Shown: piece after piece, positions 1-64,000 of the stretch
How the letters are laid out: every line of letters begins with the position of its first letter
Position numbering within the stretch: the stretch's first letter is position 1
DNA from: a virus
Direction: 5' to 3' (one strand)
DNA: 64,000 nucleotides
Virus record (IMG/VR): IMGVR_UViG_3300031834_001450
Span: 19,335-83,334 of that record
Translations under genes and position numbers: made by a program
The notes under the pieces: model-generated
What the model was told of the DNA's origin: nothing
What the model saw: the letters and a program-made list of their open reading frames with translations, nothing else
The model's database searches: none

Positions 1-501
1 GGACATGGTGGACAATTAAATGATTGGTCAGTGAAAGAAGTAGAAATAGATTATACTCAAGCAGAATTAGATTCTTTTTATAATGCTCAAATAAATCCAT
101 TACTACTTGATCCTTCTTATGGTTTATTAGCTTATGGAGATCAAACTCTTCAAGTAACGAATAGCGATACAAGTTTTGTAGGAACAAGACGAGTATATAA
201 ATATATGCTAGATGTTATTTCTAAACAAATTCTTAGAAAACAAGAATTTAAAATAAATGATCCTCTTCATAGACTTATGGCAAAAGTTCAAACAGAAGAA
301 TTTGTTGAACCTATTAGAGCGAATGGTTGGATCCGGGAATTCAAAATTGTGTGTGATTCTAGTAACAATACTGATATTGTTTTAAATAATCGTCAATTTA
401 TTTTGGATTTTTACTGTAAAATAACTCCAACAAGTGAGTGGATTATTTTAAGACTTACACGAGTTTCTCAAACAATTTCTATTGAAAGTTTAATAATTTA
501 A
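1..501 (+). CDS. Tail sheath protein, C-terminal part (5' truncated by window)
   Basis: Frame is open from base 1. Sheath C-terminal motifs (LYxAQINP-like, YGDQTL, RR, VCDSSNNT..I.N) and position directly before the tube gene. Confidence 0.85.
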   Translation, partial: GHGGQLNDWSVKEVEIDYTQAELDSFYNAQINPLLLDPSYGLLAYGDQTLQVTNSDTSFVGTRRVYKYMLDVISKQILRKQEFKINDPLHRLMAKVQTEEFVEPIRANGWIREFKIVCDSSNNTDIVLNNRQFILDFYCKITPTSEWIILRLTRVSQTISIESLII

Positions 502-507
502 AAATAA

Positions 508-546
508 ATTAGTACTGTAAATAAAACTTTTATTTACAGTACTAAT
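508..546. terminator. 19-bp perfect inverted repeat between sheath and tube genes
   Basis: ATTAGTACTGTAAATAAAA-C-TTTTATTTACAGTACTAAT; the right arm overlaps a TACTAATA motif. Confidence 0.6.
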
Positions 547-547
547 A
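540..547 (+). promoter_or_regulatory. Putative late promoter motif TACTAATA (also 1738, 3102, 6448 on +; 20634, 26807, 47434, 49072, 50879 on -)
   Basis: Exact 8-mer recurs in intergenic gaps, co-oriented with and mostly 20-45 nt upstream of the next start codon. Confidence 0.6.
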
Positions 548-585
548 TAAAATAATGAATTTGAAAAAGATAAGAGGTAAAATAA

Positions 586-1098
586 ATGACAATTTCTACT
601 GATCAGATACTTTCGCTTGGTGATGACGCTTTGGCCAGCCAGTTCTCAATTATATTTCCAAATGGTATTCCAGGTGGTGGAGATGCAAATGCAATATCTT
701 TAAGATGTGACCAAACTTTTGATCCACCTGAAGATGTAGTAAATGTATATGAAATATTTAGAAAAGGTTTTAAAATTCCTAAAACAGGTATGTTACAAGA
801 AACTACTAAAGAATTTACAATAGATATAAGACTTGATCAAGCTTGGAAAGTATATGATGATATGCGAAAATGGGCTGATATGTCTTATGATCATAGTAAT
901 GGTACAGCTCTTCCAGAAATAATGGCTAGAAGTACTGTTATAATTCAAGCAGAAGATAGAACACAAGCAGGAGTAAAATCAATTAGTTTTAAATATGCCA
1001 AGCCAAAGTCTGTTAAAATTCAAACATTTGACAATCAATCAGGCGATCCTTTACGAATTACTGTTATTTTTATTTATGTAGTAATGACGGTAGAATAG
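586..1098 (+). CDS. Tail tube protein (T4 gp19-like)
   Basis: 170 aa, follows sheath, tube-like pattern (F.I.FP, W.D, F.YA.P). Confidence 0.75.
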   Translation: MTISTDQILSLGDDALASQFSIIFPNGIPGGGDANAISLRCDQTFDPPEDVVNVYEIFRKGFKIPKTGMLQETTKEFTIDIRLDQAWKVYDDMRKWADMSYDHSNGTALPEIMARSTVIIQAEDRTQAGVKSISFKYAKPKSVKIQTFDNQSGDPLRITVIFIYVVMTVE

Positions 1099-1730
1099 TG
1101 GCAATAGCAAACAATATTATAAATACTTATAAAAAAGGAGTAGATACTGCAGGAATACTTAATGAAGCTGATATTGCTATATTAAGTAATACTTCTATGC
1201 AGCATAAGTGTTTATTTGAAATGATTATTTATCCAGAAACTTTTCCTTCTACTGCTGGTGGAATTGTTTTAACTTCATTAGATACAATAATCATGAAATT
1301 TAATTTATATTCGATCAATGATATTCCTTTAGTTGGATTTGAATATCAACGATACGGTGGAATGAATTATATAAAAGATATGATATATCCAGATACTTTT
1401 AATTGTACTTTTATTGAGAATGGAACTGGTAGTGTAAAAGGATATTTTAGAAAATGGCAAGATGCAATAGCTGTATATACTCCAGCATTAGGAACATTAA
1501 AGAGAGATTATCTTTTTAAAGATAATCAAGATGATAGTAAAAGAACAGGTTTAATTATTCCTCTTCAAACAGATATGTTACCTTCTCCAGAATGGATAAA
1601 AATAGATGGAATGAAATTTAAAAATATAACGGGTATTGGTTATGATCATACTTCAGGAGAAAATGAGATATTAACTACAGAATTTACTTGTGATAGTATC
1701 AGATTATCATTAGGCACGTCTGCATTATAA
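1098..1730 (+). CDS. Tube-like baseplate-tail junction protein (gp54-like)
   Basis: Tube-fold paralog features (TF.E, YF.KWQD) and position. Confidence 0.55.
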   Translation: MAIANNIINTYKKGVDTAGILNEADIAILSNTSMQHKCLFEMIIYPETFPSTAGGIVLTSLDTIIMKFNLYSINDIPLVGFEYQRYGGMNYIKDMIYPDTFNCTFIENGTGSVKGYFRKWQDAIAVYTPALGTLKRDYLFKDNQDDSKRTGLIIPLQTDMLPSPEWIKIDGMKFKNITGIGYDHTSGENEILTTEFTCDSIRLSLGTSAL

Positions 1731-1776
1731 GTCAACATACTAATAAAAAGTATTTAATAATTAAAGGAGAATATAC

Positions 1777-2949
1777 ATGGCTGAAAGTTTTATATTAAAA
1801 CCAGAAGAGGTAGCAAGAAGAAGAAATCAAACAATAGAAAATAAAAAATTAGAAGAACAAACAGAAAAAGAAAATGAATTTCAAAATACAGCAGGATTAG
1901 TTAAAATTAATTATGAATCCCAAGGAAGATTTGGAACACCTACTACTCTTTATTTTGATGATTTTAATGGTCAACACATTAATGATATTGAATTATCTAC
2001 TCAAGATAATCTTCTAGAAAATTTAATTGTTATTCTTAACAATTTAAAAAGAAATGAACCAAATTTTAATATTAAAGATATGAGTGCAGAAGATTTATTA
2101 GAAACACTCATTGCAATAAAACAACAATTTGAAGGTAATACTCATATTCATTATTGGGTATGTAATTGTCAATCTGAAAAAAGCGATAAAGATAGAATCA
2201 TAAATGAACTTATTCTTGAATTATCAGATCTTAATTTTAACTCAATGACTCAGGTTGATGAAGAAATGAAAAAATTCTTAACTGAAAGATTTGCTGAAAT
2301 GACTTCAGATGAATTTAAACAATATCTATTAGTTAAATATAAAACTAATCCTTTAGATGATATTGATACTTATACCAAAGAAGAGGAAATATCAAAAGTA
2401 TTAGTGAAGGAACCCTTCCATATTATTGCACAAAAAGATATATATACAATAAGATATCCTAGACTTGAAGATATAATTAAAGCAAAAAAATATGCAGATA
2501 AATTATATGGATCTAAAATAAAAAATATTCAAAATAGACGAGAAGCAAATGTTCCTCTTTATGAATTAAAAGAAAAAAAAGAAAATGAAATAAAAGAATT
2601 AAAAGACGAACAAGCAAAAGTAATAGTTCTTTATGCAAAATCAATGATGTTAATAACTAAAAATAATTTAATTCTTTCTGATAGTGAAAAATATGAGGAA
2701 TTTAAAAATGTTATTAAACGTAAAACAATGAGAAATATAGAAGATTTATTTGAAAATATTTCTTTTGGTCTACAAACGGAAACAGAGCTGATTTGCCCTT
2801 TATGTGGTGAATCGGAAAAGAGGTTACTTCGGGATTTCATCGATCCAAGACAACTTCTCCCCCTCAATTATCGTAAACAAGATTCAGGAAATGATGCCCA
2901 GAGAAAATCTCAACTCAATTCAGGACTTGATTTTTATTTTGGTATATAG
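1777..2949 (+). CDS. Baseplate hub assembly chaperone (gp26-like)
   Basis: LIAIK, CNC, IRYPRL and C-terminal CPLCG motifs; upstream of the tape measure gene. Confidence 0.55.
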   Translation: MAESFILKPEEVARRRNQTIENKKLEEQTEKENEFQNTAGLVKINYESQGRFGTPTTLYFDDFNGQHINDIELSTQDNLLENLIVILNNLKRNEPNFNIKDMSAEDLLETLIAIKQQFEGNTHIHYWVCNCQSEKSDKDRIINELILELSDLNFNSMTQVDEEMKKFLTERFAEMTSDEFKQYLLVKYKTNPLDDIDTYTKEEEISKVLVKEPFHIIAQKDIYTIRYPRLEDIIKAKKYADKLYGSKIKNIQNRREANVPLYELKEKKENEIKELKDEQAKVIVLYAKSMMLITKNNLILSDSEKYEEFKNVIKRKTMRNIEDLFENISFGLQTETELICPLCGESEKRLLRDFIDPRQLLPLNYRKQDSGNDAQRKSQLNSGLDFYFGI

Positions 2950-3088
2950 AGTTGGATTGTCTGAAACTGAAATACTTAAAATGAAAAGATGGATTCTTAA
3001 AAAAAGACTGAATCAATATGAAATTTATCAAAAAGCTAAACAAGCTGAAATGAAAAAAGCAACAAGTCAAATACCTTCTTTCAAATAG
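2892..3088 (+). CDS. Small baseplate hub assembly protein (gp51-like); start uncertain (ORF track 2804)
   Basis: IF.LVYRVGLSETEILKM.RW pattern typical of the short gene after gp26-like genes. Confidence 0.5.
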
Positions 3089-3131
3089 AAGGTATTATTT
3101 TTACTAATAAATAAAAATAGGAGGTTTATAA

Positions 3132-4700
3132 ATGGAAGATAGTTTTGTAATGCCTGATTTTAATAAACCTCTTAGTAAGGAATTAAAAAAAGAAGAAATA
3201 AAAGTTAATAAAATATACACCCCTTTTATGATAAAATTTTTTGGTGGCAATGGTATGTTTACTATGGCTATCAAAGGTCTACATAATATGCTTATTACTA
3301 GATTTACTCGTTTAATAGAAATTGTAGAAAAAGTATATGGAGAAACAGAATCAGGAAATAAATTCGATAAAAAAAATGAACCAAAAGATGGAGATAAGAA
3401 AAAACAATCTTGGATAACAGAAAAATGGCAAAAAGTTATTAAATCTAATTTCTTTCAAAAAACTTTAGGATTTTTAAAAGGAATGGCATCAGTAAGTTTT
3501 ATTACTACTCTTATTGCCTTTTTAATATTACTTAGAATGGGAATTATACAAAAATTTCTTCCTTGGTTCCTCAGTATTATTGGAAGTGCTATAACAGGGT
3601 TAATTAAATTTATACCGACTCTCTTAAAATTCTTTTGGAATTTATTAACTAAAATTATACCTAGTATTTTAAAAACAATTTTTAGAACTATTTTTAAAAT
3701 GTTAGGTATAGAAAATAAAACATTACTTAAATTTGCTGATTTTATTGCACAATGGTTACCACTTCTAATAGCAGGTATTTGGTTAATATCTACAATAATG
3801 CCAATAATAACTACTGTAGCTGGTGTTATAGGTGCTCTAAGTCTACCCATTGTTGCATTAGTTGCAGCTGTTGCATTATTAGGATATTTAATATATGATA
3901 ATTGGGCTCTTATTAAACCAATGTTAATGGATATGTTTAATGAAATTAAATCATTTTTTAATAATTATATAGTTCCTATGTTACCATATTTAAAGATAGT
4001 TGGTAAATTTTTATTTAAAATTCTTGGCATTATTTTTATGGGAATAATAAAAGTAATTAAAGCTATTATATTATTTCCTATTAGACTCATTAAAGGATTA
4101 TATACTTTTATAATAGGAGCAATTGCTGTTTTCAAAACAGGATATATTGTACTTAGTAATATATTTAGATCTATTTTTATAGACCCTATTAAAAGATTAT
4201 TTAAAGCATTATCTAAAGCAGCCGCTCCAGTACTTAAAAAATTAACTCCTGTAATAAATATGATAAGTAGTCTTTTTAGTACAGTTGCTAGTGGAGTAAC
4301 TTCTGCAATGTCTACTGTAACTAAAGTTATAAGTGATTTATTAGATTGGATTGGAGCTGTTTCTGATTATGGTATAATGGATTATAAAGAACATAAACAA
4401 CAAATAGAGGCTTCTGAAAAAGAAGCTGCACAATCAATTGTTGTTCAAGCGGCAAAAACAGATGCAACAGAAAAACAATTAGTAGCAACTGGTCAATTAA
4501 CAGCTGCAGAAGCTAGAGATGCATTAAAGTTAAGAGAATTATCAAAAGAAACTGGAATGTCTGCTACTAGATTAGCTGCGGCTAAACAAACTGGTTTATT
4601 ATCAGATTTGGAAATAAGTTCAAAACAAACTCAAACTGTTAAAGCAATGAATTTTTCATTAAGTAAAACAGGAACTTTAAAATTAGCTGAAAAGGGGTAA
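3132..4700 (+). CDS. Tape measure protein (short, 522 aa)
   Basis: Long hydrophobic/amphipathic helical repeats; position between chaperones and baseplate genes. Confidence 0.7.
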   Translation: MEDSFVMPDFNKPLSKELKKEEIKVNKIYTPFMIKFFGGNGMFTMAIKGLHNMLITRFTRLIEIVEKVYGETESGNKFDKKNEPKDGDKKKQSWITEKWQKVIKSNFFQKTLGFLKGMASVSFITTLIAFLILLRMGIIQKFLPWFLSIIGSAITGLIKFIPTLLKFFWNLLTKIIPSILKTIFRTIFKMLGIENKTLLKFADFIAQWLPLLIAGIWLISTIMPIITTVAGVIGALSLPIVALVAAVALLGYLIYDNWALIKPMLMDMFNEIKSFFNNYIVPMLPYLKIVGKFLFKILGIIFMGIIKVIKAIILFPIRLIKGLYTFIIGAIAVFKTGYIVLSNIFRSIFIDPIKRLFKALSKAAAPVLKKLTPVINMISSLFSTVASGVTSAMSTVTKVISDLLDWIGAVSDYGIMDYKEHKQQIEASEKEAAQSIVVQAAKTDATEKQLVATGQLTAAEARDALKLRELSKETGMSATRLAAAKQTGLLSDLEISSKQTQTVKAMNFSLSKTGTLKLAEKG

Positions 4701-4703
4701 TAA

Positions 4704-5423
4704 ATGAATAGAATGATTATAACTTTTCAAACTCCTGATTTGGCATCTACTTTAACTTATCCTATTATGGAAGATTTTCAAATAGAAACATCAACTGAAT
4801 TTAGTAATTTTGCTGAATTATGTCCAACAATATCATCTCTTGTAGATTTAGGTATTACTTATGAATCTGCCTCTTCGGGTGGAGTTTCTACTGCTGGATT
4901 TAATATAAGATCTATACTAGATGCCCCCAGATGGCGAAAAACTAATCCAGTAAAAATAACTCTTGATTTGTTTTTTTACACAAAAACAAATCCAGTAACA
5001 GATGTACTTATTCCTATGAATGCATTACTTGGAGCTCATTTACCTAGATTTGTAGAAGGAAAAATTAAAGTTCCAGGGCTGAATGCAACAAATGTTAGTG
5101 ATGTTAATAAAATAATTGGTGCGGCTAAAGAAAAAAGTACCGCATTAATTGAGGAATTGGGTGGTGGAAAAACAGGAGAAAAAGAACTTAGAAATATTCT
5201 TGAATCTCAATATAGTGCTTTATTTTCTGTTTTAATTCCTGGAGTTGTTTTTCTTCCTGTAGCTTTTATTTTTGCAATTGCTCCAACATATTCTAAACAT
5301 GTTACAGAAAAAGGATATCCACTATGGGCAAGTGCTAATTTACAAATACAAAGTTTAACTCCTGCATTAGCTGAATATTTTAGAGATGGAATGAATTATA
5401 CTGCTGGTGGAATTGAAAGATAG
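4704..5423 (+). CDS. Baseplate/tube initiator protein (gp48-like)
   Basis: Position after TMP; C-terminal GYPLWASANLQ pattern. Confidence 0.45.
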   Translation: MNRMIITFQTPDLASTLTYPIMEDFQIETSTEFSNFAELCPTISSLVDLGITYESASSGGVSTAGFNIRSILDAPRWRKTNPVKITLDLFFYTKTNPVTDVLIPMNALLGAHLPRFVEGKIKVPGLNATNVSDVNKIIGAAKEKSTALIEELGGGKTGEKELRNILESQYSALFSVLIPGVVFLPVAFIFAIAPTYSKHVTEKGYPLWASANLQIQSLTPALAEYFRDGMNYTAGGIER

Positions 5424-5431
5424 GAATATTT

Positions 5432-5731
5432 ATGAGAGAAAAAGTACAATTAATATTAGATGAAACAGATGGAAATGTAATAAGAGATTCAGTATCTGTT
5501 GTATGGAAAGACTTTAAATGGACAAATGGATATTATAAACATAAAATATCTAAAATAGAGATAGAACGCCCATATTTAATTTCTCAAAGTTATTATGGTA
5601 TAATAGATTATTGGGATATTATATTACTTTTAAATAATATTGAAGATATATTTGAAATTGTTCCTTTAAGTGAATTATTTATTCCAAAATTAGACGATAT
5701 AAAACAATTCATTTTAGATAATCGTAAATAA
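5432..5731 (+). CDS. Baseplate wedge protein (gp53/LysM-like)
   Basis: ERPYLISQSYYG..YWDIILLLNNI.D.F...L.IP motif. Confidence 0.75.
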   Translation: MREKVQLILDETDGNVIRDSVSVVWKDFKWTNGYYKHKISKIEIERPYLISQSYYGIIDYWDIILLLNNIEDIFEIVPLSELFIPKLDDIKQFILDNRK

Positions 5732-5743
5732 AAGGAGTTTATA

Positions 5744-6442
5744 GTGCAAGGACCATTTCCAGCTAAAGTTATAAATAATAATGATACAAAAAAGAAAGGA
5801 AGAATTCAAATAAAAATTGAACATCTTCATTATAATATAAAAAATTCTGAACTTCCATGGGCAAAACAGTATTCACTTGCAACAGGTGGAAGCGGTACTT
5901 ATGGTAAATCAAGTATACCTGAAAATAACTCTTATGTATGGATAGGATATGAAGATGTAGATGAGTTAATGAGACAACCCTATTATTTAGCAGATATTCA
6001 TTTTAGTAATTTACATCCTCATAATTTATTTGAAAATAATATTAAATCTTCTATTGGATCAGCAGCAGCATACCCTAATGCTAAATATACTTATTATCCT
6101 AATGGAATATGTATAGGAGTAGATAGTAGTTCAGGAAATAAAGAAATTTTTATTTATCATCCAACAGCTTCTATATTTATAGATAAAAATGGTAAAATTA
6201 AAATAAAAGCTACAGAGATAGAATTACTTGGAGGAACAACTCCTTCTGAAAGTTCTATTTTAGGAGAAACTTTAAAAACTACATTAGAAGCAATACTAGA
6301 TCAAATTATTGCACATACTCATCCTTATATAAATGTTGCTGCACCTGCAGTTACTTCTCCTCCTGGAAATGCTGCTGCATTTACATTAATAAAAACAACA
6401 CAAGTACCAACTACTTTATCTTTAAAAATAAAAAATAATTAA
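5744..6442 (+). CDS. Baseplate central spike (gp5/gpV OB-fold)
   Basis: AKVINNND.KKKGRIQIKI, LPWA, IPE..S.VW and a C-terminal HTH (HxH) metal-binding tip motif. Confidence 0.8.
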   Translation: MQGPFPAKVINNNDTKKKGRIQIKIEHLHYNIKNSELPWAKQYSLATGGSGTYGKSSIPENNSYVWIGYEDVDELMRQPYYLADIHFSNLHPHNLFENNIKSSIGSAAAYPNAKYTYYPNGICIGVDSSSGNKEIFIYHPTASIFIDKNGKIKIKATEIELLGGTTPSESSILGETLKTTLEAILDQIIAHTHPYINVAAPAVTSPPGNAAAFTLIKTTQVPTTLSLKIKNN

Positions 6443-6478
6443 ATTATTACTAATAAATAATATAATTAGGGGTATAGA

Positions 6479-7066
6479 ATGGCGGTTTTTCAAGATATTG
6501 ATTTGTATGGAAGAGATAATGCAGATGGAACTCCTATAACTTATTATTCTGCTGATGCCATTAAAAATGCACTTACTCAATGGGCGAATTCTAAAAGAGG
6601 AGATTATTTAATGGCACCAGGAGCTGGTGGAGCATTAGATAATTTTGTATTTAAAACACTAACAACTGAAAATCTTTTAATTTTAAAAACTCAACTACTT
6701 ACAGCATTAGTAAATCAATTTAGTCCTTCTATTACAGTTATTGATATAACTATTACTCCTGATTATCAAAATAGAATAACAGAAATTGAAGTAACATATT
6801 CTATTCCAGAAGAAGGAATAACTGATTCAATAGCATTATTTATAAATACAGCTTTTAGTACTACTTCTTTTGAATATGAAATTGTTAGTTATATTGAACA
6901 TAATTTATTAGAATTTGTAACAATTAAGAAACCAGATCAAAGCTCTAATCGTTTAATATATGATTATGATATAAATAGTTGGAAATATGGAAAATATAAA
7001 TTTGTTAATCTTTTACCAACAGATCCATATTTTACAGATATATTATTTATTTGCAATGGAAGTTAG
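6479..7066 (+). CDS. Baseplate wedge gp25-like protein with C-terminal extension
   Basis: DAIKNAL....KRGDYLM.PG.G pattern. Confidence 0.7.
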   Translation: MAVFQDIDLYGRDNADGTPITYYSADAIKNALTQWANSKRGDYLMAPGAGGALDNFVFKTLTTENLLILKTQLLTALVNQFSPSITVIDITITPDYQNRITEIEVTYSIPEEGITDSIALFINTAFSTTSFEYEIVSYIEHNLLEFVTIKKPDQSSNRLIYDYDINSWKYGKYKFVNLLPTDPYFTDILFICNGS

Positions 7067-7075
7067 AGGTTTAAT

Positions 7076-8920
7076 ATGATATACACGTACGATGGGTTAG
7101 TAACAGAAATAAAAAACAGATTATCACTTCTATCTGATTGGAATACAATATTATATTATGGAGTATATCAACGTATAGTAGATATGCTTGCGTATACTGG
7201 AGAAAAACTTGTATATTTAGCAGAATTTTTATATAGGGAAGCTAAGTGGATAACAGCAGAAAAAAGAGATTCTCTTGTTAAACTTGCAATATGGTTAGGC
7301 TATATTCCATATAGAAAAACTGGAGCAATAGGAGAATTAAAATTAAATTATGATCCTACTTTTAATTCAATGTCAATATATACAGGAAAAGAAGTAAATA
7401 TTCCACGATGGGCAATTTTTACAAATACTGATAGTGATTTAATTACATATTGTACAGAAAGTACTTTCTATTATACTGGATTTATAGGTAACGTAATTAT
7501 TCCAGTAAAAGAAGGAACACCCAAAGAATTTTTATATATTGCTCAAGGAATAGTTAATGAATGTGTTTATGTATATTCTGATTCAACTGATAATACGGAA
7601 ATTCAAGTTCAGATAGTTGATACATCAGGTAATTTTTTATATGAAGCTATCATTACAACTAATTTATATCTTATAAATAATGTTGTAGACTATTACTGTG
7701 AAATTTCAAATTCTGCTGCTTATGATTATATTAAAATTTGTTTTGGTGATGGTATAAATTCTAAAAAATTAATTGCTGGAGAAAGAGTTCTTGTAAAATA
7801 TGCAGATACAAAAGGAGCATCAGGAGATATTACATCTAGTAATGTAATAACTGTTCTTGTAACAACTTTAGTTGACGAAGATAATCTTCCAGTTACTTTA
7901 TATGTTACAAATGATGAAGGTATAGTTGGTGGATCTGAAATAGAAAATATTGAATCAATTAGAAATAATGCCCCTAATTTATTTCAAATAGGATCTTTAT
8001 TATCATCTACTGCAAATTGGGAAGCTGCAATTAATCTTGCTTCTTATGTAAATAAATCAATTGTATGGACAATAGAAAGTCTTGGACTATCAACTACTGT
8101 ATCTGATCAAAATATTGTATATTTTACTGCAGTTTCTACAACTGGAGAAAATTTAACTACCATTCAACAGGGAGATATTATAGTAACTTATTTAACACCT
8201 AAAAAATGTTTAACTGAAATGGTAGCATATACAGCCTTGCAAAAAATATATGTACGATTTGATATTACTGCTAAAATTGCACTAACTCAAACTTTTACAG
8301 TATTAGATGCGGTTATTAAAACAGCATTAAATACAGAATATGATATATTAACTACAACATTTCAAAAAAATATATATGAATCTAATTTCTATAGAATTAT
8401 TGATGAAATACCAAATATTATCTATCATACAACTAAAATTTATTATATGGAATCAGATATTAATATAATAACAAGTAATTTAAAATTAAAACCAAGTTAT
8501 ACTTCTATTGACACCCCTAATTTAGATAAACAAAATTATTTAGTTCTTGATAGTTTTGAAATTTGGATAAAACGAAAAATTGCAAATGCTTGGGTTGCTC
8601 CTTTACAAATAGCATATACCTCAGGAATTACTATTTTAGGTATGAATGGATATACAATAACTGGAGGTTTTGTATCATATTCAACAAATCAAGTTTCATT
8701 TACAATAGCAGAAATTGTAGCAGATGTTACTCATGTAATATATGGTATTGCAGATCCAGGAGATTCTGATCCTTTAGGATATAAAATATTTATTTCATAT
8801 AAAATGCAAGATGGTAATACTCCAGCAACTCAACAAAATAGTATTAGACTTCCATATTTTTATCAGATAACAGACATTGAAGATTCATTCATTAATGCTG
8901 ATTTATCTTATATATCTTAA
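7076..8920 (+). CDS. Baseplate wedge protein (gp6/J-like)
   Basis: LA..LGY.P.R, FGDGINSKK, GGSEIENIESIR.NAP motifs. Confidence 0.85.
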   Translation: MIYTYDGLVTEIKNRLSLLSDWNTILYYGVYQRIVDMLAYTGEKLVYLAEFLYREAKWITAEKRDSLVKLAIWLGYIPYRKTGAIGELKLNYDPTFNSMSIYTGKEVNIPRWAIFTNTDSDLITYCTESTFYYTGFIGNVIIPVKEGTPKEFLYIAQGIVNECVYVYSDSTDNTEIQVQIVDTSGNFLYEAIITTNLYLINNVVDYYCEISNSAAYDYIKICFGDGINSKKLIAGERVLVKYADTKGASGDITSSNVITVLVTTLVDEDNLPVTLYVTNDEGIVGGSEIENIESIRNNAPNLFQIGSLLSSTANWEAAINLASYVNKSIVWTIESLGLSTTVSDQNIVYFTAVSTTGENLTTIQQGDIIVTYLTPKKCLTEMVAYTALQKIYVRFDITAKIALTQTFTVLDAVIKTALNTEYDILTTTFQKNIYESNFYRIIDEIPNIIYHTTKIYYMESDINIITSNLKLKPSYTSIDTPNLDKQNYLVLDSFEIWIKRKIANAWVAPLQIAYTSGITILGMNGYTITGGFVSYSTNQVSFTIAEIVADVTHVIYGIADPGDSDPLGYKIFISYKMQDGNTPATQQNSIRLPYFYQITDIEDSFINADLSYIS

Positions 8921-8934
8921 TGGAGAATGATTAA

Positions 8935-10101
8935 GTGAATTTTTCATTTAAAAAATTTATACCAAAAGTAATGCAAGAGACCAAATGGGGGTCTCTTACT
9001 GAAGTATGGCAATCTATTTATGTAGATATTAAAAATGATAAAATAAAAGCAATTTTTAATCAATATGATTTTGATAATATTACAGAACAAGAATTAAGGG
9101 ATTTAGCTGTAATGTTAGGATTCAATTTAAAAACTTTAAATGGTTATACTTCTACCTTAAATTTTATAAAAAAAGAAATGTTATTTTTAATTCCAAGATT
9201 AAAAACAAAAACAACTCCAACTTGTTATCAATTACAAGGAATTCCATTTAATATAATAGCAAATGGATATTCAATTATTTATGATAATAATTTAGATAAA
9301 TATATTGGAGATGAAACTTTAATTGGATCAGATGTACAAGGTACAGTTACTTTAGATAGAGAAGATAAAAATTATACATATATGGGAAGTCTTATTAATT
9401 TAGACAATTATATTAATTTAGATAACTCTCCATTCTATCATATGGACACTTTATATCGAATATCTATAGGAACATATACTGAATTAGCAGAATCATATTT
9501 AGATTTTTATGAATTTCCAACACTGGATGGATCTTCTACTTTATATTCATTAACAAGAAACATGTTATTTAATTATACGCATAAATTTGTTGAATCTGCG
9601 ACAGAATTTATTTCTTTAAATACGCTTAAAGTTCTTAAAAGTGATATAGATCAATTTAAAAGAATGACAGATAGATGTTATTATGAACCATATTTACATT
9701 TTGATTTAAATTCTGATCATTCAATCACTAATAAAACTTGGACAGATTATTTAGGAGTAGCAACAGCAATACAAAAAAATATTTTAATAGAAAATTCTTT
9801 TACTGATTGGTCTGGTATAAGATTTGGAACAAGCGCGCATTCAGTAATTACTACATCGATTACTGATGTAAATAATTACTCTTTTTCATGGGATTATAGA
9901 AGTGGTACTAATAAAATAATAGAAACAGATATTAACTATACTTTTAGATTATTAATAACAGAAATGCAAAAAATAACAGAATTTACTGAATTAGCTGTTA
10001 TAAATATGTCAGGAACTTGTGTATTATATAGTACATTTCCAAAAGTTCAATGGGATGAAGGAATGTATAATAACTTAAAATTTGAATTTAAAATTATTTA
10101 A
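8935..10101 (+). CDS. Baseplate wedge/tail protein (gp7/P2 I-like)
   Basis: L.DLA.MLGF pattern; C-terminal FTELAV...LYSTFP; position. Confidence 0.55.
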   Translation: MNFSFKKFIPKVMQETKWGSLTEVWQSIYVDIKNDKIKAIFNQYDFDNITEQELRDLAVMLGFNLKTLNGYTSTLNFIKKEMLFLIPRLKTKTTPTCYQLQGIPFNIIANGYSIIYDNNLDKYIGDETLIGSDVQGTVTLDREDKNYTYMGSLINLDNYINLDNSPFYHMDTLYRISIGTYTELAESYLDFYEFPTLDGSSTLYSLTRNMLFNYTHKFVESATEFISLNTLKVLKSDIDQFKRMTDRCYYEPYLHFDLNSDHSITNKTWTDYLGVATAIQKNILIENSFTDWSGIRFGTSAHSVITTSITDVNNYSFSWDYRSGTNKIIETDINYTFRLLITEMQKITEFTELAVINMSGTCVLYSTFPKVQWDEGMYNNLKFEFKII

Positions 10102-10117
10102 ATAAGAGGTTTTTTAA

Positions 10118-11458
10118 ATGTCAGCAACAAATCTAGGGGATCAATATATTACATTTGATTATAAACACCCAGCAAAAGGAAGTGATTTTAATACTCTTCT
10201 TAGAGAAGCAATTACTCCTGGTGTTTATAAAGGTGGTCTTATTACTTATTCTGGTACAGGAATAACAATAGCTCCCTTTGTTATATATATAAATACAAGT
10301 ACAGACAAACTTGTAAGAATTGAAACTAGAGCGAATGTAAATATAACAGTTACAGAATCTACACCAGTAATAGCACTTACGTATACTTGGCAAGATGTTT
10401 CAGAAGATTGGTTAGATTTTAATCAAAGAGCATCTGGATCTGGAGCATTAACAAATGAAGTATGTTTAGGTGAATGTGTATTTGGTGGTGGAGTAATTAC
10501 AAGTATAACTTATGCTAGTAAAACTTGGGGTAAAAAATTTACAAATGATGTTCCTATTGGAACTTCTCCTTTTATAATAACCTCTACAACTAAAGTATCA
10601 AATCTTAATGTAGATCAAGTTGATGGAGCAGATTTAAGTACAGACGTAACTTTTGCTGGAAATAGTGATGTTTTAATACCTAGTCAAAAAGCAGTAAAAA
10701 CATTAACATCACATCCTATAACAGCATATAAACAAGCAACATATCCTATAACAGATACAGATGGATTACAAGTTATCGAAGTAAATACGACAGCGGGGGC
10801 AGTTACAATTACTCTCCCTCTTATGGCTAATAATCTAGGAAGACAAATACGAATCCAATTTGTAAAAAATGATGCTTCTCTTGATGTAGTTACAATCTCT
10901 CCTCATGCTACAGATGCTGGTAAATTATCAAATGATTTACTCGCATCGATTATACTTCCAAAAGTTGGAGATTTTATAGTAGTTCAACAAAGTGTAAATT
11001 CAGATTGTTGGGAGATTGTAAATGAAAGAATTACAAGTCAGTTGAGATTAGACACATATGCGGGTTATGGATCAACTGATACAAAAATTATGAGATTTAC
11101 AACTGTTACTGAAAATTTTGGAAATATGTTTTCAGAAAACCATGTTAGTGGGTATTCTGGTAATGCTAAAGGGTTGGAAATTACTATAAATCGATCAGGA
11201 AGATATGCTTTTATACATTCTGGAGTAGAAAGTGGGACAGCTGCATTTTATGGTCTTTCACTTAATTCAGCACAACGTACAACTGATGTAACATCAATTA
11301 CAGCTAATACTATTTGCTCAATAAGTTTTGGGTCAGCTACAGCTGGAATTGTTATGGCTTATACAGCGTATCTTAAAAAAGGAGATATTATGAGACCACA
11401 CTCAACAGCAATAGCTCCGGGGAATATATTTTTTTCTTGCACATATTTAGGAAATTAA
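10118..11458 (+). CDS. Tail fibre / receptor-binding protein 1
   Basis: T/S/G-rich; paralogous with 11861-13132; followed by a chaperone gene. Confidence 0.75.
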   Translation: MSATNLGDQYITFDYKHPAKGSDFNTLLREAITPGVYKGGLITYSGTGITIAPFVIYINTSTDKLVRIETRANVNITVTESTPVIALTYTWQDVSEDWLDFNQRASGSGALTNEVCLGECVFGGGVITSITYASKTWGKKFTNDVPIGTSPFIITSTTKVSNLNVDQVDGADLSTDVTFAGNSDVLIPSQKAVKTLTSHPITAYKQATYPITDTDGLQVIEVNTTAGAVTITLPLMANNLGRQIRIQFVKNDASLDVVTISPHATDAGKLSNDLLASIILPKVGDFIVVQQSVNSDCWEIVNERITSQLRLDTYAGYGSTDTKIMRFTTVTENFGNMFSENHVSGYSGNAKGLEITINRSGRYAFIHSGVESGTAAFYGLSLNSAQRTTDVTSITANTICSISFGSATAGIVMAYTAYLKKGDIMRPHSTAIAPGNIFFSCTYLGN

Positions 11459-11459
11459 A

Positions 11460-11849
11460 ATGAAAAGATATATAAAAATAAATGAAAAAAATGAAATTAT
11501 AGACTTATTTCATGAACATGTTGTTTCTAAGTTTGATGGAACGGAAATATTTTTTGATGAAGTTCAAGAACAATCAATATGGATAGAAAATAAATGTATT
11601 TCAGATGAAATGGGAAATCCAATATTTAAATTTATAAATAAAGAAATTATTGAAATAGATACTTCTGTAAATTTAAAAGAATTTAGATATAATAGAGATT
11701 TAGAAATATGTATATCTCAAAGAAAATCTGCTTATATAAACGAAAGTGATGGATTATTTTTCGATTTTCAACGAGGGGAAATAGAAAAATCAGTATGGAT
11801 AGCTAAAGTTGAAGAAATAAAAACTAGATTTCCAAAACCAATAGAATAA
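11460..11849 (+). CDS. Tail fibre assembly chaperone 1
   Basis: C-terminal R..AY..ESD.LFF.....W...V.EIK.RFPKP motif. Confidence 0.7.
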   Translation: MKRYIKINEKNEIIDLFHEHVVSKFDGTEIFFDEVQEQSIWIENKCISDEMGNPIFKFINKEIIEIDTSVNLKEFRYNRDLEICISQRKSAYINESDGLFFDFQRGEIEKSVWIAKVEEIKTRFPKPIE

Positions 11850-11860
11850 AAAGGTATAAC

Positions 11861-13132
11861 ATGGGAACAACAGATTATGGAACACAGACAATAACTTTTA
11901 GATATAATCAAGCACTTATATCTTCTGATTTAGGAAAACTACTTTATAATATTACTAAACCAGGTATATATGATGGTGGTAATCTTACAATAAATTCTGG
12001 AAATAATGTTAATATAGCACCTCTTGATTTATTGGTAGAAACATCAGCACTACAAATGATGCATGTAAAAACTACAACAAACATAGTATTTCCTATTACT
12101 GAATCTACTCCATATATAACGTGTCAATTTACATGGGTAGATTCTACAACTAATTATATGGATTTTACTGCTAAAGCCGTAGGGGACTTACTTACTTCTG
12201 ATGTAGTTGTTGGTATGGGAGTATATGTAGCAAGTACTTTAACTTCATTTTCTTATACATCTAAAACATGGGGTACATTTGATAGAAGTGGTAATATGAG
12301 AAGTACAAATGTTATTGCTGCTACAGATGTTACTATTTTAGGAGCTAATGGATTATATAATAGTACTAAAGCACTTACAACATATGGTAATACAACAGTA
12401 GCAAAAACAGCTAATTATGTTATGTTAGATAATGATGGATATTCAAGAATTGAGTGTGACACAACTTCTAATGCAATTACTATTACGCTTCCAGCAGTTG
12501 CAACAAACAGAGGTAGACGCATAGAAATTGCCTTGGTTAAAAATGATGCTTCTTTGGATAAGGTAATTATTCAAGGAGCAGCAGGGTCTATAATGTCCGA
12601 AGATTTACTTGCTGCAATTTGGCTTACGAAAGTTGGAGATTTTATTTGCGTGCAAGAATCCGCAACAAGCGGTGCTTGGAATATAGTAAATGAAAGAATT
12701 ACAAGTCAGTTGAAATTAAACACATATGCTGGCTATGGATCAACAGATAATAAAATTATGCGATTTACGAATGTTGTAACAAATTTTGGAAATATGTTTT
12801 CAGAAAATCATGTTTCTGGATATACGGCAAATGCCAAAGGGCTAGAAATTACCATAAATCGATCAGGGAGATATGCTATTTCTTTTTCAGCTCAAGGAGG
12901 AGCTGCGACAAATAATGGATTAAGTCTAAATTCAACAGAACTAACGACTTCATTAGAGACTATCACGGTGACAGATAGACTCGTAATTACTGTGGCATTA
13001 TCCTCCTGTGGTTCAATAACAGTAAATATGTTTTTTAAAAAAAATGATATAATTAGACCCCATACTGCTGGACTAGCTCCAGCTTCAAATAATGCGCTAA
13101 CTCATTTCAACGTAGAATATATAGGAAACTAA
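11861..13132 (+). CDS. Tail fibre / receptor-binding protein 2
   Basis: Paralog of fibre 1 (shared N-domain and ERITSQL...GLEITINRSGRYA block). Confidence 0.75.
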   Translation: MGTTDYGTQTITFRYNQALISSDLGKLLYNITKPGIYDGGNLTINSGNNVNIAPLDLLVETSALQMMHVKTTTNIVFPITESTPYITCQFTWVDSTTNYMDFTAKAVGDLLTSDVVVGMGVYVASTLTSFSYTSKTWGTFDRSGNMRSTNVIAATDVTILGANGLYNSTKALTTYGNTTVAKTANYVMLDNDGYSRIECDTTSNAITITLPAVATNRGRRIEIALVKNDASLDKVIIQGAAGSIMSEDLLAAIWLTKVGDFICVQESATSGAWNIVNERITSQLKLNTYAGYGSTDNKIMRFTNVVTNFGNMFSENHVSGYTANAKGLEITINRSGRYAISFSAQGGAATNNGLSLNSTELTTSLETITVTDRLVITVALSSCGSITVNMFFKKNDIIRPHTAGLAPASNNALTHFNVEYIGN

Positions 13133-13146
13133 AGGGATAAAAAAAA

Positions 13147-13556
13147 ATGAAGCGATACATCAAAACAAACAATGAAAATTTTATAATAGATATTTTTCAT
13201 GAACATCAAAAAGAAAAATTTGATGGAAGCGAAATATTTTTAGACGAAGTAGAAAAGCAATCTGTTTGGATAGATGGAAAAGTAATTTTTGATGAAACTA
13301 ACAATCCAATATTCAAACTAATATCTAATAAACCCATCTTACAACCAGAAAATATTTTATATACTGAATATAAACAAAAAAAATAGACAATAAAAAATTA
13401 CAAGATGCTAAAGATTATCTATTTGAAACTGATCATAAAATTATAAAACAAATAGAACTTGGAGAAGCTTGTCCGCCAGATGTTTTAAACAAACGGCAAG
13501 CAGCTAGAGCAACAATTTCAGAGATAGAAGGAACTGATAAAAAAAAGCTAAAATAA
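13147..13556 (+). CDS. Tail fibre assembly chaperone 2, split by a -1 frameshift at an A8 run (13376-13383)
   Basis: The 79-aa ORF matches the N-half of chaperone 1. The -1 frame continues IDNKKLQDAKDYLFETDHKIIKQIELGEACPPDVLNKRQAARATISEIEG to TAA 13556. Confidence 0.65.
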
Positions 13557-13615
13557 AAATAATCTTAGTTTAAAAAAAGTTTAAAAAAAGTTTAAGAGAA
13601 TAATAATTTAAAAAA

Positions 13616-14935
13616 ATGTCAATATCTAAATATGAATTTGAAATGCTCTCAACTCCTAGTTGTATCAATTTTTATAAAGAAGATTATAAAGATGGAGATA
13701 AATTAGGTACACCTATTAGAAATTGGTCAAAGATTCTTTTTAAAGATTCTTTATTTGATTTCTTTCCGTACAGTGAAATATATTTTAAAGATTCTGCTGG
13801 TCAAATAGTTGATAGTGTTTATTTTGTAGAAGGTCTTGAATTTCATTGTAAATTAGGTTTTCAAGAAGAAATAGTAAAAGATAAAGATGATAATGATAAA
13901 AAAATTGGTGGATATCTAGAATATGATTATATTTGGTCTGCTTTTGAAATAAACAATATTACATTTGCCCAATCAATATCTGGTGATAATATGTTTATGA
14001 TGGTATCTAAACATTTTTATAATGATTATCCACAATCTAGAACTTTTAATCATGAAAGTTCTACTAAACAAACAATAAGTAATATACTTATCAATACAAT
14101 ATTACCTGCTTGGGGAATAGATAAAAGTAAATTTAGAGGTGGAGAAAAAGGTAAAGAAATAAATTCTATTACTGATACTACTGGTACGCCATATTTAAAT
14201 CAAAACAATATATCTAATAAATTATTTATTTCTAAATTAGCAGAATATGCATATAGTCAAAATAATAAAGCATCTGGGTTTTATACATTTATAAATTGTA
14301 ATGGTGAATTTTATTTTATGACTATACAAGGTATGTTAAATCAACCCCCTGTTAGAAAATATAAAATAGATTTACATCAAGATATGATGACAGATGAATA
14401 TTATATTAAAGATTATCGAGTATTAAATGGTGGAGTTCCAGTTAATTTTGAAAATTATAAAAGAAAAATATATAGATATAAAGCAGATGGAACGAATATC
14501 GCAGAAATAAAAAATATTCAAACTTATGCAAATGAATCTGAATTAGATACAGCAACTCAACTTCTTATTAGAAAACAATATATACCAACTGTAAATAGTA
14601 AAGTAACATATGGTGGAATACAAGAAGAAGAAAATGGATTAGAATTTTATCAAGGTTTTGTAAATTATTTTTATAGAGATACACTTTTATGTTATAGAAT
14701 GGTAATTGTAGTTGATTTTTATGCTGGGCTAGTATCAGGAAAAACTATAGAAATAGAAGTAGAAAAACAAACTAAAACAAATGAAATAGCTGGAGAGTTT
14801 TCTGGTAAATGGTTAATATGTGAATCAATACATATCATGGATAAAAATGGTATTCCTTATTCACAACTTACAATAAGTAAACCTCAAATAAAAATAGATC
14901 AATCCCATCCATTTAAAAAAGATTTTACTCCATGA
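13616..14935 (+). CDS. Baseplate hub protein (gp27/gpD-like)
   Basis: C-terminal G.VSGKTIEI...FSGKWLICESIH motif. Confidence 0.6.
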   Translation: MSISKYEFEMLSTPSCINFYKEDYKDGDKLGTPIRNWSKILFKDSLFDFFPYSEIYFKDSAGQIVDSVYFVEGLEFHCKLGFQEEIVKDKDDNDKKIGGYLEYDYIWSAFEINNITFAQSISGDNMFMMVSKHFYNDYPQSRTFNHESSTKQTISNILINTILPAWGIDKSKFRGGEKGKEINSITDTTGTPYLNQNNISNKLFISKLAEYAYSQNNKASGFYTFINCNGEFYFMTIQGMLNQPPVRKYKIDLHQDMMTDEYYIKDYRVLNGGVPVNFENYKRKIYRYKADGTNIAEIKNIQTYANESELDTATQLLIRKQYIPTVNSKVTYGGIQEEENGLEFYQGFVNYFYRDTLLCYRMVIVVDFYAGLVSGKTIEIEVEKQTKTNEIAGEFSGKWLICESIHIMDKNGIPYSQLTISKPQIKIDQSHPFKKDFTP

Positions 14936-15312
14936 ACAAAAAAACAATACTCCTTGTTGAAGATGAAATTATTATAGCAATAACAACTAAAATAATTCTT
15001 GAAAATTATGGGTATATTGTTATTGTTGTTAATACTGGAGAAGACGCAATAAAAACTATAAAAAATATACCTAATATTCAACTTCTTCTTATAGATATTG
15101 ATTTAGGAAAAGGACTAGATGGTATTGAAACTGCAGAAATAATTTTAAAAAATTATGACATTCCAATAATTTTTCGTTCAAGTCATATAGAACAAGATAT
15201 TATAGAAAAGATTAAAAATATAAAAAAAATAACTTCATATAGTTATATAACAAAAAATTCAAATAATGTCGATCTTGACATCTCAATAAAAATGGCATTT
15301 AAATTATTGTAA
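14932..15312 (+). CDS. Stand-alone response-regulator receiver domain (CheY-like)
   Basis: ILLVEDE acidic pair, LLLIDIDL phosphoacceptor Asp, IPIIFRSSH, YITK. Confidence 0.9.
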   Translation: MNKKTILLVEDEIIIAITTKIILENYGYIVIVVNTGEDAIKTIKNIPNIQLLLIDIDLGKGLDGIETAEIILKNYDIPIIFRSSHIEQDIIEKIKNIKKITSYSYITKNSNNVDLDISIKMAFKLL

Positions 15313-15317
15313 ACAAA

Positions 15318-15572
15318 TTATATTTTATGTTGATGTTTATGTTTAGAAATTAAAAAAATAGATTTTATAAAAAGTTCTATTTTTTTTTGAATCTTTTTTC
15401 TCATATATCTATTAAATGATTGTCTAAGTAATTCAATTTCTTGTACTATAATTTCTTTAGGTGCATGAAATTCAATTAATTGCAAAAATCTTTTTTTTCT
15501 TCTATTTATTAAATAATTATAGTAGAAATTTCTTTCTCTTCTTATATAATGCTTAATAGTCTTGATGAACAT
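15318..15572 (-). CDS. Hypothetical protein
   Basis: ORF co-oriented with the minus-strand block. Confidence 0.4.
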   Translation of the reverse strand: MFIKTIKHYIRRERNFYYNYLINRRKKRFLQLIEFHAPKEIIVQEIELLRQSFNRYMRKKIQKKIELFIKSIFLISKHKHQHKI

Positions 15573-16453
15573 TCTTCTGATACCTCCTTTGATAAAATTT
15601 TTTCAATAGAATATTTTTTAAACTTTTCAAGTATTGTTGCTTTTTCAAATTCTTGTTTAAAAGAACTTTCTGTATTTTCTGTTCTTAATAGTTTAATACC
15701 AGCTTCTCTTATATAATAATCTTTATATTTTTCGTATACTAATTTTTTATTTGGTACATTTATAATATTAAGTATATTATTTTTATTTGATGGTTCTTCT
15801 CCATAATTAATAGTTTCATATTGAAAATAAATTGGAACTTTAATAATTTCTATTTGTTTATTATTTATTTTAAATATCTTATGATTTTGATCTTCTAAGT
15901 GTCGAGTGCTTACTGGAATACCTACGATATGATGTTGATTATTATAATTATCAATAAAAGAAGATTGTAGATGATGATGGCCATGAAAAAAACATCCTTT
16001 TAAATTTGGAAAAGATACGCCTTCATCTGCAAATTGAGTTTCTTGTGGCATTAAATGAGTAAAAATAAAATCAAAATTACCTTCTAAATCTTGATATGTT
16101 TTATAATCATATTTAAAAGGAAGCATAAGACAATTCATATTATCTATAATAACAGATGTTGCATCTTCATAAACAAATACATTATCTATTAATTGAAATG
16201 CAGATAAAGCACTCCCTTTGTTTTTTGATAGATCATGATTGCCCTCTAATATATGAGTTATATTTTTTCTTTTCAAAAGAAATTCTTTAAAAATTTTATA
16301 AACTGACCAAACTGGAGTTGAATTATCAAAAATATCACCTAACAAAATTAATTCTTCATTACAATAATTATCATTTAACCAATTTAAAAATTGTTTAGTT
16401 GATTTTAAAAAAGGTTCTTTATTTTTTAAATGTAAATCAGAACAACAAATCAT
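15542..16453 (-). CDS. sbcD: SbcD/Mre11-like nuclease
   Basis: SDLH, GDIFD, GNHD, FTH and HGHHH metallophosphoesterase motifs. Confidence 0.8.
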   Translation of the reverse strand: MICCSDLHLKNKEPFLKSTKQFLNWLNDNYCNEELILLGDIFDNSTPVWSVYKIFKEFLLKRKNITHILEGNHDLSKNKGSALSAFQLIDNVFVYEDATSVIIDNMNCLMLPFKYDYKTYQDLEGNFDFIFTHLMPQETQFADEGVSFPNLKGCFFHGHHHLQSSFIDNYNNQHHIVGIPVSTRHLEDQNHKIFKINNKQIEIIKVPIYFQYETINYGEEPSNKNNILNIINVPNKKLVYEKYKDYYIREAGIKLLRTENTESSFKQEFEKATILEKFKKYSIEKILSKEVSEECSSRLLSII

Positions 16454-16592
16454 AGTTTATTTTCCTCATATGCCTTATATTTATTAATTAGTTTATCTAT
16501 AACAGGAACAAGACCACTTATACTATTAACATTATCTTCAAAATCTTCAATTAAATATTTTAATATTTCTAAATCTTCTATAAGAGTAGTAT

Positions 16593-16847
16593 TCATATTA
16601 TTCCTTTTTCCTTATATCTTTGACAAATTCCTTTTAAAGTATTATATAATATATTAAGTTGTATTCTATTCTTTCTAATATATTTCATATCATACTCATT
16701 TAATGCCATACATATTAATTTAGTAGAAAAATTTTTTTGTAAATTTTGTAATAATTTAAGTTTTTGACTATAAGAAATTTCAATTATATTAGACAATATA
16801 TCATTTATATTTTGTTCTCGAATAAAATTATAATATATTTGTCTCAT
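16593..16847 (-). CDS. Hypothetical protein
   Basis: ORF with AGGAG RBS. Confidence 0.55.
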   Translation of the reverse strand: MRQIYYNFIREQNINDILSNIIEISYSQKLKLLQNLQKNFSTKLICMALNEYDMKYIRKNRIQLNILYNTLKGICQRYKEKGII

Positions 16848-16893
16848 TTCTATTTTCTCCTATTAATAAAATATAAACTAATTATAAAAAATT

Positions 16894-16931
16894 AAACTTT
16901 AAATAAGAATTTAAATTCTTATTTAAAGTTT
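16894..16931. terminator. 38-bp perfect palindrome, probable terminator
   Basis: AAACTTTAAATAAGAATTT/AAATTCTTATTTAAAGTTT directly downstream of 16946-17239. Confidence 0.6.
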
Positions 16932-16945
16932 TTTTATTATTTAAA

Positions 16946-17239
16946 TTATTTAGTTTTTTTAAACAATAATAAAATAGCTAACAATGTAATAAATTGCCAA
17001 CCATTACTTTTTAGTTCAGTGCTTATAATTGTTATTACATCTTTAGATACTGTAAGAATATATGCTATCATTCCTACTTTACCTGTAAAAATTACATCTA
17101 TTATAAGAGCAGTTACAAAAATTAAAATTAGCGCTCCTTTAAAACTCGCTAATTGTAATGTAATAGAACTTATAATTACATCAAAAACTCCTAAAATCTT
17201 AATACCAAATGCTGTTAACCATGCTACAAGCTTAACCAT
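16946..17239 (-). CDS. Small multi-TM membrane protein, holin candidate
   Basis: 97 aa, mostly hydrophobic with a basic C-terminus; TACTAATTA variant motif upstream. Confidence 0.45.
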   Translation of the reverse strand: MVKLVAWLTAFGIKILGVFDVIISSITLQLASFKGALILIFVTALIIDVIFTGKVGMIAYILTVSKDVITIISTELKSNGWQFITLLAILLLFKKTK

Positions 17240-17344
17240 ACAAAATTACCTCAAAATTAAATTTTAAAACTTAATAATAATTAGTATTTATTTTATTTTA
17301 TTTTAATTTTTAATGAATTATTATAACTTCAATTAAAATAATAA

Positions 17345-18484
17345 TTAACTTCTCCTTCTTATTATATTTCCTTTATTTTGTAATATATCAATTTCAGATA
17401 TTCTTTTTTTAGTTTCATTTTTTTCTTTATTCTGATTAAAAATATCCACTAGAATAAAATCTATTATCTCCTGGTTGACATAGGGATATTTATTTAATTC
17501 GAATAATTTGTTAAGTGCATATTCAACTTGTTGAATACTAATTGTTTTATCTATACCTTGAAGTTGTTGAGTTTGCCAATAGGGAACTTCAATTCCAGAT
17601 AAACTTTTATATATAGTACCTAACATATATCTTAATTTATCTTTTAACTCTATTGTATATTGAATATTAAAAGCTTCTGAATTTCCCTTGAATAAATAAT
17701 TTATACTTGTTATTAAATCACTACTAGATATTATTTCAAGTTCTTTTGTAACTTCATTAACTGTCCATAATTCTGAATAGATAATTCTTTCTAAGTAACT
17801 TAATGCTTGTCTCATACTACCATAACTATTTTCTGCTATAGTTAATAATACATTTATTTTTTCTTCATTATCAATTAATACATTTTCTTGTTTACATATA
17901 AAGTATAATTGTTTAGATATTTCTTCAATAGTATGTGGTTTAAGTTTATAAGTTGTACAACGATTAACAATAGCTTTTGGAATATCTTTCAAATCTCCCA
18001 TTGATCCTAATATCCAATACACATTTTTATAATTTTTTTCAATTGGTTTTAATAAATTATTAAGTGCTGCTTTCGTCTTTGACATTTCTTGTATTTCATC
18101 AAGGCAAAATACTTTAGCATTAGCATTAGAAAAACTTTTAATTTCCGCATTTTCTGCAATTTCTCTAGCAGTATCTATTCCAATATTTGATGAATTGTAT
18201 TCAAAATAAAAATTAGAAATTTTTTCGTCTATAATAGTTTTACAAATATTACAAATATTACAACTATTACCATTTTCATCTTTATCCCTACATAAAATAT
18301 TTTTAGCTATTATTCTTTGTAAGGTCGTCTTACCCACACCAGTATTACCAGTTAATAATAATACTCTTGGTATTGTACTTTCTTTAGATCTTTTTTGTAG
18401 ATCTTTTATTGTTGCTATATGACCAATTACTTCAGATAATTGATTTGGTCTATATTTATTATAGAGTAAAGTATTATTATTCAT
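17345..18484 (-). CDS. dnaX: Clamp loader, DNA Pol III gamma/tau-like
   Basis: LYNKYRP, GNTGVGKTT, C..CNICNIC zinc motif, DEIQ, NRC, GSMRQA. Confidence 0.9.
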   Translation of the reverse strand: MNNNTLLYNKYRPNQLSEVIGHIATIKDLQKRSKESTIPRVLLLTGNTGVGKTTLQRIIAKNILCRDKDENGNSCNICNICKTIIDEKISNFYFEYNSSNIGIDTAREIAENAEIKSFSNANAKVFCLDEIQEMSKTKAALNNLLKPIEKNYKNVYWILGSMGDLKDIPKAIVNRCTTYKLKPHTIEEISKQLYFICKQENVLIDNEEKINVLLTIAENSYGSMRQALSYLERIIYSELWTVNEVTKELEIISSSDLITSINYLFKGNSEAFNIQYTIELKDKLRYMLGTIYKSLSGIEVPYWQTQQLQGIDKTISIQQVEYALNKLFELNKYPYVNQEIIDFILVDIFNQNKEKNETKKRISEIDILQNKGNIIRRRS

Positions 18485-18490
18485 TTATCC

Positions 18491-18805
18491 TTATCCTTTT
18501 TCAATTCCAGAAAATTCGCAATCTGCCAACCCTTGTAAACCTCTAAATTCAATTGTAGATATACAATCAGAAATATTTAAACAATCAATACATAATCGTG
18601 GTAATTTAATATTTTTAAGAATTGGACAATCTTGTACGTATTTTGGACAAATAGCGTTATCTATATTACACCAATTATAATAATCTACTTTTGAAATTGT
18701 TTCATTTATTTTTAATTCAGAATTATATTCAATATGACAATTATTATTTATTTTATGAGAGGATAGATGTATACAATATCGACAAAATGTATCTAAATCT
18801 AACAT
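18491..18805 (-). CDS. Cys-rich hypothetical protein
   Basis: Multiple CxxC motifs. Confidence 0.55.
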   Translation of the reverse strand: MLDLDTFCRYCIHLSSHKINNNCHIEYNSELKINETISKVDYYNWCNIDNAICPKYVQDCPILKNIKLPRLCIDCLNISDCISTIEFRGLQGLADCEFSGIEKG

Positions 18806-19242
18806 AATAAACCCCTTTTTTATTTTTCAATCTATCTTATATTCTATTAATATTTTTGCAATTTCTACAACATCTATTATTTCCCAATCTTTTTCTCTAG
18901 TTCCTTGCTTTGGAAAAACAACTGCAATTTTTTATAGATATAAAATTCTCATCTTTCTTTTGGAGTCTCACCAATTAATTCTTATATTATTAATCTTTCA
19001 TATAGCATTTCATTTTATTTTATTTCTCCTTTAATAAGTATTAAATTTATCAAAATAAATTTAATAAAATTATTTTTTTTTAATTCCCATTATTTTATAT
19101 ACTTTTCGATCACTGATTTTAGAAATAATATATGCAACGAAAATAACAATAAAATAAAAACCAAGAATTATTCCAAGACAAATTCCAACAAATAATAGTA
19201 CATTCTCATTAATTTCATTCATAGTTGCAAATATCCTCTTTT

Positions 19243-19644
19243 TTAATTTATTGCAGACATCCCCAAAATAAATCTCATTTGTTCTGTATTATTTTCAACA
19301 ATCATTACTTTAAACATAATAGAATTTGCACTAGTGTCGTGTAAAACATAATAAAATTTACAATCTTTCATTAAAATAGTAGTTATTTTAATTCCTTGAG
19401 AATCTATTTTAACTGTTATTGATTTAATTTTTTTAGGTGTTTCATCAATACCTACAACGGTAATTTCATCTGCGTCTATTATAACCATATTTCTCATATC
19501 ACCATTTAAATAAGCTTCACTTCCACCAGCAGAAATACCAAGTAATTGCCAAGTACCTATATACTTAAAATTTAAAAAACTTTCTTCTGTTGCATATAGG
19601 ACAGAACTTACAAATAACAATACTATCATTAAATATGTTTTCAT
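19243..19644 (-). CDS. Secreted hypothetical protein (lipocalin-like GTW motif)
   Basis: N-terminal signal peptide and IGTWQL. Confidence 0.55.
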   Translation of the reverse strand: MKTYLMIVLLFVSSVLYATEESFLNFKYIGTWQLLGISAGGSEAYLNGDMRNMVIIDADEITVVGIDETPKKIKSITVKIDSQGIKITTILMKDCKFYYVLHDTSANSIMFKVMIVENNTEQMRFILGMSAIN

Positions 19645-19684
19645 TTTTTAACCATCCTTTTTTTAATTTTAATATCTTATATAT

Positions 19685-19713
19685 AATATATAAAAAATTT
19701 ATGAAAAATTAAA
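19685..19713 (-). promoter_or_regulatory. Sigma70-like early promoter TTTAAT-N17-TATATT (similar at 24872-24900, 29650-29677, 32367-32395, 39736-39764, 48035-48063, 58008-58035)
   Basis: Recurrent intergenic (G)TTTAATTTTT...TATA(C/T)T with 16-17 nt spacer, always on the minus strand. Confidence 0.65.
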
Positions 19714-19845
19714 CTTTTTTACTTAATTTCTTCTAGTGTAAACTATTATCTCGATTCATTTTTTGAATCTTTTAAAAATAAAAAAATATAATTTGTTCTA
19801 TTATTATTATTATAATTAGAATAATAAAAAGAAATATCATTTTTT

Positions 19846-20127
19846 TCATAAATCTAAAAATTCTTGAATTGTTATTAATTTATGTTCACGTTCTTTTTGA
19901 AAATATTTAATATCATTAGAAAAAAAGATTGTACCATTTTTATTTAAATATAAATAAGAAAAATTAAATTTACAAGATTCATCTTTAATAAGTTGATTTA
20001 CTTCCCAATAATACCCCAACTTAAAACTTTTTAATCGAATTGTATCTAGTACTTCATTATTTATATCTATCTTATATGCAAACATTATTTTTTTCCTACA
20101 AATTATGTCTTCTTGCCCATTCTGCAA
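19846..20127 (-). CDS. Hypothetical protein
   Basis: ORF; true start probably the internal MFAYK. Confidence 0.5.
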   Translation of the reverse strand: MQNGQEDIICRKKIMFAYKIDINNEVLDTIRLKSFKLGYYWEVNQLIKDESCKFNFSYLYLNKNGTIFFSNDIKYFQKEREHKLITIQEFLDL

Positions 20128-20611
20128 TTAATAAACCATCAGCATCTTTATGTAAAGTAATTACCTCTTTATGTTGAGGAAACATTCTAATTCCTATATC
20201 CATAGATGCTTTTTTTTGTTGAGCTGCCCCTTTAATACCTAAAGGTAATAATTCATGTTGCCATAATTTACTATCTACAAAAAAATAGGAAATATTTAAT
20301 TCTTCTAAACAAATTAAAGTACATTCAAATGCTCTTAACGCTGAGGTTGTTGCCTCAAATCTCATTGGATTTACCATTGGTCGTTCTATAAAAACTTTCC
20401 AATTTTTTAATTCATTTTTTGAATAAGTAGTAAATATTTCAACAAGTTTAGGATAATCTATTCGTGTGATATTTTTTGCTTTTGTTTTTTGATAGTTTGT
20501 TACTACTTTTATTGGAGTTTTTCTAAAACTAGAAGTATTATCTGGAAATATAATGCCTATCGTACCAGAACTACCATTATCGATAGCTACATATACAGTA
20601 TTGTTTATCAT
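20096..20611 (-). CDS. RuvC-like Holliday junction resolvase
   Basis: VAIDNGSSG, VFIERP, W....L and DADGLLIAEW. Confidence 0.8.
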   Translation of the reverse strand: MINNTVYVAIDNGSSGTIGIIFPDNTSSFRKTPIKVVTNYQKTKAKNITRIDYPKLVEIFTTYSKNELKNWKVFIERPMVNPMRFEATTSALRAFECTLICLEELNISYFFVDSKLWQHELLPLGIKGAAQQKKASMDIGIRMFPQHKEVITLHKDADGLLIAEWARRHNL

Positions 20612-20650
20612 TATAATACTCCAATTTTTTAATTATTAGTATTAATATTA

Positions 20651-20926
20651 TTATAGTTTATTATTATTTTTTAATTTTTTTTTAATAGAAGGTAATTTAT
20701 CTTCTTTTGTAAAATTCCTAATAAGACATAATTCTATATCTTGGTAATAAATAATAATTTCATCTTCATTTGCAGAAACTAAATGTATATTACCTTTACT
20801 ATCTACTGTAATAAATTGAGAAACATTAATTTTAACTACTTCTAAATATTGAATTTTTAATTTATCTTCTTGATTACTACAAGATATTAAAAATAATACA
20901 ATAAAAATAATAAATAATCTTTTCAT
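20651..20926 (-). CDS. Putative lipoprotein
   Basis: MKRLFIIFIVLFLISC signal peptide II/lipobox. Confidence 0.65.
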   Translation of the reverse strand: MKRLFIIFIVLFLISCSNQEDKLKIQYLEVVKINVSQFITVDSKGNIHLVSANEDEIIIYYQDIELCLIRNFTKEDKLPSIKKKLKNNNKL

Positions 20927-21273
20927 TTTTTTAATTCTTCCTTCATTTTTATGAAAATTTCAGGATATATTAAATCTACCCAAGCAGAATTAGAATGCAA
21001 TGTAATTTTACAGTAAAAACTAGAAATAGGATGAAGTCGATTAAGTTCTTCTGGAACATCTTCTAGTAAGCATTTAACAAGTTTCCATTCTATAATATTA
21101 CCTTGAGCAGCCCATTGATTAATAAGTAATTGTCCTTGAAATTGTTGTTGATATTGATATTGTCTTGTATAATTAAAATTATTTATTTCAATACCCTTAC
21201 CACTAAAGAACCAAATATTTATCCCTATTGATACTGCCAATAATAATCCTATTATTACTATTATTTTATTCAT
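20923..21273 (-). CDS. Membrane-anchored hypothetical protein
   Basis: N-terminal TM helix. Confidence 0.55.
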   Translation of the reverse strand: MNKIIVIIGLLLAVSIGINIWFFSGKGIEINNFNYTRQYQYQQQFQGQLLINQWAAQGNIIEWKLVKCLLEDVPEELNRLHPISSFYCKITLHSNSAWVDLIYPEIFIKMKEELKK

Positions 21274-21300
21274 TTTTTATTCTCCTTTTTATAAAAATTT

Positions 21301-21347
21301 GTTATCATTCATCCACGAAGTTGAAGACTTCGTGGATGAATGATAAC
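21301..21347. repeat. 21-bp perfect inverted repeat with 5-nt loop, IS200/IS605-end-like core
   Basis: GTTATCATTCATCCACGAAGT-TGAAG-ACTTCGTGGATGAATGATAAC. Confidence 0.85.
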
Positions 21348-21517
21348 TTTTTAATCATTCCATACTAAACTCCCTTGACTAAAATATTTTTCAACTACAT
21401 TTATGTTAAAATATTCTTTCTTTTTTACATTACCAAACAAAATATATAACCCTTTGTTAAACATTCCCTTACAAGAATATCTCTCACCTTTAGTCCAAAA
21501 TAGATCTAAAGGTTGAA

Positions 21518-21766
21518 TTATACTTCCTTATATTTTTTTAAAAATCTTTCTGGTGATATAGAATAATATATTCCTAAGATATCTTTAACAATATAATCAT
21601 TAATTTCACCAGTATGAATACCTAATATAACTTGATTATTAATTACTTCACCAAAAATTCCAATAAATTCTTCTATTTCAGTTTTATTTTTTCCTGTCCA
21701 TTGAATAACATTTAATTTTTGAGTAATTTTCATTTTTCCAACTAATTTGACGTATTGTTTTTCCAT
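21518..21766 (-). CDS. Conserved phage hypothetical protein
   Basis: IQWTG.N..EI.EF ... DYIVK ... F.K.Y pattern common in phages. Confidence 0.6.
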   Translation of the reverse strand: MEKQYVKLVGKMKITQKLNVIQWTGKNKTEIEEFIGIFGEVINNQVILGIHTGEINDYIVKDILGIYYSISPERFLKKYKEV

Positions 21767-21972
21767 ATATCCTCTAATTTTTTAAAATAATATTTTTATT
21801 TCTTTATAAAAAATACAATAAAAAATAAACCTATGCATAAACAAGTAATGAATAAATTATTTTGTAACCACATTAACAATTCAACTAAATTATATTGATT
21901 CATTTTTATTTTTTTACCATTTTTACCATTTATTTTTTTATCACTTCTTACTAATGAATTCCTTTTATCTAG

Positions 21973-22635
21973 TTATAAAAATAAATATTTATACCAATCT
22001 TCATCTGGCATCATATTTAAACATACCCATTTAGTATTAGTTTTTTTATATATATTTTCTAAATATTTATGCCAATGTCCAAATATCCAAATTTTAGGTT
22101 TATATTTTTGACATATTAAATTTAAAATTTGTCTTGATGGATCATTTACTTCATCATAGCATGGTACTTCAACATTAAAAAATATTGGACATGTATGAGA
22201 TATTACAATATCAGCTTTTTTAACATTTTCTTTAATATATTTAAAATCTTCATATGTTAATATTTCTTGATTCCACCATGAAATTTTAGGAAGTCTATAT
22301 TTTTTATCAATACTATCAGCACCACCTATAAATAAAATAGTTAGTTTGTTTATTATTAATGTAGACCCTATTGGACACATAAATATATTTTTTTCTATTT
22401 CAATTGGGTCTTTACCATATCTTCCAATTTTTTCTTCAAAAAGATCCCAATTGTCATGATTACCTGGAATAAAATATATTTTAGTATTTTGTGGTTTAAT
22501 TACTCCCTTATTCTCTTTTTTCCAATAATAAGCATTATCTCCACATTGTATTATAATATCTGGTTTTTCTAAAAAAATAAATTCATTGAATATATCAAAT
22601 TTACCATGTATATCTCCTACTACTATAATTTTCAT
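21973..22635 (-). CDS. Metallophosphoesterase
   Basis: GDIHG, GD, GNHD, SHTCP and GHWH motifs. Confidence 0.9.
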   Translation of the reverse strand: MKIIVVGDIHGKFDIFNEFIFLEKPDIIIQCGDNAYYWKKENKGVIKPQNTKIYFIPGNHDNWDLFEEKIGRYGKDPIEIEKNIFMCPIGSTLIINKLTILFIGGADSIDKKYRLPKISWWNQEILTYEDFKYIKENVKKADIVISHTCPIFFNVEVPCYDEVNDPSRQILNLICQKYKPKIWIFGHWHKYLENIYKKTNTKWVCLNMMPDEDWYKYLFL

Positions 22636-22863
22636 TTATTCTATTCCTAAATCAATAAGATACATAGCACTTACAAGACACTTAGTAAATTTACCACAAT
22701 TTTTACAAATAAAAGTATGATAGATAAGAGAAGTGTTTTTTAAAGAAATATTTATATTTTTAATATAAATAGTTCCTTTAGGAAATTTATCCCCAGTTAC
22801 AGAAATTAGTTCTAATTGATTATTACACTCTTCACAATTAATGTGATCAAGTTGTAATATCAT
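22636..22863 (-). CDS. Zn-ribbon hypothetical protein
   Basis: CEEC...CKNC. Confidence 0.55.
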   Translation of the reverse strand: MILQLDHINCEECNNQLELISVTGDKFPKGTIYIKNINISLKNTSLIYHTFICKNCGKFTKCLVSAMYLIDLGIE

Positions 22864-22895
22864 TATCTACTCCTATACAACTATAGACCTTTTAT

Positions 22896-23129
22896 TTATT
22901 TATATATGTCAAAAATTCCTTTTTCAGAAAAAAAATGATTTTGTAAATTACTAAAATGTTTAATTGCAAATCCATGAAAAATATAAATATGATTTTTTCT
23001 TTCTGCATCATATGAAATATTTTTAATTTCATAAAAACAATCATCCAACTTTCTTTTTAGTATATCACCTATTTTTAAATCTGAATAAGATTTTGTTTCT
23101 TGTAAAATAAAATTAGAACTTAATAACAT
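22896..23129 (-). CDS. Hypothetical protein
   Basis: ORF in operon. Confidence 0.5.
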   Translation of the reverse strand: MLLSSNFILQETKSYSDLKIGDILKRKLDDCFYEIKNISYDAERKNHIYIFHGFAIKHFSNLQNHFFSEKGIFDIYK

Positions 23130-23130
23130 T

Positions 23131-23388
23131 TTATTTTTTTATCCTTTTTCCTTTAAAATTTCCATATTTACTTGGCATTGGTGTTATATTATTTTCAAAA
23201 CCATTATTACTATTTCCTAACATACCCCCAGCAACAGAAAAATCACCAATTCCCCAAATTCTATAAGTATCAATACTTCCACATAAAGAACATTTGTAAG
23301 AACTTTCAAAATTTTCTTCTATTGTTTTTTTCCAAACATCAAAAGGTTGAGAACATTTTGAACATTTAAAAGTTGTTTGAATAGTCAT
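23131..23388 (-). CDS. FmdB-like Zn-ribbon protein (start re-called at MTIQTT)
   Basis: FKCSKCS.PF...CSLCGS; the longer ORF-track start overlaps the helicase gene. Confidence 0.65.
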   Translation of the reverse strand: MTIQTTFKCSKCSQPFDVWKKTIEENFESSYKCSLCGSIDTYRIWGIGDFSVAGGMLGNSNNGFENNITPMPSKYGNFKGKRIKK

Positions 23389-23467
23389 TATATTTTTTCC
23401 ATATTTATTATTTTTAATATTTTTAATTAGTAGTATTAAGAAATTCCTTCTTTTAATTAAAAAATAA

Positions 23468-24850
23468 TTATTTTTTATTTTCTCGATAAGGAAAAAGTTT
23501 AAAAGAATTATCTCCAAAAATAAAGGGAGTTCGACTAAGATAAGGAGAATCATTTTGTTTGCATATATTTACCCAAATTAAATCAGTAGAAATATTCCAT
23601 TCCTCCTCCCGATTTGGAAAATATCTTCTTTTTAAAGTCAATGGTCGATTAATAGCCATTACTACTCGTGATCTTGCTGCATAAACACTTCCACCTTCTA
23701 CCATTTCTGGTTGAAGACAAAAAGTATCACAAACTTCTGGAGTAGAAAACATTTTTCCTCCACGAAAGAGGTTTTCGTTAGATTGTAAAATATTTATAAT
23801 ATGTATTTTATGTTTTTTTGCTATTTGTAATAATCTATTAACTCCAGGTTTTAAATCTGTTCCTGCTTTACCAGATAATTCTTCAATTTGTTCTGTAAGA
23901 TCTATTGTAACTACACAATATCCATCTTCTGGTAATACTCCTGCTTTATTAAATTTTTGTTTACATTTATAAATATAAGTATCTAATTCATTTAATGTTA
24001 ACATTGGTTCTGCGTAATAAGCAAAATTTTTTCTAGTTTCTTTTAATTTTAAATTATCTTCTATTATTTGTTTAGTTTCTTCTGATTTATTATTAGATAA
24101 TAATTCTTCAAGTGATAAATTAGTTTCCATAGAAACAAATCGATCCATATTACTTTCTTCTATCATTTCAAGATTTATTGAAATAACACAAGTACCCTTA
24201 TTAACAAGAATATTTTCTATACATTTACATAGAATACTTTTTCCACTCCCTTTCATACCAAAAATAACTGTCATTTCTCCAACAGCAGCAGGTCTTATTA
24301 ACATTTTATCAATTACTTTAAAACCATAACTTCTTTTATTTAAACCATCTTCTCTTTTTCTTAAAATTTCCCTATATGTTGTAGAAAGTTCATCATAAGT
24401 TCTTACTGTTTTATCATCATCAAGTTTAATAGAATTATAAAGTATACTATCAGCAAGATTTCTGATAATATCATAATTAAGCCCACCATCTGAAACACTT
24501 TGAGTTAAAAATTGTTCAATAGTATTTCCTATTTTTAATTTTATTGTATAATCTTTAATATTTTTAATATATGTTTTAATAATATTAAAATCTATACTTG
24601 GTTTATTAAAAATAGATTCTATAAATTCTTGACTAACTTCTTGACAATATTTTTGGATGGCTCTTTTATCAATTACTTGTACATCTTTTTTTGTATGTAA
24701 ATCAATAATAGTATTATATATTATTTTACTATTTTTATTTATAAAATCTTTTTCAGAAATAAAAAAATAATCTTTAGGAGTTTTTAAAAAATATGACAAT
24801 ACCCATAATTCATCTTCTTCTACAGAGGGAACAAATTTAACAAATGACAT
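23468..24850 (-). CDS. DnaB-like replicative helicase
   Basis: GMKGSGKS Walker A, INLEM, LQSN and NRP motifs. Confidence 0.8.
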   Translation of the reverse strand: MSFVKFVPSVEEDELWVLSYFLKTPKDYFFISEKDFINKNSKIIYNTIIDLHTKKDVQVIDKRAIQKYCQEVSQEFIESIFNKPSIDFNIIKTYIKNIKDYTIKLKIGNTIEQFLTQSVSDGGLNYDIIRNLADSILYNSIKLDDDKTVRTYDELSTTYREILRKREDGLNKRSYGFKVIDKMLIRPAAVGEMTVIFGMKGSGKSILCKCIENILVNKGTCVISINLEMIEESNMDRFVSMETNLSLEELLSNNKSEETKQIIEDNLKLKETRKNFAYYAEPMLTLNELDTYIYKCKQKFNKAGVLPEDGYCVVTIDLTEQIEELSGKAGTDLKPGVNRLLQIAKKHKIHIINILQSNENLFRGGKMFSTPEVCDTFCLQPEMVEGGSVYAARSRVVMAINRPLTLKRRYFPNREEEWNISTDLIWVNICKQNDSPYLSRTPFIFGDNSFKLFPYRENKK

Positions 24851-24895
24851 AAAATTTCCTTTATACTATATAGTATATAAAATTTATTTAAAAAA

Positions 24896-25840
24896 TTAAA
24901 CAGTCAATACTCTCTTATATCTCTTTCTTTCTAAAAAATTATGTGAATCTCTTTTAGGATCAATCATAAAATTAAAAAATGGAATATCTAAAAGTGCAAA
25001 CCAACTCCTTAATTTTTCAATGTTTAATAAACATTTATAAGCAATATCTGTAAAAGTTAAATCTAAGGTAATAAAATCAACTAATTGATAATTTATTTTT
25101 AATTGAATTTGTGCTTCTTGTATTTTTAATTTCCATTGTTTTGGAATTTCTTCATTTTTCCACATATTAGCAAGTAAGTCATAAATACTATCATAATTTT
25201 CTATAATATGACTTAAAATTATTTTTGGTAAATAAGGTACAGCATTTTCAATGCAATCACTTTTATCTCCATGAATTGCTTTATATATTTTAACACCGTT
25301 ACCAGAAGGATTAAATCCATAATCGTCAATAAAAGTGTCTACATCATATACTTTATGATAATTAAACCAATAAATTCTATTTTCTTGTGAAACGCTTCTT
25401 GCCCAGTCAAGATCAGCACTTATAAGTAAACAAGAATTTTTTACTTTATTAATAATTGGCAATACTAAATCATCTGCTTCACATTTATTATGTGAAACTA
25501 TATAAAAATTATTATCATAAGATTTTAATATTTCTATAAGTTTTTCTAAAGATTTATAAAATACTTGAGGAATATTTTTATTTTTTCTCGCATGTTTATA
25601 AGATGAATCAATTAATTCTCTTTCATTTATTTTTGAAAAGGGATTATCATGCAGTATATATACATTAGTTTCATTATTTCCATAAACATTTTTAAGTTGA
25701 TTTATTCTTTCAAGAGAATCTTGAATAATCATAGAATAAAATTTATCTTCCTCTTCTTGTTCTATAATTTTTTTAATTGTGTTTGTTATAGAACGCCAAT
25801 ATAAATTATTAAGGTCGATTATTACATTAGCAAATTTCAA
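24896..25840 (-). CDS. 5'-3' exonuclease / flap endonuclease (T4 RNase H-like)
   Basis: IIDLNNL, YK..R, EADD, SADLDW and GDKSDCI. Confidence 0.9.
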   Translation of the reverse strand: MKFANVIIDLNNLYWRSITNTIKKIIEQEEEDKFYSMIIQDSLERINQLKNVYGNNETNVYILHDNPFSKINERELIDSSYKHARKNKNIPQVFYKSLEKLIEILKSYDNNFYIVSHNKCEADDLVLPIINKVKNSCLLISADLDWARSVSQENRIYWFNYHKVYDVDTFIDDYGFNPSGNGVKIYKAIHGDKSDCIENAVPYLPKIILSHIIENYDSIYDLLANMWKNEEIPKQWKLKIQEAQIQLKINYQLVDFITLDLTFTDIAYKCLLNIEKLRSWFALLDIPFFNFMIDPKRDSHNFLERKRYKRVLTV

Positions 25841-26308
25841 TTATTTTTCTCCTTCAGTAAATTCACTTTGTTTTAATTTATTGTGAACATCTATTAGATC
25901 AAGTAATTCCTTGAGTTTTTTAGTTTGTTCTATTGTTACAATTCCATCAAGTCCAAGTAGAGGTTTATCTGGTGGAAACATTTCAGATTCTTTTTCCATT
26001 TTAATAGAAGCTTCTAATATTTTTAAAATTGGAGTAGCTGCTTCAGTTTCTCCTTTAGATAATATTTCAACTAATTTTATTAAAACTCCATAAGGAACAT
26101 CTTCATCTTCTTTTTCTAATTTAGCAAGAAGCAGAGTATCTACTTTTTGTTTTAATACTGAAGTACTTGTTGATTTTTTAATATATGCATTTACAAAATT
26201 AAATATATTTTCCTTAGCAATTTCTTTTATATTATTTCTATCAATTTGAGAATTTGATTCAGTTGTTATATCATCTATTTTTGTTATTAACTCTTTTTCA
26301 ATATTCAT
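25841..26308 (-). CDS. Hypothetical protein
   Basis: ORF in operon. Confidence 0.6.
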   Translation of the reverse strand: MNIEKELITKIDDITTESNSQIDRNNIKEIAKENIFNFVNAYIKKSTSTSVLKQKVDTLLLAKLEKEDEDVPYGVLIKLVEILSKGETEAATPILKILEASIKMEKESEMFPPDKPLLGLDGIVTIEQTKKLKELLDLIDVHNKLKQSEFTEGEK

Positions 26309-26780
26309 TTAGTTCTTCTTCCTTAACAGAATTTAAAGTTCTATAAAAATTTACAAATTCTTTTTCATCTATATTATTAAGTGTATTAATTAAATCTTGT
26401 CCTAACGCCTCTTTAATTTTATTTATTTTACCTCCAATACTTATAGAGCTTAATAATTCTTTATGAGAATCAGGAATGTCTAAATAATCTTTTATATCTG
26501 TCCAAGTATACCCTTTAAAAATTTTTAGCCAAAAACATAAAGCAGTAAGAACACTTGTTTTATATGCTTCTCTAGAAGGAAGTCTTAAAATATCTCCATC
26601 ATAATAAATTAAAAGTTTTTGTAGGGATTCATTATCTAAAATTTTAGCAAGTAAATATAAATCATGTTGTTTATGATCTAAAGAATAAATATATAAAGAT
26701 AACTCATTAAATATTTGTTCATTTAATATATTTTCTTTTTTAAAATAATTCTCTAACGTAGCATGCAAAAATTTATTCAT
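26298..26780 (-). CDS. Possible Mor-like transcription regulator
   Basis: LQKLLIYYDGDILRLP resembles the Mor-family L...GG..(I/L).IP motif. Confidence 0.4.
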   Translation of the reverse strand: MNKFLHATLENYFKKENILNEQIFNELSLYIYSLDHKQHDLYLLAKILDNESLQKLLIYYDGDILRLPSREAYKTSVLTALCFWLKIFKGYTWTDIKDYLDIPDSHKELLSSISIGGKINKIKEALGQDLINTLNNIDEKEFVNFYRTLNSVKEEELNEY

Positions 26781-26870
26781 AAAAGTATAATTCCTCTAAT
26801 TTTTTATATTAGTATTCTTTTGTTTTTCTCAGAACTAATATTAAAAAAGAAGTATTTTTTATGAATAAAA

Positions 26871-27788
26871 TTAAGAAAGTAATTGTTTATTTATTTGAAG
26901 CATTTTATTTAATAGAGGATATTTTAAATTTTTATTTATTGGTATTATTTTTTCTTTTGGATAAAAACAATTTATTGCTTGTCCATAACAAAGTTCAGAT
27001 GAATTTTCTAATTCTTTTCTTAATATTTCTAAAGTATCAAGTGATTTCATTCGGCCCTCTCTTCCAAATGCCTGAAATAATCTATCAAATGAATTTTCTC
27101 CATATTTAAAATTTAAATGCATTGCAATAGTTCTTATATAATCTTCATATGGATTTTTACAATAGTTGCTAACTCCTTCTATAAGATCCATTATTTTATA
27201 ATAAAGTCTTATTGTATCTTCTTCCACTTCTACTTTATGTATTGTATCTTTATCACATGGAATAAGTTCATGTAAATTATTTCCATCTTCAAATTGAAAA
27301 TCAAGGGAGATATCTTTTGATTCTAATTCAGATGGATGAAATATAGCTTGTTTAATTTTCCATATTAAATAACCACCAAAAGAAAAATCAACTTTAAAAT
27401 CATCTCTTGTTAAATATTCTTCTATGAAAACAACAACAGAATTATAACTATAATATTCTAACGCCCCTATCCATGTTAAATATATTTTATAATTTTTTTT
27501 AATAAGTGATTGAGTATATAAATCAAGTAATCTTATAAATGGAGTTATTGTTTTTTCACATCGGTTATTTAAATAATCTGCTTGTAAATATTTTAATTTT
27601 CTTTCAGTTGGTGGTAATATACACCATTGTTCATTGCATTTAGGACAAATACAATTATTATTTTGCCATTGTTTTTTTATCTCAATATTAGAAATTTTAA
27701 ATTCATTATTACAATATTTACATTTAAGAGGTTTTCCTCTATTTTCAATTAATTTAGTTTCTTCAAATAGAATATCTATTTTAAGCAT
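26871..27788 (-). CDS. Sigma-factor-like protein with N-terminal Zn ribbon
   Basis: FSFGGYLIWKIKQAI resembles sigma70 region 2.3-2.4 (FSTYA.WWIRQAI); ISLDFQFEDGNNLHELI resembles region 3.2; CKYC/CPKC at the N-terminus. Confidence 0.6.
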   Translation of the reverse strand: MLKIDILFEETKLIENRGKPLKCKYCNNEFKISNIEIKKQWQNNNCICPKCNEQWCILPPTERKLKYLQADYLNNRCEKTITPFIRLLDLYTQSLIKKNYKIYLTWIGALEYYSYNSVVVFIEEYLTRDDFKVDFSFGGYLIWKIKQAIFHPSELESKDISLDFQFEDGNNLHELIPCDKDTIHKVEVEEDTIRLYYKIMDLIEGVSNYCKNPYEDYIRTIAMHLNFKYGENSFDRLFQAFGREGRMKSLDTLEILRKELENSSELCYGQAINCFYPKEKIIPINKNLKYPLLNKMLQINKQLLS

Positions 27789-27869
27789 TTTTTTTTCCTT
27801 AAAAAAATTCTTCTATTTAATATAATAGAAGAATTTTAAGTTAATTTATTTAAATTAAATTAAATTAAA

Positions 27870-28049
27870 TTAACAATAACTACTATCAGAGAATTTACAA
27901 AGATTTTGATTTTCACACCATATCATTACTTGAGCTCTTGGAAGTTTAAGTTTTTCTGCAATTTTTCTTGCATTTTTTGTTGTTTTCCATTCTTTCATTA
28001 CTTCTTTTTGTTCTTTTGTAGTGAGAGTGACTGTTGTTGGTCTTGACAT
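27870..28049 (-). CDS. Small HTH protein, 59 aa (absent from ORF track)
   Basis: AGGAGA RBS; MSRPTTVTLTTKEQKEVMKEWKTTKNARKIAEKLKLPRAQVMIWCENQNLCKFSDSSYC with an RKIAEKL HTH pattern. Confidence 0.65.
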   Translation of the reverse strand: MSRPTTVTLTTKEQKEVMKEWKTTKNARKIAEKLKLPRAQVMIWCENQNLCKFSDSSYC

Positions 28050-28168
28050 TAAAGTCTCCTATAAATTTAATTTTATTATTAACTATCTAATGATAGCAAA
28101 TAGTTTATTCATAGTTTATTCATAATCTTTTATAAAAAGGTTTTATAAAATATAACTCATATTTTTTA

Positions 28169-28354
28169 TTATTCTTTAAAAGATCCTTCTGCTTTTAATT
28201 CATCAAGTATATATTCTTTATCTGCAAAAGATAATTTCATAAATTCTTTATCTTTCTTTACATCTTTAAATGAACCATATTTTCCTTTAAATTCTCCTAC
28301 AAGCTCATTTAAATCTTTTTTACTTGCCTCTTTATACTTTACATATTTTTTCAT
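28169..28354 (-). CDS. Small protein with MKKYVKY.E leader, possible internal head protein
   Basis: Shares its N-terminal peptide with the neighbouring gene. Confidence 0.5.
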   Translation of the reverse strand: MKKYVKYKEASKKDLNELVGEFKGKYGSFKDVKKDKEFMKLSFADKEYILDELKAEGSFKE

Positions 28355-28729
28355 TTAATTACCTCGTTTAAATGCTACTTTTTTCTTATCAAAATTAAAA
28401 AATTCATCTGAAACTAAAAATATATTATTTTGTTTTGAATTATCATTAAATGAGGAATCTTCAACAGAAGGTATAATCTTCATTAATTTTCCCATAATCT
28501 CTTTTGCTACTTTTTCATTTTGCTGTTTTTGCTGTTTTAAACTTTGTCCTAAGCTAGTATCTTTATTTCCCATGGAAACAACTTGTCCAGATCCTCCTGT
28601 TATAGTTTTTAAATTAATAAACATAAAATTATCTTCTATTCTATAACTTACTACTTCTTCATAATCTTTTAAATAATTATAAACTTTTAATTCTACAGCA
28701 CTTTCTTCATATTTTACGTATTTTTTCAT
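28355..28729 (-). CDS. Protein with MKKYVKY.E leader, possible internal head protein
   Basis: Shares its N-terminal peptide with the neighbouring gene. Confidence 0.5.
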   Translation of the reverse strand: MKKYVKYEESAVELKVYNYLKDYEEVVSYRIEDNFMFINLKTITGGSGQVVSMGNKDTSLGQSLKQQKQQNEKVAKEIMGKLMKIIPSVEDSSFNDNSKQNNIFLVSDEFFNFDKKKVAFKRGN

Positions 28730-28773
28730 TTTTTACCTCAAGTTTATTTTATTTTTCTATATTAATAGAAAAA

Positions 28774-29277
28774 TTAACTATAAAATATTTTTATATCTAT
28801 TTCATTTTCATTACAGTAATCTACAATAAATTCAGGTATTCTATGTATTGGCCATTTACAAAAACCTAGTTTTTCTCCTAAATAATATTGTCTATAGGAT
28901 TTTACAGCATCTTTACATTTATATTGTTCTGGCATAGCTAATTTAAATTGAGTAAGTCCTCTAGATTTTAACTTTGATTGGTTAAAATTATGAATTACTT
29001 GTTCACTTTTATGAACTCTACCATATCTATAAGTATATTCTTTACAAAGTCCTAATGTATATATTTTAAGCCATTCAAAATTATCTAAACTTTCTCTCGC
29101 CCATATACAACAAGGATGATTATAATGTGTCCTTTTATAAAGTACTTCTGATTGATCAAAACAATTACATAGAATTTGAACACTCTCCAATATCATTTTC
29201 ACATTATGTTTATTACAAAGCATAATTGAATTATCTATTGGATTTTCATTTAATACAAAAATATTCAAAATATCCAT
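28774..29277 (-). CDS. Pyrimidine-dimer DNA glycosylase (DenV-like family)
   Basis: NIFVL, H.VKMILES.Q.L, YK.THYNHPC.IWARES and YR.YY. Confidence 0.8.
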   Translation of the reverse strand: MDILNIFVLNENPIDNSIMLCNKHNVKMILESVQILCNCFDQSEVLYKRTHYNHPCCIWARESLDNFEWLKIYTLGLCKEYTYRYGRVHKSEQVIHNFNQSKLKSRGLTQFKLAMPEQYKCKDAVKSYRQYYLGEKLGFCKWPIHRIPEFIVDYCNENEIDIKIFYS

Positions 29278-29334
29278 CCTTAGTTAATTTAAAAACAATG
29301 TAAAATAATTATATAAATAACTTTTTAAAAATTA

Positions 29335-29616
29335 TTATGAACAAGTATTACAATTTATAATATTTAAATCTATATTACCAAAAAGTGTAACTTTACATCC
29401 ACAATTACATAAAAAACTTCTTGATAATACTTTTTCTTGTTCAAGAATTTCTTTTTTTTCATCTCGTTTTTCTTTTATTACAGTAAGTACTGCTTGATTT
29501 TCTTCATGTTTAGTAAGTTTTTTATTTTTTATTTTATTATCTTTTTTTAATTTTTCAACTTCTTTTTTAAGTTTTTTTTTCTTTTCTTTTCTTTTTATAG
29601 TTTCTGGTCTTTCCAT
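29335..29616 (-). CDS. Basic protein with C-terminal Zn ribbon
   Basis: Lys-rich; CNCG...CNTC. Confidence 0.5.
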   Translation of the reverse strand: MERPETIKRKEKKKKLKKEVEKLKKDNKIKNKKLTKHEENQAVLTVIKEKRDEKKEILEQEKVLSRSFLCNCGCKVTLFGNIDLNIINCNTCS

Positions 29617-29672
29617 TTTAATATCCCTTTTTTAAAAGCTTATATTTATAATATATAAAAAAATTTAAAAAA

Positions 29673-32345
29673 TTAAACTATTATTTTAAAATTATTAGTA
29701 TTTCTTACATTTAATCTTTGTAAACATTCATTCCATTCTTCTTGATGTAAATCCCAATATTGTTTACCATATCCATATTTCCATATTTCACCATATTTAA
29801 TATCAGCCATTAGTTTCACTTGATTATTATCAATATTTTTATAATATGGTATTTCCATCCAATATTTAATAATTTTACAAACTTCTTCTATTTCATTTAA
29901 GTCTAGTTCAAATACAATCTCATCATGTACATTTATAAGTATTTTAGATTTTAGATTTTTTTCTTTAAATTCTTTCCAAATATTAATCATTGCAATAATA
30001 GTAGTTTGACCACTCGTTCCTTGTACTGGAGCATTTATTGCAGCATTTAATAAGTTACCAACATCAAAAGAAGATTGTTTTTTATTATAAAAACTATCTT
30101 TTCCAATATAAGTTAATTGAGGCAATCTTCTTTTTCTTCCTAATAGAGATTTCACCCATCCATATTTTTTAGCATGTTCACGATTATTTGTTATATATGT
30201 TGCTACTTCTGGATATGATTTATAAAATGCATCCAAAAATTTATTTCCTTCATCATTAGAAATATTAAACATATTTGCTATTCCATAATTTGTAGACCCA
30301 TATAGAGCACTAAAATTTAATGACTTGGATTTACCTCTCCATTCTACAAATTCTTTATCTTCTTGACCATCTATTTTAGTTTTTGAAAATACTTCTTCAT
30401 ATGTTGTTTTTTTATTTAATAATTCAAATAATTGTACGCAAGTATAACAATGCATATCTTTATTTTCAAGTATAAGAGATTCAAGAATACCAGGACCTGA
30501 TATTTGAGAAAATATACAAACTTCCATTGCATCATAATCTGCAAAAGCCATAACCATATTTTTTGACGGTAAAAATATTTTTCTAAATTCTTTTGTTTTT
30601 GGCATATTTTGCCAATTTATAGAAGACCCTAAACCACCTCCTCCTGACATTCTACCAGTTTCAGTTCCATGTAATTTATATCCACCATATAATCTATTAT
30701 TATATATAGAAGCTAAAAATCCTTTTTCATTTTCTTCAAGTTCATCTTCATTACCAAATAATGCGTCTCTAGTAGATTCTTTTTGTTGTAATGAATATCC
30801 AAATTGAGAAATTTCTTTTGTAATATGATTATATTCTGCAATTTTTTTCATGAATGGTAAATTAGATTCTTCTGCATATCTTTCTAGTGTTTCTTTATCA
30901 AGTGTTAAATCACCATTTTTATTTAAAAGTTCTTTGCCATCAGAATTTGTTAATACTTTAAAATTTTCTAAATTTCTTAAAACTTTACTTAATTCTTTAC
31001 CACTTTTTAAATTAAAAGTATATCCAGCAATTTTATATAATTCTTGTTCTGTTTCTAATGCTTGTATTTTTAATTGTTTTACATATTCATTTAAATATTT
31101 AATATCAATTTGAACACCAGTCATTTCTATATCTATAATCATTGGTATTGCTGGCATTATAAACTTATAAAAATTATCTTTTATAAATAAATCTTCTAAT
31201 TCTAATCGATTTTTAAAATATACATATAATTGATATGTTATTATACTATCATAACAAGCATATTCAAGTAATAATTGTTCTGGTAATTTTGTAAAATCAG
31301 TATTTTTATTCTGTTTAATATATTGTTTTAACTTAATATCATATCCACCTAATTGTGTATAAATCCAAGTTAATTGTTTTAATCCATTGGGGGTATTTTC
31401 ATTAAGAAGATGAGAAGCTAACATAGTATCAAAAGTACATTTTGCATTATATATTCCATTACTAATTAAAAACTTCAAATCAAATTGGGAATGATGCAAG
31501 CAAAAATCAATATCAGTTCTATTAAATAATTCAATTAATAAATTTTTATCTATTTGATCAAAATAACAAAAATATCCAGATCTACCATCAAAAGAAAATT
31601 GAATACTATACAATTTTCCTTCTATATAATTTAAATTAGAAGTTTCAATATCTATAGCAATTGCAATAATATCTTTATTTTTTATAAGTTCTTTAAGAAA
31701 AGAATTTGGATTTTTTTCTAAAAATAAATTATATTTTGAAATTCTTCTTTTATTTTCTACTATAGAAGATAAAATAAATTTAAATTGTTGAGTAATAAAT
31801 TTATATTCATAGACATCTTTTATAGTGTCACTTATCCATTGATATAAAGCAGGAATTGGAAATATTTTACAATTAAATTCTTGAGAATATAACCAACAAT
31901 CATCTTTTTGATATTCTTGTAATGAATTATTAACTGGAATAAAAAAATGTTCAGCTCGTAATCCTTTACTTTCTGTAATAGAATATAATGCTCTACCTGT
32001 AGTTATAATACATTTTGGATTATATTTTTCTATTATTTTTTTTATATTATATTCTTTACATTTTACGTAAGTATTTATTGTATCTTGTGAAGAAAACCCA
32101 ATAGGAGTACATCCAAGAGCTGGAATAATAGCATATTTTATATTTTTAAAATAATTTTCACATAATTTTAAAAAAGGATTTAATTTATCAAATGTTTCTT
32201 TAAATTCAAGCAATATTAAAACATCTATATTTTCTTGATTTATTGAATTTCCATAATGTTCATTATATGTATTTGTATAAATAGTACTTTTATTTGCAGC
32301 ACAACTACATTTTTGTATTTTCTTTTTTTGTAAAAAATCTTCCAT
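29673..32345 (-). CDS. polA: Family A DNA polymerase with N-terminal UDG-like domain and 3'-5' exonuclease
   Basis: Exo motifs IDIET, QFDLKFL, YACYD; polymerase motifs GTETGRMS, ADYDAME, KSLNFSALYG, NAPVQG, VHDEI; N-domain NPKCIITTG resembles family-4 UDG. Confidence 0.92.
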   Translation of the reverse strand: MEDFLQKKKIQKCSCAANKSTIYTNTYNEHYGNSINQENIDVLILLEFKETFDKLNPFLKLCENYFKNIKYAIIPALGCTPIGFSSQDTINTYVKCKEYNIKKIIEKYNPKCIITTGRALYSITESKGLRAEHFFIPVNNSLQEYQKDDCWLYSQEFNCKIFPIPALYQWISDTIKDVYEYKFITQQFKFILSSIVENKRRISKYNLFLEKNPNSFLKELIKNKDIIAIAIDIETSNLNYIEGKLYSIQFSFDGRSGYFCYFDQIDKNLLIELFNRTDIDFCLHHSQFDLKFLISNGIYNAKCTFDTMLASHLLNENTPNGLKQLTWIYTQLGGYDIKLKQYIKQNKNTDFTKLPEQLLLEYACYDSIITYQLYVYFKNRLELEDLFIKDNFYKFIMPAIPMIIDIEMTGVQIDIKYLNEYVKQLKIQALETEQELYKIAGYTFNLKSGKELSKVLRNLENFKVLTNSDGKELLNKNGDLTLDKETLERYAEESNLPFMKKIAEYNHITKEISQFGYSLQQKESTRDALFGNEDELEENEKGFLASIYNNRLYGGYKLHGTETGRMSGGGGLGSSINWQNMPKTKEFRKIFLPSKNMVMAFADYDAMEVCIFSQISGPGILESLILENKDMHCYTCVQLFELLNKKTTYEEVFSKTKIDGQEDKEFVEWRGKSKSLNFSALYGSTNYGIANMFNISNDEGNKFLDAFYKSYPEVATYITNNREHAKKYGWVKSLLGRKRRLPQLTYIGKDSFYNKKQSSFDVGNLLNAAINAPVQGTSGQTTIIAMINIWKEFKEKNLKSKILINVHDEIVFELDLNEIEEVCKIIKYWMEIPYYKNIDNNQVKLMADIKYGEIWKYGYGKQYWDLHQEEWNECLQRLNVRNTNNFKIIV

Positions 32346-32390
32346 TTATTTTTTCCTTATTTTGATAATATATAAACTAATTATAAAAAT

Positions 32391-32831
32391 TTAAATTTTT
32401 TCTACTTCAATCCCTCTATTTTTTAAAAAATCTATTCCAGAAGAATCTCTATATTCTTCTCTATAAAAAACTTTTTTAATACCAGCAGATAGAATTTGTA
32501 AACTACAATTAAAACATGGAGATAATGTTATATAGATTGTTGATCCATTAGGAGAAATACCCTGTTTTACTGCTTTATGTATGGCATTAAGTTCTGAATG
32601 CATTACTTCTTTTCTAGTAACTAATTCTCCCAGTTCATTAATATATTCACATTCATTGTCCATTCCCATGGGCATACCATTATATCCATATGCTATAATA
32701 TTATGATCTTTAACAATAACGCATCCAACCTTATTACGAGTTGCATAAGACATCTGAGATGTATTAACTGCAATAGACATATATAATTGATCATATTGTT
32801 TTATTCGTTCCTTATTCATTATAACTCTCAA
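32391..32831 (-). CDS. dCMP deaminase
   Basis: KVGCVIV, GYNG, HSELNAI and SPCFNC. Confidence 0.92.
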   Translation of the reverse strand: MRVIMNKERIKQYDQLYMSIAVNTSQMSYATRNKVGCVIVKDHNIIAYGYNGMPMGMDNECEYINELGELVTRKEVMHSELNAIHKAVKQGISPNGSTIYITLSPCFNCSLQILSAGIKKVFYREEYRDSSGIDFLKNRGIEVEKI

Positions 32832-33531
32832 CTATTTTTTGTAATAAATCAAAATGTCTATCATATATATGAAAAGATCCAAAAAAGAAATTAATAATTC
32901 CCATTTGTAAAGTTGGATATATTTCTTTTAATTCTAAATATAATTTATTATAAACATAACAATGCCAATAAAAATCATTAAAAAAGCCATAAATTCCATC
33001 GCAACTTCTTTGATCTACAAAATATATCAATGAATTATTTCTAATAAAACATTGAACACTATTGGTACATACAAAATCTGACATTCCATTTCTATTATAA
33101 TCTATATGCATAGATGGTCTTGTATATAACATTAATGCTCTTCTTGATAGAGGATTAAATATTAATTCTTGTTTACAATTATTAAATTGATTATAATTCT
33201 CTTCAGAAAAAATTAAATAACCATAATTAGAATTTATTTCTTTTTTTTCATCTTTAGTACAAACATCGTTCCATATTTTAATATCATCAACATAATCAAT
33301 AATAGATAATGATTCTGAAAGATACCAATTTAATTCTTTTTCTACATATTGAATAGAAGTTTTTTTAATTTCATTAAAATTTAAAATTGATTGTACTGGA
33401 TTTAATCCTTCTATTTTACATCCAATAATTTCAACAACTTTAATACCAGTTTTATCTATTACAAACTTTTTATTTTGTATATCACTATATAATTTTTTAA
33501 AACTCGGTAACAATATTTGTTCATTAGTCAT
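32812..33531 (-). CDS. dCMP hydroxymethylase (T4 gp42-like)
   Basis: Closely tracks T4 gp42 as I recall it: DKTG.K..EIIG, EL.WY, EINSNYG, SRR..M.YTRPSM..DYN..GMSDF.CTN.VQ, RS.D...GF.ND, GS.H.Y.RHF. Catalytic Cys and the dCMP-specifying Asp are retained. Confidence 0.9.
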   Translation of the reverse strand: MTNEQILLPSFKKLYSDIQNKKFVIDKTGIKVVEIIGCKIEGLNPVQSILNFNEIKKTSIQYVEKELNWYLSESLSIIDYVDDIKIWNDVCTKDEKKEINSNYGYLIFSEENYNQFNNCKQELIFNPLSRRALMLYTRPSMHIDYNRNGMSDFVCTNSVQCFIRNNSLIYFVDQRSCDGIYGFFNDFYWHCYVYNKLYLELKEIYPTLQMGIINFFFGSFHIYDRHFDLLQKIVESYNE

Positions 33532-34736
33532 TTTAATAATCCTTCAATATCTTTAATTACATTATTTGAAATTTCTTCAAAAGCTCCTTGATTATTTCTA
33601 ATTTTAATTTCTTTAAATTCATTTGTATTAATATAATCTAAAGAATCTAGTGCATAATTTAATTTTTGTACTATGCTATCAACTATAGGTGAATCACCAT
33701 CATGATCGATATAATAAGGATACTTTTTACCACCTCTTCTAGCATATTCAAAAACCATAGGCATTATAGTAATATTATTACAATAAAGAGACTCCACTTG
33801 ACTACACCCCCCCATTCTCTCAAGAATAAATCCATGAAAGCTAATATCTGCTTTCCATAATAATTCAAAGTATTCTTGTCTATTAAGAGATCCTTCTTTA
33901 TAAATATAGAGAGGTTTAACTAATTCTTTTAATTCATCTATGGAATATTTTCCAGATGGATTTGTAAATATAACTTGAAAATCTTTTCTTTTTTCATAAA
34001 GTTTATTTACTGCTTCAATAAATTCTATGTGATGAGTATAGTTTATACCACTTAATCTATTGAGAAATAATATAGTTTTCTTTTCAAATTTTTCTTCTAA
34101 TTTATAAGTATCAGCCTCTTTTTTAGAAAATCCAAAATCCCAAATAAAACTTTTCTTTTTAATTTGATTTATTTTATTTGATTTAAAAACTAATTTAGCA
34201 TTATTAAAAAAAGCTTCTTTTGTTGATTTACAAGTAAAAATACAAAGATCAGAACATTCATATCCATCAAATTGTCTATATTGATAACTTATTTCAGTAG
34301 CCACTTTTGCTTCATTAATTTCAGGAGTATCCATCCAATAACAACAAGAAATTAACTTTGTTTCTTTTGATTTTTGAAATAAATATGTTTTTATATTTCT
34401 AGAAAGTTCTATAATATTATTCCATACAATATCAATCTTTGGAAGTTCTTTAAAAATAGAATCAAATTCAATAATATTAAAATGTTGTCGTATTGTAAAT
34501 GCATCAATAGGATAAGTATAGGGAATAAAAATAACATTTTTGTGTTTAAAGATATTATCATAAGATTTTATGTCAGCAAAATCTTTAAGTGGTGCAATAA
34601 GAATATAAACTGTCCAATTTATCTTTTCAACAATTTCAGTTAAAATCCCAACTAGCATATTAATGTTACTATCAGCGCTAATCCATTTATTTTCATTATT
34701 ATAAATACTTTGTTGCAAAATATATAAAATATTCAT
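33528..34736 (-). CDS. GT-B glycosyltransferase, candidate DNA hmC glycosyltransferase
   Basis: ILFLNRLS, LNRQEYFELLWKADI and ERMGGCSQVES (GT4-like E..E motif); translationally coupled to the hydroxymethylase. Confidence 0.75.
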   Translation of the reverse strand: MNILYILQQSIYNNENKWISADSNINMLVGILTEIVEKINWTVYILIAPLKDFADIKSYDNIFKHKNVIFIPYTYPIDAFTIRQHFNIIEFDSIFKELPKIDIVWNNIIELSRNIKTYLFQKSKETKLISCCYWMDTPEINEAKVATEISYQYRQFDGYECSDLCIFTCKSTKEAFFNNAKLVFKSNKINQIKKKSFIWDFGFSKKEADTYKLEEKFEKKTILFLNRLSGINYTHHIEFIEAVNKLYEKRKDFQVIFTNPSGKYSIDELKELVKPLYIYKEGSLNRQEYFELLWKADISFHGFILERMGGCSQVESLYCNNITIMPMVFEYARRGGKKYPYYIDHDGDSPIVDSIVQKLNYALDSLDYINTNEFKEIKIRNNQGAFEEISNNVIKDIEGLLK

Positions 34737-35419
34737 TTATTATCTCCTATTATATTTTTTAAATGCGCTTCACTTCTATTTCTTAATTTAATTTTATGTT
34801 TTCTAAGTATTTTGCTAATAGGCCCACCATAGACATTATATCTTTTTCCTATTGTATAAGGTGATTCTTTTAAATTTAAATATGAAAAAATTATTTCTTT
34901 TTCTTGCTCATCTGTAAAAAATTTACCACTAGCTTCTTGTAAATTTCTTTTATGCACATTATTTTCTTTTAATATTCTTTCAATAACCGCACCACTAACA
35001 TTAAATATTTTTCCTATATTTTTTAAAGATATTTTGTCATTATACATATTTAAAATAGATATAGTTTGTGATTGAGAAAATTGAATTTTACTTCTTCCAG
35101 GACAATCTGTATTATCTGGATCCTGTTTATTATACCCAAATTCACTATTTTTTGTTTTATAAAAGTCTATATAATATTTTTCCTTTTGTCTAAGAGTATC
35201 TTCATTATATTCTGATAGTAATTCGATAATATAAAAATTAAAATTTTCTTTGCCGTATTTTAATAATGAAAATCTTAAATGTTTATTTATGGCCTCATTT
35301 TTTAAAAATAATTGCATATGATCTTTTAACCTTGACTGAACATATTTAGAACTTCCAATATATTTTTTGTTATTTATTTTATTTTCAATACAATATATTC
35401 CAGGTTGTACAAATAGCAT
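34733..35419 (-). CDS. GIY-YIG endonuclease with C-terminal HTH repeats
   Basis: GIYCIENKINNKKYIGSS, R...H, E..YI and GYN. Confidence 0.9.
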   Translation of the reverse strand: MLFVQPGIYCIENKINNKKYIGSSKYVQSRLKDHMQLFLKNEAINKHLRFSLLKYGKENFNFYIIELLSEYNEDTLRQKEKYYIDFYKTKNSEFGYNKQDPDNTDCPGRSKIQFSQSQTISILNMYNDKISLKNIGKIFNVSGAVIERILKENNVHKRNLQEASGKFFTDEQEKEIIFSYLNLKESPYTIGKRYNVYGGPISKILRKHKIKLRNRSEAHLKNIIGDNK

Positions 35420-35920
35420 TTATTCTCCTATGAATTCTTTTATTTTTAATATTTGATTTTCTAAATTTTCATCTGTAGTATCTAATATAAGATATTCACA
35501 TTTTGTTTTTTTAAGAAATTCAATATAATATTGTTTTATTAATTTTATTTTATTTTGATTAATAACATCATCAATATATATTTTATATTCTTTTTTAAAA
35601 CAATAAATAAGTTTTAATTTCAACTTAGAAAACTCTTCATCTATTTGCCATATAAAATTTTCATTAAATTGTCTATCTAATGCTAAGGAATATGAAAAAT
35701 GACAAGCAATTCCACGATCCATAATTAAATTAGTTGGAACTTGTTTTAAATAATCTATAAAAAATCTACTTTCATATTCTACTGAAAGATCAATTTCATT
35801 ATTTTTAAAATATTCTTTTGTATTATTATTTCTATAATATGAAATATTTAATAACTTAGATATTATTTGAGCAATTGTTGTTTTTGCTGTTCTATCAGGA
35901 CCAATAAATTGAATCAACAT
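35420..35920 (-). CDS. dNMP kinase (thymidylate-kinase fold)
   Basis: GPDRTAKTT P-loop and MDRG motif. Confidence 0.8.
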   Translation of the reverse strand: MLIQFIGPDRTAKTTIAQIISKLLNISYYRNNNTKEYFKNNEIDLSVEYESRFFIDYLKQVPTNLIMDRGIACHFSYSLALDRQFNENFIWQIDEEFSKLKLKLIYCFKKEYKIYIDDVINQNKIKLIKQYYIEFLKKTKCEYLILDTTDENLENQILKIKEFIGE

Positions 35921-35931
35921 TAAATTTTTCC

Positions 35932-36621
35932 TTATATTTTTTCTAAAAAATAAATCACATCTCTACTTAATTTATAATTATTCCAAGCAAATAAAACTCG
36001 TTGAATTTCAATTGGTAAAATAGTAAACTCTTCTATTGCACAATTATTTAAATAATTATCATTTGACATACTCCATCCATGTACATCTAATATTTTGAGT
36101 CCACTTTGATTAAAACAATCTTCAAGTTCTTTATAAGTATATTCATAATTATGATATTTTGGCCAATTTACAATATTTGATATTTGATTTGGTGTACTTA
36201 TAATTAAATATTTAAAAGGTAAATTACAAATTTTATTAAAAATTTCTATTCCTTTTTCTTTTGAATTAAAATGTTCAATTACATCTAATAATAATAAACA
36301 ATCAATTTTATTTTTTAAAATAATTTCTTGAATAGTTAAAAATACATTTTCTGTTTTATAAAAAATTCCATTACTACAAAGATTATCATATATAATTGAA
36401 TCTCTATAATCAATACCAAAATAAGAAATAATTTTATTTGATTCAATTAATAATTTATTAATATATGCTGTATCACAACCCACATCAATAATTGATTCAA
36501 TATTATTTTTAATAATAAATTCTCTAACAGATTGATCTTTAAATAATTTACTTATATATCCAGGATCAAGATCTATTTTAGATAATTGTTGTCTTAATGA
36601 TGACATATCAACAATAGTCAT
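35932..36621 (-). CDS. Class I SAM-dependent methyltransferase
   Basis: IIDVGC, GID, LDVIEH, IISTPN and H..EY..EL. Confidence 0.85.
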   Translation of the reverse strand: MTIVDMSSLRQQLSKIDLDPGYISKLFKDQSVREFIIKNNIESIIDVGCDTAYINKLLIESNKIISYFGIDYRDSIIYDNLCSNGIFYKTENVFLTIQEIILKNKIDCLLLLDVIEHFNSKEKGIEIFNKICNLPFKYLIISTPNQISNIVNWPKYHNYEYTYKELEDCFNQSGLKILDVHGWSMSNDNYLNNCAIEEFTILPIEIQRVLFAWNNYKLSRDVIYFLEKI

Positions 36622-37658
36622 ATTTTTTCTAAATTTACCATTTCAATTACCCATGGTATAATTTCATCTAATGCTTTATTTAATGAAGTTTCTGCTTTAA
36701 ATCCTAATAACTTTTCTGCTTTATCAATAGAAGGAATTCGGCATTGTACATCATATTCATACGGGTTATCTGAAATATAATTAAACTCTACATTAGAATT
36801 TAATCTATCCCAAATAATTTTTGCAAGTTCTAATACAGTATAACTTTCAGGGGTACTTAAATTAAAATCAGTATTTAATGCATTTTCATTAAAAATGGCT
36901 TGATAAATCCCTTCTGCTAAATCTCCTGCATATGTATAATGGCGTATTTGATTTCCTTTTCCAAGAATATGAAGCGGGTTTTGACCTTTAATTATTTTTT
37001 GTATAAGATCAGGTATTACATGGCTAAGAGCTAATTTAATATTACCAGACATAACTACTGTTTCTGTCATAGCTGCTTGTTCCCCAATTCCAGCTGCATT
37101 AAATGGTCTTACAATAGTATATGGAAGTTTATATTGTTCATATGCACCTTTAACAAAATATTCAATTGCAAGTTTTTGAAATCCATATGTTGATAATGGA
37201 GGTGGGCAAATCAATTGATCTCCTTCTTTTGAAGGAAAAGTTTCTGTTGATTCAAAAACCATACTTGAAGATATTGCAATTATTTTTTTAAGAAATCCTT
37301 CTTTATGCGCTTTAATTGCAATATCAAAAATAGATGCGGTAAGTCTTTCATTTTCAGCAAGTAAATCATAAGCCAATTCATGAAAGAAACTTATACCACC
37401 AATCCACGCAGCTCCATGCACAATATAATCTATTTTATTAGAAAAAATTATATTTTCTAAAATATCTTTATTTTTTGCATCACCATAAAAATGAAAATAA
37501 TTTGGATGTTTATCAAAACTTTTTTCTAATGGACCATATTTCCAATCATTATCTACTCCATAAACAATATGACCTTCATTTAATAATTTTTGTATTGAAT
37601 ATCCTGCAATAAAACCTCGATCACCAGTCCAAAATATTTTAGCCATTAATTTCTCCAA
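36618..37658 (-). CDS. NAD-dependent nucleotide-sugar epimerase/dehydratase/decarboxylase (extended SDR)
   Basis: TGDRGFIA, SSSMV, YGFQK (YxxxK), VRPFN and G.G.Q.R.YTY. Confidence 0.92.
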   Translation of the reverse strand: MEKLMAKIFWTGDRGFIAGYSIQKLLNEGHIVYGVDNDWKYGPLEKSFDKHPNYFHFYGDAKNKDILENIIFSNKIDYIVHGAAWIGGISFFHELAYDLLAENERLTASIFDIAIKAHKEGFLKKIIAISSSMVFESTETFPSKEGDQLICPPPLSTYGFQKLAIEYFVKGAYEQYKLPYTIVRPFNAAGIGEQAAMTETVVMSGNIKLALSHVIPDLIQKIIKGQNPLHILGKGNQIRHYTYAGDLAEGIYQAIFNENALNTDFNLSTPESYTVLELAKIIWDRLNSNVEFNYISDNPYEYDVQCRIPSIDKAEKLLGFKAETSLNKALDEIIPWVIEMVNLEKI

Positions 37659-38878
37659 TTATTATATAAATTTTCTTTTAATATATTCCATCCATCAATT
37701 ACTATTTTATCATTAAATTCTTCTTTAGTAAAAGTAAGATATTCTTTATGATTTATTGCTATAATAATAATATCACATTGTTTAACTTCTTCTATTGAAT
37801 AATTTATAAAAATCATATTATTATATTTATCATTATATTCTCCTAACGGAAGATTAGGTTCATTTATTTTAATTTGTTCTGGTAAATTACGTTCTAAATA
37901 TCTAATTAATTTAGGTGTTAAATTATCTCTAGTATCATCAGTATTACTTTTAAATGTAAATCCAAAAATTCCAATAGTTTTATTTTTAATATCATTTTGA
38001 ATTAAATCAACATAAAATTTTGGTGTAAATTCATTAATTTTGTAAGCTTGTAATATTAAATCTGTTTGTGGAAAATTTTCATTAATCATTCCCCAATCTT
38101 TCGTTAAACATGTGCCTTTTGCAAAACCAGGAGTCAATAATCCTTTATTTCTATCATATCCAGGATTCATTAAAGAAAATAATTTATATATATCAACTCC
38201 AAATGATTGTGACATATATGAAAAATAATTAGGAATTGCCATATTTATGTAACGATAAATATTTGTAAATAATTTACTTAATTCAGCTTCAATAAAAGTT
38301 GATTTAAAGATTTGAATTCCTAAAATAGAAAAAATATTTTTTGCAAGATCAAAACTAATATCATCTTTTACTCCAATAACTTGAGGTAATTCTAATAATT
38401 CTTTATATGCTTCGCCTTCAACTATTCTTTCAGGACACATTGCTAAATAAAAATCTTTACCAAGAATATAGTTTGTTTTATTTTCAATAATATTTTTGAT
38501 ATACTCAGTTGTATTAGGTGCAACTGTTGATCTAAGAATAATTAATTTATTTTTAATATCTATTTTAGAAATTAAATCATTAATTACGAATGTTACTTGA
38601 GATAAATCTGTTTCAATATGTTCTCCTAGTGGAGTTCCAACAGTTAGTATATATGCTTTTGCATCAGGGTAATTTTCATATTTTGAATTATAAATTGTAA
38701 AAGTTTCTTTAACTAATTCATCATATCCTGGTTCATAAAATGGCATTTTATTATTTTTAATACCCTCTATCATTTCATCATTAATATCTACACCACAAAC
38801 ATTTAACTTTTTTTCTCGTAAAGATAATGCCAATGGAAGACCAACTCTTCCACATCCTATTACACAAATATCATACAT
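37646..38878 (-). CDS. UDP-sugar 6-dehydrogenase (WecC/WbpA-type)
   Basis: VIGCGRVGLP, VGTP, RSTVAP.TT, CPER, AEL.KL..N, G.CL.KD and FK.NTDD.R. Confidence 0.92.
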   Translation of the reverse strand: MYDICVIGCGRVGLPLALSLREKKLNVCGVDINDEMIEGIKNNKMPFYEPGYDELVKETFTIYNSKYENYPDAKAYILTVGTPLGEHIETDLSQVTFVINDLISKIDIKNKLIILRSTVAPNTTEYIKNIIENKTNYILGKDFYLAMCPERIVEGEAYKELLELPQVIGVKDDISFDLAKNIFSILGIQIFKSTFIEAELSKLFTNIYRYINMAIPNYFSYMSQSFGVDIYKLFSLMNPGYDRNKGLLTPGFAKGTCLTKDWGMINENFPQTDLILQAYKINEFTPKFYVDLIQNDIKNKTIGIFGFTFKSNTDDTRDNLTPKLIRYLERNLPEQIKINEPNLPLGEYNDKYNNMIFINYSIEEVKQCDIIIIAINHKEYLTFTKEEFNDKIVIDGWNILKENLYNNWRN

Positions 38879-38900
38879 ATATTAACTCCATTTTTATTTT

Positions 38901-39395
38901 CTATTTTATTCCCGTACTTCCAAAACCACCACTTCCTCTTGAAGATTCTTTATCTATATAAAGTTCTGAAAATTCTACTTCATATGGTAAAAGATAAGAA
39001 ATAGGAATTAGTATAAATTGAATTATTTTTTCATTTTGTTCTATAACCACTATTTCATTAGAAGAATTAATAAGAGAAATATGTATTTCACCTAAATAAT
39101 CTTCATCTATAGTTTCTGCTGCTTTTATTAAACCTCTTCTTGAACTTATTCCAGATTTATTAAATGCGTTTAACATAAATCCATCTGGTATATTTGCATG
39201 AATACCTGATGGAATTAAACATCTTTCATTTGGATTTAGGATAATTGCTGTATTATTTATTTGAATATTTGAATTTTTTAATTTAAAATCTAATAAAAAT
39301 TGTGAATCAAATACAGGAATAAAAAAATCTATTCCAGCAGATTTTGGAGTTGATCTAATTGGACTTTTTACCTCTCTAATTTTCGAAAATTTCAT
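38901..39395 (-). CDS. dut: Trimeric dUTPase (variant motifs)
   Basis: SAGIDF, NKSG, IDEDY.GEI, Q and RGSGGFGSTG. Confidence 0.9.
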   Translation of the reverse strand: MKFSKIREVKSPIRSTPKSAGIDFFIPVFDSQFLLDFKLKNSNIQINNTAIILNPNERCLIPSGIHANIPDGFMLNAFNKSGISSRRGLIKAAETIDEDYLGEIHISLINSSNEIVVIEQNEKIIQFILIPISYLLPYEVEFSELYIDKESSRGSGGFGSTGIK

Positions 39396-39423
39396 TAACT
39401 ATATTCTCCTTATTATTAATTCT

Positions 39424-39717
39424 TTATTTTATTAAAAATCTTATTTGATCAGAATCCCCTTTAGAAGAAATTTTCATAAATGATAAAAATTCAGCAGGTA
39501 GAGACTTATAAGTTTGAGAATAATATCCACTAAGTGTTTTATTACCAATACTATGCCAAATTCCTACACCTTCTTGTATAAATTCTTTTAAACTCTTAGT
39601 TGATTCATATTCAGTATATTCTTTTGAAATAAGGTAAGTACTCAGCATAAAATAAAATTTTAAACTATTTATTATTTCATATCTTGAAGAATCTTCATTA
39701 TTATTCAAAATTACCAC
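39424..39717 (-). CDS. Hypothetical protein
   Basis: ORF downstream of a promoter-like motif. Confidence 0.45.
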   Translation of the reverse strand: MVILNNNEDSSRYEIINSLKFYFMLSTYLISKEYTEYESTKSLKEFIQEGVGIWHSIGNKTLSGYYSQTYKSLPAEFLSFMKISSKGDSDQIRFLIK

Positions 39718-39767
39718 CTTTTTAATATATTTTTATATATATAAAATTTTTATAAAAAATTAAACTT

Positions 39768-39962
39768 TTAATTTTCTTTTATTGCATTCGCTGGACATTC
39801 AAAATTTATAATACAAGTTTTACAATTTTTACATTTAGTTTGATCTATAGTACTTTGTAAATATCCTTTCTTAATTATATTTAAATGATCTATTTGAATA
39901 GCTTCAAAAGGACATTCTTCTACACACATCCCACACGAAATACAGTCTTCTATAATTCTCAA
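39768..39962 (-). CDS. 2x[4Fe-4S] ferredoxin
   Basis: CISCGMCVEECP and CKNCKTC.....CP. Confidence 0.9.
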   Translation of the reverse strand: MRIIEDCISCGMCVEECPFEAIQIDHLNIIKKGYLQSTIDQTKCKNCKTCIINFECPANAIKEN

Positions 39963-40786
39963 TCTATTTCTCCTATTTTATAATAGCAAATTTCATTTAA
40001 TACGGTTTCTCTTTTTCTATTAGGACTTATATTTTTTAATTTATTCAAATAGATTTTATTTTTAAAATATTTATTACCTATTTCATTCTCTATATCAAAA
40101 TAAATAATATCATTGGAAATAAAATCTAATTGTTTAAACATTTCTTCCAAATCCTGTATACTCCATCCATTAGAATTAACCATTTTATTTATTTGATAGG
40201 GGGGATCTAAAATATATAAACTATTTTTTAAATTTATAATATTAAAAGCATTATTTGATATAAATAATTTATCTTTAATGAGTTTAAAGTTTTTTAAAGA
40301 ATATTCAAAATCTCTACATGTATAATTACTAATAAACCTGTTCCCAAAACTTTGATTAAATCCATTAGGTCCAAATCTATACATAGTATTTATACAACTA
40401 TTTACTAAAATTATTAAACCAAATGCTTCTTCTTTAGTCTGCTTTTTCCATAAAATATTATTAAAATAATCTCTAAAATTATAATATCCATTATAAGTTG
40501 AAACATTATATTGAAGATTATTTACGTAAGTAGTAAACTCACCTTCATCTATTAAGAATAGATGTTCATAAATATTTAATAAATTAATATCTATTTCTGA
40601 AACATAATAACTATTAAATTGTTTTTGTAAATTTAATAATATTTGTGCAGAACCTAAAAAAGGTTCAACATAAATATTTTTATTTGATTTTTTTACAAGA
40701 TCATTTATCATATCTAAATGAATAAGTTTATTACCCATATATTGGAATAGTCTAGATATAATTTGTTTTCTTTGTAAAAAACTCAA
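39959..40786 (-). CDS. dam: Dam-like N6-adenine DNA methyltransferase (D12 class)
   Basis: YMGNK, YVEPFLGS, FN..FG and DPPY. Confidence 0.85.
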   Translation of the reverse strand: MSFLQRKQIISRLFQYMGNKLIHLDMINDLVKKSNKNIYVEPFLGSAQILLNLQKQFNSYYVSEIDINLLNIYEHLFLIDEGEFTTYVNNLQYNVSTYNGYYNFRDYFNNILWKKQTKEEAFGLIILVNSCINTMYRFGPNGFNQSFGNRFISNYTCRDFEYSLKNFKLIKDKLFISNNAFNIINLKNSLYILDPPYQINKMVNSNGWSIQDLEEMFKQLDFISNDIIYFDIENEIGNKYFKNKIYLNKLKNISPNRKRETVLNEICYYKIGEID

Positions 40787-41079
40787 TCTATTTCCTCCTC
40801 AAAAGTAAGCCAATCTTTTTCAATCATTAGTAATGATAAATAGCCAAATAAATCACAAACATCCGATTTACGTAATCCTTCATTACTATTTTTTATTCTA
40901 TTTAGCTTATCGTCTATTCTTATACATATTGAATTACTTGCATCTAATTTAGAAAATAATTGCATAGGACTTATTGCAGAATCTCCATAACGTTTATTTT
41001 TCTCTTTAAGGAATTCTCCAAAATTAAACATAAGTCTATCTATTTTTTCTTGAGTAGTATATTTTTTTTCTGTTGACAT
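40783..41079 (-). CDS. Nucleotide-modification-associated all-alpha protein (DUF1599/Nmad1-like)
   Basis: L.EKN..YGDS, RIDDKLNRI and D..DL.GY. Confidence 0.75.
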   Translation of the reverse strand: MSTEKKYTTQEKIDRLMFNFGEFLKEKNKRYGDSAISPMQLFSKLDASNSICIRIDDKLNRIKNSNEGLRKSDVCDLFGYLSLLMIEKDWLTFEEEID

Positions 41080-41088
41080 AAGCTCTCT

Positions 41089-41511
41089 TTAATTTAAATT
41101 TGAAATTATTGGTGTTTCTTTGTTCTCTGTTAAATTTTTATTCAATATCTCTTTCATAAGAATATCTCTAATATCTTCATAGCTTTTTTTAGTATCAAAC
41201 ATTTTTTCTATTATTGTAGTTTCCCATAATATATCTATGCATACCCCAGTCTCATCAAAAATAGTATAAAAAGAACTATCCATTACACACATAATTTGAT
41301 GATTTGCTAATTCTATAATAATAGTTGAAAATAGAATCATGTCTCTAGGATCAGAGATATAAGCAAGATCAAATGAAATATGCCATTTATTATCAAATTC
41401 TGCTATTATTCCCATAGGTATTTGGAAGCTATTATCTTTTTTATTATAAAAAATATATTCTTCTTCAAAATAGTTCATAAATATAGTTTTTATTATTTTA
41501 TATTCTTGCAT
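41089..41511 (-). CDS. Hypothetical protein
   Basis: ORF in operon. Confidence 0.6.
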   Translation of the reverse strand: MQEYKIIKTIFMNYFEEEYIFYNKKDNSFQIPMGIIAEFDNKWHISFDLAYISDPRDMILFSTIIIELANHQIMCVMDSSFYTIFDETGVCIDILWETTIIEKMFDTKKSYEDIRDILMKEILNKNLTENKETPIISNLN

Positions 41512-41672
41512 ACTTTATTCCTTTATTTTATTAAATTTTGGACAAACTATTTGTACAACTAAATGAGATTGTTTACATCTTTCTTTACATTTTTTACATA
41601 ATTCTGAAAAATTAGACCAATACCATTTACTATATTGTTTATCTGACATTGAATTAATATTTATATTTTCCA

Positions 41673-42107
41673 TTATTTTGTACCTGTTGACCCAAAACCA
41701 CCTCTTGGATTATCTGTCATATGTTCTACTTCTGTAATAAGTATTTGAGGCATTTTTTCTACTACTCGAAATTGACAAACTCTATCATTCTTTTTTATAT
41801 AAGATTCTCTTGTTGCATATATTGGCATTTTTACAATATCAGATTCTCCACAAAACGATTCATCTAAAATTCCCATAGAATTTATTTGTAAAATTCCCCA
41901 AATTTTAAAAGTAGAAGATCTTGGTAATATATGCATTTCATATCCAGGAGGAACTTTAACAGATACACCTAAATCAATAAGTCTAAAATCACCTTGTTCT
42001 ATATGATAATCATAAGCACTTCTTAAATCTATCCAATCTCCTTTCTCTATTTTTTCTATTTTAATTAAATCTAATACATGATATTTTACTTTTAATTCAA
42101 GAATCAT
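41673..42107 (-). CDS. dut: Second trimeric dUTPase
   Basis: GDWIDLR, PRSS, NSMGILDESF.G, DRVCQF and RGGFGSTG. Confidence 0.9.
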   Translation of the reverse strand: MILELKVKYHVLDLIKIEKIEKGDWIDLRSAYDYHIEQGDFRLIDLGVSVKVPPGYEMHILPRSSTFKIWGILQINSMGILDESFCGESDIVKMPIYATRESYIKKNDRVCQFRVVEKMPQILITEVEHMTDNPRGGFGSTGTK

Positions 42108-42195
42108 TTTACTTCTCCTAAATCATAGCTTTCAAATCTTTCTTATTATTTAAATTAATCAAAAAATAAAATTCTTATAAAATATCATTTATCTT

Positions 42196-42615
42196 TTAAA
42201 GTACTTCTATTTCTTTTTTTTCTTTAAAGGTCATTTTGTTAATATTTATTAAAGGTATACCTGGTATTACTCTAGTATTCTTTAAAAATATTAAATGAAT
42301 AAGATTTTGAATATTTTTATCTGAAATATCATCAATTTGAGATTTATTTGTTTTTACTATTTTTGGAAAAAGATCTTTAATACCTTCTCTAAGCATATCA
42401 ATATAAATTTCCATTACATTATATTCTAAAGAACTTTCACCTCTAGTTAAAAAAATTTTACTATCTAATTCAGGATAATAAAGAGTTTTAGATAATTTAC
42501 GATTTATGAGTTCTTGTTCTCCTTCTTTAAATTGCAATTCTAATTCTTCTATTATTTTTTTAATTTCAATTAATTCTTTTCCTATCTGTTCAATGGATTT
42601 TTCTAAAATATCCAT
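42196..42615 (-). CDS. Hypothetical protein
   Basis: ORF with AGGAG RBS. Confidence 0.6.
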   Translation of the reverse strand: MDILEKSIEQIGKELIEIKKIIEELELQFKEGEQELINRKLSKTLYYPELDSKIFLTRGESSLEYNVMEIYIDMLREGIKDLFPKIVKTNKSQIDDISDKNIQNLIHLIFLKNTRVIPGIPLININKMTFKEKKEIEVL

Positions 42616-42685
42616 AATCTTTTCTCCTTGTTTTTTTTATATTATATAAAAAAATTTTTAAAATAAAACTTTTAAAAAAATTATA

Positions 42686-43243
42686 TTATATACATAATGA
42701 AGTAAAATAAATAAAATTATTTATATTTATATAATCTTCAAATAAAACTCCAATACCTCTATTAGAAGTATCACTTATGAACATTATCCCATTTATTTTA
42801 TATACAATTAAAGAATGTCTACCAGTTTTTTTAGCATTTATTATTCGTAATGTCCCAATAAATTCTGTTTGTGTTAATGACCAAGTAATAAATTCTTCAT
42901 AATTATTAGATCCAATTACATCTATTCCAAATTTTTTAGCAAATAATATTTGAAAAACTCCATCATAAAAACCAAATGATTCTAAAAGATAACTATCTTC
43001 TGGTTTTATCCAATGATTATTTTTACACTTACTAAGAAAAGCAATAACACTATCTTCAATTAAATTTTTGGATATTGCTTCTAACCCAAATGTAATTAAT
43101 TTACAGATAGATCCTATACTTTTTTTAGCTTGTATATCATTAAATTCGAATGCAGTTTTTACTTCTTTTAAAAGGAGATTTTTTGAATCAAATACAAATT
43201 GATTTCTTGTTGCGATACTATTATTTAATTTTATTATATCCAT
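42686..43243 (-). CDS. Possible papain-like (C39-type) peptidase
   Basis: Q...C, GRHSLIV and ISD in the order expected for a Cys-His-Asp triad. Confidence 0.35.
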   Translation of the reverse strand: MDIIKLNNSIATRNQFVFDSKNLLLKEVKTAFEFNDIQAKKSIGSICKLITFGLEAISKNLIEDSVIAFLSKCKNNHWIKPEDSYLLESFGFYDGVFQILFAKKFGIDVIGSNNYEEFITWSLTQTEFIGTLRIINAKKTGRHSLIVYKINGIMFISDTSNRGIGVLFEDYININNFIYFTSLCI

Positions 43244-43258
43244 AATTCCTCTTTTCTA

Positions 43259-45268
43259 TTAATTCACAATTTCACGATCAAAATCTCCATTACTAAATTC
43301 TCTTCTTATTGTATGATCATAAATTTGTTTAAATGTTGACATATCACTTACATCTACGAAAAAACCTACTACTCTAGCAATTTTCTTTTTAATTAATTTA
43401 CCACATTTAGCACAAGTCTCTCTATTACCTATAATTACATGTCCATCAACACACTGACAAAAAGTTCCAGTTATTGCAAAATGTTCTAAATTACATTCTA
43501 TTGCATAATTAATAAGTTTTTCAGCTTGTTTAGATGTAATGTGTTCCCCTGTATTTATATGTGATATACCTCCACCAGTTAAACTATTAAGATATTTACC
43601 ATCTATTTCCATTTTTTCCCATATTGTATGCTTTTGATCAGTTAGTGGCACAAATTGATTAGAGTAAATATTGTAAGGAATATTTTTTTCACCAAATAAC
43701 AATTTATCTATTCTTGGTAATCTATGAGACATAGATTCTCCAGGTACTTGTTCAATATTAAAAGTACATCCAATAAAATTTTCATTATTTGAATTTACCT
43801 CATTATTAAAATAATCAAGAAATTCTTTTAATATATCTATATTTTTTAATTGTTTAAATTTATTTTTTAAAATTTCCTCTGCTTCTACATATCCTAATAT
43901 TCCAAGAGTAGAAAACATTCTTTCTAACCGAATCCAACCAATTTGAAGAAATAATTGAGAATGTTTAGAATCTTCTAATAGTTGTTTATGAGAATATAAT
44001 ATTTTTTTAGCATTATTTGTATGTACTTTTATTAATTCAAAAAATTCTTCATATGTTTTACTCATTAATGCAAATCTAGCAAAATTTAATGTTAGTACTC
44101 TATGACTACCAAGAGATATAGATCCACCTGCACCAAAACTATTTGCTTGAGCAGCTAATTCTATCATTTCTATAGAATTAATTAGGCGGCAACAAGATGC
44201 AATTTTATTTCCTTCACTTACAAAAACATTATATCTATAAATATCTTTTTTACAAACAGATTTAAGAAATGATTTATCTTCTATAACCCATTTTCCTTCT
44301 TTATCTCTTTTCTTAGATATATTTAAAGTCGCGATTGGAAAACGATAAGGAATTCCATCATTCATTGGATCCCCTTTATCGAAAAATTCCATAAAAATAT
44401 TTTGTAATTCTAAAATAAAATCTATCACTGTATCTAAATCATATGGATAATATCCATCTTCTTGCATATAATACCAATTATATTCTTCTTTAACAAGTTT
44501 ATTAAGTTTTTCTCTATCAAATAAAGATATATTTGTAAATGGGCATTCAACTCCTCCACTTCTACTTAAAGAATTAAAGCCATGTATTACTTTTTGATAT
44601 TGATTTTTTATATATTTTCTATAAATGGGATCTTGTAAATCTTCTATTTTTTTATTTTCTTTTAATAAAAGTAGATGCGCAATATCAAGAAAAAAAGTTC
44701 CTACTGCAATTGCACCAGCAAGCGCGTTTGACATTTGATGAATAATTTCATTAAGAAGAGAAGTATATGAATCTAATCTTTTAACAGGACTAGAAGGAAG
44801 TTGACCAAAGTTTTTACCCATAGTAACTAATTTACTTGCATCAAAAGCCCAACAATAAGGAACCATAATATTTGTACTATCTGATAAAGCTAAAGTATAA
44901 TCATACATCAAAGATGTTAAATGTTTTGCTTCTTTCTTACCATATATTTCAGCCATTTTACGATAAAGAAATCTATATCCTGTTATTTTTTCAAAAGGAG
45001 TCATAGATTCTTTCATAATTCCTTTTATTGTTTTTGTTCCTTTATTACTATTATCATCCCAACTTTCATCATTCAATTTACCTATTACTAATTTTTCTAT
45101 TTTATCTATAACAGAAAAATCTTCTTTTCTCATCCCGTGTATTTTAAGAATTTGATCTGTAATTACCTCACTTTCTTCTACTTCAATACCATATGTTTTT
45201 ATAAGTTGATTTTGTAAAGATTTATACACTGAATTTATTGCTTGATTTATTGATGATTTTTCAAACAT
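43259..45268 (-). CDS. nrdD: Anaerobic ribonucleoside-triphosphate reductase (class III)
   Basis: PYC, FPI.T, SCCRL, EQVPGES, Zn motif and glycyl-radical RVVGFF. Confidence 0.92.
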   Translation of the reverse strand: MFEKSSINQAINSVYKSLQNQLIKTYGIEVEESEVITDQILKIHGMRKEDFSVIDKIEKLVIGKLNDESWDDNSNKGTKTIKGIMKESMTPFEKITGYRFLYRKMAEIYGKKEAKHLTSLMYDYTLALSDSTNIMVPYCWAFDASKLVTMGKNFGQLPSSPVKRLDSYTSLLNEIIHQMSNALAGAIAVGTFFLDIAHLLLLKENKKIEDLQDPIYRKYIKNQYQKVIHGFNSLSRSGGVECPFTNISLFDREKLNKLVKEEYNWYYMQEDGYYPYDLDTVIDFILELQNIFMEFFDKGDPMNDGIPYRFPIATLNISKKRDKEGKWVIEDKSFLKSVCKKDIYRYNVFVSEGNKIASCCRLINSIEMIELAAQANSFGAGGSISLGSHRVLTLNFARFALMSKTYEEFFELIKVHTNNAKKILYSHKQLLEDSKHSQLFLQIGWIRLERMFSTLGILGYVEAEEILKNKFKQLKNIDILKEFLDYFNNEVNSNNENFIGCTFNIEQVPGESMSHRLPRIDKLLFGEKNIPYNIYSNQFVPLTDQKHTIWEKMEIDGKYLNSLTGGGISHINTGEHITSKQAEKLINYAIECNLEHFAITGTFCQCVDGHVIIGNRETCAKCGKLIKKKIARVVGFFVDVSDMSTFKQIYDHTIRREFSNGDFDREIVN

Positions 45269-45333
45269 AAAGGAACTTCCTTATTTTGTTTAATTTATCT
45301 ATAATAGTAGAAATTATTTATACATCTTAAACT

Positions 45334-45876
45334 TTAAAAATACATCCTACCATCACGAGTACAAAGATTAAAAATAGAATTATATATTTTTTGATTTGTA
45401 GAAGCAAGTTGAAAATAATGTTCAGTTTTCATTGGTTCTTGTTTTAATTCTTCTTGATATTCTCCAGTTTTAAGATATGTAAAACCAAGTATATTTTTTC
45501 TTTTTACTTGTTCAATGGAATCTCCAGTATAAAGACAAATATCAAATAAATTACCATAACTTCTTATAAATAATTTTGTAAATGCTGCATTTTTTTCATA
45601 TAAGAAATCTGCTCCTCCTAATACAAGTTTATTTGTATTATTTTTATAACAAAAAGTATATAATTCAGCATATAACTGTTTTACTGTGAATGTTTTAATA
45701 GTAAGATTTAAATTTTCAGGAATTAAATTATAATCATGTAATATAGTATTATGACATCCTTTACAATAGTGATTACATCCAATACAACTAAGATATGCAC
45801 TATAACTATCATTATCAGGATAATCTAACCAAGTACCTGAAAAAGGATATAAAATTTTTATTACTGGGTTAATCAT
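45334..45876 (-). CDS. nrdG: NrdD activating radical SAM protein
   Basis: GCNHYCKGCHN, LGG, LYTG and LASTNQ; adjacent to nrdD. Confidence 0.88.
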   Translation of the reverse strand: MINPVIKILYPFSGTWLDYPDNDSYSAYLSCIGCNHYCKGCHNTILHDYNLIPENLNLTIKTFTVKQLYAELYTFCYKNNTNKLVLGGADFLYEKNAAFTKLFIRSYGNLFDICLYTGDSIEQVKRKNILGFTYLKTGEYQEELKQEPMKTEHYFQLASTNQKIYNSIFNLCTRDGRMYF

Positions 45877-45903
45877 AGAAGACCTCTTTTAGCTGTAATT
45901 ATA

Positions 45904-46116
45904 CTATCTTTTGATACTTAATAAATTCTTTTTAATAATTTCTAATTCTGCATATATTTCACCTAATTTATAAAGAATAAATGAAATAGTAATAGCGCTA
46001 GTATTATGAACCCCTAATAATTCTATTTGTTTTCTAAGTTCAGAGGATAAAATTTCTGATTTTTTAAAACTATATTCCAATTTATTCATTTTTATCTTTA
46101 ATATTAATATTATCAA
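45904..46116 (-). CDS. Hypothetical protein
   Basis: Short ORF; true start probably MNKLEY. Confidence 0.4.
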   Translation of the reverse strand: MIILILKIKMNKLEYSFKKSEILSSELRKQIELLGVHNTSAITISFILYKLGEIYAELEIIKKNLLSIKR

Positions 46117-46810
46117 ATATTTTACTTACATTATATTGTCTAAGTTCTTTTATAGATTCCGTTAATTGTACAGAAAAAAAGTTACGATCTATAAGTTCAG
46201 AAATAGACTTACCAAAATGTTGTCTTATATTATTTTTATCATAGTTTGAAGTTGTTATTATTTTTGTTTTTGATGCTAGTACTTCACGAAGAAATTGATC
46301 CCATTCTGAAATGATCATTGTTTTATTATTACTTCCCCACATAAGAGATTTTTCTATATCAAAAATATCATCAATTGCTAATAAATCACAATTTTTTAAT
46401 TCTTGAATATCATCATATATTTCTTGTATAAAATTAAATCCTTGAAGTTTCATAAGCTTATCTATTAAAGTACCAGCTAATATTGTTTTAACTTTCATTT
46501 CATTTTTTATTGCTTGTTTACAGATATTATACATTAAAGCACTTTTTTGTGTTGAATGATTTCCATATAAAAATAAATGTATATGATTAAATTCTTTTTT
46601 ATGACAATTATTTGCATAATATTCTATATATAAATATTCTTTATTTGCTTTATCTCCTTTATAATTTTCAAAATTAATATTCCAATAAAATTCTGGAATT
46701 CCACTTTTTTCTAAATTTATATTATATCGTAATTCTTTTTTAAGTTTTAAAGTTTCTTCAGATTCATATGCATAAATTTCTCCATCTTCATTTTTATATT
46801 GTAATGTCAT
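46082..46810 (-). CDS. DnaC/IstB-like helicase loader ATPase
   Basis: SGIP, LFLYGNHSTQKS (variant Walker A), LLAIDDI and ITTSN. Confidence 0.8.
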   Translation of the reverse strand: MTLQYKNEDGEIYAYESEETLKLKKELRYNINLEKSGIPEFYWNINFENYKGDKANKEYLYIEYYANNCHKKEFNHIHLFLYGNHSTQKSALMYNICKQAIKNEMKVKTILAGTLIDKLMKLQGFNFIQEIYDDIQELKNCDLLAIDDIFDIEKSLMWGSNNKTMIISEWDQFLREVLASKTKIITTSNYDKNNIRQHFGKSISELIDRNFFSVQLTESIKELRQYNVSKIFDNINIKDKNE

Positions 46811-46811
46811 G

Positions 46812-47411
46812 TTATTTATTGCTCTCTTTTAAATTTCGTTGTTTTATTGATTTAAAATTTTTAAGTCTTATATTTATATTTTGTTGATCTAACCAAAATT
46901 CTTTTCCTTTCGATACTTCTTTTATTTCTAGTGGAGTTAAAAATCCCTGATATAAAAAATCAGCAATTTTTTTATCTTGTTTAATGATAAAATCAGTGTA
47001 AGATTGCATATCACTAACTTTTCCTTCTAAACTTGAAGACATATTATGTAACATTATATAACCAAATTTAGAAATATTTATTTCATCGCAACATAATGCA
47101 ATTATAACTGCAGCACTACAAGCAACATATATATTTGCAATTGTTTTTGCTTTAGTATTCATTATACTTTCAAAAAATTGAATTGCAGTATCAATATCCC
47201 CGCCTAAACTATTTATATTAAAATATATAATTTCTTCTTTTTTTGCAATTCTCAATATTTCAAAAACTTTTCTATATGTAGAAGGCATATCGATATCAGA
47301 ATCAAGATTTATAATATAATTATTTTTACTTTCTATTATAGGAATTCGAATTATGATTTCTTTTGTATCACTATCTTCGATACTAGAAATATCATCAATA
47401 TCATCTTTCAT
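46812..47411 (-). CDS. ClpP-like protease
   Basis: INSLGGD, ACSAA (catalytic Ser), MLHN and EFWL. Confidence 0.8.
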   Translation of the reverse strand: MKDDIDDISSIEDSDTKEIIIRIPIIESKNNYIINLDSDIDMPSTYRKVFEILRIAKKEEIIYFNINSLGGDIDTAIQFFESIMNTKAKTIANIYVACSAAVIIALCCDEINISKFGYIMLHNMSSSLEGKVSDMQSYTDFIIKQDKKIADFLYQGFLTPLEIKEVSKGKEFWLDQQNINIRLKNFKSIKQRNLKESNK

Positions 47412-47444
47412 AAATAAAAACCTTAACTTTAATTATTAGTACCA

Positions 47445-47879
47445 TCAATAAGGTTCTATAATAAGATTTAATTCTGAATAAGTATCTAATATTGTTTGTA
47501 TTAAAATAGAAAATTCTTCAATATCTAGATCTGCTTTTGAGGGTACACATGGTATTTCTTGTCCAAAAATAGTTAGCATTTGACAAGGCCATAAATTTTC
47601 CATAATATAAGTATCTAATGCATTAATTGCATATTTATCAAGAGGAATGTTTAGTTTATTTAATATTTGGTTAAGAAGCATAAAATAAGTTCTTATTTGT
47701 TTTGAGGTTTTTGATTCTTTATATGCTTTTTTAAAAACAAAAGAAAATACTTTATTACTTTTAAAAAGATCAAATAGTATTTCTTTTTTTTCTTCTGTCA
47801 TAAAATTTGTCTTAATTGTAATAATATCTTTATCTGGAGTATAATTTATAATTTGACCTAAAAATCGTTCATCACTCAT
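47445..47879 (-). CDS. NinB/Orf-like recombination protein
   Basis: KTSKQ.R.YF and SKADL..EEFS.LI motifs. Confidence 0.5.
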   Translation of the reverse strand: MSDERFLGQIINYTPDKDIITIKTNFMTEEKKEILFDLFKSNKVFSFVFKKAYKESKTSKQIRTYFMLLNQILNKLNIPLDKYAINALDTYIMENLWPCQMLTIFGQEIPCVPSKADLDIEEFSILIQTILDTYSELNLIIEPY

Positions 47880-48069
47880 TTATTTATTTAATCCAATTAT
47901 TTTAATTTTTCTTATCTATATTAATAGTTTTTTTAATTCTTTTTTAATTTCAGAAATATATTCATTCATTTTTAATGTAAACATTGACATAAACTTTTTC
48001 TCCTTTTTAACTTTTATTTAATTCTTATATTTATAGTATATAAAAAAGATTTAAAAAATTAAACTATTT

Positions 48070-49044
48070 TTATATAAGATGTTTTTTCCCCTCTCTAAAC
48101 TGTAAAAATAAATTATAATCTTCTAATAACATACCAGCAGAATTATGATGTCCACCACCACCATATAAAGTAGTTATAATACTCACATCAGTTTCTCCTA
48201 AAGATCTCAATGAAATAGAAGGTTCAAATATACCTTCTTTATCATTATAAGTACTATGCCCAGCAATGTATTTTAATTCTGAAAAATCCTTCAATAATCT
48301 ATTTGCAATAATACTTAGTTTAGAAGATACTTCAAAATATGCATAATTATTACCTTCATTATCTTTTCGTAAAGAAATATTATTTTTTGCTTTTATATAG
48401 AGTTCTTTTTCTTTATCTTCTGCTACTGAAGCTAATTTTATTTCATATAATGTTAAATAAAAATTTTTACCTTTTTTAAATTTTTCAAGTTGATTTTGAA
48501 TAAATTTATCATATTTATCTAAAATATTTGTTGCATACCAGTTTATACTTCCCCATAATATATTATGTAAAGCTTTTCCATCTTTCCATAAAGCCGAATT
48601 TTCTTGCCATAAATCATAAGTATTACATAATTCTACGAACTGATGAATACATTTTGAAGTTCTTTTTCCTTTTGTCAATTCATCAAAAAATATTTTAGTT
48701 CCACATTTTTCAGTAGAATAAAAATAATCTTCTTCTTTTATTACATTTAATAATGTAGTATATGCACTTTGATGATGATCAAAAATATATACTTCTTTAT
48801 TCATTTTAATTAATATTTCATATAATTCTTTAGTTGGTGTGATATCTGTAAAAATTATTAAATTGAATTTATTTAATTTATCTATTTCAAATTGTTCAAT
48901 ATCACTATAATCACAACTCATTATTAAAGAACTTTTAGCAATTGGTTCAATATAATATTTATAAATTATTATACTTCCAATCCCATCTAAATCGGAGTGA
49001 CTGAATAAAGCAATATTTTTATCTTTAAATTTTTCTAAGGACAA
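48070..49044 (-). CDS. DHH-family phosphoesterase
   Basis: SHSDLDG, TD, FDHH, YDLW, SLRS and GGGHHNSAG. Confidence 0.9.
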   Translation of the reverse strand: MSLEKFKDKNIALFSHSDLDGIGSIIIYKYYIEPIAKSSLIMSCDYSDIEQFEIDKLNKFNLIIFTDITPTKELYEILIKMNKEVYIFDHHQSAYTTLLNVIKEEDYFYSTEKCGTKIFFDELTKGKRTSKCIHQFVELCNTYDLWQENSALWKDGKALHNILWGSINWYATNILDKYDKFIQNQLEKFKKGKNFYLTLYEIKLASVAEDKEKELYIKAKNNISLRKDNEGNNYAYFEVSSKLSIIANRLLKDFSELKYIAGHSTYNDKEGIFEPSISLRSLGETDVSIITTLYGGGGHHNSAGMLLEDYNLFLQFREGKKHLI

Positions 49045-49082
49045 AATTAAATTTCCTATGAATATTTTTTATATTAGTAAAT

Positions 49083-50243
49083 TTAACATTTTCTTGAAAT
49101 AAGTAATTGTTCTAAAAAATATTCCATTATTATTTTATATAATTTATTTCCTAATACTAAATCTTCACTTTCAGATTCTATACTTGGATTATCATTTACT
49201 TCTATTATATAACAAATATTATTTTTAACTTTTAAATCAACACCATAAAATCCATTACCAATATGTTTAGTTGTTTTTAACGCAGTATTTATTATTTCTA
49301 ATGGAACATTTTTTATTTTAAATGTTTTAACTTCACCCTCTACTTTTTTTAAAGAATCCCAATTTACAATTTGCCAATGATTTTTTACCATAAAATATTT
49401 ACATGCATAAATAACTTTATTATTTAATATTCCTATTCTCCAATCATAATTAGTTTTAATAAATTCTTGCGCGATTATAAGATCAGATTTTTGTAAAAAT
49501 AAAAATATATTTTCATAATATTGTTCTTTATTATTTATTTTTATTACTCCTTGACAAAAAGAACTATCGGGTAATTTTAATACAAAAGGAAAATTAAAAA
49601 GATTTAATACATTATCAATATTATATTTACTTATTATTATTGTTTTAGGTTGTTGTATATTGTGGTATTTTAATAATTCAGTCAAATATACTTTATTTGT
49701 ACATCTAACAATTGATTTAGGGTCATCAATTACAATTATATTATTATTATATGCAAGTTTTGCAATTTTAAAAGTATGATCTTCTATACTTGTTGTTTCT
49801 CTAATAAATAAAGCATCAAATTTATTTAATCTATTTATATCAGCTTTTGAAATTATTTCTACGTTAAATCCAATACTTCTTCCTTGTTCTACAAATTTTT
49901 CAATTGCAGTATTATCTGAAGGAGGTATTTTTTCTTCTTTATTTAAAAGAATTGCTAAATTAAAAGAGTTACTTTTTCTTTTATTTTTATTTTTATTTTT
50001 ATTTATTTTTAATATATTATCTATACTTGGATAAACAATATGATTTCTTGCTAAAGCAATTAATGATACATAATATCCTATAGATTGATACGTATAACTC
50101 TTACAAAAATTAAAAATTATTATTTTTTCATTTTTATTTCTTTCAAAATTAAATAAATAATCTTTAGCTACTATTATTTTAGCAAAAGAAATATTGAATT
50201 TTAATTCATTAATATCTTCAACAACTATATAATTTAACATCAT
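49083..50243 (-). CDS. RimK-family ATP-grasp ligase with RLAN N-domain
   Basis: N.CKSY.YQS.GYYVSL.A.AR.H...PS, FIRETT, C.NKVYL, VLKLPDSSF..GV, QEF, YGVDLK and EVNDNP. Confidence 0.88.
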   Translation of the reverse strand: MMLNYIVVEDINELKFNISFAKIIVAKDYLFNFERNKNEKIIIFNFCKSYTYQSIGYYVSLIALARNHIVYPSIDNILKINKNKNKNKRKSNSFNLAILLNKEEKIPPSDNTAIEKFVEQGRSIGFNVEIISKADINRLNKFDALFIRETTSIEDHTFKIAKLAYNNNIIVIDDPKSIVRCTNKVYLTELLKYHNIQQPKTIIISKYNIDNVLNLFNFPFVLKLPDSSFCQGVIKINNKEQYYENIFLFLQKSDLIIAQEFIKTNYDWRIGILNNKVIYACKYFMVKNHWQIVNWDSLKKVEGEVKTFKIKNVPLEIINTALKTTKHIGNGFYGVDLKVKNNICYIIEVNDNPSIESESEDLVLGNKLYKIIMEYFLEQLLISRKC

Positions 50244-50453
50244 CTATTTTTCATATTTAAACTATCATACCTTCCAAACAAATTTATTAATATCTAATAG
50301 AAATATTAATATAACTCTAAAAAACTTCATAAATTTTTTATATTTTTTTAAAAAAATATAGAATTTTAAAAAAAGTTCTGATTATTAATCAGAACTAATC
50401 TTCTAAAAAATTTCATTTTACTTTTTAATATTACAATTAATTTTGAGAATTAT

Positions 50454-50762
50454 TTAACAACTTTTTTTTGTAAGCTCTGCTTTTTTTATAGATTCAGTTT
50501 TTTTAACTGCATCACAATCTGCAGTACATTTTATTTTTGCTTTAGTACAAGCATTAATTTTTTTCTTATCTTTAGCAGCATCTTTTATACAAGTATTATT
50601 TTTTTTGTCACAATCAACTTTACATGTACCTTTTAATTCTACTTTTGCAGACTCAATTTTTTTTACAGATTCTTTAACATTTACTTCTTTTTGATCAGAT
50701 GAACAAGCAATAAAATTTAAAGCAAACAACAAAATAAGTGAAAAAATTGAAAATTTTTTCAT
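50454..50762 (-). CDS. Cys-rich lipoprotein
   Basis: Lipobox FIAC; six-Cys helical pattern; Lys-rich. Confidence 0.7.
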   Translation of the reverse strand: MKKFSIFSLILLFALNFIACSSDQKEVNVKESVKKIESAKVELKGTCKVDCDKKNNTCIKDAAKDKKKINACTKAKIKCTADCDAVKKTESIKKAELTKKSC

Positions 50763-50958
50763 ATAGTCAGTCCTCCATTGGTATTGTTTAATTTTTTAAT
50801 CAAATTATATTATTATTTGAAATACTCTTATTTAAAAAAGTTCCTATCTTCCAAATTAAAAATAATGAGATTTTATTTTATTAGTAAAAAATAAAATAAA
50901 TTATTTTTAATTTAATTTATCAAAATATTTTATGCTTTCTGATTTTTTTATATAAGTA

Positions 50959-51258
50959 TTATATTTCCTTAATGTATAATACTTCTTTAAGAGTGAGCAT
51001 TCCATATTTATTATTTTTAGGATTAATAAAAGAAACAAAATTACTGTCTATATCAGGTAATCCTTGTGAATACCAATCACCATATTTAGTTTCAATTTTA
51101 TATAACGTTAATCCTTTATCTATACATATTTGTTTCATTTCTTCAATAAAATCTTCCAGCATAGGAAGTATTATCTCATTTTCTTTTTCTTCTTCTTTTT
51201 TTTCTTTTTTAATTACATTTAAAAACTTTTCTTTAAAATTCATACTATATTTCTCCAT
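50959..51258 (-). CDS. Hypothetical protein
   Basis: ORF in operon. Confidence 0.55.
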   Translation of the reverse strand: MEKYSMNFKEKFLNVIKKEKKEEEKENEIILPMLEDFIEEMKQICIDKGLTLYKIETKYGDWYSQGLPDIDSNFVSFINPKNNKYGMLTLKEVLYIKEI

Positions 51259-53092
51259 TTAATAATTTATGTAAGTCCGCTTCAGTGATTTCTTCATTCA
51301 TTCTACTATTTAAATTTATTCTATTTAAATTTTTCTTTAAACGTAATTGATCTAATGTATAAGGATAATATAATAATTCTATAATTGAATCAACTTTAGA
51401 AATTGCTCTATCAGTTCTATTTTGTGCTTGCTCCATTAATGTCGCATCCCAAGCTAAAGTATTAAATATAATATTACTTGCTCCATATTGTAAATTTATT
51501 CCTTGAGAACTTGTATACATACTTAATATCATAAGTTTATGTTTTTTATCAAAATTAAATAAATCTTCTTTTTCTTTTCTATCACTATCTCGATCTTTAA
51601 CTTTTAATCCACCATGTACGATTAATGGGTTATATTTAGAAAATTTATTTGCTAAAGAATTTATTGTATCTGGATGTGTATCATATATGATACATTTTTT
51701 ATCTTGTTCTTCTATTATTTCTTCTATTCTACTTTTTAGTATTTGAAATTTAGGATCATTTTCAATTTTCCATTTATTTAAAATATTTGTTATTTCTATA
51801 TCGTCATAGTGTCTTTTTTTAAGAAGTTCTGCATTATCAAAAACTTCAAGTAAAATATGTAATTTTGATAAAAGTAATTTCCATGTTATTTTATCATATT
51901 CTTGTTGTAAAATATATAGTTCTTTTTCAGTCACAAGTTGATATAATCTTTTTTGTTCTTTAGTAATTTCACATTCAATTTTTTTAATTATTTTTATTGT
52001 TTTTATTTCTGATAAATCTTCTTTTCTTTTTTGAATAAAAATATGTTTATATGAATCCATTAACTTTCTAACATTTGTAGTATTATAAGAATTTATAGCA
52101 TATTTATCCCATTTGTTACCAATACTCGTAGATATCCATAATTTAAATGCAGTTTCAGACATTGGTATTATACTGCGATCAATAAATGATAAGGAACTAT
52201 ATAAATCTTCTATACCATTAATTGCAGGTGTTGCAGATAATAATGCTTTATATTCAAAGTATTTTTTTATTGAAAAAAGAACTTTAGTTTTAATTGATTC
52301 TGTGTGCTTAAATCCATGATTTTCATCACTTAATAAAAAAATATTTTTTTTATTCCATATTTTTTTTATATCAACATAATCAGCTATCTTCCATTTTAAA
52401 TTTTTTAATGATTTTTTATTATCATAAGATTTATTATATGATGCAATAACATTAGCAAGTAAGTCTTGTCTTATTATTAATATTTTTTTATTTTGAAATT
52501 TTTCAAATGGTTTTATTTTTAAATCATTATCTATTATTTGTATATCATCTTCTATAAATAAATTAACAAATTCAAGTATTTGACATTTCCAATGAAACCC
52601 CATTCCAATAGGAACAATAATTAAAATACTATCTATAATTCCTAATTTATATAAGGTAGAAAACACACAAATATTTATTATTGTCTTTCCAAGTCCAGCA
52701 TCATGACAATCTAGATATACATTTCTTTGTAGCTCCCAATTAACAGATTCTAATTGATAATTTAAAAGTTTAACGCCCTCATTTAAAATACTTGAATCAA
52801 ATTTTCTATCTCTAAAAAACTTAACTTCTTTTTTATTATATTGCTGCTGTAAAATAATAAGTTGTTCTGCACATTCATCAGATATAGAGTATTCTTGATT
52901 ATCCTTTTCTAACCATAAGATAATCTCATCTATTCTATCTGTGGGTATTTTATATTTCTTACTTTTAAAATCAAAGAATAAAAAAAGTTGAGTCAAGTAT
53001 AATATTACTTGATCAAACTCTTCTTTTTCACAAAATTTATCAAAGATAGGTTCTATATGAAAATTATTATCTTTATAAGACAATAAGTACAT
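51245..53092 (-). CDS. SNF2-family helicase
   Basis: DAGLGKT, DENH, SATP, GINL and QAQNRTDR. Confidence 0.88.
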   Translation of the reverse strand: MYLLSYKDNNFHIEPIFDKFCEKEEFDQVILYLTQLFLFFDFKSKKYKIPTDRIDEIILWLEKDNQEYSISDECAEQLIILQQQYNKKEVKFFRDRKFDSSILNEGVKLLNYQLESVNWELQRNVYLDCHDAGLGKTIINICVFSTLYKLGIIDSILIIVPIGMGFHWKCQILEFVNLFIEDDIQIIDNDLKIKPFEKFQNKKILIIRQDLLANVIASYNKSYDNKKSLKNLKWKIADYVDIKKIWNKKNIFLLSDENHGFKHTESIKTKVLFSIKKYFEYKALLSATPAINGIEDLYSSLSFIDRSIIPMSETAFKLWISTSIGNKWDKYAINSYNTTNVRKLMDSYKHIFIQKRKEDLSEIKTIKIIKKIECEITKEQKRLYQLVTEKELYILQQEYDKITWKLLLSKLHILLEVFDNAELLKKRHYDDIEITNILNKWKIENDPKFQILKSRIEEIIEEQDKKCIIYDTHPDTINSLANKFSKYNPLIVHGGLKVKDRDSDRKEKEDLFNFDKKHKLMILSMYTSSQGINLQYGASNIIFNTLAWDATLMEQAQNRTDRAISKVDSIIELLYYPYTLDQLRLKKNLNRINLNSRMNEEITEADLHKLLNGEI

Positions 53093-53893
53093 TTATTTTT
53101 CCTTATTTAATTTTTTCATATAAAGTGCAATACAATCATCTCTTAAATTTTTACTTTCAAAAATAATACGAAATATTCCCCAACTATATTGAAATTCATC
53201 TATTGCTATTAAAGGATAAAATTTATTATTATCAAAATTAATTCTAATAAAATTTATCATTTGTTTTCCCGAGTAATTAATAATTATTTCTTTTTCGGCA
53301 GTTCTAAGATTCATAATAAATTTACTATTTTCTTCTATATATACCTTTTTTTCATTATTATCTGAAATTTCTCTTATTCCTTCCATAAATTTAGAAAGAG
53401 GTAATGGAGTTTGTATTCCAAGTCCTGACATTCTTAATTCTTTTATTCCATTTCTAGTAAAAATAAATTCATCTTTCTTAATAAATATTTTTTCTATTAC
53501 TCCTATTTCAATATAAGAATGAGGTTTTTTCATTAAAATCGCATCATTAAGATTTATGCCTTCTTGTACAAATTTCATAATTTCTATATCTGTACATTCT
53601 ATTTCAGTATTTATTTTTACTTCATATTGAGGATAAAACTGTCTTGTCCATTTATCGATAAGAGTTATATAATCATAATATGAAATATTAACATCAATAG
53701 GTAAAAAATGTTTATTCTCTCCAATTAAAAAATAAATAGATTTATGTGAACGATCATATGTAGAACATACTGGTACTGGAACATTTTTTAAAAAAGCTGC
53801 TATCTTAAAACATAAAGTTTCAAGATAATACTTATCATTGAACTCCATTTTAGAAATAAATTGTTCATCTTCTAACCATGTATTTATTTTCAT
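53093..53893 (-). CDS. Hypothetical protein
   Basis: ORF with GGAGG RBS. Confidence 0.65.
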   Translation of the reverse strand: MKINTWLEDEQFISKMEFNDKYYLETLCFKIAAFLKNVPVPVCSTYDRSHKSIYFLIGENKHFLPIDVNISYYDYITLIDKWTRQFYPQYEVKINTEIECTDIEIMKFVQEGINLNDAILMKKPHSYIEIGVIEKIFIKKDEFIFTRNGIKELRMSGLGIQTPLPLSKFMEGIREISDNNEKKVYIEENSKFIMNLRTAEKEIIINYSGKQMINFIRINFDNNKFYPLIAIDEFQYSWGIFRIIFESKNLRDDCIALYMKKLNKEK

Positions 53894-53918
53894 ATTACCT
53901 CCTTGTTTTCTCTTTTCA

Positions 53919-55001
53919 TCATTTCTCCAATAAATTTAAAATATAAAAATAATTTTGTGTTTCATCTTCTATCTTCATCGACATAAAATTATCTTCTTCA
54001 TTTGTACAATAGAAAGTAAGAGTATTTCCATCACATTTATCGACTATAGATGCTAAATAATTAACAGAAAGTGGTATTATAGTTTTTTTTATTTCAGGAT
54101 CTAAATAGGTTAGATAAATATCTTCTTGTGCAAATTGCGTATCTGTATTTTTAATTGTTAATACAGGAACATTTTGTATATTTATAATAGGTTCAAAATA
54201 AATTCTACTTTCTTTATTATTTTTTGCAACAATTTTCATTCTAAATAAAGTTTCTTTTATTTCTTTTTTATTAACTGAAAATCTAAATGGATGATTATAT
54301 TTACACATAATTTTTTCTTGAAACATATTAGGAAGAATATAATCTCTCTTTGGTATAAATATAAATGTCTCTTCGAGTTTAAAAAAATAAAAATCATCTT
54401 TAACAAAAATATCAATTTCTTTAATTTTAAATTCAGTTAATAAAGTAAAAGTTTCTTGAGAAAAATAAAAATCTTTTCCAAGAATAAAATTTTTTGTTTT
54501 AGAAAATGCAGTTACATATAATTTATTAGATGTAACAAAATAATTATTTTGATATGATACAGTTTCTAATTTATCTCCATAAGCATAATCCTTTATTTTG
54601 TTAAAACAATCAATATCAGTAAGAATAAATTTATTTATATTATTTTCTTTTGTAATATCTAAAAATTTATCTACATTTCCTAATTCCATATCTGTATTTA
54701 CTATATCATAAGAATTACCAAGAAATTCTATTCCTTTTTCTGTTATAGTAATTTCTGTATTATCTGGAATAGATCGTATAAGAGATACAAACATTATTGT
54801 ATCAAATACTATATTATTTTGATTTATTGATGAATAATCTATACTTGTAATTAAATAACCCATATTGGAACTTTGACTAAAAATAAGTTTATTATCTTTA
54901 TAAGATATTTGGAATTTTTCATTTATTGCCATTTTAGAATCTACACACATTGCATATTTTTCAAGAAACGCTAATTGTTCTTTTTTAAGTATTATTGACA
55001 T
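53919..55001 (-). CDS. Sliding clamp, DNA Pol III beta-like
   Basis: 360 aa, beta-clamp-like length; L.RM..VA, SVNYL..IV and YIL..L C-terminus; DnaX-like gene in the same genome. Confidence 0.6.
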   Translation of the reverse strand: MSIILKKEQLAFLEKYAMCVDSKMAINEKFQISYKDNKLIFSQSSNMGYLITSIDYSSINQNNIVFDTIMFVSLIRSIPDNTEITITEKGIEFLGNSYDIVNTDMELGNVDKFLDITKENNINKFILTDIDCFNKIKDYAYGDKLETVSYQNNYFVTSNKLYVTAFSKTKNFILGKDFYFSQETFTLLTEFKIKEIDIFVKDDFYFFKLEETFIFIPKRDYILPNMFQEKIMCKYNHPFRFSVNKKEIKETLFRMKIVAKNNKESRIYFEPIINIQNVPVLTIKNTDTQFAQEDIYLTYLDPEIKKTIIPLSVNYLASIVDKCDGNTLTFYCTNEEDNFMSMKIEDETQNYFYILNLLEK

Positions 55002-55029
55002 TTTATTCTCCTTTTTAATTTTTTAAATT

Positions 55030-55431
55030 CTATATTATTGTATCAATATTTAACTGTTCTGATATTACTACTACTGCATGATGTCCATAATACCCATTAT
55101 GAATATTATAAGCTGTAAACTGTAAAACCCCTTTATTTGTATTAATATTAACAAACATAACACCACCTTCATAAATTCTACCAATTTCAGAAAGATATTT
55201 ATCTTGAGTTAAACAGTCATCTACTATAGTGATAGAATTTATTTCGGCATCGAGAAATTCAACAACATCATCATTTGTAATAAAATATCCCCAAGCCTCA
55301 TAACAGCCTTGACCATTACTTATTCCTAATTTAATTGATTGTTTGTTAGTTATAATAATAAATCCTTCAAAAGTACGATCATTGGTATTAAATGAATCTT
55401 CTTCTATTCTAATTATTTTTTCACCTATCAT
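55030..55431 (-). CDS. Conserved phage hypothetical protein
   Basis: Q.C.E and NGYYG motifs. Confidence 0.6.
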   Translation of the reverse strand: MIGEKIIRIEEDSFNTNDRTFEGFIIITNKQSIKLGISNGQGCYEAWGYFITNDDVVEFLDAEINSITIVDDCLTQDKYLSEIGRIYEGGVMFVNINTNKGVLQFTAYNIHNGYYGHHAVVVISEQLNIDTII

Positions 55432-57596
55432 TTTATTTCTCCTTTATCTACATAAAAACTCTTACTTCCTTTTGTATTTTTTAAAAATTCTTTTACTTCT
55501 TCACAATGAGAAATAATAAAAATTTGATAATTTGGTAAGTGTTCTAAAAGAATTTCAAACATATTTACTGCTTTTTCTTCTGAAAGTTGAGAATCTATTT
55601 CATCTAATATCATAAAATTTAATCTATCAAGAGAGGATAAAGCGACTCTAAAACTAAGAGCTAATAAATCTTTTTCACTTCCTGATGCCATACTACATGG
55701 AGTTATACAATCTTGTTCTTTATCAACATAATAAAAATCTATACTATTTTTATCTTGAGAAAAAGTAATAGAATATTTATCATATGCTGATAAAAAGAAA
55801 TAATTCATTTTTTCTTTAATATATTCAGCCCCTTGATCTATTAACCAAGCACTAAAATCTTTATCAAGTACTTGCCTAACTTCTTTTAAAATACTTACCT
55901 TATAAGATATAGAATCAATTAATGAAATTAAACTTTTTATTTTTTGATTATCTTCTTGTTTTTCCTTTTCTATATTTTCATTATAATTAGTAACTCTTTC
56001 TTTTTCTTGTAATTTTTGTTCATATATTATAATTTCTCTATTTAAAATATCATATTTTATTTTATCATAATTTATTGGTTCATCTACTTTTTGAGGTTTT
56101 TTAATATTACTATATTGCTCTTGTAATTTAATAGATGTTTCTATTTTATTTTCTAAATCTTTTATTTGTTCTTTTATATTATTATTATAAATAGTTGTTT
56201 CATTATAGTTTTTAATTCTTTGTTTAAAATTATCTATAGTTCTTCTAAAATCAAAAGTAACTTCTAATTCTTTTTCAACAAAATCAATAAGTAGTTCATC
56301 TAATTCTTTTTGATGATTATCTATATTGTCTTGAATATTTTTTCTTTGTATTTTTATAGTTTCCTGTTCATTAACTAAAGTAGTATATTCTTTTAAGTTT
56401 TCTTTTATTTCTTTAACTTTATTTTTATATTCTAATATTTCTTTTTTACATAATAACAAATCATTTCTTATTTGCTCTATATTACCTTCATAAATAGCAC
56501 CACATGTTGGACATTTTCCTTGTTCTGATAATTGAAAATCTTTTTCAAATTGAATCCTTTCAGATTCAAATCTAATCAATTGTTCTTCAGCTTTTTCTAT
56601 ATCACTATTTTTATATATATAAGGAGATATTTGTTTTAATTGATACTGAGTTAATAATTCATTATTTCTAATTATTCCATCTTTAGCTTTTTTAATTTTA
56701 TCTTTTTTATATAAATATTTTTCATTCTTAGCTAATTGGTTAACTTGTTCTTTTTCTAAATCTATAATTTGATTATTTAAATTATCTATATTAATTTCAG
56801 AATCAATAGTTTTTAATAATTTTTTTAAATTTTCTATTTGTCTTTTAAATCCTAAAATTTGTGCGTCATATATTTCTATCTCTCTATTAGCATTTACATA
56901 AGAAGATAAATCTTTTATGTAAGTATTATAAACTACTGATTGTAATTCATAATTTTTCTTTTCTAATTCTAATATTTCTAATTGTTTTTTTATATCCTCA
57001 ATATTATCAACTGTAGGAACTTCCATAAAATTATATTTTTTTTCTTCAAGTAATTTTAGTTCTCTATCAAATATTCTTATTTCTTCCTGTTGCTTATCTA
57101 TATCAATTTTTATTTCTTCACATACCTCAACAATCTTATCTATACCTAAAATTTCTTTAAGCTTTTTAAGTCTATTAGTTGGAGTATCAAATAATATTTG
57201 AGCTGTTTTACCTTGTTCACTTATAGAGGAATATCTAATAATGTTAGGATCGATTATTTCAGCTAATTTTTTTGTAGCTTCAGAATTTTTATAAATATTA
57301 AAGCTATCATTATTTATAATGAGTTCTTTTTTAGCTGATGCACTAGCAAAAACTTTAATGAGATAATTATCATTATTAATTTCAAATTCCAGTTCAAGAA
57401 AAAACTTCTCACATCCCCATCTTACATACTCAGATATTTTTTCATTAAGATTATCTGTAAGAAGATATTCTATTGCATATAATATAGAAGATTTACCCTC
57501 TCCATTATTACCTGATATAAGATTAACATATTTAGAGGGTTCAATAATTAATTCTTTGATGTTACGAAAATTTTGAATGTATAACTTTTTAATCAT
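55428..57596 (-). CDS. sbcC: SbcC/Rad50-like ATPase
   Basis: GNNGEGKS, Q-loop, coiled coil with CPTCG hook, ASGSE, ILDE and ISH. Confidence 0.92.
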   Translation of the reverse strand: MIKKLYIQNFRNIKELIIEPSKYVNLISGNNGEGKSSILYAIEYLLTDNLNEKISEYVRWGCEKFFLELEFEINNDNYLIKVFASASAKKELIINNDSFNIYKNSEATKKLAEIIDPNIIRYSSISEQGKTAQILFDTPTNRLKKLKEILGIDKIVEVCEEIKIDIDKQQEEIRIFDRELKLLEEKKYNFMEVPTVDNIEDIKKQLEILELEKKNYELQSVVYNTYIKDLSSYVNANREIEIYDAQILGFKRQIENLKKLLKTIDSEINIDNLNNQIIDLEKEQVNQLAKNEKYLYKKDKIKKAKDGIIRNNELLTQYQLKQISPYIYKNSDIEKAEEQLIRFESERIQFEKDFQLSEQGKCPTCGAIYEGNIEQIRNDLLLCKKEILEYKNKVKEIKENLKEYTTLVNEQETIKIQRKNIQDNIDNHQKELDELLIDFVEKELEVTFDFRRTIDNFKQRIKNYNETTIYNNNIKEQIKDLENKIETSIKLQEQYSNIKKPQKVDEPINYDKIKYDILNREIIIYEQKLQEKERVTNYNENIEKEKQEDNQKIKSLISLIDSISYKVSILKEVRQVLDKDFSAWLIDQGAEYIKEKMNYFFLSAYDKYSITFSQDKNSIDFYYVDKEQDCITPCSMASGSEKDLLALSFRVALSSLDRLNFMILDEIDSQLSEEKAVNMFEILLEHLPNYQIFIISHCEEVKEFLKNTKGSKSFYVDKGEIK

Positions 57597-57842
57597 TTAA
57601 TTTCCCTTCTTTAATTATTTCTACTTTATAATCATAATGATATGATTCAGAAACAAATTTAAACTCTGACCCACACTCTTCACAAATGATAATATCTTTT
57701 AAATCAATCATACCATAAATACTTGTACCTGCATATTATTATTACAAATAGGACAAATAAAATGATTGTGAATTATATCACCACACTTTGTTTAATCTCT
57801 TCATATTTCATCTTATTTTCTCCTTTTTAAATTGTTTAAACT

Positions 57843-57964
57843 TAGAAAGTAAGGGATTCGACCCTTTAAATACCAACTAGTTAGCAATTAGTTAGCAACT
57901 AGTTAGCAATTAGTTAGCAACTAGTTAGCAACTAGTTGCTTTATATCCTTTTGGTCAACTTTCT
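57843..57964 (-). tRNA. Atypical tRNA-Ser(GCU)-like gene with five tandem anticodon loops
   Basis: Acceptor AGAAAGT/ACTTTCT, D-region TGACCAAAAGGATATAAAGCA, anticodon arm ACTAG-TTGCTAA-CTAGT, T-arm AAGGG-TCGAAT-CCCTT; no encoded CCA. Confidence 0.7.
57874..57938. repeat. 11-bp tandem repeat CAAYTAGTTAG x5 plus a partial sixth
   Basis: Read directly; unit order C,T,C,T,C,(C). Confidence 0.95.
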
Positions 57965-58197
57965 AAAATATAGATAGACTATTTTTAATCTATCTATCTA
58001 TGTATATAATATATAAAAATATATAAAAAATTAAATTTTTATTTTAACCTTTTCTTAAGTACCTTAATAAGATCTATCTTAGTGACTATTTCTGATGTTC
58101 CATCAACATAATCTATCATGTAAGTATTAATTTTTCTTTTATTGTATTATTTTTTTATTTATTTTATCCGTTCCATTTTTAGTATTTTCACTGGACA

Positions 58198-59388
58198 TTA
58201 TACTTCTTCTTCATTGACTATTTCTACATCTTTTATTTCATCTATTTTTTCTTCCATTGCTTCTTCTTTTTTACTTCTTCTTTTTGGTTTATCCTCTATA
58301 GAAGATATTACACTATTAAATGAATCTGCAGTGACTCCTATGGCAATATTTCTTGCATCCTGTATTTTTTGAAGAATATCTCCCCTTACTTTTTCAAATA
58401 TTTCGGGTTTCTCATTAAAGAATTTTTTAACATTAGGCATACCTTGACCAAGTTTTTCTTCAACGCTGTCTTTGGGAGTATAAGAAAACCATGAACCTGA
58501 TTTTTTAACCATCTCATATTTAATAGCATATTCTATAAGTTCTTTCATAGTATCTATTCCATATTCACCGTCTTTTCCTGTATTAAGAGTAAAAGAGGCT
58601 TTCTTAGAAGGAATACCTACTTTATTTTTAAATATAGTCATGTTAACATCTACTTTTTCTTGTCCATCATCATCTGTCTTCTCTACTTCAGCCTTAGAAG
58701 TCATAATACGAATACTTGCATAAAATTTCATCGCGTTTCCCACGCCAACAATTCTCGGGTCTCCGTATCCTCCAATCTTACTTCTTATTTGAGATAAAAA
58801 TATTGCGGTAGTTCCAGTATTTGTACATTTAGTTCTTATTATAGGAAGTTCTTGTGAAAATATTCTGGCGGCTAATCCCATTCCTGCATCTCCAGGTTCA
58901 CCTTCAAATAATCGTTTAGGTATCATTGAATTAGTAGAATCTATAACAACCAAACTCATAACACCTGAATCCATTATCACTCTAAGCATACTAAAAGCTT
59001 CTTCACAATAATCTGGTTGTACTACCAAAAGATTTTCTACATCCACACCCATTTTATATGCCCAAGATGCGTCAAAACTTTGTTCTGCATCTACATAAGC
59101 ACATACCATTCCTTTTTTTTGACATTCTGCAATGTTAATAAGAGTAAGAGTTGATTTACCGGATGATTCTTGTCCACCTATTTCTATTATCCTACCTTTT
59201 GGCCAACCACCTATCCCTAAAGCTTCGTCTAAATTTAATGAACCAGAACTACAAATCAGAGGTACTTCTGGAATAACTTTTTTCCCTATATAATAAGAAC
59301 CTTCACCAAATTGTTTATGAAGTTCTTTTAATGCACCTCCTTCAAGTATCTTCATTTTTTCTCTTATTGTATCTTGTACTGTAGCCAT
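58198..59388 (-). CDS. recA: RecA recombinase
   Basis: ALGIGGWPKGRIIEI.GQESSGKST, YVDAE, VIDS, MKFYASIR and KSGSWFSY. Confidence 0.95.
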   Translation of the reverse strand: MATVQDTIREKMKILEGGALKELHKQFGEGSYYIGKKVIPEVPLICSSGSLNLDEALGIGGWPKGRIIEIGGQESSGKSTLTLINIAECQKKGMVCAYVDAEQSFDASWAYKMGVDVENLLVVQPDYCEEAFSMLRVIMDSGVMSLVVIDSTNSMIPKRLFEGEPGDAGMGLAARIFSQELPIIRTKCTNTGTTAIFLSQIRSKIGGYGDPRIVGVGNAMKFYASIRIMTSKAEVEKTDDDGQEKVDVNMTIFKNKVGIPSKKASFTLNTGKDGEYGIDTMKELIEYAIKYEMVKKSGSWFSYTPKDSVEEKLGQGMPNVKKFFNEKPEIFEKVRGDILQKIQDARNIAIGVTADSFNSVISSIEDKPKRRSKKEEAMEEKIDEIKDVEIVNEEEV

Positions 59389-59557
59389 CTAATTCTCCTT
59401 ATATTATCTTTTTAATTAGTCTTCTATCTTAATTTACAAAATTCTAATATTGTATTTTTACATTGTGGACAAATAGTATCATCATTTCTACTTATCCAGT
59501 CATATCCACAACTACAAAAAAATTCATACGCTTTTACTAGTTTTTCTTTTTCTTGCT

Positions 59558-59953
59558 TCATACAATAACTCCTTCAACTTTTTGTATATATTCTTTTAAT
59601 TTTTCTCTTTCTTGTTCTAAATTATCTATTTCTTCTTCTAGATTCTTTACTGTAATGTTTAATTCTTCAATAAAATAATTTGAATCTTCTACTGTTTCTT
59701 TATAGTTTTTTATTTCTTTTTCTGAATCTTCTACTGTTTCTTTATAGTTTTTTATTTCTTTTTCTTGATCCTTTACTGTAATTTTTAATTCTTCAATAAG
59801 ATATTCTAAATCTTCAATTATAACATCTAACTTTTCTTCTTCATCACCATAGGAATCTATTAATTCCATATAACATTCTATAGTTCCATATAAATCTTTT
59901 TTACCTGATTTAATTTCATTAACTACTTCTTCAATAACTGTATTTAATATCAT
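59558..59953 (-). CDS. Acidic coiled-coil protein with an internal 42-bp duplication
   Basis: EKEIKNYKETVEDS twice (59681-59722 and 59723-59764). Confidence 0.65.
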   Translation of the reverse strand: MILNTVIEEVVNEIKSGKKDLYGTIECYMELIDSYGDEEEKLDVIIEDLEYLIEELKITVKDQEKEIKNYKETVEDSEKEIKNYKETVEDSNYFIEELNITVKNLEEEIDNLEQEREKLKEYIQKVEGVIV

Positions 59954-60234
59954 AAATTTACCTTTGTAAAATATTTATCATTTATTTCGCAATAATATAC
60001 ATGATGATCTTTATCTTTAGTTAAATACATTGGAACTAAAACCCCATCACCCTGTCTAGAAGTCATAATAATTTTATCAATTACTATTCTACCATTACAA
60101 GATTCTAGTATATCCCCTTCTTTAAATTTTGGTTTATATTTTGTAGAGCACTTTAATACACTATTTACACCACCGTATTTTTTTTCTAATTGTTCATATT
60201 CTTCCGTACTTATTTTAATAGTTTCTATTTCCAT
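59950..60234 (-). CDS. Hypothetical protein
   Basis: ORF with PKFKEGD motif. Confidence 0.6.
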   Translation of the reverse strand: MEIETIKISTEEYEQLEKKYGGVNSVLKCSTKYKPKFKEGDILESCNGRIVIDKIIMTSRQGDGVLVPMYLTKDKDHHVYYCEINDKYFTKVNL

Positions 60235-60281
60235 TTCTCTTTCTCCTCTTTAGCTTTTATTTTGAATTTAAAGTTTTTCAT

Positions 60282-61823
60282 AAAATTTTGTGCTGTGGAA
60301 AATGCAATCTCTTTAGAGTTGCATAGGAACAGCACATACCTCCATTATATAATTTTTTCTTGCACTAATTCTCTCTAAATATTTCTTTGCATTCCAACTT
60401 TTATTAAAAATATTTCCTAAAATATCCATTATAACAAATGCTCCTGAACTTCTTTTCCCCTTAATAAAACCAATACCTTCGGGGGTTTTTACTTTGTCAA
60501 ATTTCTTAAATCCAAATAATTTTCCAGTTGGTATTTTCTTTTCACTTCTAATACCCTTCGTTTGTTGATAGTCACCTTTAGCTACATTTTTCTTAATGAA
60601 ATAATAATTCAAATCTTTAATTATTTCACTATCACTACAACAAATAGCAATAGCATCATTACAATGTGATTTAGATAATTGCAATATTTGTTCTCTCTTG
60701 AATTTAGTTTCATACCCAAAAGTTTCAACAAAATCACCAAATTTCTTTTTAAGTTGTGATTTGGTAATCCCAATTTCAGTAGCATGTTTAGTTATAGATT
60801 TTTTACCTTTTATTTCAAATTCACCTTTGTGTAATTTGTCATGACAACCTTCACATAAAGTAATTAAATTTTCTGGAGAATCTGTTCCCCCATTACTTCT
60901 AAAAATAATATGATGAACATGCAGTTTACTTTTTTTAGTTTTACAATGTTGACATGTAAATCCATCTCTATCGAGAATAAACGCCTTTACATTATAAAAT
61001 CCTTTCTGTTGCCCTTTCTGATAATCTTTAACTTCAGAATTACTTATTTTATGAATATCAAAACTTGCTAATTCTAAAATCCATTTAGAGACAGGGAGTA
61101 ACTTTTCAATAAATTTCTTTTCTCTTAAATGAGAATTTAATTTGCTTAAAAGTGAAGGAGCAAGTCTATCTTTTCTAAGGGAATTTGCTCGGTTATTCCA
61201 TCTTGCTTCTCTGTATCTTGTTTTTCTTCCTCTTCTGTTTCTTCTGTACATTTTTCTTTGTTCCATCTTTTTTGAAACATCTTGACGAATAAACGTTTCT
61301 GATTTGTACAAAACTTTACCATTTGAAATACAAGCTGTTCCAATAACCTTGCTTCCTGTGTCCATTCCTGCAATCACTTCTTGTTTATAGTTTGTTGTCT
61401 CTATTAACATTTTAATAGTGAATGGCGTTTTTTTAATTGCTTTAGCTTTACCTTCTTTTAACAATATTCTTGCTATTGATGGTTTTGTGGGCATTAAAGG
61501 TTTCCCTTCTTTGTTTAAAACATAAACTAACATCTTAGTTAAATCCTCCTTTCGGGTAATGTGTATCAAAAGCATTGAGGTTACTTTTGAATCCAACGTC
61601 CTCTCGAAGAGATGATGAAGAGTTTAACGACATAAGCACTATTCCTAACACATCAGAATTGTTTAACTTATATCCTAAGAGGTCAGAACTGAGGCGACAT
61701 CCTAACGTTACTATTTTCTTCTCATCGTTTATCAAACTTTCTCCCCCATTTGATCTTCTGGTAAACAAGCATCTTTAATTTTAAATTTTAAAGATACAAC
61801 TCTTTAGAGTTGTGTTTATTTAC
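60282..61823 (+). mobile_element. Non-autonomous IS200/IS605-family IscB element
   Basis: Target TCAT (60278-60281), left-end GAAA + hairpin GCAATCTCTTTAGAGTTGC, right-end AAAG + hairpin ACAACTCTTTAGAGTTGT ending in TTAC at 61823; no tnpA inside. Confidence 0.85.
60313..61533 (-). CDS. iscB: IscB RNA-guided endonuclease (406 aa; start re-called at MLVYV)
   Basis: PLMP, RuvC-I GMDTG, Arg-rich bridge helix RRNRR, RuvC-II ELASFD, HNH HVHHI..R..GG....NLITLC..CH and RuvC-III H.ND; AGGAGG RBS. Confidence 0.95.
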   Translation of the reverse strand: MLVYVLNKEGKPLMPTKPSIARILLKEGKAKAIKKTPFTIKMLIETTNYKQEVIAGMDTGSKVIGTACISNGKVLYKSETFIRQDVSKKMEQRKMYRRNRRGRKTRYREARWNNRANSLRKDRLAPSLLSKLNSHLREKKFIEKLLPVSKWILELASFDIHKISNSEVKDYQKGQQKGFYNVKAFILDRDGFTCQHCKTKKSKLHVHHIIFRSNGGTDSPENLITLCEGCHDKLHKGEFEIKGKKSITKHATEIGITKSQLKKKFGDFVETFGYETKFKREQILQLSKSHCNDAIAICCSDSEIIKDLNYYFIKKNVAKGDYQQTKGIRSEKKIPTGKLFGFKKFDKVKTPEGIGFIKGKRSSGAFVIMDILGNIFNKSWNAKKYLERISARKNYIMEVCAVPMQL

Positions 61824-61843
61824 TATTTATTCTATATCCTTAG
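61540..61843 (-). ncRNA. IscB omegaRNA, scaffold about 61823-61540 with 5' guide from 61843-61824
   Basis: GC-richer structured non-coding region between the IS end and iscB, starting GTAAATAAACACAACTCTAAAGAGTTGT. Confidence 0.8.
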
Positions 61844-62040
61844 AGTTAGCTACTAAGATAACAAGAATTATAATAGCTAAAATCATAACAATAATCAAAT
61901 CTTTCATCTTTTCTCCTTATTTTTAAATAATAATTTCCATTTTTATACTTTATCAAATTTACAAAACCCCATTTCTTATGGATAAAATTATTGATTTACT
62001 TTTTATCCAATGGACATAAAAGTACAATCTCTTTATAGAA

Positions 62041-62607
62041 TTATATTATTTGAGTTAACATATCTCTATAAAAATCATCATAAGTATAATTAGTAGACCA
62101 TATACCATTAGACCACATTATTTTTTCCCACCATCTCTTACTTCCTTCATATCCAATAAATTCTCCACTGATGAGGTCAAGTCCATTGTCAATTCTGCTA
62201 TGAAAGAAGCGTCCCATAAGGATAACATTCGATCTATTATATATTTGTTTTGGCGCCTGTGCCCGGCTCACAATATGTGCACCATCCGTAAATTTTTGAG
62301 ATAACCAAAATCCTTCTTGTTGCTCTACTATTTTTAATTCTTGAACAGTTAATATCTTCATAACTAAACATGAATAATCGCGTATTATTAAATCTCTTTT
62401 TAATGCTTCCCACTCCCAATCTTTTTCTATGTGTTCTTTTTCATATTCTTTAGTTTTCTTATCTACATATTTTTTATAACATTGAATTTGTTTTGAATCT
62501 TTTTCACATTGTTTAGATTTAAATGTTTGACGTAAACATCTACCTTCCCTACACTTTTCAATAAAATCAACTTCACTTAATATTTTAAGCTTATATAGTT
62601 CTGTCAT
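62041..62607 (-). CDS. HNH/NinG-like nuclease candidate
   Basis: RDYSC ... DGAHIVSR ... N..L...FH..ID. Confidence 0.5.
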   Translation of the reverse strand: MTELYKLKILSEVDFIEKCREGRCLRQTFKSKQCEKDSKQIQCYKKYVDKKTKEYEKEHIEKDWEWEALKRDLIIRDYSCLVMKILTVQELKIVEQQEGFWLSQKFTDGAHIVSRAQAPKQIYNRSNVILMGRFFHSRIDNGLDLISGEFIGYEGSKRWWEKIMWSNGIWSTNYTYDDFYRDMLTQII

Positions 62608-62791
62608 TCTTTCTCTTACAATAATTTTTGCAAAATTTTAACACTTGAAAATCTGATAGATTATCTTTCCATTTTTTTACAACCACATACTTTTTCATAT
62701 CTTTCCCCTAGCCACAATTATCTATCTCTTACATCATCATATCTGTTATGAAATTCAGATATAACTTTTAAATATTTATCTACTTCTTCTC

Positions 62792-62915
62792 TTAAATTTT
62801 GATTTTCGATTGTGAACTTAACACAACTCTAAAGAGTTGTATCTTCCTGCTCTGAGTGTCTAATAACTTGCTCATATCTAACAGGCGTTAATTTCCTCTG
62901 TTCCGGAGGTATTTA
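62792..62915 (-). ncRNA. TnpB reRNA (3' part) with guide AATCGAAAATCAAAATTTAA
   Basis: AACGCCTGT...GCAGGAAG + hairpin + GTTCAC right end at 62812, typical of tnpB 3' ends. Confidence 0.7.
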
Positions 62916-64000
62916 ATTTTAAAAGTGGGTAATCCACTTTAGTTAAACCAAAATTCTTAATATTTATAGCAGCATTAATATCTCTATCATGAGTTTCACC
63001 ACAATCACAAGTCCATTGTCTATCTGATAATGTCAAATTATTATTTAACATTCCGCAAGAATGACATAATTTAGTTGATGGGTCAAAACGACCAATAGAG
63101 ATTATGGTTTTACCATACCAATTAGCTTTGTAATTTAATTGTCTAACAAACTCAGACCAGCTAACATCACTTATTGCTTTAGCTAATTTGTGATTTTTAA
63201 CCATATTAGATACTGCTAAATCCTCAATACAGATAGTTTGGTTTTCACTAATTATTTTTGAAGAAAGTTTGTGCAAGAAGTCCTTACGCTGATTAGTAAT
63301 TTTTTGATGAGTTCTTGCTACTTTAATTCTACTTTTATTTTTATTATTACTTCCTTTTGTTTTATGACTATATTTTCTTTGAGCTTTCTTTAACTTCTTT
63401 TCTGATTTCTTCAAGTGTTTAGGATTAGAAATCTTTTCTCCATTACTTGTTACTAAAAAATCCTTAATTCCCAAGTCAATACCAATAGTAGTTTTCTCGT
63501 TTACTGTCTTTGGTTCAATTATATTATCTGTTGTCTCAACAAGAATAATAGCAAAATATTGGCCAGAAGGATTTTTAGAAATAGTTAATGTTTTTTCTTT
63601 TCCTTCGTATAATCTGTGTTGAATTATTTTAATTCCTTCTTTTAATTTAGGAATATATAATATTCCTTCTTCTATTTTATAATGTTGAGGAATTTGAAAA
63701 CTTTTATGATTATCGTGTTTCTTTTTAAATTTAGGAAAACCCTTTTTATTACGGAAAAAATTCTTAAAAGCTATATCTAAATTTCTCATTTCCATTTGAA
63801 GAGATTGAGAATTTATTTCATTTAACCAAGGATATTCTTTTTTGAGTTCTGGTATTTTGTTGTTTAATTCAATCCATGATATACTTTTCTTGGTATTAGT
63901 ATAATGTTTAGTTTTAGCGTCAAGACCCCAATTATATAAGAAACGTGTAGAACCAAAGTGTTTAGCTAAAAACACTTTCTGTTCTTTGTTGGGTTAAATG
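62812..64000 (-). mobile_element. IS605/IS1341-type TnpB element (left end outside window)
   Basis: tnpB plus right-end hairpin and TCAC terminus. Confidence 0.85.
62878..63975 (-). CDS. tnpB: TnpB RNA-guided endonuclease; in-frame TAA just upstream at 63994-63996
   Basis: FG..RF.YN, FPKFK, GIDLG, IEDL, PSTK.C..CG, C.CG and DRDINAA.NI. Confidence 0.92.
   Translation of the reverse strand: MFLAKHFGSTRFLYNWGLDAKTKHYTNTKKSISWIELNNKIPELKKEYPWLNEINSQSLQMEMRNLDIAFKNFFRNKKGFPKFKKKHDNHKSFQIPQHYKIEEGILYIPKLKEGIKIIQHRLYEGKEKTLTISKNPSGQYFAIILVETTDNIIEPKTVNEKTTIGIDLGIKDFLVTSNGEKISNPKHLKKSEKKLKKAQRKYSHKTKGSNNKNKSRIKVARTHQKITNQRKDFLHKLSSKIISENQTICIEDLAVSNMVKNHKLAKAISDVSWSEFVRQLNYKANWYGKTIISIGRFDPSTKLCHSCGMLNNNLTLSDRQWTCDCGETHDRDINAAINIKNFGLTKVDYPLLKLNTSGTEEINAC

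Follow-up and report, generated by a model that had tools for sequence, protein, structure and literature searches.

A putative cytosine hypermodification cassette with its own donor-sugar enzymes in an uncultured sediment phage

What is made by a run of nine genes packed against the polymerase gene of an uncultured, very AT-rich sediment phage? The original prediction, drawn from the 64,000 nucleotides analysed here (the window), was a locus that places a new sugar on 5-hydroxymethylcytosine (hmC). We consider it reasonably probable that these genes form a pre-replicative cassette for cytosine hypermodification, with a phage-made sugar on hmC; judged from sequence, the attached sugar would probably be a sugar acid that is epimerised and perhaps also methylated. 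The residues of the dCMP hydroxymethylase (dCH), the fold of the glycosyltransferase (GT), the synteny in 15 loci and the active sites of the dehydrogenase and the SDR speak for this reading.

A gene block that recurs in divergent viruses

The nine open reading frames are co-oriented on the minus strand, fill positions 32391-39395 exactly and are spaced by -20 to +22 nt (gaps or overlaps), with all nine genes real at their predicted coordinates. A family-A polymerase gene (29673-32345) lies 45 nt downstream, confirming the tight packing near a polymerase. The arrangement is not due to chance, because it recurs in divergent viral contigs, as was found by the gene-neighbourhood search in other viruses that the original prediction had proposed. 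Synteny was counted in 15 non-redundant GT loci, each with at least 3 kb on both sides, and genes within 5 kb of the GT were taken as neighbours. The dCH, the kinase and the SDR were each present in 14 of the 15 loci, the sugar dehydrogenase in 12 and the dCMP deaminase in 11. In these related loci, which come from lineages carrying PolA or PolB, the dehydrogenase and SDR genes are usually directly adjacent or overlapping within the nucleotide-metabolism block. The proposal of phage-encoded enzymes for the donor sugar is supported.

One gene that had been counted as a member of the locus does not belong to the pathway. The gene at 34733-35419 encodes a free-standing homing endonuclease of the GIY-YIG family whose tail is an HTH (PF01541, 2.4e-10; phrog_7168, 1.3e-21), is found only in the window and in a near-identical strain (L001), and is absent from all 15 of the other loci; where kinase and GT are neighbours in those loci, they mostly abut. 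It is a strain-specific selfish mobile insert.

Enzymes for the modified base

The gene at 32812-33531 encodes a dCMP hydroxymethylase of the T4 gp42 type, a 5hm-dCMP synthase (PDB 1b49, 4.1e-52), and at the DNA level it resembles the T4-like genes for this enzyme. Residues Asp152, Cys155, Asp178 and Asp186 align with L143, C146, D169 and N177 of ThyA. In PMC13326640, D169N marks 5-hydroxy-dCMP synthases and N177D is the selector for dCMP, and the residue pattern of the window enzyme equals the 5hm signature given there. The enzyme retains the catalytic Cys and both specificity Asp residues, which distinguish 5hm-dCMP synthases from those for 5-hydroxy-dCMP and from enzymes that act on dUMP. 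The hm-type signature occurs in all 29 TS homologues that adjoin the GT family (the window and 28 others). We hold it very probable that hmC is made in this phage; homology and the catalytic and specificity residues support 5hmC as the predicted base, which a gp42-type enzyme and a kinase would make ahead of replication.

That kinase (35420-35920) is a Tmk/dNK-like P-loop nucleotide kinase. As a single sequence it is weak (phrog_761, 4.6e-5); the family profile matches SPbeta YorR (7e-11), then dGK and Tmk, and in the family alignment the P-loop reads GxDxxGKT and a DR motif is present. In the window kinase Ala replaces the second P-loop Gly, which we counted against the cassette reading. The enzyme is predicted to phosphorylate hm-dCMP.

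The nucleotide enzymes also include a dCMP deaminase (32391-32831; PF00383, 2.9e-23; phrog_174, 2.1e-52) and a trimeric dUTPase-family pyrophosphatase, the first gene in the block (38901-39395; PF00692, 1.9e-16; phrog_135, 1.6e-27). The latter matches PDB 8y1q (5e-20) and retains motifs III (IDEDY) and V (GGFGSTG); supply of dUMP is its probable role, and dCTP may be a further substrate. A second dUTPase paralogue lies at 41673-42107, and in a complete relative (G004) a dUTPase_2 (PF08761) gene occupies the slot upstream of the dehydrogenase. Full replacement of cytosine is unproven, since a gp56-type dCTPase was not found in the 83-kb record, which is 54% complete.

Donor sugar, transfer and methylation

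The gene at 37646-38878 encodes an NAD-dependent NDP-sugar 6-dehydrogenase resembling WecC and Cap5O. It passes the cut-off of TIGR03026 (4e-80; 269.6 bits against 189.8), and its PDB matches include 4r16 (2e-46) and Cap5O (7e-41), with Ugd entries at 4e-24 or weaker. CPER stands at residues 148-151, where E. coli WecC also has CPER and E. coli Ugd has SPEF, and both this motif and the catalytic Cys (GTCLTKD) are retained in 17 of 17 full-length relatives. The assignment to the WecC rather than the Ugd type therefore held, on closer scores to WecC/Cap5O and the presence of CPER. The further claim of HexNAc specificity did not, as the enzyme falls far below every equivalog cut-off (177 against 750, 152 against 459) and its identity to the two E. 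coli enzymes is nearly equal, at 25% for WecC and 22% for Ugd. A WecB-type 2-epimerase was not found in the record or in five relatives, and for UDP-ManNAc as the substrate this counts against the cassette reading. The predicted product is a UDP-(HexNAc or hexose)uronic acid.

The extended SDR encoded at 36618-37658 (PF01370, 3.6e-34) has an epimerase-type active site. Its family profile matches 8vr2 (1e-40), T. maritima GalE (7e-37), 6dnt (3e-35) and the UDP-GlcA 4-epimerase 6zl6 (2e-31); SSSM...YGFQK is invariant in the family and the Ser-Tyr-Lys triad is present. The Ser/Met positions are Asp/Glu in 4,6-dehydratases, with Glu in UXS/ArnA decarboxylases. The SDR looks like an epimerase because an invariant Met replaces the Glu that decarboxylases and 4,6-dehydratases need, and the decarboxylated pentosamine donor proposed earlier is thus unlikely. 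We predict a nucleotide-sugar epimerase, acting most likely at C4. Adjacent genes for an NDP-sugar 6-dehydrogenase and an extended-SDR epimerase that feed a GT4-type transferase are known from TviB/TviC, WbpO/WbpP and Ugd/Gla, where the acceptors are surface polysaccharides and not DNA. Against these systems, equivalog scores in the window are far under the cut-off, both for TviB (78 against 592) and for GalE (72 against 262). It is likely that the donor in the window is a phage-made sugar of the uronic-acid type.

These two genes have been exchanged between near-identical strains, with the alleles co-occurring in the same samples, an observation that is new here. The window and L001 are at least 99% identical except in a recombination patch of ∼1.9 kb (36600-38460), where sliding identity is 47-85% and which takes in the entire SDR and, in the dehydrogenase, the C-terminal two thirds. 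Residues 1-140 of the dehydrogenase match at 140 of 140 positions and the remainder at 177 of 267, and both alleles of the pair coexist in sediment runs X3 and X6. An identical GT thus accompanies two SDR alleles only 49% identical, which weighs against the cassette reading: the alleles would have to yield one common donor, or the GT would have to be promiscuous.

The 402-aa GT itself (33528-34736) has zero sequence matches in Pfam, PHROG, NCBIfam and the PDB, and a GenBank phage search was without a match. Its AF2 model (pLDDT 95.6, pTM 0.92) has, by structure comparison, Z scores of 31.9 to SPS (6kih), 31.8 to MshA, 30.3 to BshA, 28.6 to PimA and 28.1 to PglA. This confident fold argues for a GT4-like retaining GT-B enzyme, in line with the GT-B class originally proposed. 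The family (102 homologues; 607 representative clusters at E<=1e-3) is known only from uncultured viral contigs. Sequence similarity to characterised DNA glycosyltransferases was not detectable, a point weighed against the cassette reading. The enzyme is predicted to be a DNA hmC glycosyltransferase, and we have good confidence that it acts on hmC.

A class I SAM-dependent methyltransferase (MT) of the small-molecule type (35932-36621) was recognised from its fold and a weak match to Methyltransf_23 (6e-6). Its Atlas neighbours are all Methyltransf_11/23/25, and its AF2 model (pLDDT 89) resembles 4htf (Z 18.4), Hen1 (16.7/15.8), ChlM (16.5) and RebM (14.4). Members of the MT family are few and lie largely on contigs that also carry the GT family: there are only 14 homologues, and for six of them the longest contig is equally long as one bearing a GT homologue. 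Methylation recurs in non-orthologous form in related loci, two of which (L006 and L015) have MTs of the FkbM type. Another locus, L018, encodes a fusion of an MT of the window family with a UDG-superfamily DNA-binding domain, which points to action on DNA; the UDG-like partner of the relatives is absent from the window, and this too was counted against the cassette. The predicted target of the MT is a hydroxyl or the carboxylate of the sugar, and we moderately favour the sugar as the site of the methyl group.

Alternative explanations and known systems

The GT could instead place host-supplied glucose or GlcNAc on hmC, with the dehydrogenase, SDR and MT serving another glycan, for example in virion protein glycosylation or host-surface conversion. 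An identical GT beside two very different SDR alleles would fit this, as would L023 (deaminase-UDG-kinase-GT-dCH), which has neither SDR nor dehydrogenase within 5 kb and so indicates that the GT family can dispense with both. However, the regular company of the SDR (14/15 loci) and dehydrogenase (12/15), usually adjacent or overlapping, and the near-restriction of a small MT family to GT-bearing contigs make this explanation unlikely. Very doubtful is a decarboxylated pentose or pentosamine donor (UDP-xylose, UDP-XylNAc or a 4-keto-pentose) made by the SDR as a UXS/ArnA-type decarboxylase. Pairing of dehydrogenase and SDR also fits UXS logic, UXS1 is among the PDB matches of the SDR (6e-17 as a single sequence, 1e-29 by profile) and the top match, 8vr2, has a TSE motif; but the position of that decarboxylase Glu is Met, with Ser as its neighbour, in all 26 sequences (the window and 25 relatives), and after 8vr2 the best full-length profile matches are 4-epimerases (4zrm, 6dnt, 6zl6).

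It might also be hm-dCMP or hm-dCTP, as nucleotides, that are glycosylated, with the kinase handling the glycosylated nucleotide and no post-replicative transfer to DNA, and the kinase does adjoin the GT in 14/15 loci, both genes often overlapping. This is improbable, as it would require a polymerase that tolerates a dNTP both bulky and acidic, the UDG-MT fusion suggests tailoring on DNA, and all characterised phage hmC/hoC glycosylation described in PMC13326640 is on DNA. Least of all do we expect a base other than 5hmC, whether the TS homologue were to make 5-hydroxy-dCMP (RB69 type) or 5hm-dUMP. RB69-type synthases resemble gp42 too, with an acidic change at L143 and N177D, but the window enzyme and its 28 counterparts have Asp, not Asn, at ThyA D169 and Asp at N177, and DNA-level similarity points to the T4-like genes.

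Returning to the hmC cassette, one may outline how it would work. Pools of dUTP, dCMP and dUMP would be managed by the deaminase together with the enzyme of the dUTPase family. The gp42-type enzyme would convert dCMP to 5-hydroxymethyl-dCMP, and the Tmk-like kinase would phosphorylate this product, leading to hmC incorporation by the family-A polymerase. On the sugar side, the dehydrogenase would oxidise C6 of host UDP-GlcNAc, UDP-ManNAc or UDP-Glc to a uronic acid, which the SDR would epimerise, most likely at C4, to UDP-GalNAcA or UDP-GalA, following TviB/TviC or Ugd/Gla logic. The GT would attach the sugar to hmC in DNA, the acceptor that we infer, at the hydroxymethyl group, and the MT may afterwards methylate its hydroxyl or carboxylate.

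The T-even glucosyl-hmC system (T4 gp42, gp1, gp56, cd, alpha- and beta-glucosyltransferases) shares with the window a gp42-type dCH whose residues for catalysis and specificity are the same, a dNMP kinase, a dCMP deaminase, a pyrophosphatase and a GT-B transferase for a sugar on hmC. The window differs in its family-A polymerase, its Tmk/dNK-like rather than gp1-like kinase, its trimeric dUTPase in place (within the 83-kb record) of a gp56-type dCTPase, and its GT4-like GT with no sequence link to AGT or BGT; it adds an MT, and its donor would be made by phage enzymes, whereas that of T4 is host UDP-glucose. In Lee et al. 2026 (PMC13326640), RB69, DLP3 and HY126 carry arabinosyl-5-hydroxycytosine and RL38JI hexosyl-5hoC, and UDP-arabinose is already a phage-made donor in RB69 and DLP3. 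These phages and the window are alike in a cluster of TS homologue, kinase and GT beside replication genes and in a phage-encoded nucleotide-sugar pathway. RL38JI, with its glycosylated cytosine, has the kinase-GT-TS order of the window family, and its GT4-like GTs match the same PDB entries as the window GT (7qsg, 8ixp, 7fg9, 5ze7). As described there, RB69-type TS homologues have D169N and make 5-hydroxy-dCMP, while the window enzyme keeps Asp, and their donor route runs through arabinose-5-P isomerase, kinase/uridylyltransferase and phosphatase (or mutase) instead of dehydrogenase and epimerase.

The C5-MT/5mYOX (TET) and GT clusters of subclass II, 'epimerase + GT' (bioRxiv 10.1101/2023.12.21.572611), likewise pair an epimerase with a GT, put Hex, HexNAc, heptose, Kdo or hexuronic acid on 5hmC, and include some GT-B enzymes that resemble MshA and BshA. 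There, hmC arises post-replicatively by site-specific methylation and oxidation and the uronic acid comes from the host, whereas the window would make hmC as a nucleotide and adds its own dehydrogenase and MT. Since phage-made donors and hexuronic-acid-hmC have already been reported, the claim of an undescribed base modification is overstated: the predicted cassette is a variant and not a new kind. The protection from nucleases that the original prediction expected is a possible effect of such a base. If the model is true, it represents a variant of a known anti-restriction strategy, in which cytosine would be replaced by hmC bearing a phage-made sugar.

Layout of the locus and its viral setting

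The nine genes predicted to hypermodify cytosine fill exactly positions 32391-39395 of the minus strand. Neighbours overlap by up to 20 nt or are separated by up to 22 nt, and immediately after the last of them comes the gene for a family-A DNA polymerase (29673-32345). The original prediction of a tightly packed, co-oriented block beside the polymerase is confirmed, and all its gene assignments hold at the family level. The parent IMG/VR virus record measures 83,334 bp, with a completeness of 54% as estimated by CheckV, i.e. about half a genome, and the GC content of the window is ∼22%. Up to ∼15 kb the plus strand carries tail and baseplate genes; past that point the minus strand carries those for replication and nucleotide metabolism. 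No GenBank phage polymerase shares more than 28% identity with the one beside the block, which places the virus in an uncultured lineage. At 22% GC a scan for promoters and terminators was uninformative (123 sites, 127 expected).

Near the block lie genes for an NrdD anaerobic ribonucleotide reductase (43259-45268) and an NrdG-like activase (45334-45876), which point to an anaerobic host, and for a T4 endonuclease V-like pyrimidine-dimer glycosylase (28774-29277). The sole DNA methyltransferase near the block is a Dam-like N6-adenine enzyme (39959-40786); no match to a C5-cytosine methyltransferase or a TET/JBP dioxygenase was found among the nine genes or their neighbours.

The predicted modified base and its sugar donor

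The thymidylate synthase (TS) homologue of the block (32812-33531) is the sole TS-family gene in the record, where both ThyA and ThyX were sought; ThyX is also absent from the relatives looked at, except for one relative (G003). The protein matches the T4 dCMP hydroxymethylase with an E-value of 4.1e-52 and the CMP hydroxymethylase MilA with 3e-5 only, and its DNA is in parts 70-80% identical to T4-like gene 42. According to Lee et al. (2026, PMC13326640), dCMP is selected by Asp at the position of ThyA N177, non-methyl products are accompanied by an acidic residue at L143, and Asn at D169 is the mark of RB69-type 5-hydroxy-dCMP synthases. At ThyA L143, C146, D169 and N177 the phage protein has Asp152, Cys155, Asp178 and Asp186; the catalytic Cys155, in the motif DFVCTN, aligns with T4 Cys148, and Asp178 lies within the motif RSCD. 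These four residues make up the gp42-type 5hm-dCMP synthase signature rather than a 5hoC or dUMP signature, and the same Cys/Asp/Asp pattern occurs in 28/28 homologues found elsewhere beside this glycosyltransferase (GT) family. The earlier identification of this gene as a dCMP hydroxymethylase is therefore upheld, both by the T4 match and by all three diagnostic residues.

The sugar donor is less sharply defined. The dehydrogenase (37646-38878) scores 269.6 bits against the NDP-sugar dehydrogenase subfamily TIGR03026 (cut-off 189.8) and retains the catalytic Cys (GxCLxKD). UDP-ManNAc dehydrogenases match it better (4r16, 2e-46; Cap5O, 7e-41) than UDP-glucose dehydrogenases do (4e-24 or weaker), and its CPER motif equals that of E. 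coli WecC, where E. coli Ugd has SPEF. The WecC-like character proposed from this motif thus stands, but the HexNAc specificity read from it is not supported, as the protein misses all equivalog cut-offs (NF040825, 177 against 750; NF008286, 152 against 459) and is nearly equally identical to E. coli WecC (25%) and Ugd (22%). A WecB-type 2-epimerase was sought in vain in the record and in five large relatives, one of them the complete 178,280-bp G004; this slightly favours a substrate that is universal, UDP-GlcNAc or UDP-Glc for instance. In some relatives the dehydrogenase slot is occupied by short variants of 265-278 aa (L006:7443-8243, L034:351-1148, L036:2141-2938 and L018:451-1287); in the two that were scanned, from L006 and L034, NAD-binding and central domains are present and the C-terminal UDP-binding domain is absent.

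The original prediction also allowed for a decarboxylated pentosamine, made by the short-chain dehydrogenase/reductase (SDR; 36618-37658). Across the SDR family the glycine-rich N-terminal NAD motif TGDRGFIAG and the triad S131...Y158-x3-K162 are invariant, as is the Met of the motif S131-S132-M133, which reads T-S-E in the aligned structure 8vr2. At the Ser-Met positions 4,6-dehydratases have Asp-Glu, and UXS/ArnA-type decarboxylases have Glu; with neither acid at this epimerase-type site, the pentosamine option is unlikely. After 8vr2, for which a literature search found nothing relevant, the best full-length matches of the SDR profile are the 4-epimerases 4zrm, 6dnt and 6zl6, while the GalE equivalog score is 72 where 262 is needed. 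Judged by these motifs and matches, the SDR is most likely an epimerase acting at C4.

The donor genes also differ between coexisting strains. A near-identical strain (L001) shares at least 99% DNA identity with the window over 10 kb, apart from a patch of ∼1.9 kb (window ∼36600-38460, L001:5200-7120) that covers the C-terminal two thirds of the dehydrogenase and the entire SDR and in which identity falls to 47-85%. Residues 1-140 of the two dehydrogenases are identical and the remainder is 66% identical; the SDRs share 49%, and that of L001 has its nearest relative in another clade. The GT, the methyltransferase and the kinase are 99-100% identical. The phage is present in at least nine sediment metagenome runs, and in two of them (X3 and X6) both patch alleles occur within one sample, a higher-depth contig diverging at the patch borders and lower-depth contigs matching the window allele inside the patch. 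Since divergence is limited to the patch and both alleles share a sample, the donor-sugar genes are swapped as a cassette within a natural population.

The glycosyltransferase and its travelling module

The 402-aa protein encoded at 33528-34736 has no Pfam, PHROG or NCBIfam match and no PDB chain match even at an E-value of 10, and a tblastn search with it and two distant family members against 50,697 GenBank phage records gave zero matches. Its structural model (pLDDT 95.6, pTM 0.92, from a 40-sequence alignment), with its two Rossmann-like domains, aligns from end to end with retaining GT-B enzymes of family GT4, namely sucrose-phosphate synthase 6kih (Z 31.9, rmsd 3.1, 359 residues), MshA (Z 31.8, rmsd 3.0, 357 residues), BshA (Z 30.3), PimA (Z 28.6) and PglA (Z 28.1). 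The model thereby assigns the protein a GT4-like retaining GT-B fold, so that the earlier GT-B call is borne out by fold in a protein that lacks a sequence-family match. A few members of the family match PF00534, PF13692 or PF13439, and the window's GT matches none of them. R227, E306 and E315, candidates for the basic phosphate binder and the C-terminal acidic pair of GT4 enzymes, do not vary within the family, but the Glu spacing is one residue beyond EX7E. T4 alpha- and beta-glucosyltransferase entries are not among the matches listed (Foldseek, VIA), which is no evidence that the folds differ, and a BFVD entry named 'DNA alpha-glucosyltransferase' stands at rank 41 with a TM of 0.46 against the model. 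Clustered at 90%, the family numbers 102 homologues; a library of 1.84 billion representatives yields 607 matching clusters at E≤1e-3, of which 109 reach E≤1e-30.

From the IMG/VR and JGI/ENA metagenomes we retrieved 58 loci, whose ORFs were compared with the proteins of the window, and counted the 15 loci that were non-redundant and had at least 3 kb on either side, leaving out the strain of the window itself. A dCMP hydroxymethylase-type gene, a Tmk-like kinase and an SDR each lay no more than 5 kb from the GT in 14/15 loci, an NDP-sugar dehydrogenase in 12/15, a dCMP deaminase in 11/15 and a window-type methyltransferase in 3/15. The same cluster thus recurs in other viral loci, as a neighbourhood search had been proposed to reveal. 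GT identity over these loci ranges from 32 to 65%, and some cassette-bearing phages have a family-B polymerase instead of family A (L032:3211-5655, L053:10254-12698), which argues that the module travels between phage lineages as a unit. This joint transfer is the main argument that the GT would serve a modified base and not a surface glycan.

The methyltransferase (35932-36621) is a class I small-molecule-type enzyme. Its fold search returned a generic class I fold with neighbours tied at Z 14-18, among which hydroxyl and carboxyl methylation are not separable; they include the nucleic-acid ribose O-methyltransferase Hen1, the sugar O-methyltransferase RebM, and ChlM, BioC and CmoM, which methylate carboxyl groups. 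FkbM-type methyltransferases occupy the same slot in two relatives (L006:9362-10000, L015:2268-2957), so that methylation recurs in the module through non-orthologous enzymes. A conserved gene of the UDG superfamily (∼190 aa, PF03167 1e-15 to 1e-19) with CxxC and GRNPG-type motifs lies between SDR/methyltransferase and kinase/GT in at least 13 relatives (e.g. L005:8263-8826 and L007:11146-11739, and at least 11 other loci); none is found in the window's 83-kb record. In L018:3378-4769 the UDG and a methyltransferase of the window's family form a single fused gene (hhalign probability 98.9, E 2e-17), which suggests that tailoring takes place on DNA. A radical SAM/SPASM protein (L018:2336-3349) adjoins the fusion gene.

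The kinase (35420-35920) belongs to a family with a DR motif and a Tmk-like P-loop (GxDxxGKT); SPbeta YorR (7e-11) is the closest relative of known structure. It is not gp1-like. The dUTPase at the head of the block (38901-39395) retains the canonical dUTPase motifs and occupies the gp56-type slot; PF08761 and MazG have no match in the 83-kb, 54% complete record. In the complete 178-kb record G004 (that of L005), a dUTPase_2 gene (PF08761, the family of T4 gp56) lies just upstream of the dehydrogenase (129268-129597) in place of the trimeric dUTPase, a non-orthologous replacement at the same position, and a pyrophosphatase in this slot therefore seems to belong to the module. A second trimeric dUTPase-family gene lies at 41673-42107 (144 aa, PF00692 3e-11, 27% identical to the first), and one of the two paralogues may have diverged towards a substrate such as dCTP. 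The GIY-YIG gene (34733-35419), whose family and position were correctly predicted, has no part in the pathway: it abuts the kinase stop, overlaps the GT start by 4 nt, is confined to this strain and L001 (0/15 other loci), and is a selfish insert, kinase and GT abutting or overlapping in most relatives that have them adjacent.

Significance and relation to known systems

The chemistry that we infer for the cassette as a whole leads to a picture that we consider possible rather than probable. According to this picture, the virion DNA bears an undescribed base, 5hmC with an N-acetylhexosaminuronic (or hexuronic) acid that has been epimerised at C4 and, on DNA, O-methylated or methyl-esterified; the GT family is unique to uncultured phages, and the exchange of donor genes between coexisting strains makes the chemistry of the mark vary within one population. 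The novelty claimed for the modification survives in part. Our literature search found no description of a gp42-type route combined with a dehydrogenase, an epimerase, a methyltransferase and this GT family, but phage-made donors are already known for arabinosyl-5hoC (PMC13326640), and epimerase and GT pairs from TET-type clusters have been reconstituted to place HexNAc or hexuronic acid on 5hmC (bioRxiv 10.1101/2023.12.21.572611).

If the picture is true, pre-replicative hmC glycosylation reaches beyond T4-like phages into a deep-branching family-A-polymerase lineage, an acidic and possibly methylated sugar joins the known DNA decorations, and a nameless GT family of several hundred clusters would get a name. 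Type IV restriction enzymes, DNA glycosylase defences and CRISPR nucleases would face a new class of substrate in DNA with methyl-capped sugar acids, and the enzymes of the cassette might serve as hmC-tagging tools. The strain-level swap of donor genes offers a concrete test case for whether defence pressure diversifies DNA sugar chemistry.

With T4 the cassette shares its logic, in which gp42 and a kinase are followed by a GT that acts on hmC, but its polymerase, kinase, pyrophosphatase and GT belong to other families, and its donor would be made by the phage. RB69-type arabinosyl-5hoC systems have the D169N change in their TS homologue, where the enzyme of the window has Asp. Post-replicative 5mYOX/TET and GT clusters place a C5-methyltransferase and a TET/JBP enzyme beside the GT, families that the block and its surroundings lack. 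The kinase-GT-TS order of the window cassette is the same in RL38JI, a Rhizobium phage with glycosylated cytosine, whose GTs match the same PDB entries (7qsg, 8ixp, 7fg9 and 5ze7) as the model of the window's GT.

What the first reader, a model, noticed from the sequence alone, without database searches (positions are those of the whole stretch)
57843..57964. tRNA-Ser(GCU)-like RNA carrying five tandem anticodon loops
Seen: on the minus strand, a tRNA frame (perfect 7-bp acceptor stem, Ser-like D region, 5-bp T-stem) encloses an 11-bp unit repeated five times, and each unit reproduces the anticodon loop TTGCTAA. An early-type promoter (58008-58035) lies about 45 nt upstream. The T-loop lacks one T, the D-stem is weak, the discriminator is A and no CCA is encoded, so it is unlikely to decode. 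Adjacent arms share stem sequence, so not all five hairpins can form at once. Inference: either a decaying tRNA expanded by slippage at the palindromic ACTAGT, or a repurposed RNA such as a multivalent decoy for host anticodon nucleases or tRNA-targeting defence toxins. The alternating C/T variants suggest stepwise 11- and 22-bp duplications rather than a simple assembly error.
Basis: partly seen in the sequence, partly recalled or inferred. Interest (0 to 1): 0.82.

Follow-up and report, generated by a model that had tools for sequence, protein, structure and literature searches.

The report
Decaying phage tRNA-Ser with repeat expansion
This is a broken serine-tRNA gene of an uncultured sediment phage whose anticodon arm has stuttered into a short tandem repeat that differs in length between near-identical strains; it is most likely a decaying relic, not a new RNA device.

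Summary
The frame encloses an 11-bp repeat (5.8 copies) with five identical TTGCTAA loops.

The element is homologous to real class-II tRNA-Ser genes of other AT-rich phage-like contigs. Compared with them it has lost D-stem pairing, one T-loop base and the G discriminator. ARAGORN calls no tRNA.

A strain 99.2% identical over 11 kb has the same defective frame but only three loops. The two 11-bp unit indels are the only differences within 2.3 kb. The closest complete relative (RecA 84%) has the same promoter and hairpin after recA but no tRNA-like element. The small zinc-ribbon gene just downstream is broken by two frameshifts. Folding predicts that at most one or two GCU triplets are exposed.

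Best reading: a tRNA-Ser(GCU) pseudogene in a promoter-proximal leader, expanded by slippage at the palindrome AACTAGTT. The decoy idea is untested and gains no support from conservation or folding. The five-loop count could not be checked with raw reads. The scan has noted decaying tRNA-derived repeats on other DNA before.

The parts
58005..58036 (-). Conserved phage promoter-like motif (TTTAAT...TATATATTATA) after the recA stop
   Evidence: The motif occurs 5 times in the contig, all on the minus strand; the other four sit 20-30 nt upstream of an SD+ATG. The same motif follows recA in relative L007 and precedes tRNA-Arg in L009.
57970..57997 (-). 12-bp AT-rich hairpin followed by AUAUUUU: a leader hairpin and/or weak recA terminator
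   Evidence: MFE -12.4 kcal/mol, z -5.2. L007 has a 14-bp hairpin of different sequence at the same place, z -5.7.
57843..57964 (-). tRNA-Ser(GCU)-derived pseudo-tRNA, 122 nt
   Evidence: Infernal RF00005 27.6 bits, model 1-71, E 4.5e-5. ARAGORN negative. Homology to class-II tRNA-Ser genes in alignment A2.
57938..57955 (-). Degenerate D region (ACC...AGC; intact relatives have GCT...AGC or the equivalent)
   Evidence: Alignment A2. Non-canonical D-stem pairs are marked in the cmscan alignment.
57870..57939 (-). 11-bp tandem array: six copies of the 8-bp palindrome AACTAGTT/AACTAATT separated by five GCT, giving five TTGCTAA loops; variable between strains
   Evidence: TRF, unit listing, motif counts. 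Strain L006 lacks two units. Logan contigs show a form 22 bp shorter.
57851..57866 (-). T arm AAGGG-TCGAAT-CCCTT with a 6-nt loop (one T missing)
   Evidence: Four real tRNA-Ser genes with the same arm have TTCGAAT.
57601..57811 (-). Small zinc-ribbon gene broken by two frameshifts. An SD+ATG at 57811 opens a 12-codon ORF. Homology to an intact 81-aa protein continues in frame -2 (57782-57738) and frame -1 (57732-57601). The last 40 codons (57589-57711) overlap the sbcC-like start.
   Evidence: Three-frame translation. phmmer hit P0132, 81 aa. tblastn of P0132 splits over two frames. The region is identical in strain L006.
58198..59388 (-). recA-like recombinase gene, upstream neighbour
   Evidence: Pfam PF00154 in homologues; 84% identical to the L007 protein.
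55428..57596 (-). SbcC/Rad50-like ATPase gene, downstream neighbour
   Evidence: Pfam SMC_N and AAA_23; syntenic with L007 from 9594 onward.

Best explanation
The element is a pseudogene of a phage-borne class-II tRNA-Ser(GCU). It sits as the first item of a transcription unit, behind a conserved phage promoter and a leader hairpin, between recA and an sbcC-like gene. That interval holds different cargo in related phages. The tRNA has lost decoding ability: its D stem is unpaired, its T loop is one base short, its discriminator is A instead of G, and no CCA is encoded. Its anticodon arm is built on the 8-bp palindrome AACTAGTT plus GCT. This arm has been multiplied in 11-bp steps by slipped-strand mispairing, so it is now a variable-number tandem repeat: 6 units with 5 loops in this contig, 4 units with 3 loops in a 99.2%-identical strain. 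Shown: the tRNA frame, the lesions, the homology to intact tRNA-Ser genes, the copy-number polymorphism, the absence from the closest complete relative, and the broken neighbouring gene. Inferred: the slippage mechanism; transcription from the motif; and that the acceptor/T-arm minihelix may still be cut by RNase P and a 3' tRNase, so the RNA would merely be excised from the leader and degraded.
For: The tRNA frame is real: Infernal 27.6 bits over model 1-71, E 4.5e-5; the strain copy scores 26.8 bits. Four metagenomic class-II tRNA-Ser(UGA) genes share the T stem and 3' acceptor strand, which was the search pattern. Beyond the pattern, they also share the 5' acceptor strand, U8-G9 and the ...TAAAGC D-arm end. 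Against them this copy shows GCT>ACC in the D stem, TTCGAAT>TCGAAT and G73>A73. ARAGORN calls nothing in the window, the contig or L006. With three units removed and one T added in silico, ARAGORN calls tRNA-Ser(gct) at default settings, with one repeat unit serving as the variable arm. Strain L006 is 99.0-99.3% identical, and between 57252 and 59529 the only differences are two 11-bp unit deletions. Relative L007 (RecA 84%, complete 155.6-kb genome) has promoter, hairpin and SD directly, no tRNA-like element, and 3.4 kb of unrelated genes before sbcC. L009 (RecA 54%) has a genuine tRNA-Arg behind a similar promoter-like motif and hairpin, 1.2 kb downstream of recA. This shows that stand-alone tRNAs are cargo at this kind of site. 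The adjacent zinc-ribbon gene is frameshifted twice. AACTAGTT occurs nowhere else in the 83 kb.
Against: All five loops are identical and keep a textbook anticodon-loop pattern (U33, purine 37). This fits recent slippage, but it would also fit selection. The element lies directly behind a conserved promoter, so it is probably made as RNA. The acceptor and T stems are still perfect, and the two strains show no substitution in the frame, although only about 0.5 would be expected. No expression data exist. The 5-loop copy number rests on a single assembly.
Confidence: 0.7

Rival explanations
1. The RNA is a still-functional, non-decoding tRNA-like RNA. One version is a processing or punctuation module: RNase P and RNase Z cut it out and so set the 5' end of the downstream sbcC message. 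The other is the reader's version: a decoy that displays several tRNA-Ser(GCU) anticodon stem-loops to soak up an anticodon nuclease or another tRNA-targeting defence.
For: It sits 35-40 nt behind a promoter motif used five times in the contig. The acceptor and T stems are perfect, and together they form the minimal RNase P substrate (established knowledge). The fold is far more stable than shuffles, -43.7 kcal/mol, z -7. The loops are identical. Phage tRNAs are proposed or shown to counter tRNA-cleaving defences (PMC10264068, PMC11555353).
Against: The element is absent from the closest complete relative at the same promoter. Copy number differs between 99%-identical strains. In the predicted ensemble only the first GCU is fully unpaired (mean unpaired probability 1.0); the others average 0.34 or less, and in the strain allele none exceeds 0.3. 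Adjacent hairpins share arms, so at most three could form at once. The gene it would serve immediately downstream is a pseudogene. No tRNA-repair or tRNA-related genes were seen within 10 kb.
Confidence: 0.18
2. The array works at the DNA level. Six 8-bp palindromes spaced one helical turn apart would bind a dimeric protein, as an operator, iteron or centromere-like site. The tRNA frame would only be the place where the array arose.
For: The 11-bp period matches one DNA turn, each unit holds a perfect palindrome, the array lies just downstream of a promoter, and a small zinc-ribbon gene follows.
Against: AACTAGTT occurs only inside the array in the 83 kb. The relative L007 has no such array. 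The candidate binding protein is frameshifted. There is no GC-skew turn or other origin-like signal. Unit number is unstable between strains.
Confidence: 0.05
3. The five-loop count is an assembly error and the true array is shorter, although the repeat itself is real.
For: Units 1-4 and 3-6 share a 36-nt stretch offset by 22 nt, which makes a cycle in short-k graphs. Logan k=31 contigs of two runs show forms 22 bp shorter. No raw reads were available.
Against: The window's sequence contains junctions, an A-type unit followed by a full G-type unit, that cannot come from either 4-unit form. The source contig was probably assembled with k above 37, which is an inference. The 4-unit allele of L006 and X5 has a different unit order, so it is a real second allele and not a collapse.
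Confidence: 0.07

Closest known systems
Phage-encoded tRNA genes and tRNA pseudogenes (for example, tRNAscan-SE 'pseudo' calls in T4-like phages, PMC1524935)
   Same: A tRNA-derived sequence carried as accessory cargo in a lytic-type phage genome, on the gene strand in an intergenic slot, scoring just under the tRNA thresholds and carrying structural lesions.
   Different: The anticodon arm is multiplied into an 11-bp tandem array. I did not find this described for a phage tRNA pseudogene in three literature searches, none of which used repeat-expansion terms.
Class-II tRNA-Ser genes of AT-rich phage-like metagenomic contigs (L002-L005)
   Same: Identical T stem and 3' acceptor strand, similar 5' acceptor strand, U8-G9, the D-arm 3' half, and class-II length once the array is collapsed to two units.
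   Different: Those genes have anticodon UGA, a 7-nt T loop, a paired D stem and G73, and ARAGORN calls them. This copy has GCU, a 6-nt T loop, an unpaired D stem and A73, and is not called.
Short tandem repeats (VNTRs) generated by slipped-strand mispairing
   Same: A short unit, near-perfect copies, and gain or loss of whole units between otherwise identical strains. The palindromic unit can form hairpins, which favours slippage (established knowledge).
   Different: The array sits inside a structured-RNA gene, not in a coding region or promoter, and no phase-variable gene is evidently controlled by it.
Phage tRNAs as counter-defence against anticodon nucleases (PMC10264068; PMC11555353)
   Same: A phage-borne tRNA-type sequence with an intact-looking anticodon loop that is probably expressed.
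   Different: Those are functional, chargeable tRNAs that replace cleaved host tRNAs or resist cleavage. This one lacks the features needed for folding and charging, and no decoy mechanism has been shown for any phage tRNA-like RNA in the papers I read.

Membership tests
tRNA (Rfam RF00005) | Covariance-model score at or above the gathering score of 29 bits | tested here: not met
   27.6 bits in the window and 26.8 bits in strain L006. Both are full-length matches and significant (E 4.5e-5 for the genome), but both fall below the cut-off.
tRNA (Rfam RF00005) | 7-bp acceptor stem, and a 5-bp anticodon stem with a 7-nt loop carrying U33 and purine 37 | tested here: met
   AGAAAGT pairs with ACTTTCT; the anticodon arm is ACTAG-TTGCTAA-CTAGT.
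tRNA (Rfam RF00005) | 7-nt T loop (T54-Psi55-C56...) and a paired D stem, both needed for the L-shape | tested here: not met
   The T loop is TCGAAT, 6 nt. The D-stem columns are marked non-canonical in the cmscan alignment. The D stem reads ACC...AGC against GCT...AGC in homologues.
tRNA (Rfam RF00005) | Detection by a tRNA gene finder (ARAGORN, default settings) | tested here: not met
   0 genes in the window, the whole contig and L006. The element is found only at the 80% threshold, or after adding a T to the T loop of a collapsed form in silico.
Bacterial-type class-II tRNA-Ser | Long variable arm | tested here: inconclusive
   The region between the anticodon arm and the T arm is 51 nt of repeat. 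In the two-unit collapsed form, one unit folds as a 6-bp variable arm.
Bacterial-type class-II tRNA-Ser | G73 discriminator (a SerRS identity element by established knowledge, and G in all four homologues found here) | tested here: not met
   A at 57843.
Variable-number tandem repeat made by slippage | Whole-unit copy-number differences between otherwise near-identical genomes | tested here: met
   L006 has two 11-bp units fewer, and there is no other difference within 2.3 kb. Logan contig X5 shows the same allele.
Counter-defence tRNA or anticodon-nuclease decoy | Expression during infection and interaction with a tRNA-targeting nuclease | not testable with these tools
   No RNA run holds the stretch. 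The host is unknown.
Counter-defence tRNA or anticodon-nuclease decoy | Conservation of the element in related phages | tested here: not met
   It is absent from L007/G001 (RecA 84%), and there is no similar element in G002.
Iteron, operator or centromere-like protein-binding array | The motif recurs elsewhere or in relatives, and a cognate binding-protein gene is intact nearby | tested here: not met
   AACTAGTT occurs only in the array. It is absent in L007. The neighbouring zinc-ribbon gene is frameshifted.
attP-type tRNA fragment of a temperate phage | An integrase in the genome, and only the 3' part of a tRNA present | tested here: not met
   No tyrosine or serine recombinase in this contig or in the complete relative. 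Both halves of the tRNA frame are present.

The most novel reading that the evidence does not exclude
The expanded arm is selected. The phage would make a tRNA-shaped RNA that host tRNA-processing enzymes trim, and whose stacked tRNA-Ser(GCU)-like anticodon stem-loops titrate a host tRNA-targeting nuclease or modification enzyme. Unit number would vary between strains as an arms-race dial.
Probability: 0.05. Interest if true: 0.75.

Novelty: new member of a known kind. Interest (0 to 1): 0.25.

Why it matters
As a decaying relic, this is a tidy snapshot of how phage tRNA cargo dies. Point lesions disable folding and charging, while a palindromic anticodon arm turns into a strain-variable repeat, next to a second gene that is also breaking up. 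It warns annotators that such loci are not working tRNAs. It also shows that the recA-sbcC interval of this phage group is a swap site for cargo. The array can serve as a strain marker in sediment metagenomes. It would matter beyond that only if the RNA proved stable and active against a tRNA-targeting defence.

Tried and rejected
- GenBank phages: no DNA match to 57300-58500. RecA identity there is at most 43%.
- IMG/VR scans: the T-arm pattern, the anticodon-arm 17-mer, RecA alone and P0132 all returned nothing useful.
- P0121 was too short to use as a query for related loci.
The contexts of the RecA relatives at 74% identity (P0003-P0008) and of the intact zinc-ribbon homologue P0132 could therefore not be fetched.
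- GTDB genomes: five hits to the anticodon-arm 17-mer, none of them a tRNA, so chance palindromes. No donor tRNA was identified.
- No RNA holder is listed among public runs.
- Logan k=31 contigs cannot count the array, and the possible source run X1 laid nothing over it.
- attP reading rejected: no integrase found.
- Replication-origin reading: no skew change.
- A wider Rfam scan (4 kb) missed the tRNA match, which a narrower scan and the genome search did find. The miRNA-precursor hits only reflect the long imperfect hairpin that the array can form.
- My sampling count of unit hairpins returned nothing because of a script fault. Only the pair probabilities from that call are used.
- Local tblastn of the zinc-ribbon pieces against the 80 recA loci found no homologue.

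Full report
**What is there**

The window is part of an 83.3-kb IMG/VR viral contig with 24% G+C. CheckV estimates it at about 54% complete. Its DNA is held by a dozen sediment-metagenome runs.

- a perfect 7-bp acceptor stem, AGAAAGT with ACTTTCT, 8 bp with the flanking T/A;
- U8-G9;
- a D region containing GG;
- an anticodon arm ACTAG-TTGCTAA-CTAGT;
- a T arm AAGGG-TCGAAT-CCCTT that abuts the 3' acceptor strand;
- discriminator A and no CCA.

Between the anticodon arm and the T arm lies an 11-bp tandem repeat. TRF gives 5.8 copies at 92% matches. The repeat is best described as the 8-bp palindrome AACTAGTT (twice AACTAATT) alternating with GCT. TTGCTAA appears five times at 11-bp spacing.

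**Is the tRNA frame more than chance?**

Yes. Infernal's tRNA model matches exactly 57843-57964(-) over model positions 1-71. The score is 27.6 bits, E 4.5e-5 for the genome and 3.9e-4 against all 4227 Rfam families. The first unit aligns as the anticodon arm and 51 nt as an insertion at the variable region. That is just under the curated cut-off of 29 bits.

ARAGORN finds no tRNA in the window or the contig. After units are removed it reports tRNA-Ser(gct) only at an 80% threshold. It calls a 92-nt class-II tRNA-Ser(gct) at default settings only when three units are removed and one T is added to the T loop in silico. In that fold, one repeat unit forms the variable arm.

**Ancestry**

I scanned metagenome contigs with the T arm plus 3' acceptor strand, allowing an optional extra base in the loop. 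Four AT-rich contigs came back with tRNA clusters. Each holds a genuine class-II tRNA-Ser(UGA) of 86-91 nt with TTCGAAT in the T loop and G73.

Alignment A2 shows similarity beyond the search pattern: the 5' acceptor strand, TG at positions 8-9, and the ...TAAAGC end of the D arm. Against these intact genes the element has four kinds of defect:
- two of three D-stem pairs are lost (GCT...AGC has become ACC...AGC);
- the T loop is one base short;
- the discriminator is A instead of G;
- the repeat has expanded.

So this is a tRNA-Ser-type gene that carries several independent lesions.

**Population and relatives**

The same scan found L006, a 20.9-kb contig that is 99.0-99.3% identical over 11.4 kb. 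Between window positions 57252 and 59529 the only differences are two 11-bp deletions inside the array. L006 therefore has four units and three TTGCTAA loops in a 100-nt element. It carries the same T-loop, D-stem and discriminator defects and scores 26.8 bits.

A Logan contig from another run (X5) shows the same allele. A third run (X9) shows a form 22 bp shorter, which a k=31 graph would also produce from the six-unit allele, so it is not independent evidence. The array is therefore a variable-number repeat, and the lesions pre-date the strain split.

The closest complete relative is L007/G001: RecA 84% identical, 155.6 kb, with terminal repeats. After recA it has the same promoter-like motif and a hairpin of different sequence, followed directly by an SD and a gene. 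No tRNA-like element is there, and 3.4 kb of unrelated genes precede sbcC. A more distant relative, L009 (RecA 54%), has a genuine tRNA-Arg(UCU) scoring 69.6 bits. It lies behind a similar promoter-like motif and hairpin, 1.2 kb downstream of recA. The recA-sbcC interval is thus a cargo slot, and stand-alone tRNAs are among the cargo.

**Surroundings**

- The motif TTTAATTTTTT-N8-TTTTATATATTATA (58005-58036) occurs five times in the contig, always on the minus strand. The other four copies sit 20-30 nt upstream of an SD+ATG.
- A 12-bp hairpin (57970-57997; -12.4 kcal/mol, z -5.2) lies between the motif and the tRNA-like 5' end.
- Downstream, a strong SD and an ATG at 57811 open only a 12-codon ORF.
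- A library-wide phmmer search found an intact 81-aa zinc-ribbon protein, P0132. Its residues 21-35 match frame -2 (57782-57738) and residues 38-81 match frame -1 (57732-57601). The ATG lies in the third frame. That gene is therefore broken by two frameshifts, identically in both strains.
- Neighbouring genes belong to a DNA-metabolism module: a DHH phosphoesterase, an ATP-grasp enzyme, an SNF2 helicase, the SbcC-like ATPase and RecA. IscB and TnpB elements lie upstream.
- No integrase is present in this contig or in the complete relative.
- There is no skew change near the element.

**RNA-level behaviour (predicted only)**

The 122-nt RNA folds at -43.7 kcal/mol (z -7). The fold keeps the acceptor stem and T arm and adds two long irregular helices. 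In the ensemble only the first GCU is fully unpaired. The others average an unpaired probability of 0.34 or less, and in the 100-nt allele none exceeds 0.3. Adjacent hairpins share the palindromic arms, so at most three could form together. A display of five anticodon loops is not expected.

**Interpretation**

The best-supported account (about 0.7) is a decaying tRNA-Ser(GCU) gene in a promoter-proximal leader. Its palindromic anticodon arm has expanded, and still changes, by slippage in 11-bp steps. It sits beside a second decaying gene. Transcription and possible excision by RNase P and a 3' tRNase are inferred, not shown.

It lacks support from conservation, copy-number stability and folding. 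A DNA-level protein-binding array is unlikely: the palindrome occurs nowhere else and relatives lack it. Whether this contig truly has five loops needs spanning reads.

**Comparison with what is known**

Phage genomes are known to hold tRNA pseudogenes (PMC1524935). Phage tRNAs have been proposed or shown to counter tRNA-cleaving defences (PMC10264068, PMC11555353), but those are working tRNAs. Earlier notes of this scan, on other DNA and unchecked here, describe decaying tRNA-derived repeats and swappable tRNA-like modules behind phage promoters.

I file this element as a new member of a known kind: a phage tRNA pseudogene, here with an internal tandem-repeat expansion. It is a curiosity and not a new system.

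Noticed in passing
window 60313-61596 (-) and 62878-63975 (-): The phage carries an IscB-type gene (RRXRR + HNH, E 4e-56) and a TnpB-type gene (OrfB_IS605 + Cas12f1-like TNB), 1-5 kb upstream of recA. Both lie in the part shared at 99% identity with strain L006, at least up to 61662.
   Followed up: partly
L007 6314-7966 (+): In the RecA-84% relative, the gene that takes the place of the tRNA-like element encodes a 550-aa protein with roughly 65 tandem NQVx tetrapeptides. These come from a 12-bp DNA repeat of about 0.8 kb.
   Followed up: no
L088 1501-1578 and 1819-1896 (G001:69302-69379 and about 240 nt downstream): The only tRNA-model hit in the complete 155.6-kb relative is a 78-nt tRNA-like gene (30.6 bits). 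ARAGORN draws it with an 8-nt anticodon loop (tRNA-???, 'taca'). ARAGORN also calls a 78-nt tRNA-Met(cat) nearby. Neither is related in sequence to the element studied here.
   Followed up: no
L002, L003, L004 (metagenome contigs, 28-30% G+C): AT-rich contigs with clusters of 4-12 tRNA genes. Each includes a 71-72-nt tRNA with anticodon UCA, which ARAGORN labels SeC but which is of ordinary tRNA size. This hints at a TGA-reading tRNA in these phage-like elements.
   Followed up: no
window 53089-53102 versus L006 2784-3037: Strain L006 has about 250 bp that the window lacks, at the junction between the SNF2-helicase gene and the gene upstream of it.
   Followed up: no
genome positions 1167 and 17434 (before the window); window 19682, 29647, 58005: Five copies of one promoter-like motif (TTTAATTTTTT-N8-TTTTATATATTATA), all on the minus strand. 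Two of the genes behind them begin with signal-peptide or lipoprotein-like sequences.
   Followed up: partly
cellular hits: The nearest cellular RecA proteins (46-47% identity) are from Campylobacterota (Helicobacter, Campylobacter, Nitrosophilus). This is a weak hint at the host group of this 24% G+C sediment phage.
   Followed up: no

Follow-up and report, generated by a model that had tools for sequence, protein, structure and literature searches.

IscB and TnpB elements of a large sediment phage share a hairpin core at their transposon ends

Two OMEGA elements in a large sediment phage, one carrying iscB and the other tnpB, very likely form one transposase-compatibility group in which the ends are set by DNA guides and the tnpA is found in related phages. 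Both are in a 64,000-nt stretch of IMG/VR record IMGVR_UViG_3300031834_001450 (positions 19,335 to 83,334), which we refer to as the window. The contig is about 54% complete as estimated with CheckV, and the phage DNA may contain modified pyrimidines. The elements are in a variable region adjoining recA with their right ends (REs) facing each other. Near-identical copies at other sites show that both elements are mobile. The coordinates of their features are collected in Table 1.

Table 1. Features of the two elements, numbered by position in the window
Feature	Position	Strand	Evidence
IscB target/transposon-adjacent motif (TAM) TTCAT, outside the element	60277–60281	+	Three independent insertions
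Whole IscB element	60282–61823	+	Copies at other sites; HEARO start at 61823; family rule
IscB left end (LE)	60282–60337	+	DNA fold, –12.5 kcal/mol, z = –4.5
iscB, 407 aa, ATG at 61536	60313–61536	–	Pfam RRXRR and HNH; PDB
IscB guide-RNA (omegaRNA) scaffold	61593–61823	–	Rfam HEARO RF02033
IscB RE	61790–61823	+	Sequence; L020; fold; junctions in run X4 and X8 contigs
26-nt core, copy 1	61791–61816	+	Sequence reading; repeat search
Predicted 16-nt IscB guide (RE flank on the minus strand)	61824–61839	–	Published IscB architecture
Predicted 16-nt TnpB guide (RE flank)	62796–62811	–	TnpB architecture
TnpB RE	62812–62846	–	Junctions in twin L013 and a run X4 contig
Putative TnpB omegaRNA scaffold	62812–62990	–	RNA fold; consensus fold
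26-nt core, copy 2 (top strand of the TnpB element)	62820–62845	–	Sequence reading; repeat search
tnpB, cut by the contig end	62878–64000	–	Pfam; ISDra2 TnpB match

A preliminary description of this DNA had claimed that the two 26-nt core copies are exact reverse complements of each other, and both direct sequence reading and a repeat search bear this out. The match is 94% when the repeat pair is widened to 31 nt. Of the guide, the identical stretch takes in all but the first base, and it stops short of the spacer and the cleavage motif; the bases that determine specificity are just outside it. A 16-nt core with up to two mismatches occurs at three places in the window compared with 0.02 expected from shuffles, and an exact match of two 26-nt copies is far beyond chance.

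The first element is a non-autonomous IS200/IS605-type OMEGA element carrying iscB. The plus strand is its TnpA-active (top) strand, whereas the minus strand encodes both iscB and the guide RNA. The protein matches RRXRR (190 bits) and HNH (44 bits) in Pfam, and HfmIscB and OgeuIscB in the PDB with E values of 1e-39 to 1e-35, with the RuvC and HNH motifs aligned. The HEARO model matches over positions 1–211 at 83.4 bits (gathering score 83; E 2e-16) and starts exactly at 61823; in a related element, L020, the same match likewise begins at the RE boundary. The scaffold probably continues to about 61537. A split RuvC (RRXRR) with an inserted HNH and an upstream HEARO-type RNA bounded by the RE place the gene in the IscB class, and calling its upstream end the right end, as had been done initially, agrees with Meers et al. 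(2023).

The LE of this element has the guide GAAA (60298–60301) followed by a hairpin with a bulged T (60304–60322) that is enclosed by an outer stem, and the iscB stop codon (60313–60315) is within the hairpin loop. This layout is also kept in L020. The motif TTCAT adjoins the LE in three independent IscB insertions (the window, L020, and a contig from sediment run X8), and the LE cleavage tetranucleotide is the target TCAT at 60278–60281. In the RE, the AAAG guide (61790–61793) is followed by a hairpin (61796–61813) and the TTTAC cleavage motif (61819–61823), with TTAC at 61820–61823 as the cleavage tetranucleotide. The flank that contains the predicted guide is different at every other insertion site, and the predicted TAM on the minus strand is ATGAA. 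By sequence reading, no target duplication is visible at the junctions in the window.

The second element, from 62812 to the contig end, is a non-autonomous IS200/IS605-type OMEGA element carrying tnpB. The protein has the OrfB_IS605 RuvC domain (110 bits) and the zinc-ribbon TNB domain (76 bits) of the TnpB class, and a 3'-overlapping RNA is predicted by folding and alignment. Judged from the twin element L013, which encodes a 382-aa TnpB, the start codon and LE would be beyond base 64000. The gene runs off the contig, and at 63994–63996 it has an in-frame TAA in place of the Tyr codon of the twin, so that either a defective copy or a mis-assembled contig end is possible. The RE has the GAAG guide (62846–62843), a hairpin (62840–62823), and the TTCAC cleavage motif (62816–62812), with TCAC (62815–62812, minus strand) as the cleavage tetranucleotide. 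The LE of the twin consists of TTTAT, then 11 nt, then AAAA, and TTTAT is thus the TAM expected for this TnpB. The putative omegaRNA, which unlike that of the IscB element is on the TnpA-active strand, overlaps the 3' end of tnpB, terminates in the RE hairpin, and folds at –37.1 kcal/mol (z = –2.5). A consensus fold of seven TnpB REs has nine pairs with compensatory changes, and an Rfam search found no matching family for this RNA.

Copies at other sites allowed us to examine the boundaries. An IscB element about 99.7% identical is at another site in run X8, and in a run X8 contig the match begins at 60275. At the RE, contigs from runs X4 and X8 match the window up to 61823/61824 and then diverge. 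The TnpB twin (99% identical), which is at another site, diverges directly after TTCAC, and the same junction occurs in a run X4 contig. Of the boundaries proposed in the preliminary description (60282, 61823, and 62812), the latter two are therefore confirmed by near-identical copies elsewhere and 60282 fits. As in IS200/IS605 elements, the IscB element and the TnpB twin have subterminal imperfect hairpins on a single strand and no terminal inverted repeats, insertion is 3' of a conserved short target, the boundaries are at cleavage motifs, and no target duplication is visible at the IscB junctions. An exact empty-site allele was not found among DNA searches, viral contigs, and four sediment runs. 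The segment between the elements and the left flank, compared with 10 related phage records, matched only a diverged syntenic region in a phage that we call G015, and exact searches of viral contigs with both RE flanks gave no match. No contig of the four sediment runs bridged 60281 to 61824 or crossed an empty TnpB site. The sediment-run contigs also gave two anomalous joins (59724 to 61221 and 61923 to 63619), which were disregarded for lack of support.

The preliminary description had also suggested that more copies of the core and a Y1 tnpA be sought. In the first search, the same 18–22 nt hairpin recurred at about 80 distinct element ends, spread over 16 other phage contigs and 61 stretches of metagenome. 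These come from phage genomes in sediment, sludge, and fermenter metagenomes. Five candidates from a first viral scan (L003, L006, L008, L012, and L016) were dropped; they are without the flanking end motifs of the family and look like chance matches. The hairpin flanks at least six IscB lineages (41–100% identity) and several TnpB lineages (about 30–99%), as well as autonomous tnpA–tnpB elements, and is at both ends of a gene-less mini-element (L018). The flanks are distinct, with 10 after TTTAC and 28 after TTCAC. Exact searches with a hairpin 20-mer gave no match in a species genome collection (185,579 genomes).

Between IscB and TnpB ends the hairpin is identical over 22–26 nt, whereas the TAM (TTCAT versus TTTAT), the RE cleavage motif or TEM (TTTAC versus TTCAC), and the spacing from the TAM to the LE guide (16 versus 11 nt) differ. 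The claim that two OMEGA nucleases ride on the same ends holds for the genes, which are confirmed by domains, and for the hairpin core, which is all that IscB and TnpB elements have in common; target motifs, spacers, and LE are nuclease-specific. The further idea that the pair is a snapshot of nuclease exchange is not supported. The sharing is old and family-wide and extends across nucleases that are only 30–60% identical, and it therefore does not record a recent exchange.

We also compared guides with cleavage motifs. The end tetranucleotides initially reported (AAAG/TTAC at the IscB RE, GAAG/TCAC at the TnpB RE, and GAAA/TCAT at the IscB LE) were all confirmed and follow the IS608 rule, as had been proposed. 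This rule, derived from the pairing in IS608 crystal structures (PMC3201880), is also obeyed by 77 of 79 distinct family ends, a count that overstates the number of independent events since many of these ends are related by descent. Shuffling the guide labels in 2000 trials left 29.8 conforming ends on average and at most 44. There are six pair types: AAAA/TTAT, AAAG/TTAC, AAAT/TTAA, CAAG/TGAC, GAAA/TCAT, and GAAG/TCAC. The rule is broken by L004 and L021 (AAAG with TTCAC) and by L078 (GAAA with TTCAC). L004 looks like a solo remnant; its surroundings have no long open reading frame (ORF), even when TGA is read as sense.

No Y1 tnpA was found on this contig or adjoining any IscB copy. Related phages have autonomous elements with the layout LE, tnpA, tnpB, RE and an identical 26-nt RE core (L025 and L024). 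Their TnpA is 132 aa long (Y1_Tnp, 131–135 bits) and is encoded at 1480–1878 in both L025 and L024. L024 is within the complete 155.6-kb phage G015, which is syntenic with the window (RecA 84% identical in amino acids, a 188-aa ORF 60%). Family TnpA sequences range from 75% to 100% identity and match IS608 TnpA with an E value of 2.5e-18. In the species genome collection, the only TnpA matches were to archaeal MAGs (29–32% identical). Relatives in cultured phages are distant for both IscB (≤43%) and TnpA (≤40%).

From these data we propose the following model. The ends of both elements would fold as single-stranded DNA into one hairpin, which would be the site of a Y1 (HUH) TnpA. The cut position would depend on the guide tetranucleotide immediately 5' of each hairpin rather than on the TnpA protein; the first base of the guide would pair with cleavage base 2, its second with cleavage base 1, and its fourth with cleavage base 4. 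Because the cut site would be set by a DNA guide, one TnpA could serve elements with different target motifs, and a single transposase probably moves both the IscB and the TnpB elements, as the preliminary description had proposed. The cognate TnpA would be encoded by the autonomous tnpA–tnpB elements of related phages with the identical RE core. Once an element has been excised and its empty site resealed, that site would be cut by IscB (guide 61839–61824, TAM ATGAA) or TnpB (guide 62811–62796, TAM TTTAT), and the element would be restored by copying through recombination. During co-infection, the same cut could convert element-free relatives. Mobilisation in trans, expression of the guide RNAs, nuclease activity, and homing are here inferred.

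One alternative is that the hairpin type is shared and that IscB and TnpB elements are each moved by their own specialised TnpA, which is compatible with the missing tnpA beside IscB copies, the separate TAM, TEM, and spacer lengths of IscB elements, and the range of TnpA identities. We regard this as improbable. The IscB and TnpB hairpins are identical to the base, cleavage specificity is held in DNA rather than in the protein (PMC3201880), and GstTnpA handled IscB and TnpB elements alike (Meers et al., 2023).

It is also conceivable that the hairpin is kept for an RNA function alone, as guide scaffold or terminator, and is not a transposase site, which would make a shared transposase unnecessary. 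The hairpin is the first inner stem-loop of the HEARO model, it closes the predicted TnpB scaffold on the 3' side, and on the plus strand it scores as terminator-like. In this respect, the original suggestion that one hairpin serves both guide RNAs is correct in that it is present in both, but the two RNAs bear opposite strands of it, that is, complementary versions with loops of UAAA versus UUUA. Moreover, the hairpin forms left ends, which are outside either guide RNA, and both ends of the gene-less mini-element, and its 5' tetranucleotide covaries with the cleavage motif, a TnpA-specific trait at the level of DNA. An RNA function alone is thus very improbable, even though an RNA role and a transposase-site role can coexist. 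Finally, gene conversion between neighbours, or an inverted-repeat pair bounding an invertible or mobile 1-kb cassette (61791–62845), might be suspected from two inverted copies only 993 nt apart with one ORF of unknown function (188 aa) between them, but such a local origin is scarcely credible given that the same 26 nt are at many unlinked IscB and TnpB ends in other contigs, that G015 has this ORF in the same synteny with neither repeat, and that a separate cleavage motif and element boundary lie beyond each copy.

The reading of a compatibility group served by one TnpA could be extended, although we consider the extension doubtful, to a self-contained IS605 network confined to phages. In this network, a phage TnpA would move IscB, several TnpB, and gene-less elements, and the nucleases would be programmable homing endonucleases. 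The elements would shuttle among co-infecting large phages, possibly with modified pyrimidines, and the RNA-guided nucleases would act in phage–phage competition. Single-hairpin LE/RE chimeras, which are abundant, would be scars left by deletions that shed the element and keep the site immune to re-cutting.

Together, these results provide a clean natural example of the modularity of OMEGA transposons, with a near-invariant 22–26 nt hairpin across nucleases that have diverged to 30–60% identity and target choice re-coded through one or two compensating bases beside it. The family is also a resource, with six guide/cleavage pairs, a compact 407-aa IscB and 382-aa TnpB, TAMs that can be predicted, and a candidate for the cognate TnpA. 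The presence of such networks, together with a transposase of their own, in large environmental phages is relevant to the spread of RNA-guided nucleases among viruses.

In comparison with HEARO/IscB omegaRNAs (RF02033; OgeuIscB, 7UTN and 7XHT), the RNA here matches the model over its full length from the transposon boundary and is followed by iscB. It scores just at the gathering threshold, and the protein is short and about equally close to HfmIscB and OgeuIscB. The TnpB of the window aligns with ISDra2 TnpB (8EXA, 8H1J) over residues 5–345 (E 3.5e-72) with catalytic motifs aligned, and as for the ISDra2 reRNA/omegaRNA, the guide RNA is expected over the gene 3' end and RE, with the structure here predicted. 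Unlike ISDra2, the element in the window is non-autonomous and has TTTAT rather than TTGAT as TAM. IS608 of Helicobacter pylori (2A6M, 2VJV; PMC3201880) likewise has its subterminal hairpins on a single strand and inserts 3' of a tetranucleotide, and it shares the 4-nt guides 5' of the hairpins with the same pairing geometry and an identical AAAG/TTAC pair. It differs in being autonomous (tnpA and tnpB) and bacterial; its hairpin has another sequence, its spacings are 19 and 10 nt, and its RE pair is GAAT/TCAA.

The shared-end principle is already published for ISGst1–5 of Geobacillus stearothermophilus, and the known mechanism is unchanged by our results. There, one GstTnpA excises IscB- or TnpB-encoding elements (Meers et al., 2023; bioRxiv 10.1101/2023.03.14.532601). 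The LE and RE of the IscB elements, TnpB elements, and gene-less PATEs (palindrome-associated transposable elements) are highly similar, TAM and TEM covary with the DNA guides, TnpA acts in trans, and the RE delimits the IscB guide RNA (Meers et al., 2023). By motifs and layout the elements described here are alike, with the IscB TAM TTCAT (identical in GstIscB), the TnpB TAM TTTAT, and the TEM TTCAC. In contrast to ISGst, they are in phage genomes, their tnpA is phage-borne, and they have more guide/cleavage pair types.

According to the preliminary description, 61791-61816 matches the reverse complement of 62820-62845 exactly. Sequence reading and a repeat search both bore out this 26-nt inverted match, which can be extended to 31 nt at 94% identity. 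The 16-nt hairpin core, allowing up to two mismatches, occurs at three sites in the window (60306-60321, 61797-61812, and 62824-62839), with 0.02 expected from shuffled sequences. Because the same hairpin is found at many element ends in viral and metagenome contigs, the 26-nt identity is the conserved core of a hairpin family and not a local event. Scanning viral contigs for exact matches to the 18-nt hairpin yielded 21 stretches, and recognizable element ends were present in 16 of these. In viral contigs the hairpin ends border an IscB with 60% identity to the window's (L020), TnpB lineages at 99% (the twin, L013), 41%, and 33% identity, and a gene-less 320-bp element (L018). A scan of metagenome contigs with the 22-nt hairpin found another 61 stretches, in samples of sediment, sludge, and fermenters. 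Among them are IscB lineages at 41, 45, 48, about 80, and 100% identity, additional TnpB lineages, and other tnpA-tnpB elements. Seven aligned TnpB right ends read AGGAAGAT, the hairpin, and TTCAC invariantly except for small spacer changes and one stem change, which is compensatory (A-T to C-G); directly past TTCAC the seven are unrelated.

Guide bases 1, 2, and 4 of IS608 pair with cleavage bases -3, -4, and -1, respectively, and cleavage base -2 stays unpaired (PMC3201880). For this family we used the four bases lying two positions 5' of the hairpin to predict the cleavage tetranucleotide, and sought the prediction 6-18 nt upstream at left ends and 2-8 nt downstream at right ends. The pairing rule held for 77 of 79 distinct ends, which are not independent events as many are related by descent; 2000 trials with shuffled guide labels averaged 29.8 and reached at most 44. 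The independent units are six pair types (guide/cleavage): AAAA/TTAT, AAAG/TTAC, AAAT/TTAA, CAAG/TGAC, GAAA/TCAT, and GAAG/TCAC. They differ from one another by Watson-Crick-compensated changes at the two informative positions, and the two right ends in the window differ by one such compensated pair (AAAG/TTAC versus GAAG/TCAC). The tetranucleotides quoted in the preliminary description lie where it placed them, and all three window ends obey the rule as it had claimed. Its proposal that the two nucleases share transposon ends holds for the hairpin core, but the target motif beside the left end (TAM), the right-end cleavage motif (TEM), the spacers, and the left ends are nuclease-specific. The hairpin is common to nucleases only 30-60% identical, and thus the sharing is old and not the snapshot of nuclease exchange that had been suggested. 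Nor is the same hairpin part of both guide RNAs: these carry opposite strands, with a UAAA loop and an A-C mismatch for IscB and a UUUA loop and a G-U pair for TnpB.

Features of the two window elements and of the autonomous elements
Feature	Position	Strand	Description
iscB ORF	60313-61536	-	Pfam RRXRR (190 bits) and HNH domains
IscB guide RNA	61593-61823	-	Upstream of iscB; full-length Rfam HEARO match, 83.4 bits
IscB left end		+	TTCAT, boundary, 16 nt ending GAAA, AT, hairpin with one bulged T inside outer stem (DNA fold)
tnpB ORF	62878-63975	-	OrfB_IS605 and TNB domains; ISDra2 TnpB alignment E 3.5e-72
Autonomous elements L025 and L024			Left-end hairpin, tnpA (132 aa, Y1_Tnp 131-135 bits), tnpB (414-439 aa), right end

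Both iscB and tnpB are on the minus strand. Following the element orientation of Meers et al. (2023), the transposase-active strand is plus for the IscB element and minus for the TnpB element. Solved IscB proteins align with the iscB ORF, and the RuvC and HNH motifs are conserved. HEARO (Rfam) is the guide RNA of IscB, and position 1 of the model falls at 61823. At 60313-60336, the left-end hairpin together with its outer stem encodes the last six iscB codons and the stop (ending AVPMQL); the L020 relative ends alike (VPIQL, stop). This relative (L020:281-1541, minus strand, record G012) has four in-frame TGA codons, two of which align to Trp of the window IscB. Reading TGA as sense extends the longest open frame at this locus from 223 to 1255 codons. 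The phage that carries L020 probably reads TGA as an amino acid, in which case this element family is found in phages that differ in genetic code.

The 99% TnpB twin (L013), at another site, has an intact 382-aa ORF and a left end. In the window copy an in-frame TAA occurs at 63994-63996 (minus strand), 5 nt from the contig end, where the twin has a Tyr codon (RIYPNKEQ); this and one silent change both lie within the last 20 nt of the contig. Possible sources of the TAA are a genuine nonsense mutation and an artefact of an assembly that broke at a repeated element.

A contig from sequencing run X8 carries the IscB element (two substitutions and one gap over 1.1 kb) after a left flank that differs from the window's but likewise has TTTTCAT at its end, and contigs from runs X4 and X8 match the window up to 61823/61824 and then diverge. 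The junction of the TnpB twin recurs in an X4 contig, at 62811/62812. Across the family there are 10 distinct flanks after TTTAC (the IscB type) and 28 after TTCAC. Given these copies at other sites and the many distinct flanks, the data support the boundaries at 61823 and 62812, fit that at 60282, and show that the IscB and TnpB elements moved recently. No empty-site alleles were found in related phage records, viral contigs, or sediment-run contigs.

Single-hairpin chimeras of about 50 nt occur at many distinct sites (L005, L010, L015, L055, L066, L069, L072, L073, L077, L079, L094, L103, and L107). In every one, a single hairpin joins a left-end 5' half (TAM, spacer, and guide) to a right-end 3' half (spacer and TTCAC or TTTAC), and the guide fits the upstream TAM, not the downstream motif. 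These look like deletion scars from recombination between identical left- and right-end hairpins. Such a scar would no longer have the TAM next to the guide target, which would make it resistant to re-cutting.

The preliminary description had advised looking for a Y1 tnpA and for more hairpin copies. Many copies exist in viral and metagenome contigs, and no Y1 transposase is encoded on the window's contig, but tnpA is present in two related phage records, within L025 and L024. The 26-nt right-end core of both is identical to that of the window, and six more tnpA-bearing copies (75-92% identity) were found in metagenomes. The family TnpA aligns with the IS608, ISDra2, and archaeal TnpA structures at E about 1e-19. 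This phage tnpA is thus a candidate for the cognate transposase of the hairpin family. The phage holding L024 is complete (155.6 kb, terminal repeats) and syntenic with the window's phage (RecA 84% identical, the 188-aa ORF that lies between the two window elements 60%). Neither the IscB nor the TnpB element is at the corresponding place, and the flanks are too diverged to give an exact empty site. A perfect outer palindrome of 15 bp surrounds the L025 left-end hairpin (L025:1181-1245) and takes in the TTTAC target motif as well (DNA fold -22.6 kcal/mol, z = -9.3); the outer stem in L024 is only 6 bp. The TnpBs of L057, L067, and L071 are 87-89% identical to those of the autonomous elements, and tblastn found no tnpA upstream of them; by sequence these appear to be tnpA-less derivatives. 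The left end of L057 has TTTAT/AAAA in place of TTTAC/AAAG.

We propose that TnpA would act in trans to excise the top strand, that the resealed site would then be cut by IscB or TnpB, and that recombination would restore the element. For IscB, the guide is predicted to be 61824-61839 read as reverse complement, and the TAM ATGAA; for TnpB, the predicted guide is 62811-62796 and the TAM, based on the twin, TTTAT. If the phage is proficient in recombination, such cuts would convert element-free co-infecting relatives.

The phage contig of the window is 83,334 bp (IMG/VR; about 54% complete by CheckV) and ends at window base 64000; the stretch was found in sediment metagenome runs from several studies. 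Between the facing right ends of the two elements are 988 bp of phage DNA containing the 188-aa ORF. Tandem 42-nt and 126-nt repeats (59580-59831) lie within a 131-aa coiled-coil-like ORF adjoining the IscB insertion, and a Logan contig from run X7 lacks exactly 42 nt there, at 59677-59720. Outside the window, the same phage contig encodes another TnpB, distinct from the first (G000:C1:3080-3280; open frame of 411 aa), which is also encoded on the contig with the TnpB twin (G007:C1:33582-33782); no hairpin copy (up to three mismatches) was reported near it in either. A gene row at 32391-39395 (minus strand) encodes a dCMP deaminase, a thymidylate-synthase-family protein, a GIY-YIG nuclease, a methyltransferase, an NAD epimerase/dehydratase, a UDP-sugar dehydrogenase, and a dUTPase. 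The row is consistent with a pathway for pyrimidine hypermodification; in that case, TnpA, IscB, and TnpB would need to work on modified DNA.

Cultured phages, too, carry genes for IscB, TnpB, and IS200-type TnpA. What stands out here is that phages appear to carry the hairpin network together with a tnpA of its own, and that the hairpin 20-mer has no exact match in 185,579 species genomes. As a comparison, in Geobacillus a single TnpA acts in trans on IscB and TnpB elements whose ends are shared and whose TAM/TEM covary with the guides, and the motifs reported for GstIscB, GstTnpB2, and the ISGst TEM (TTCAT, TTTAT, and TTCAC) are the same as those found here (Meers et al., 2023). The shared-end principle is already known from Geobacillus, and this hairpin family is a further, well-documented case of it.
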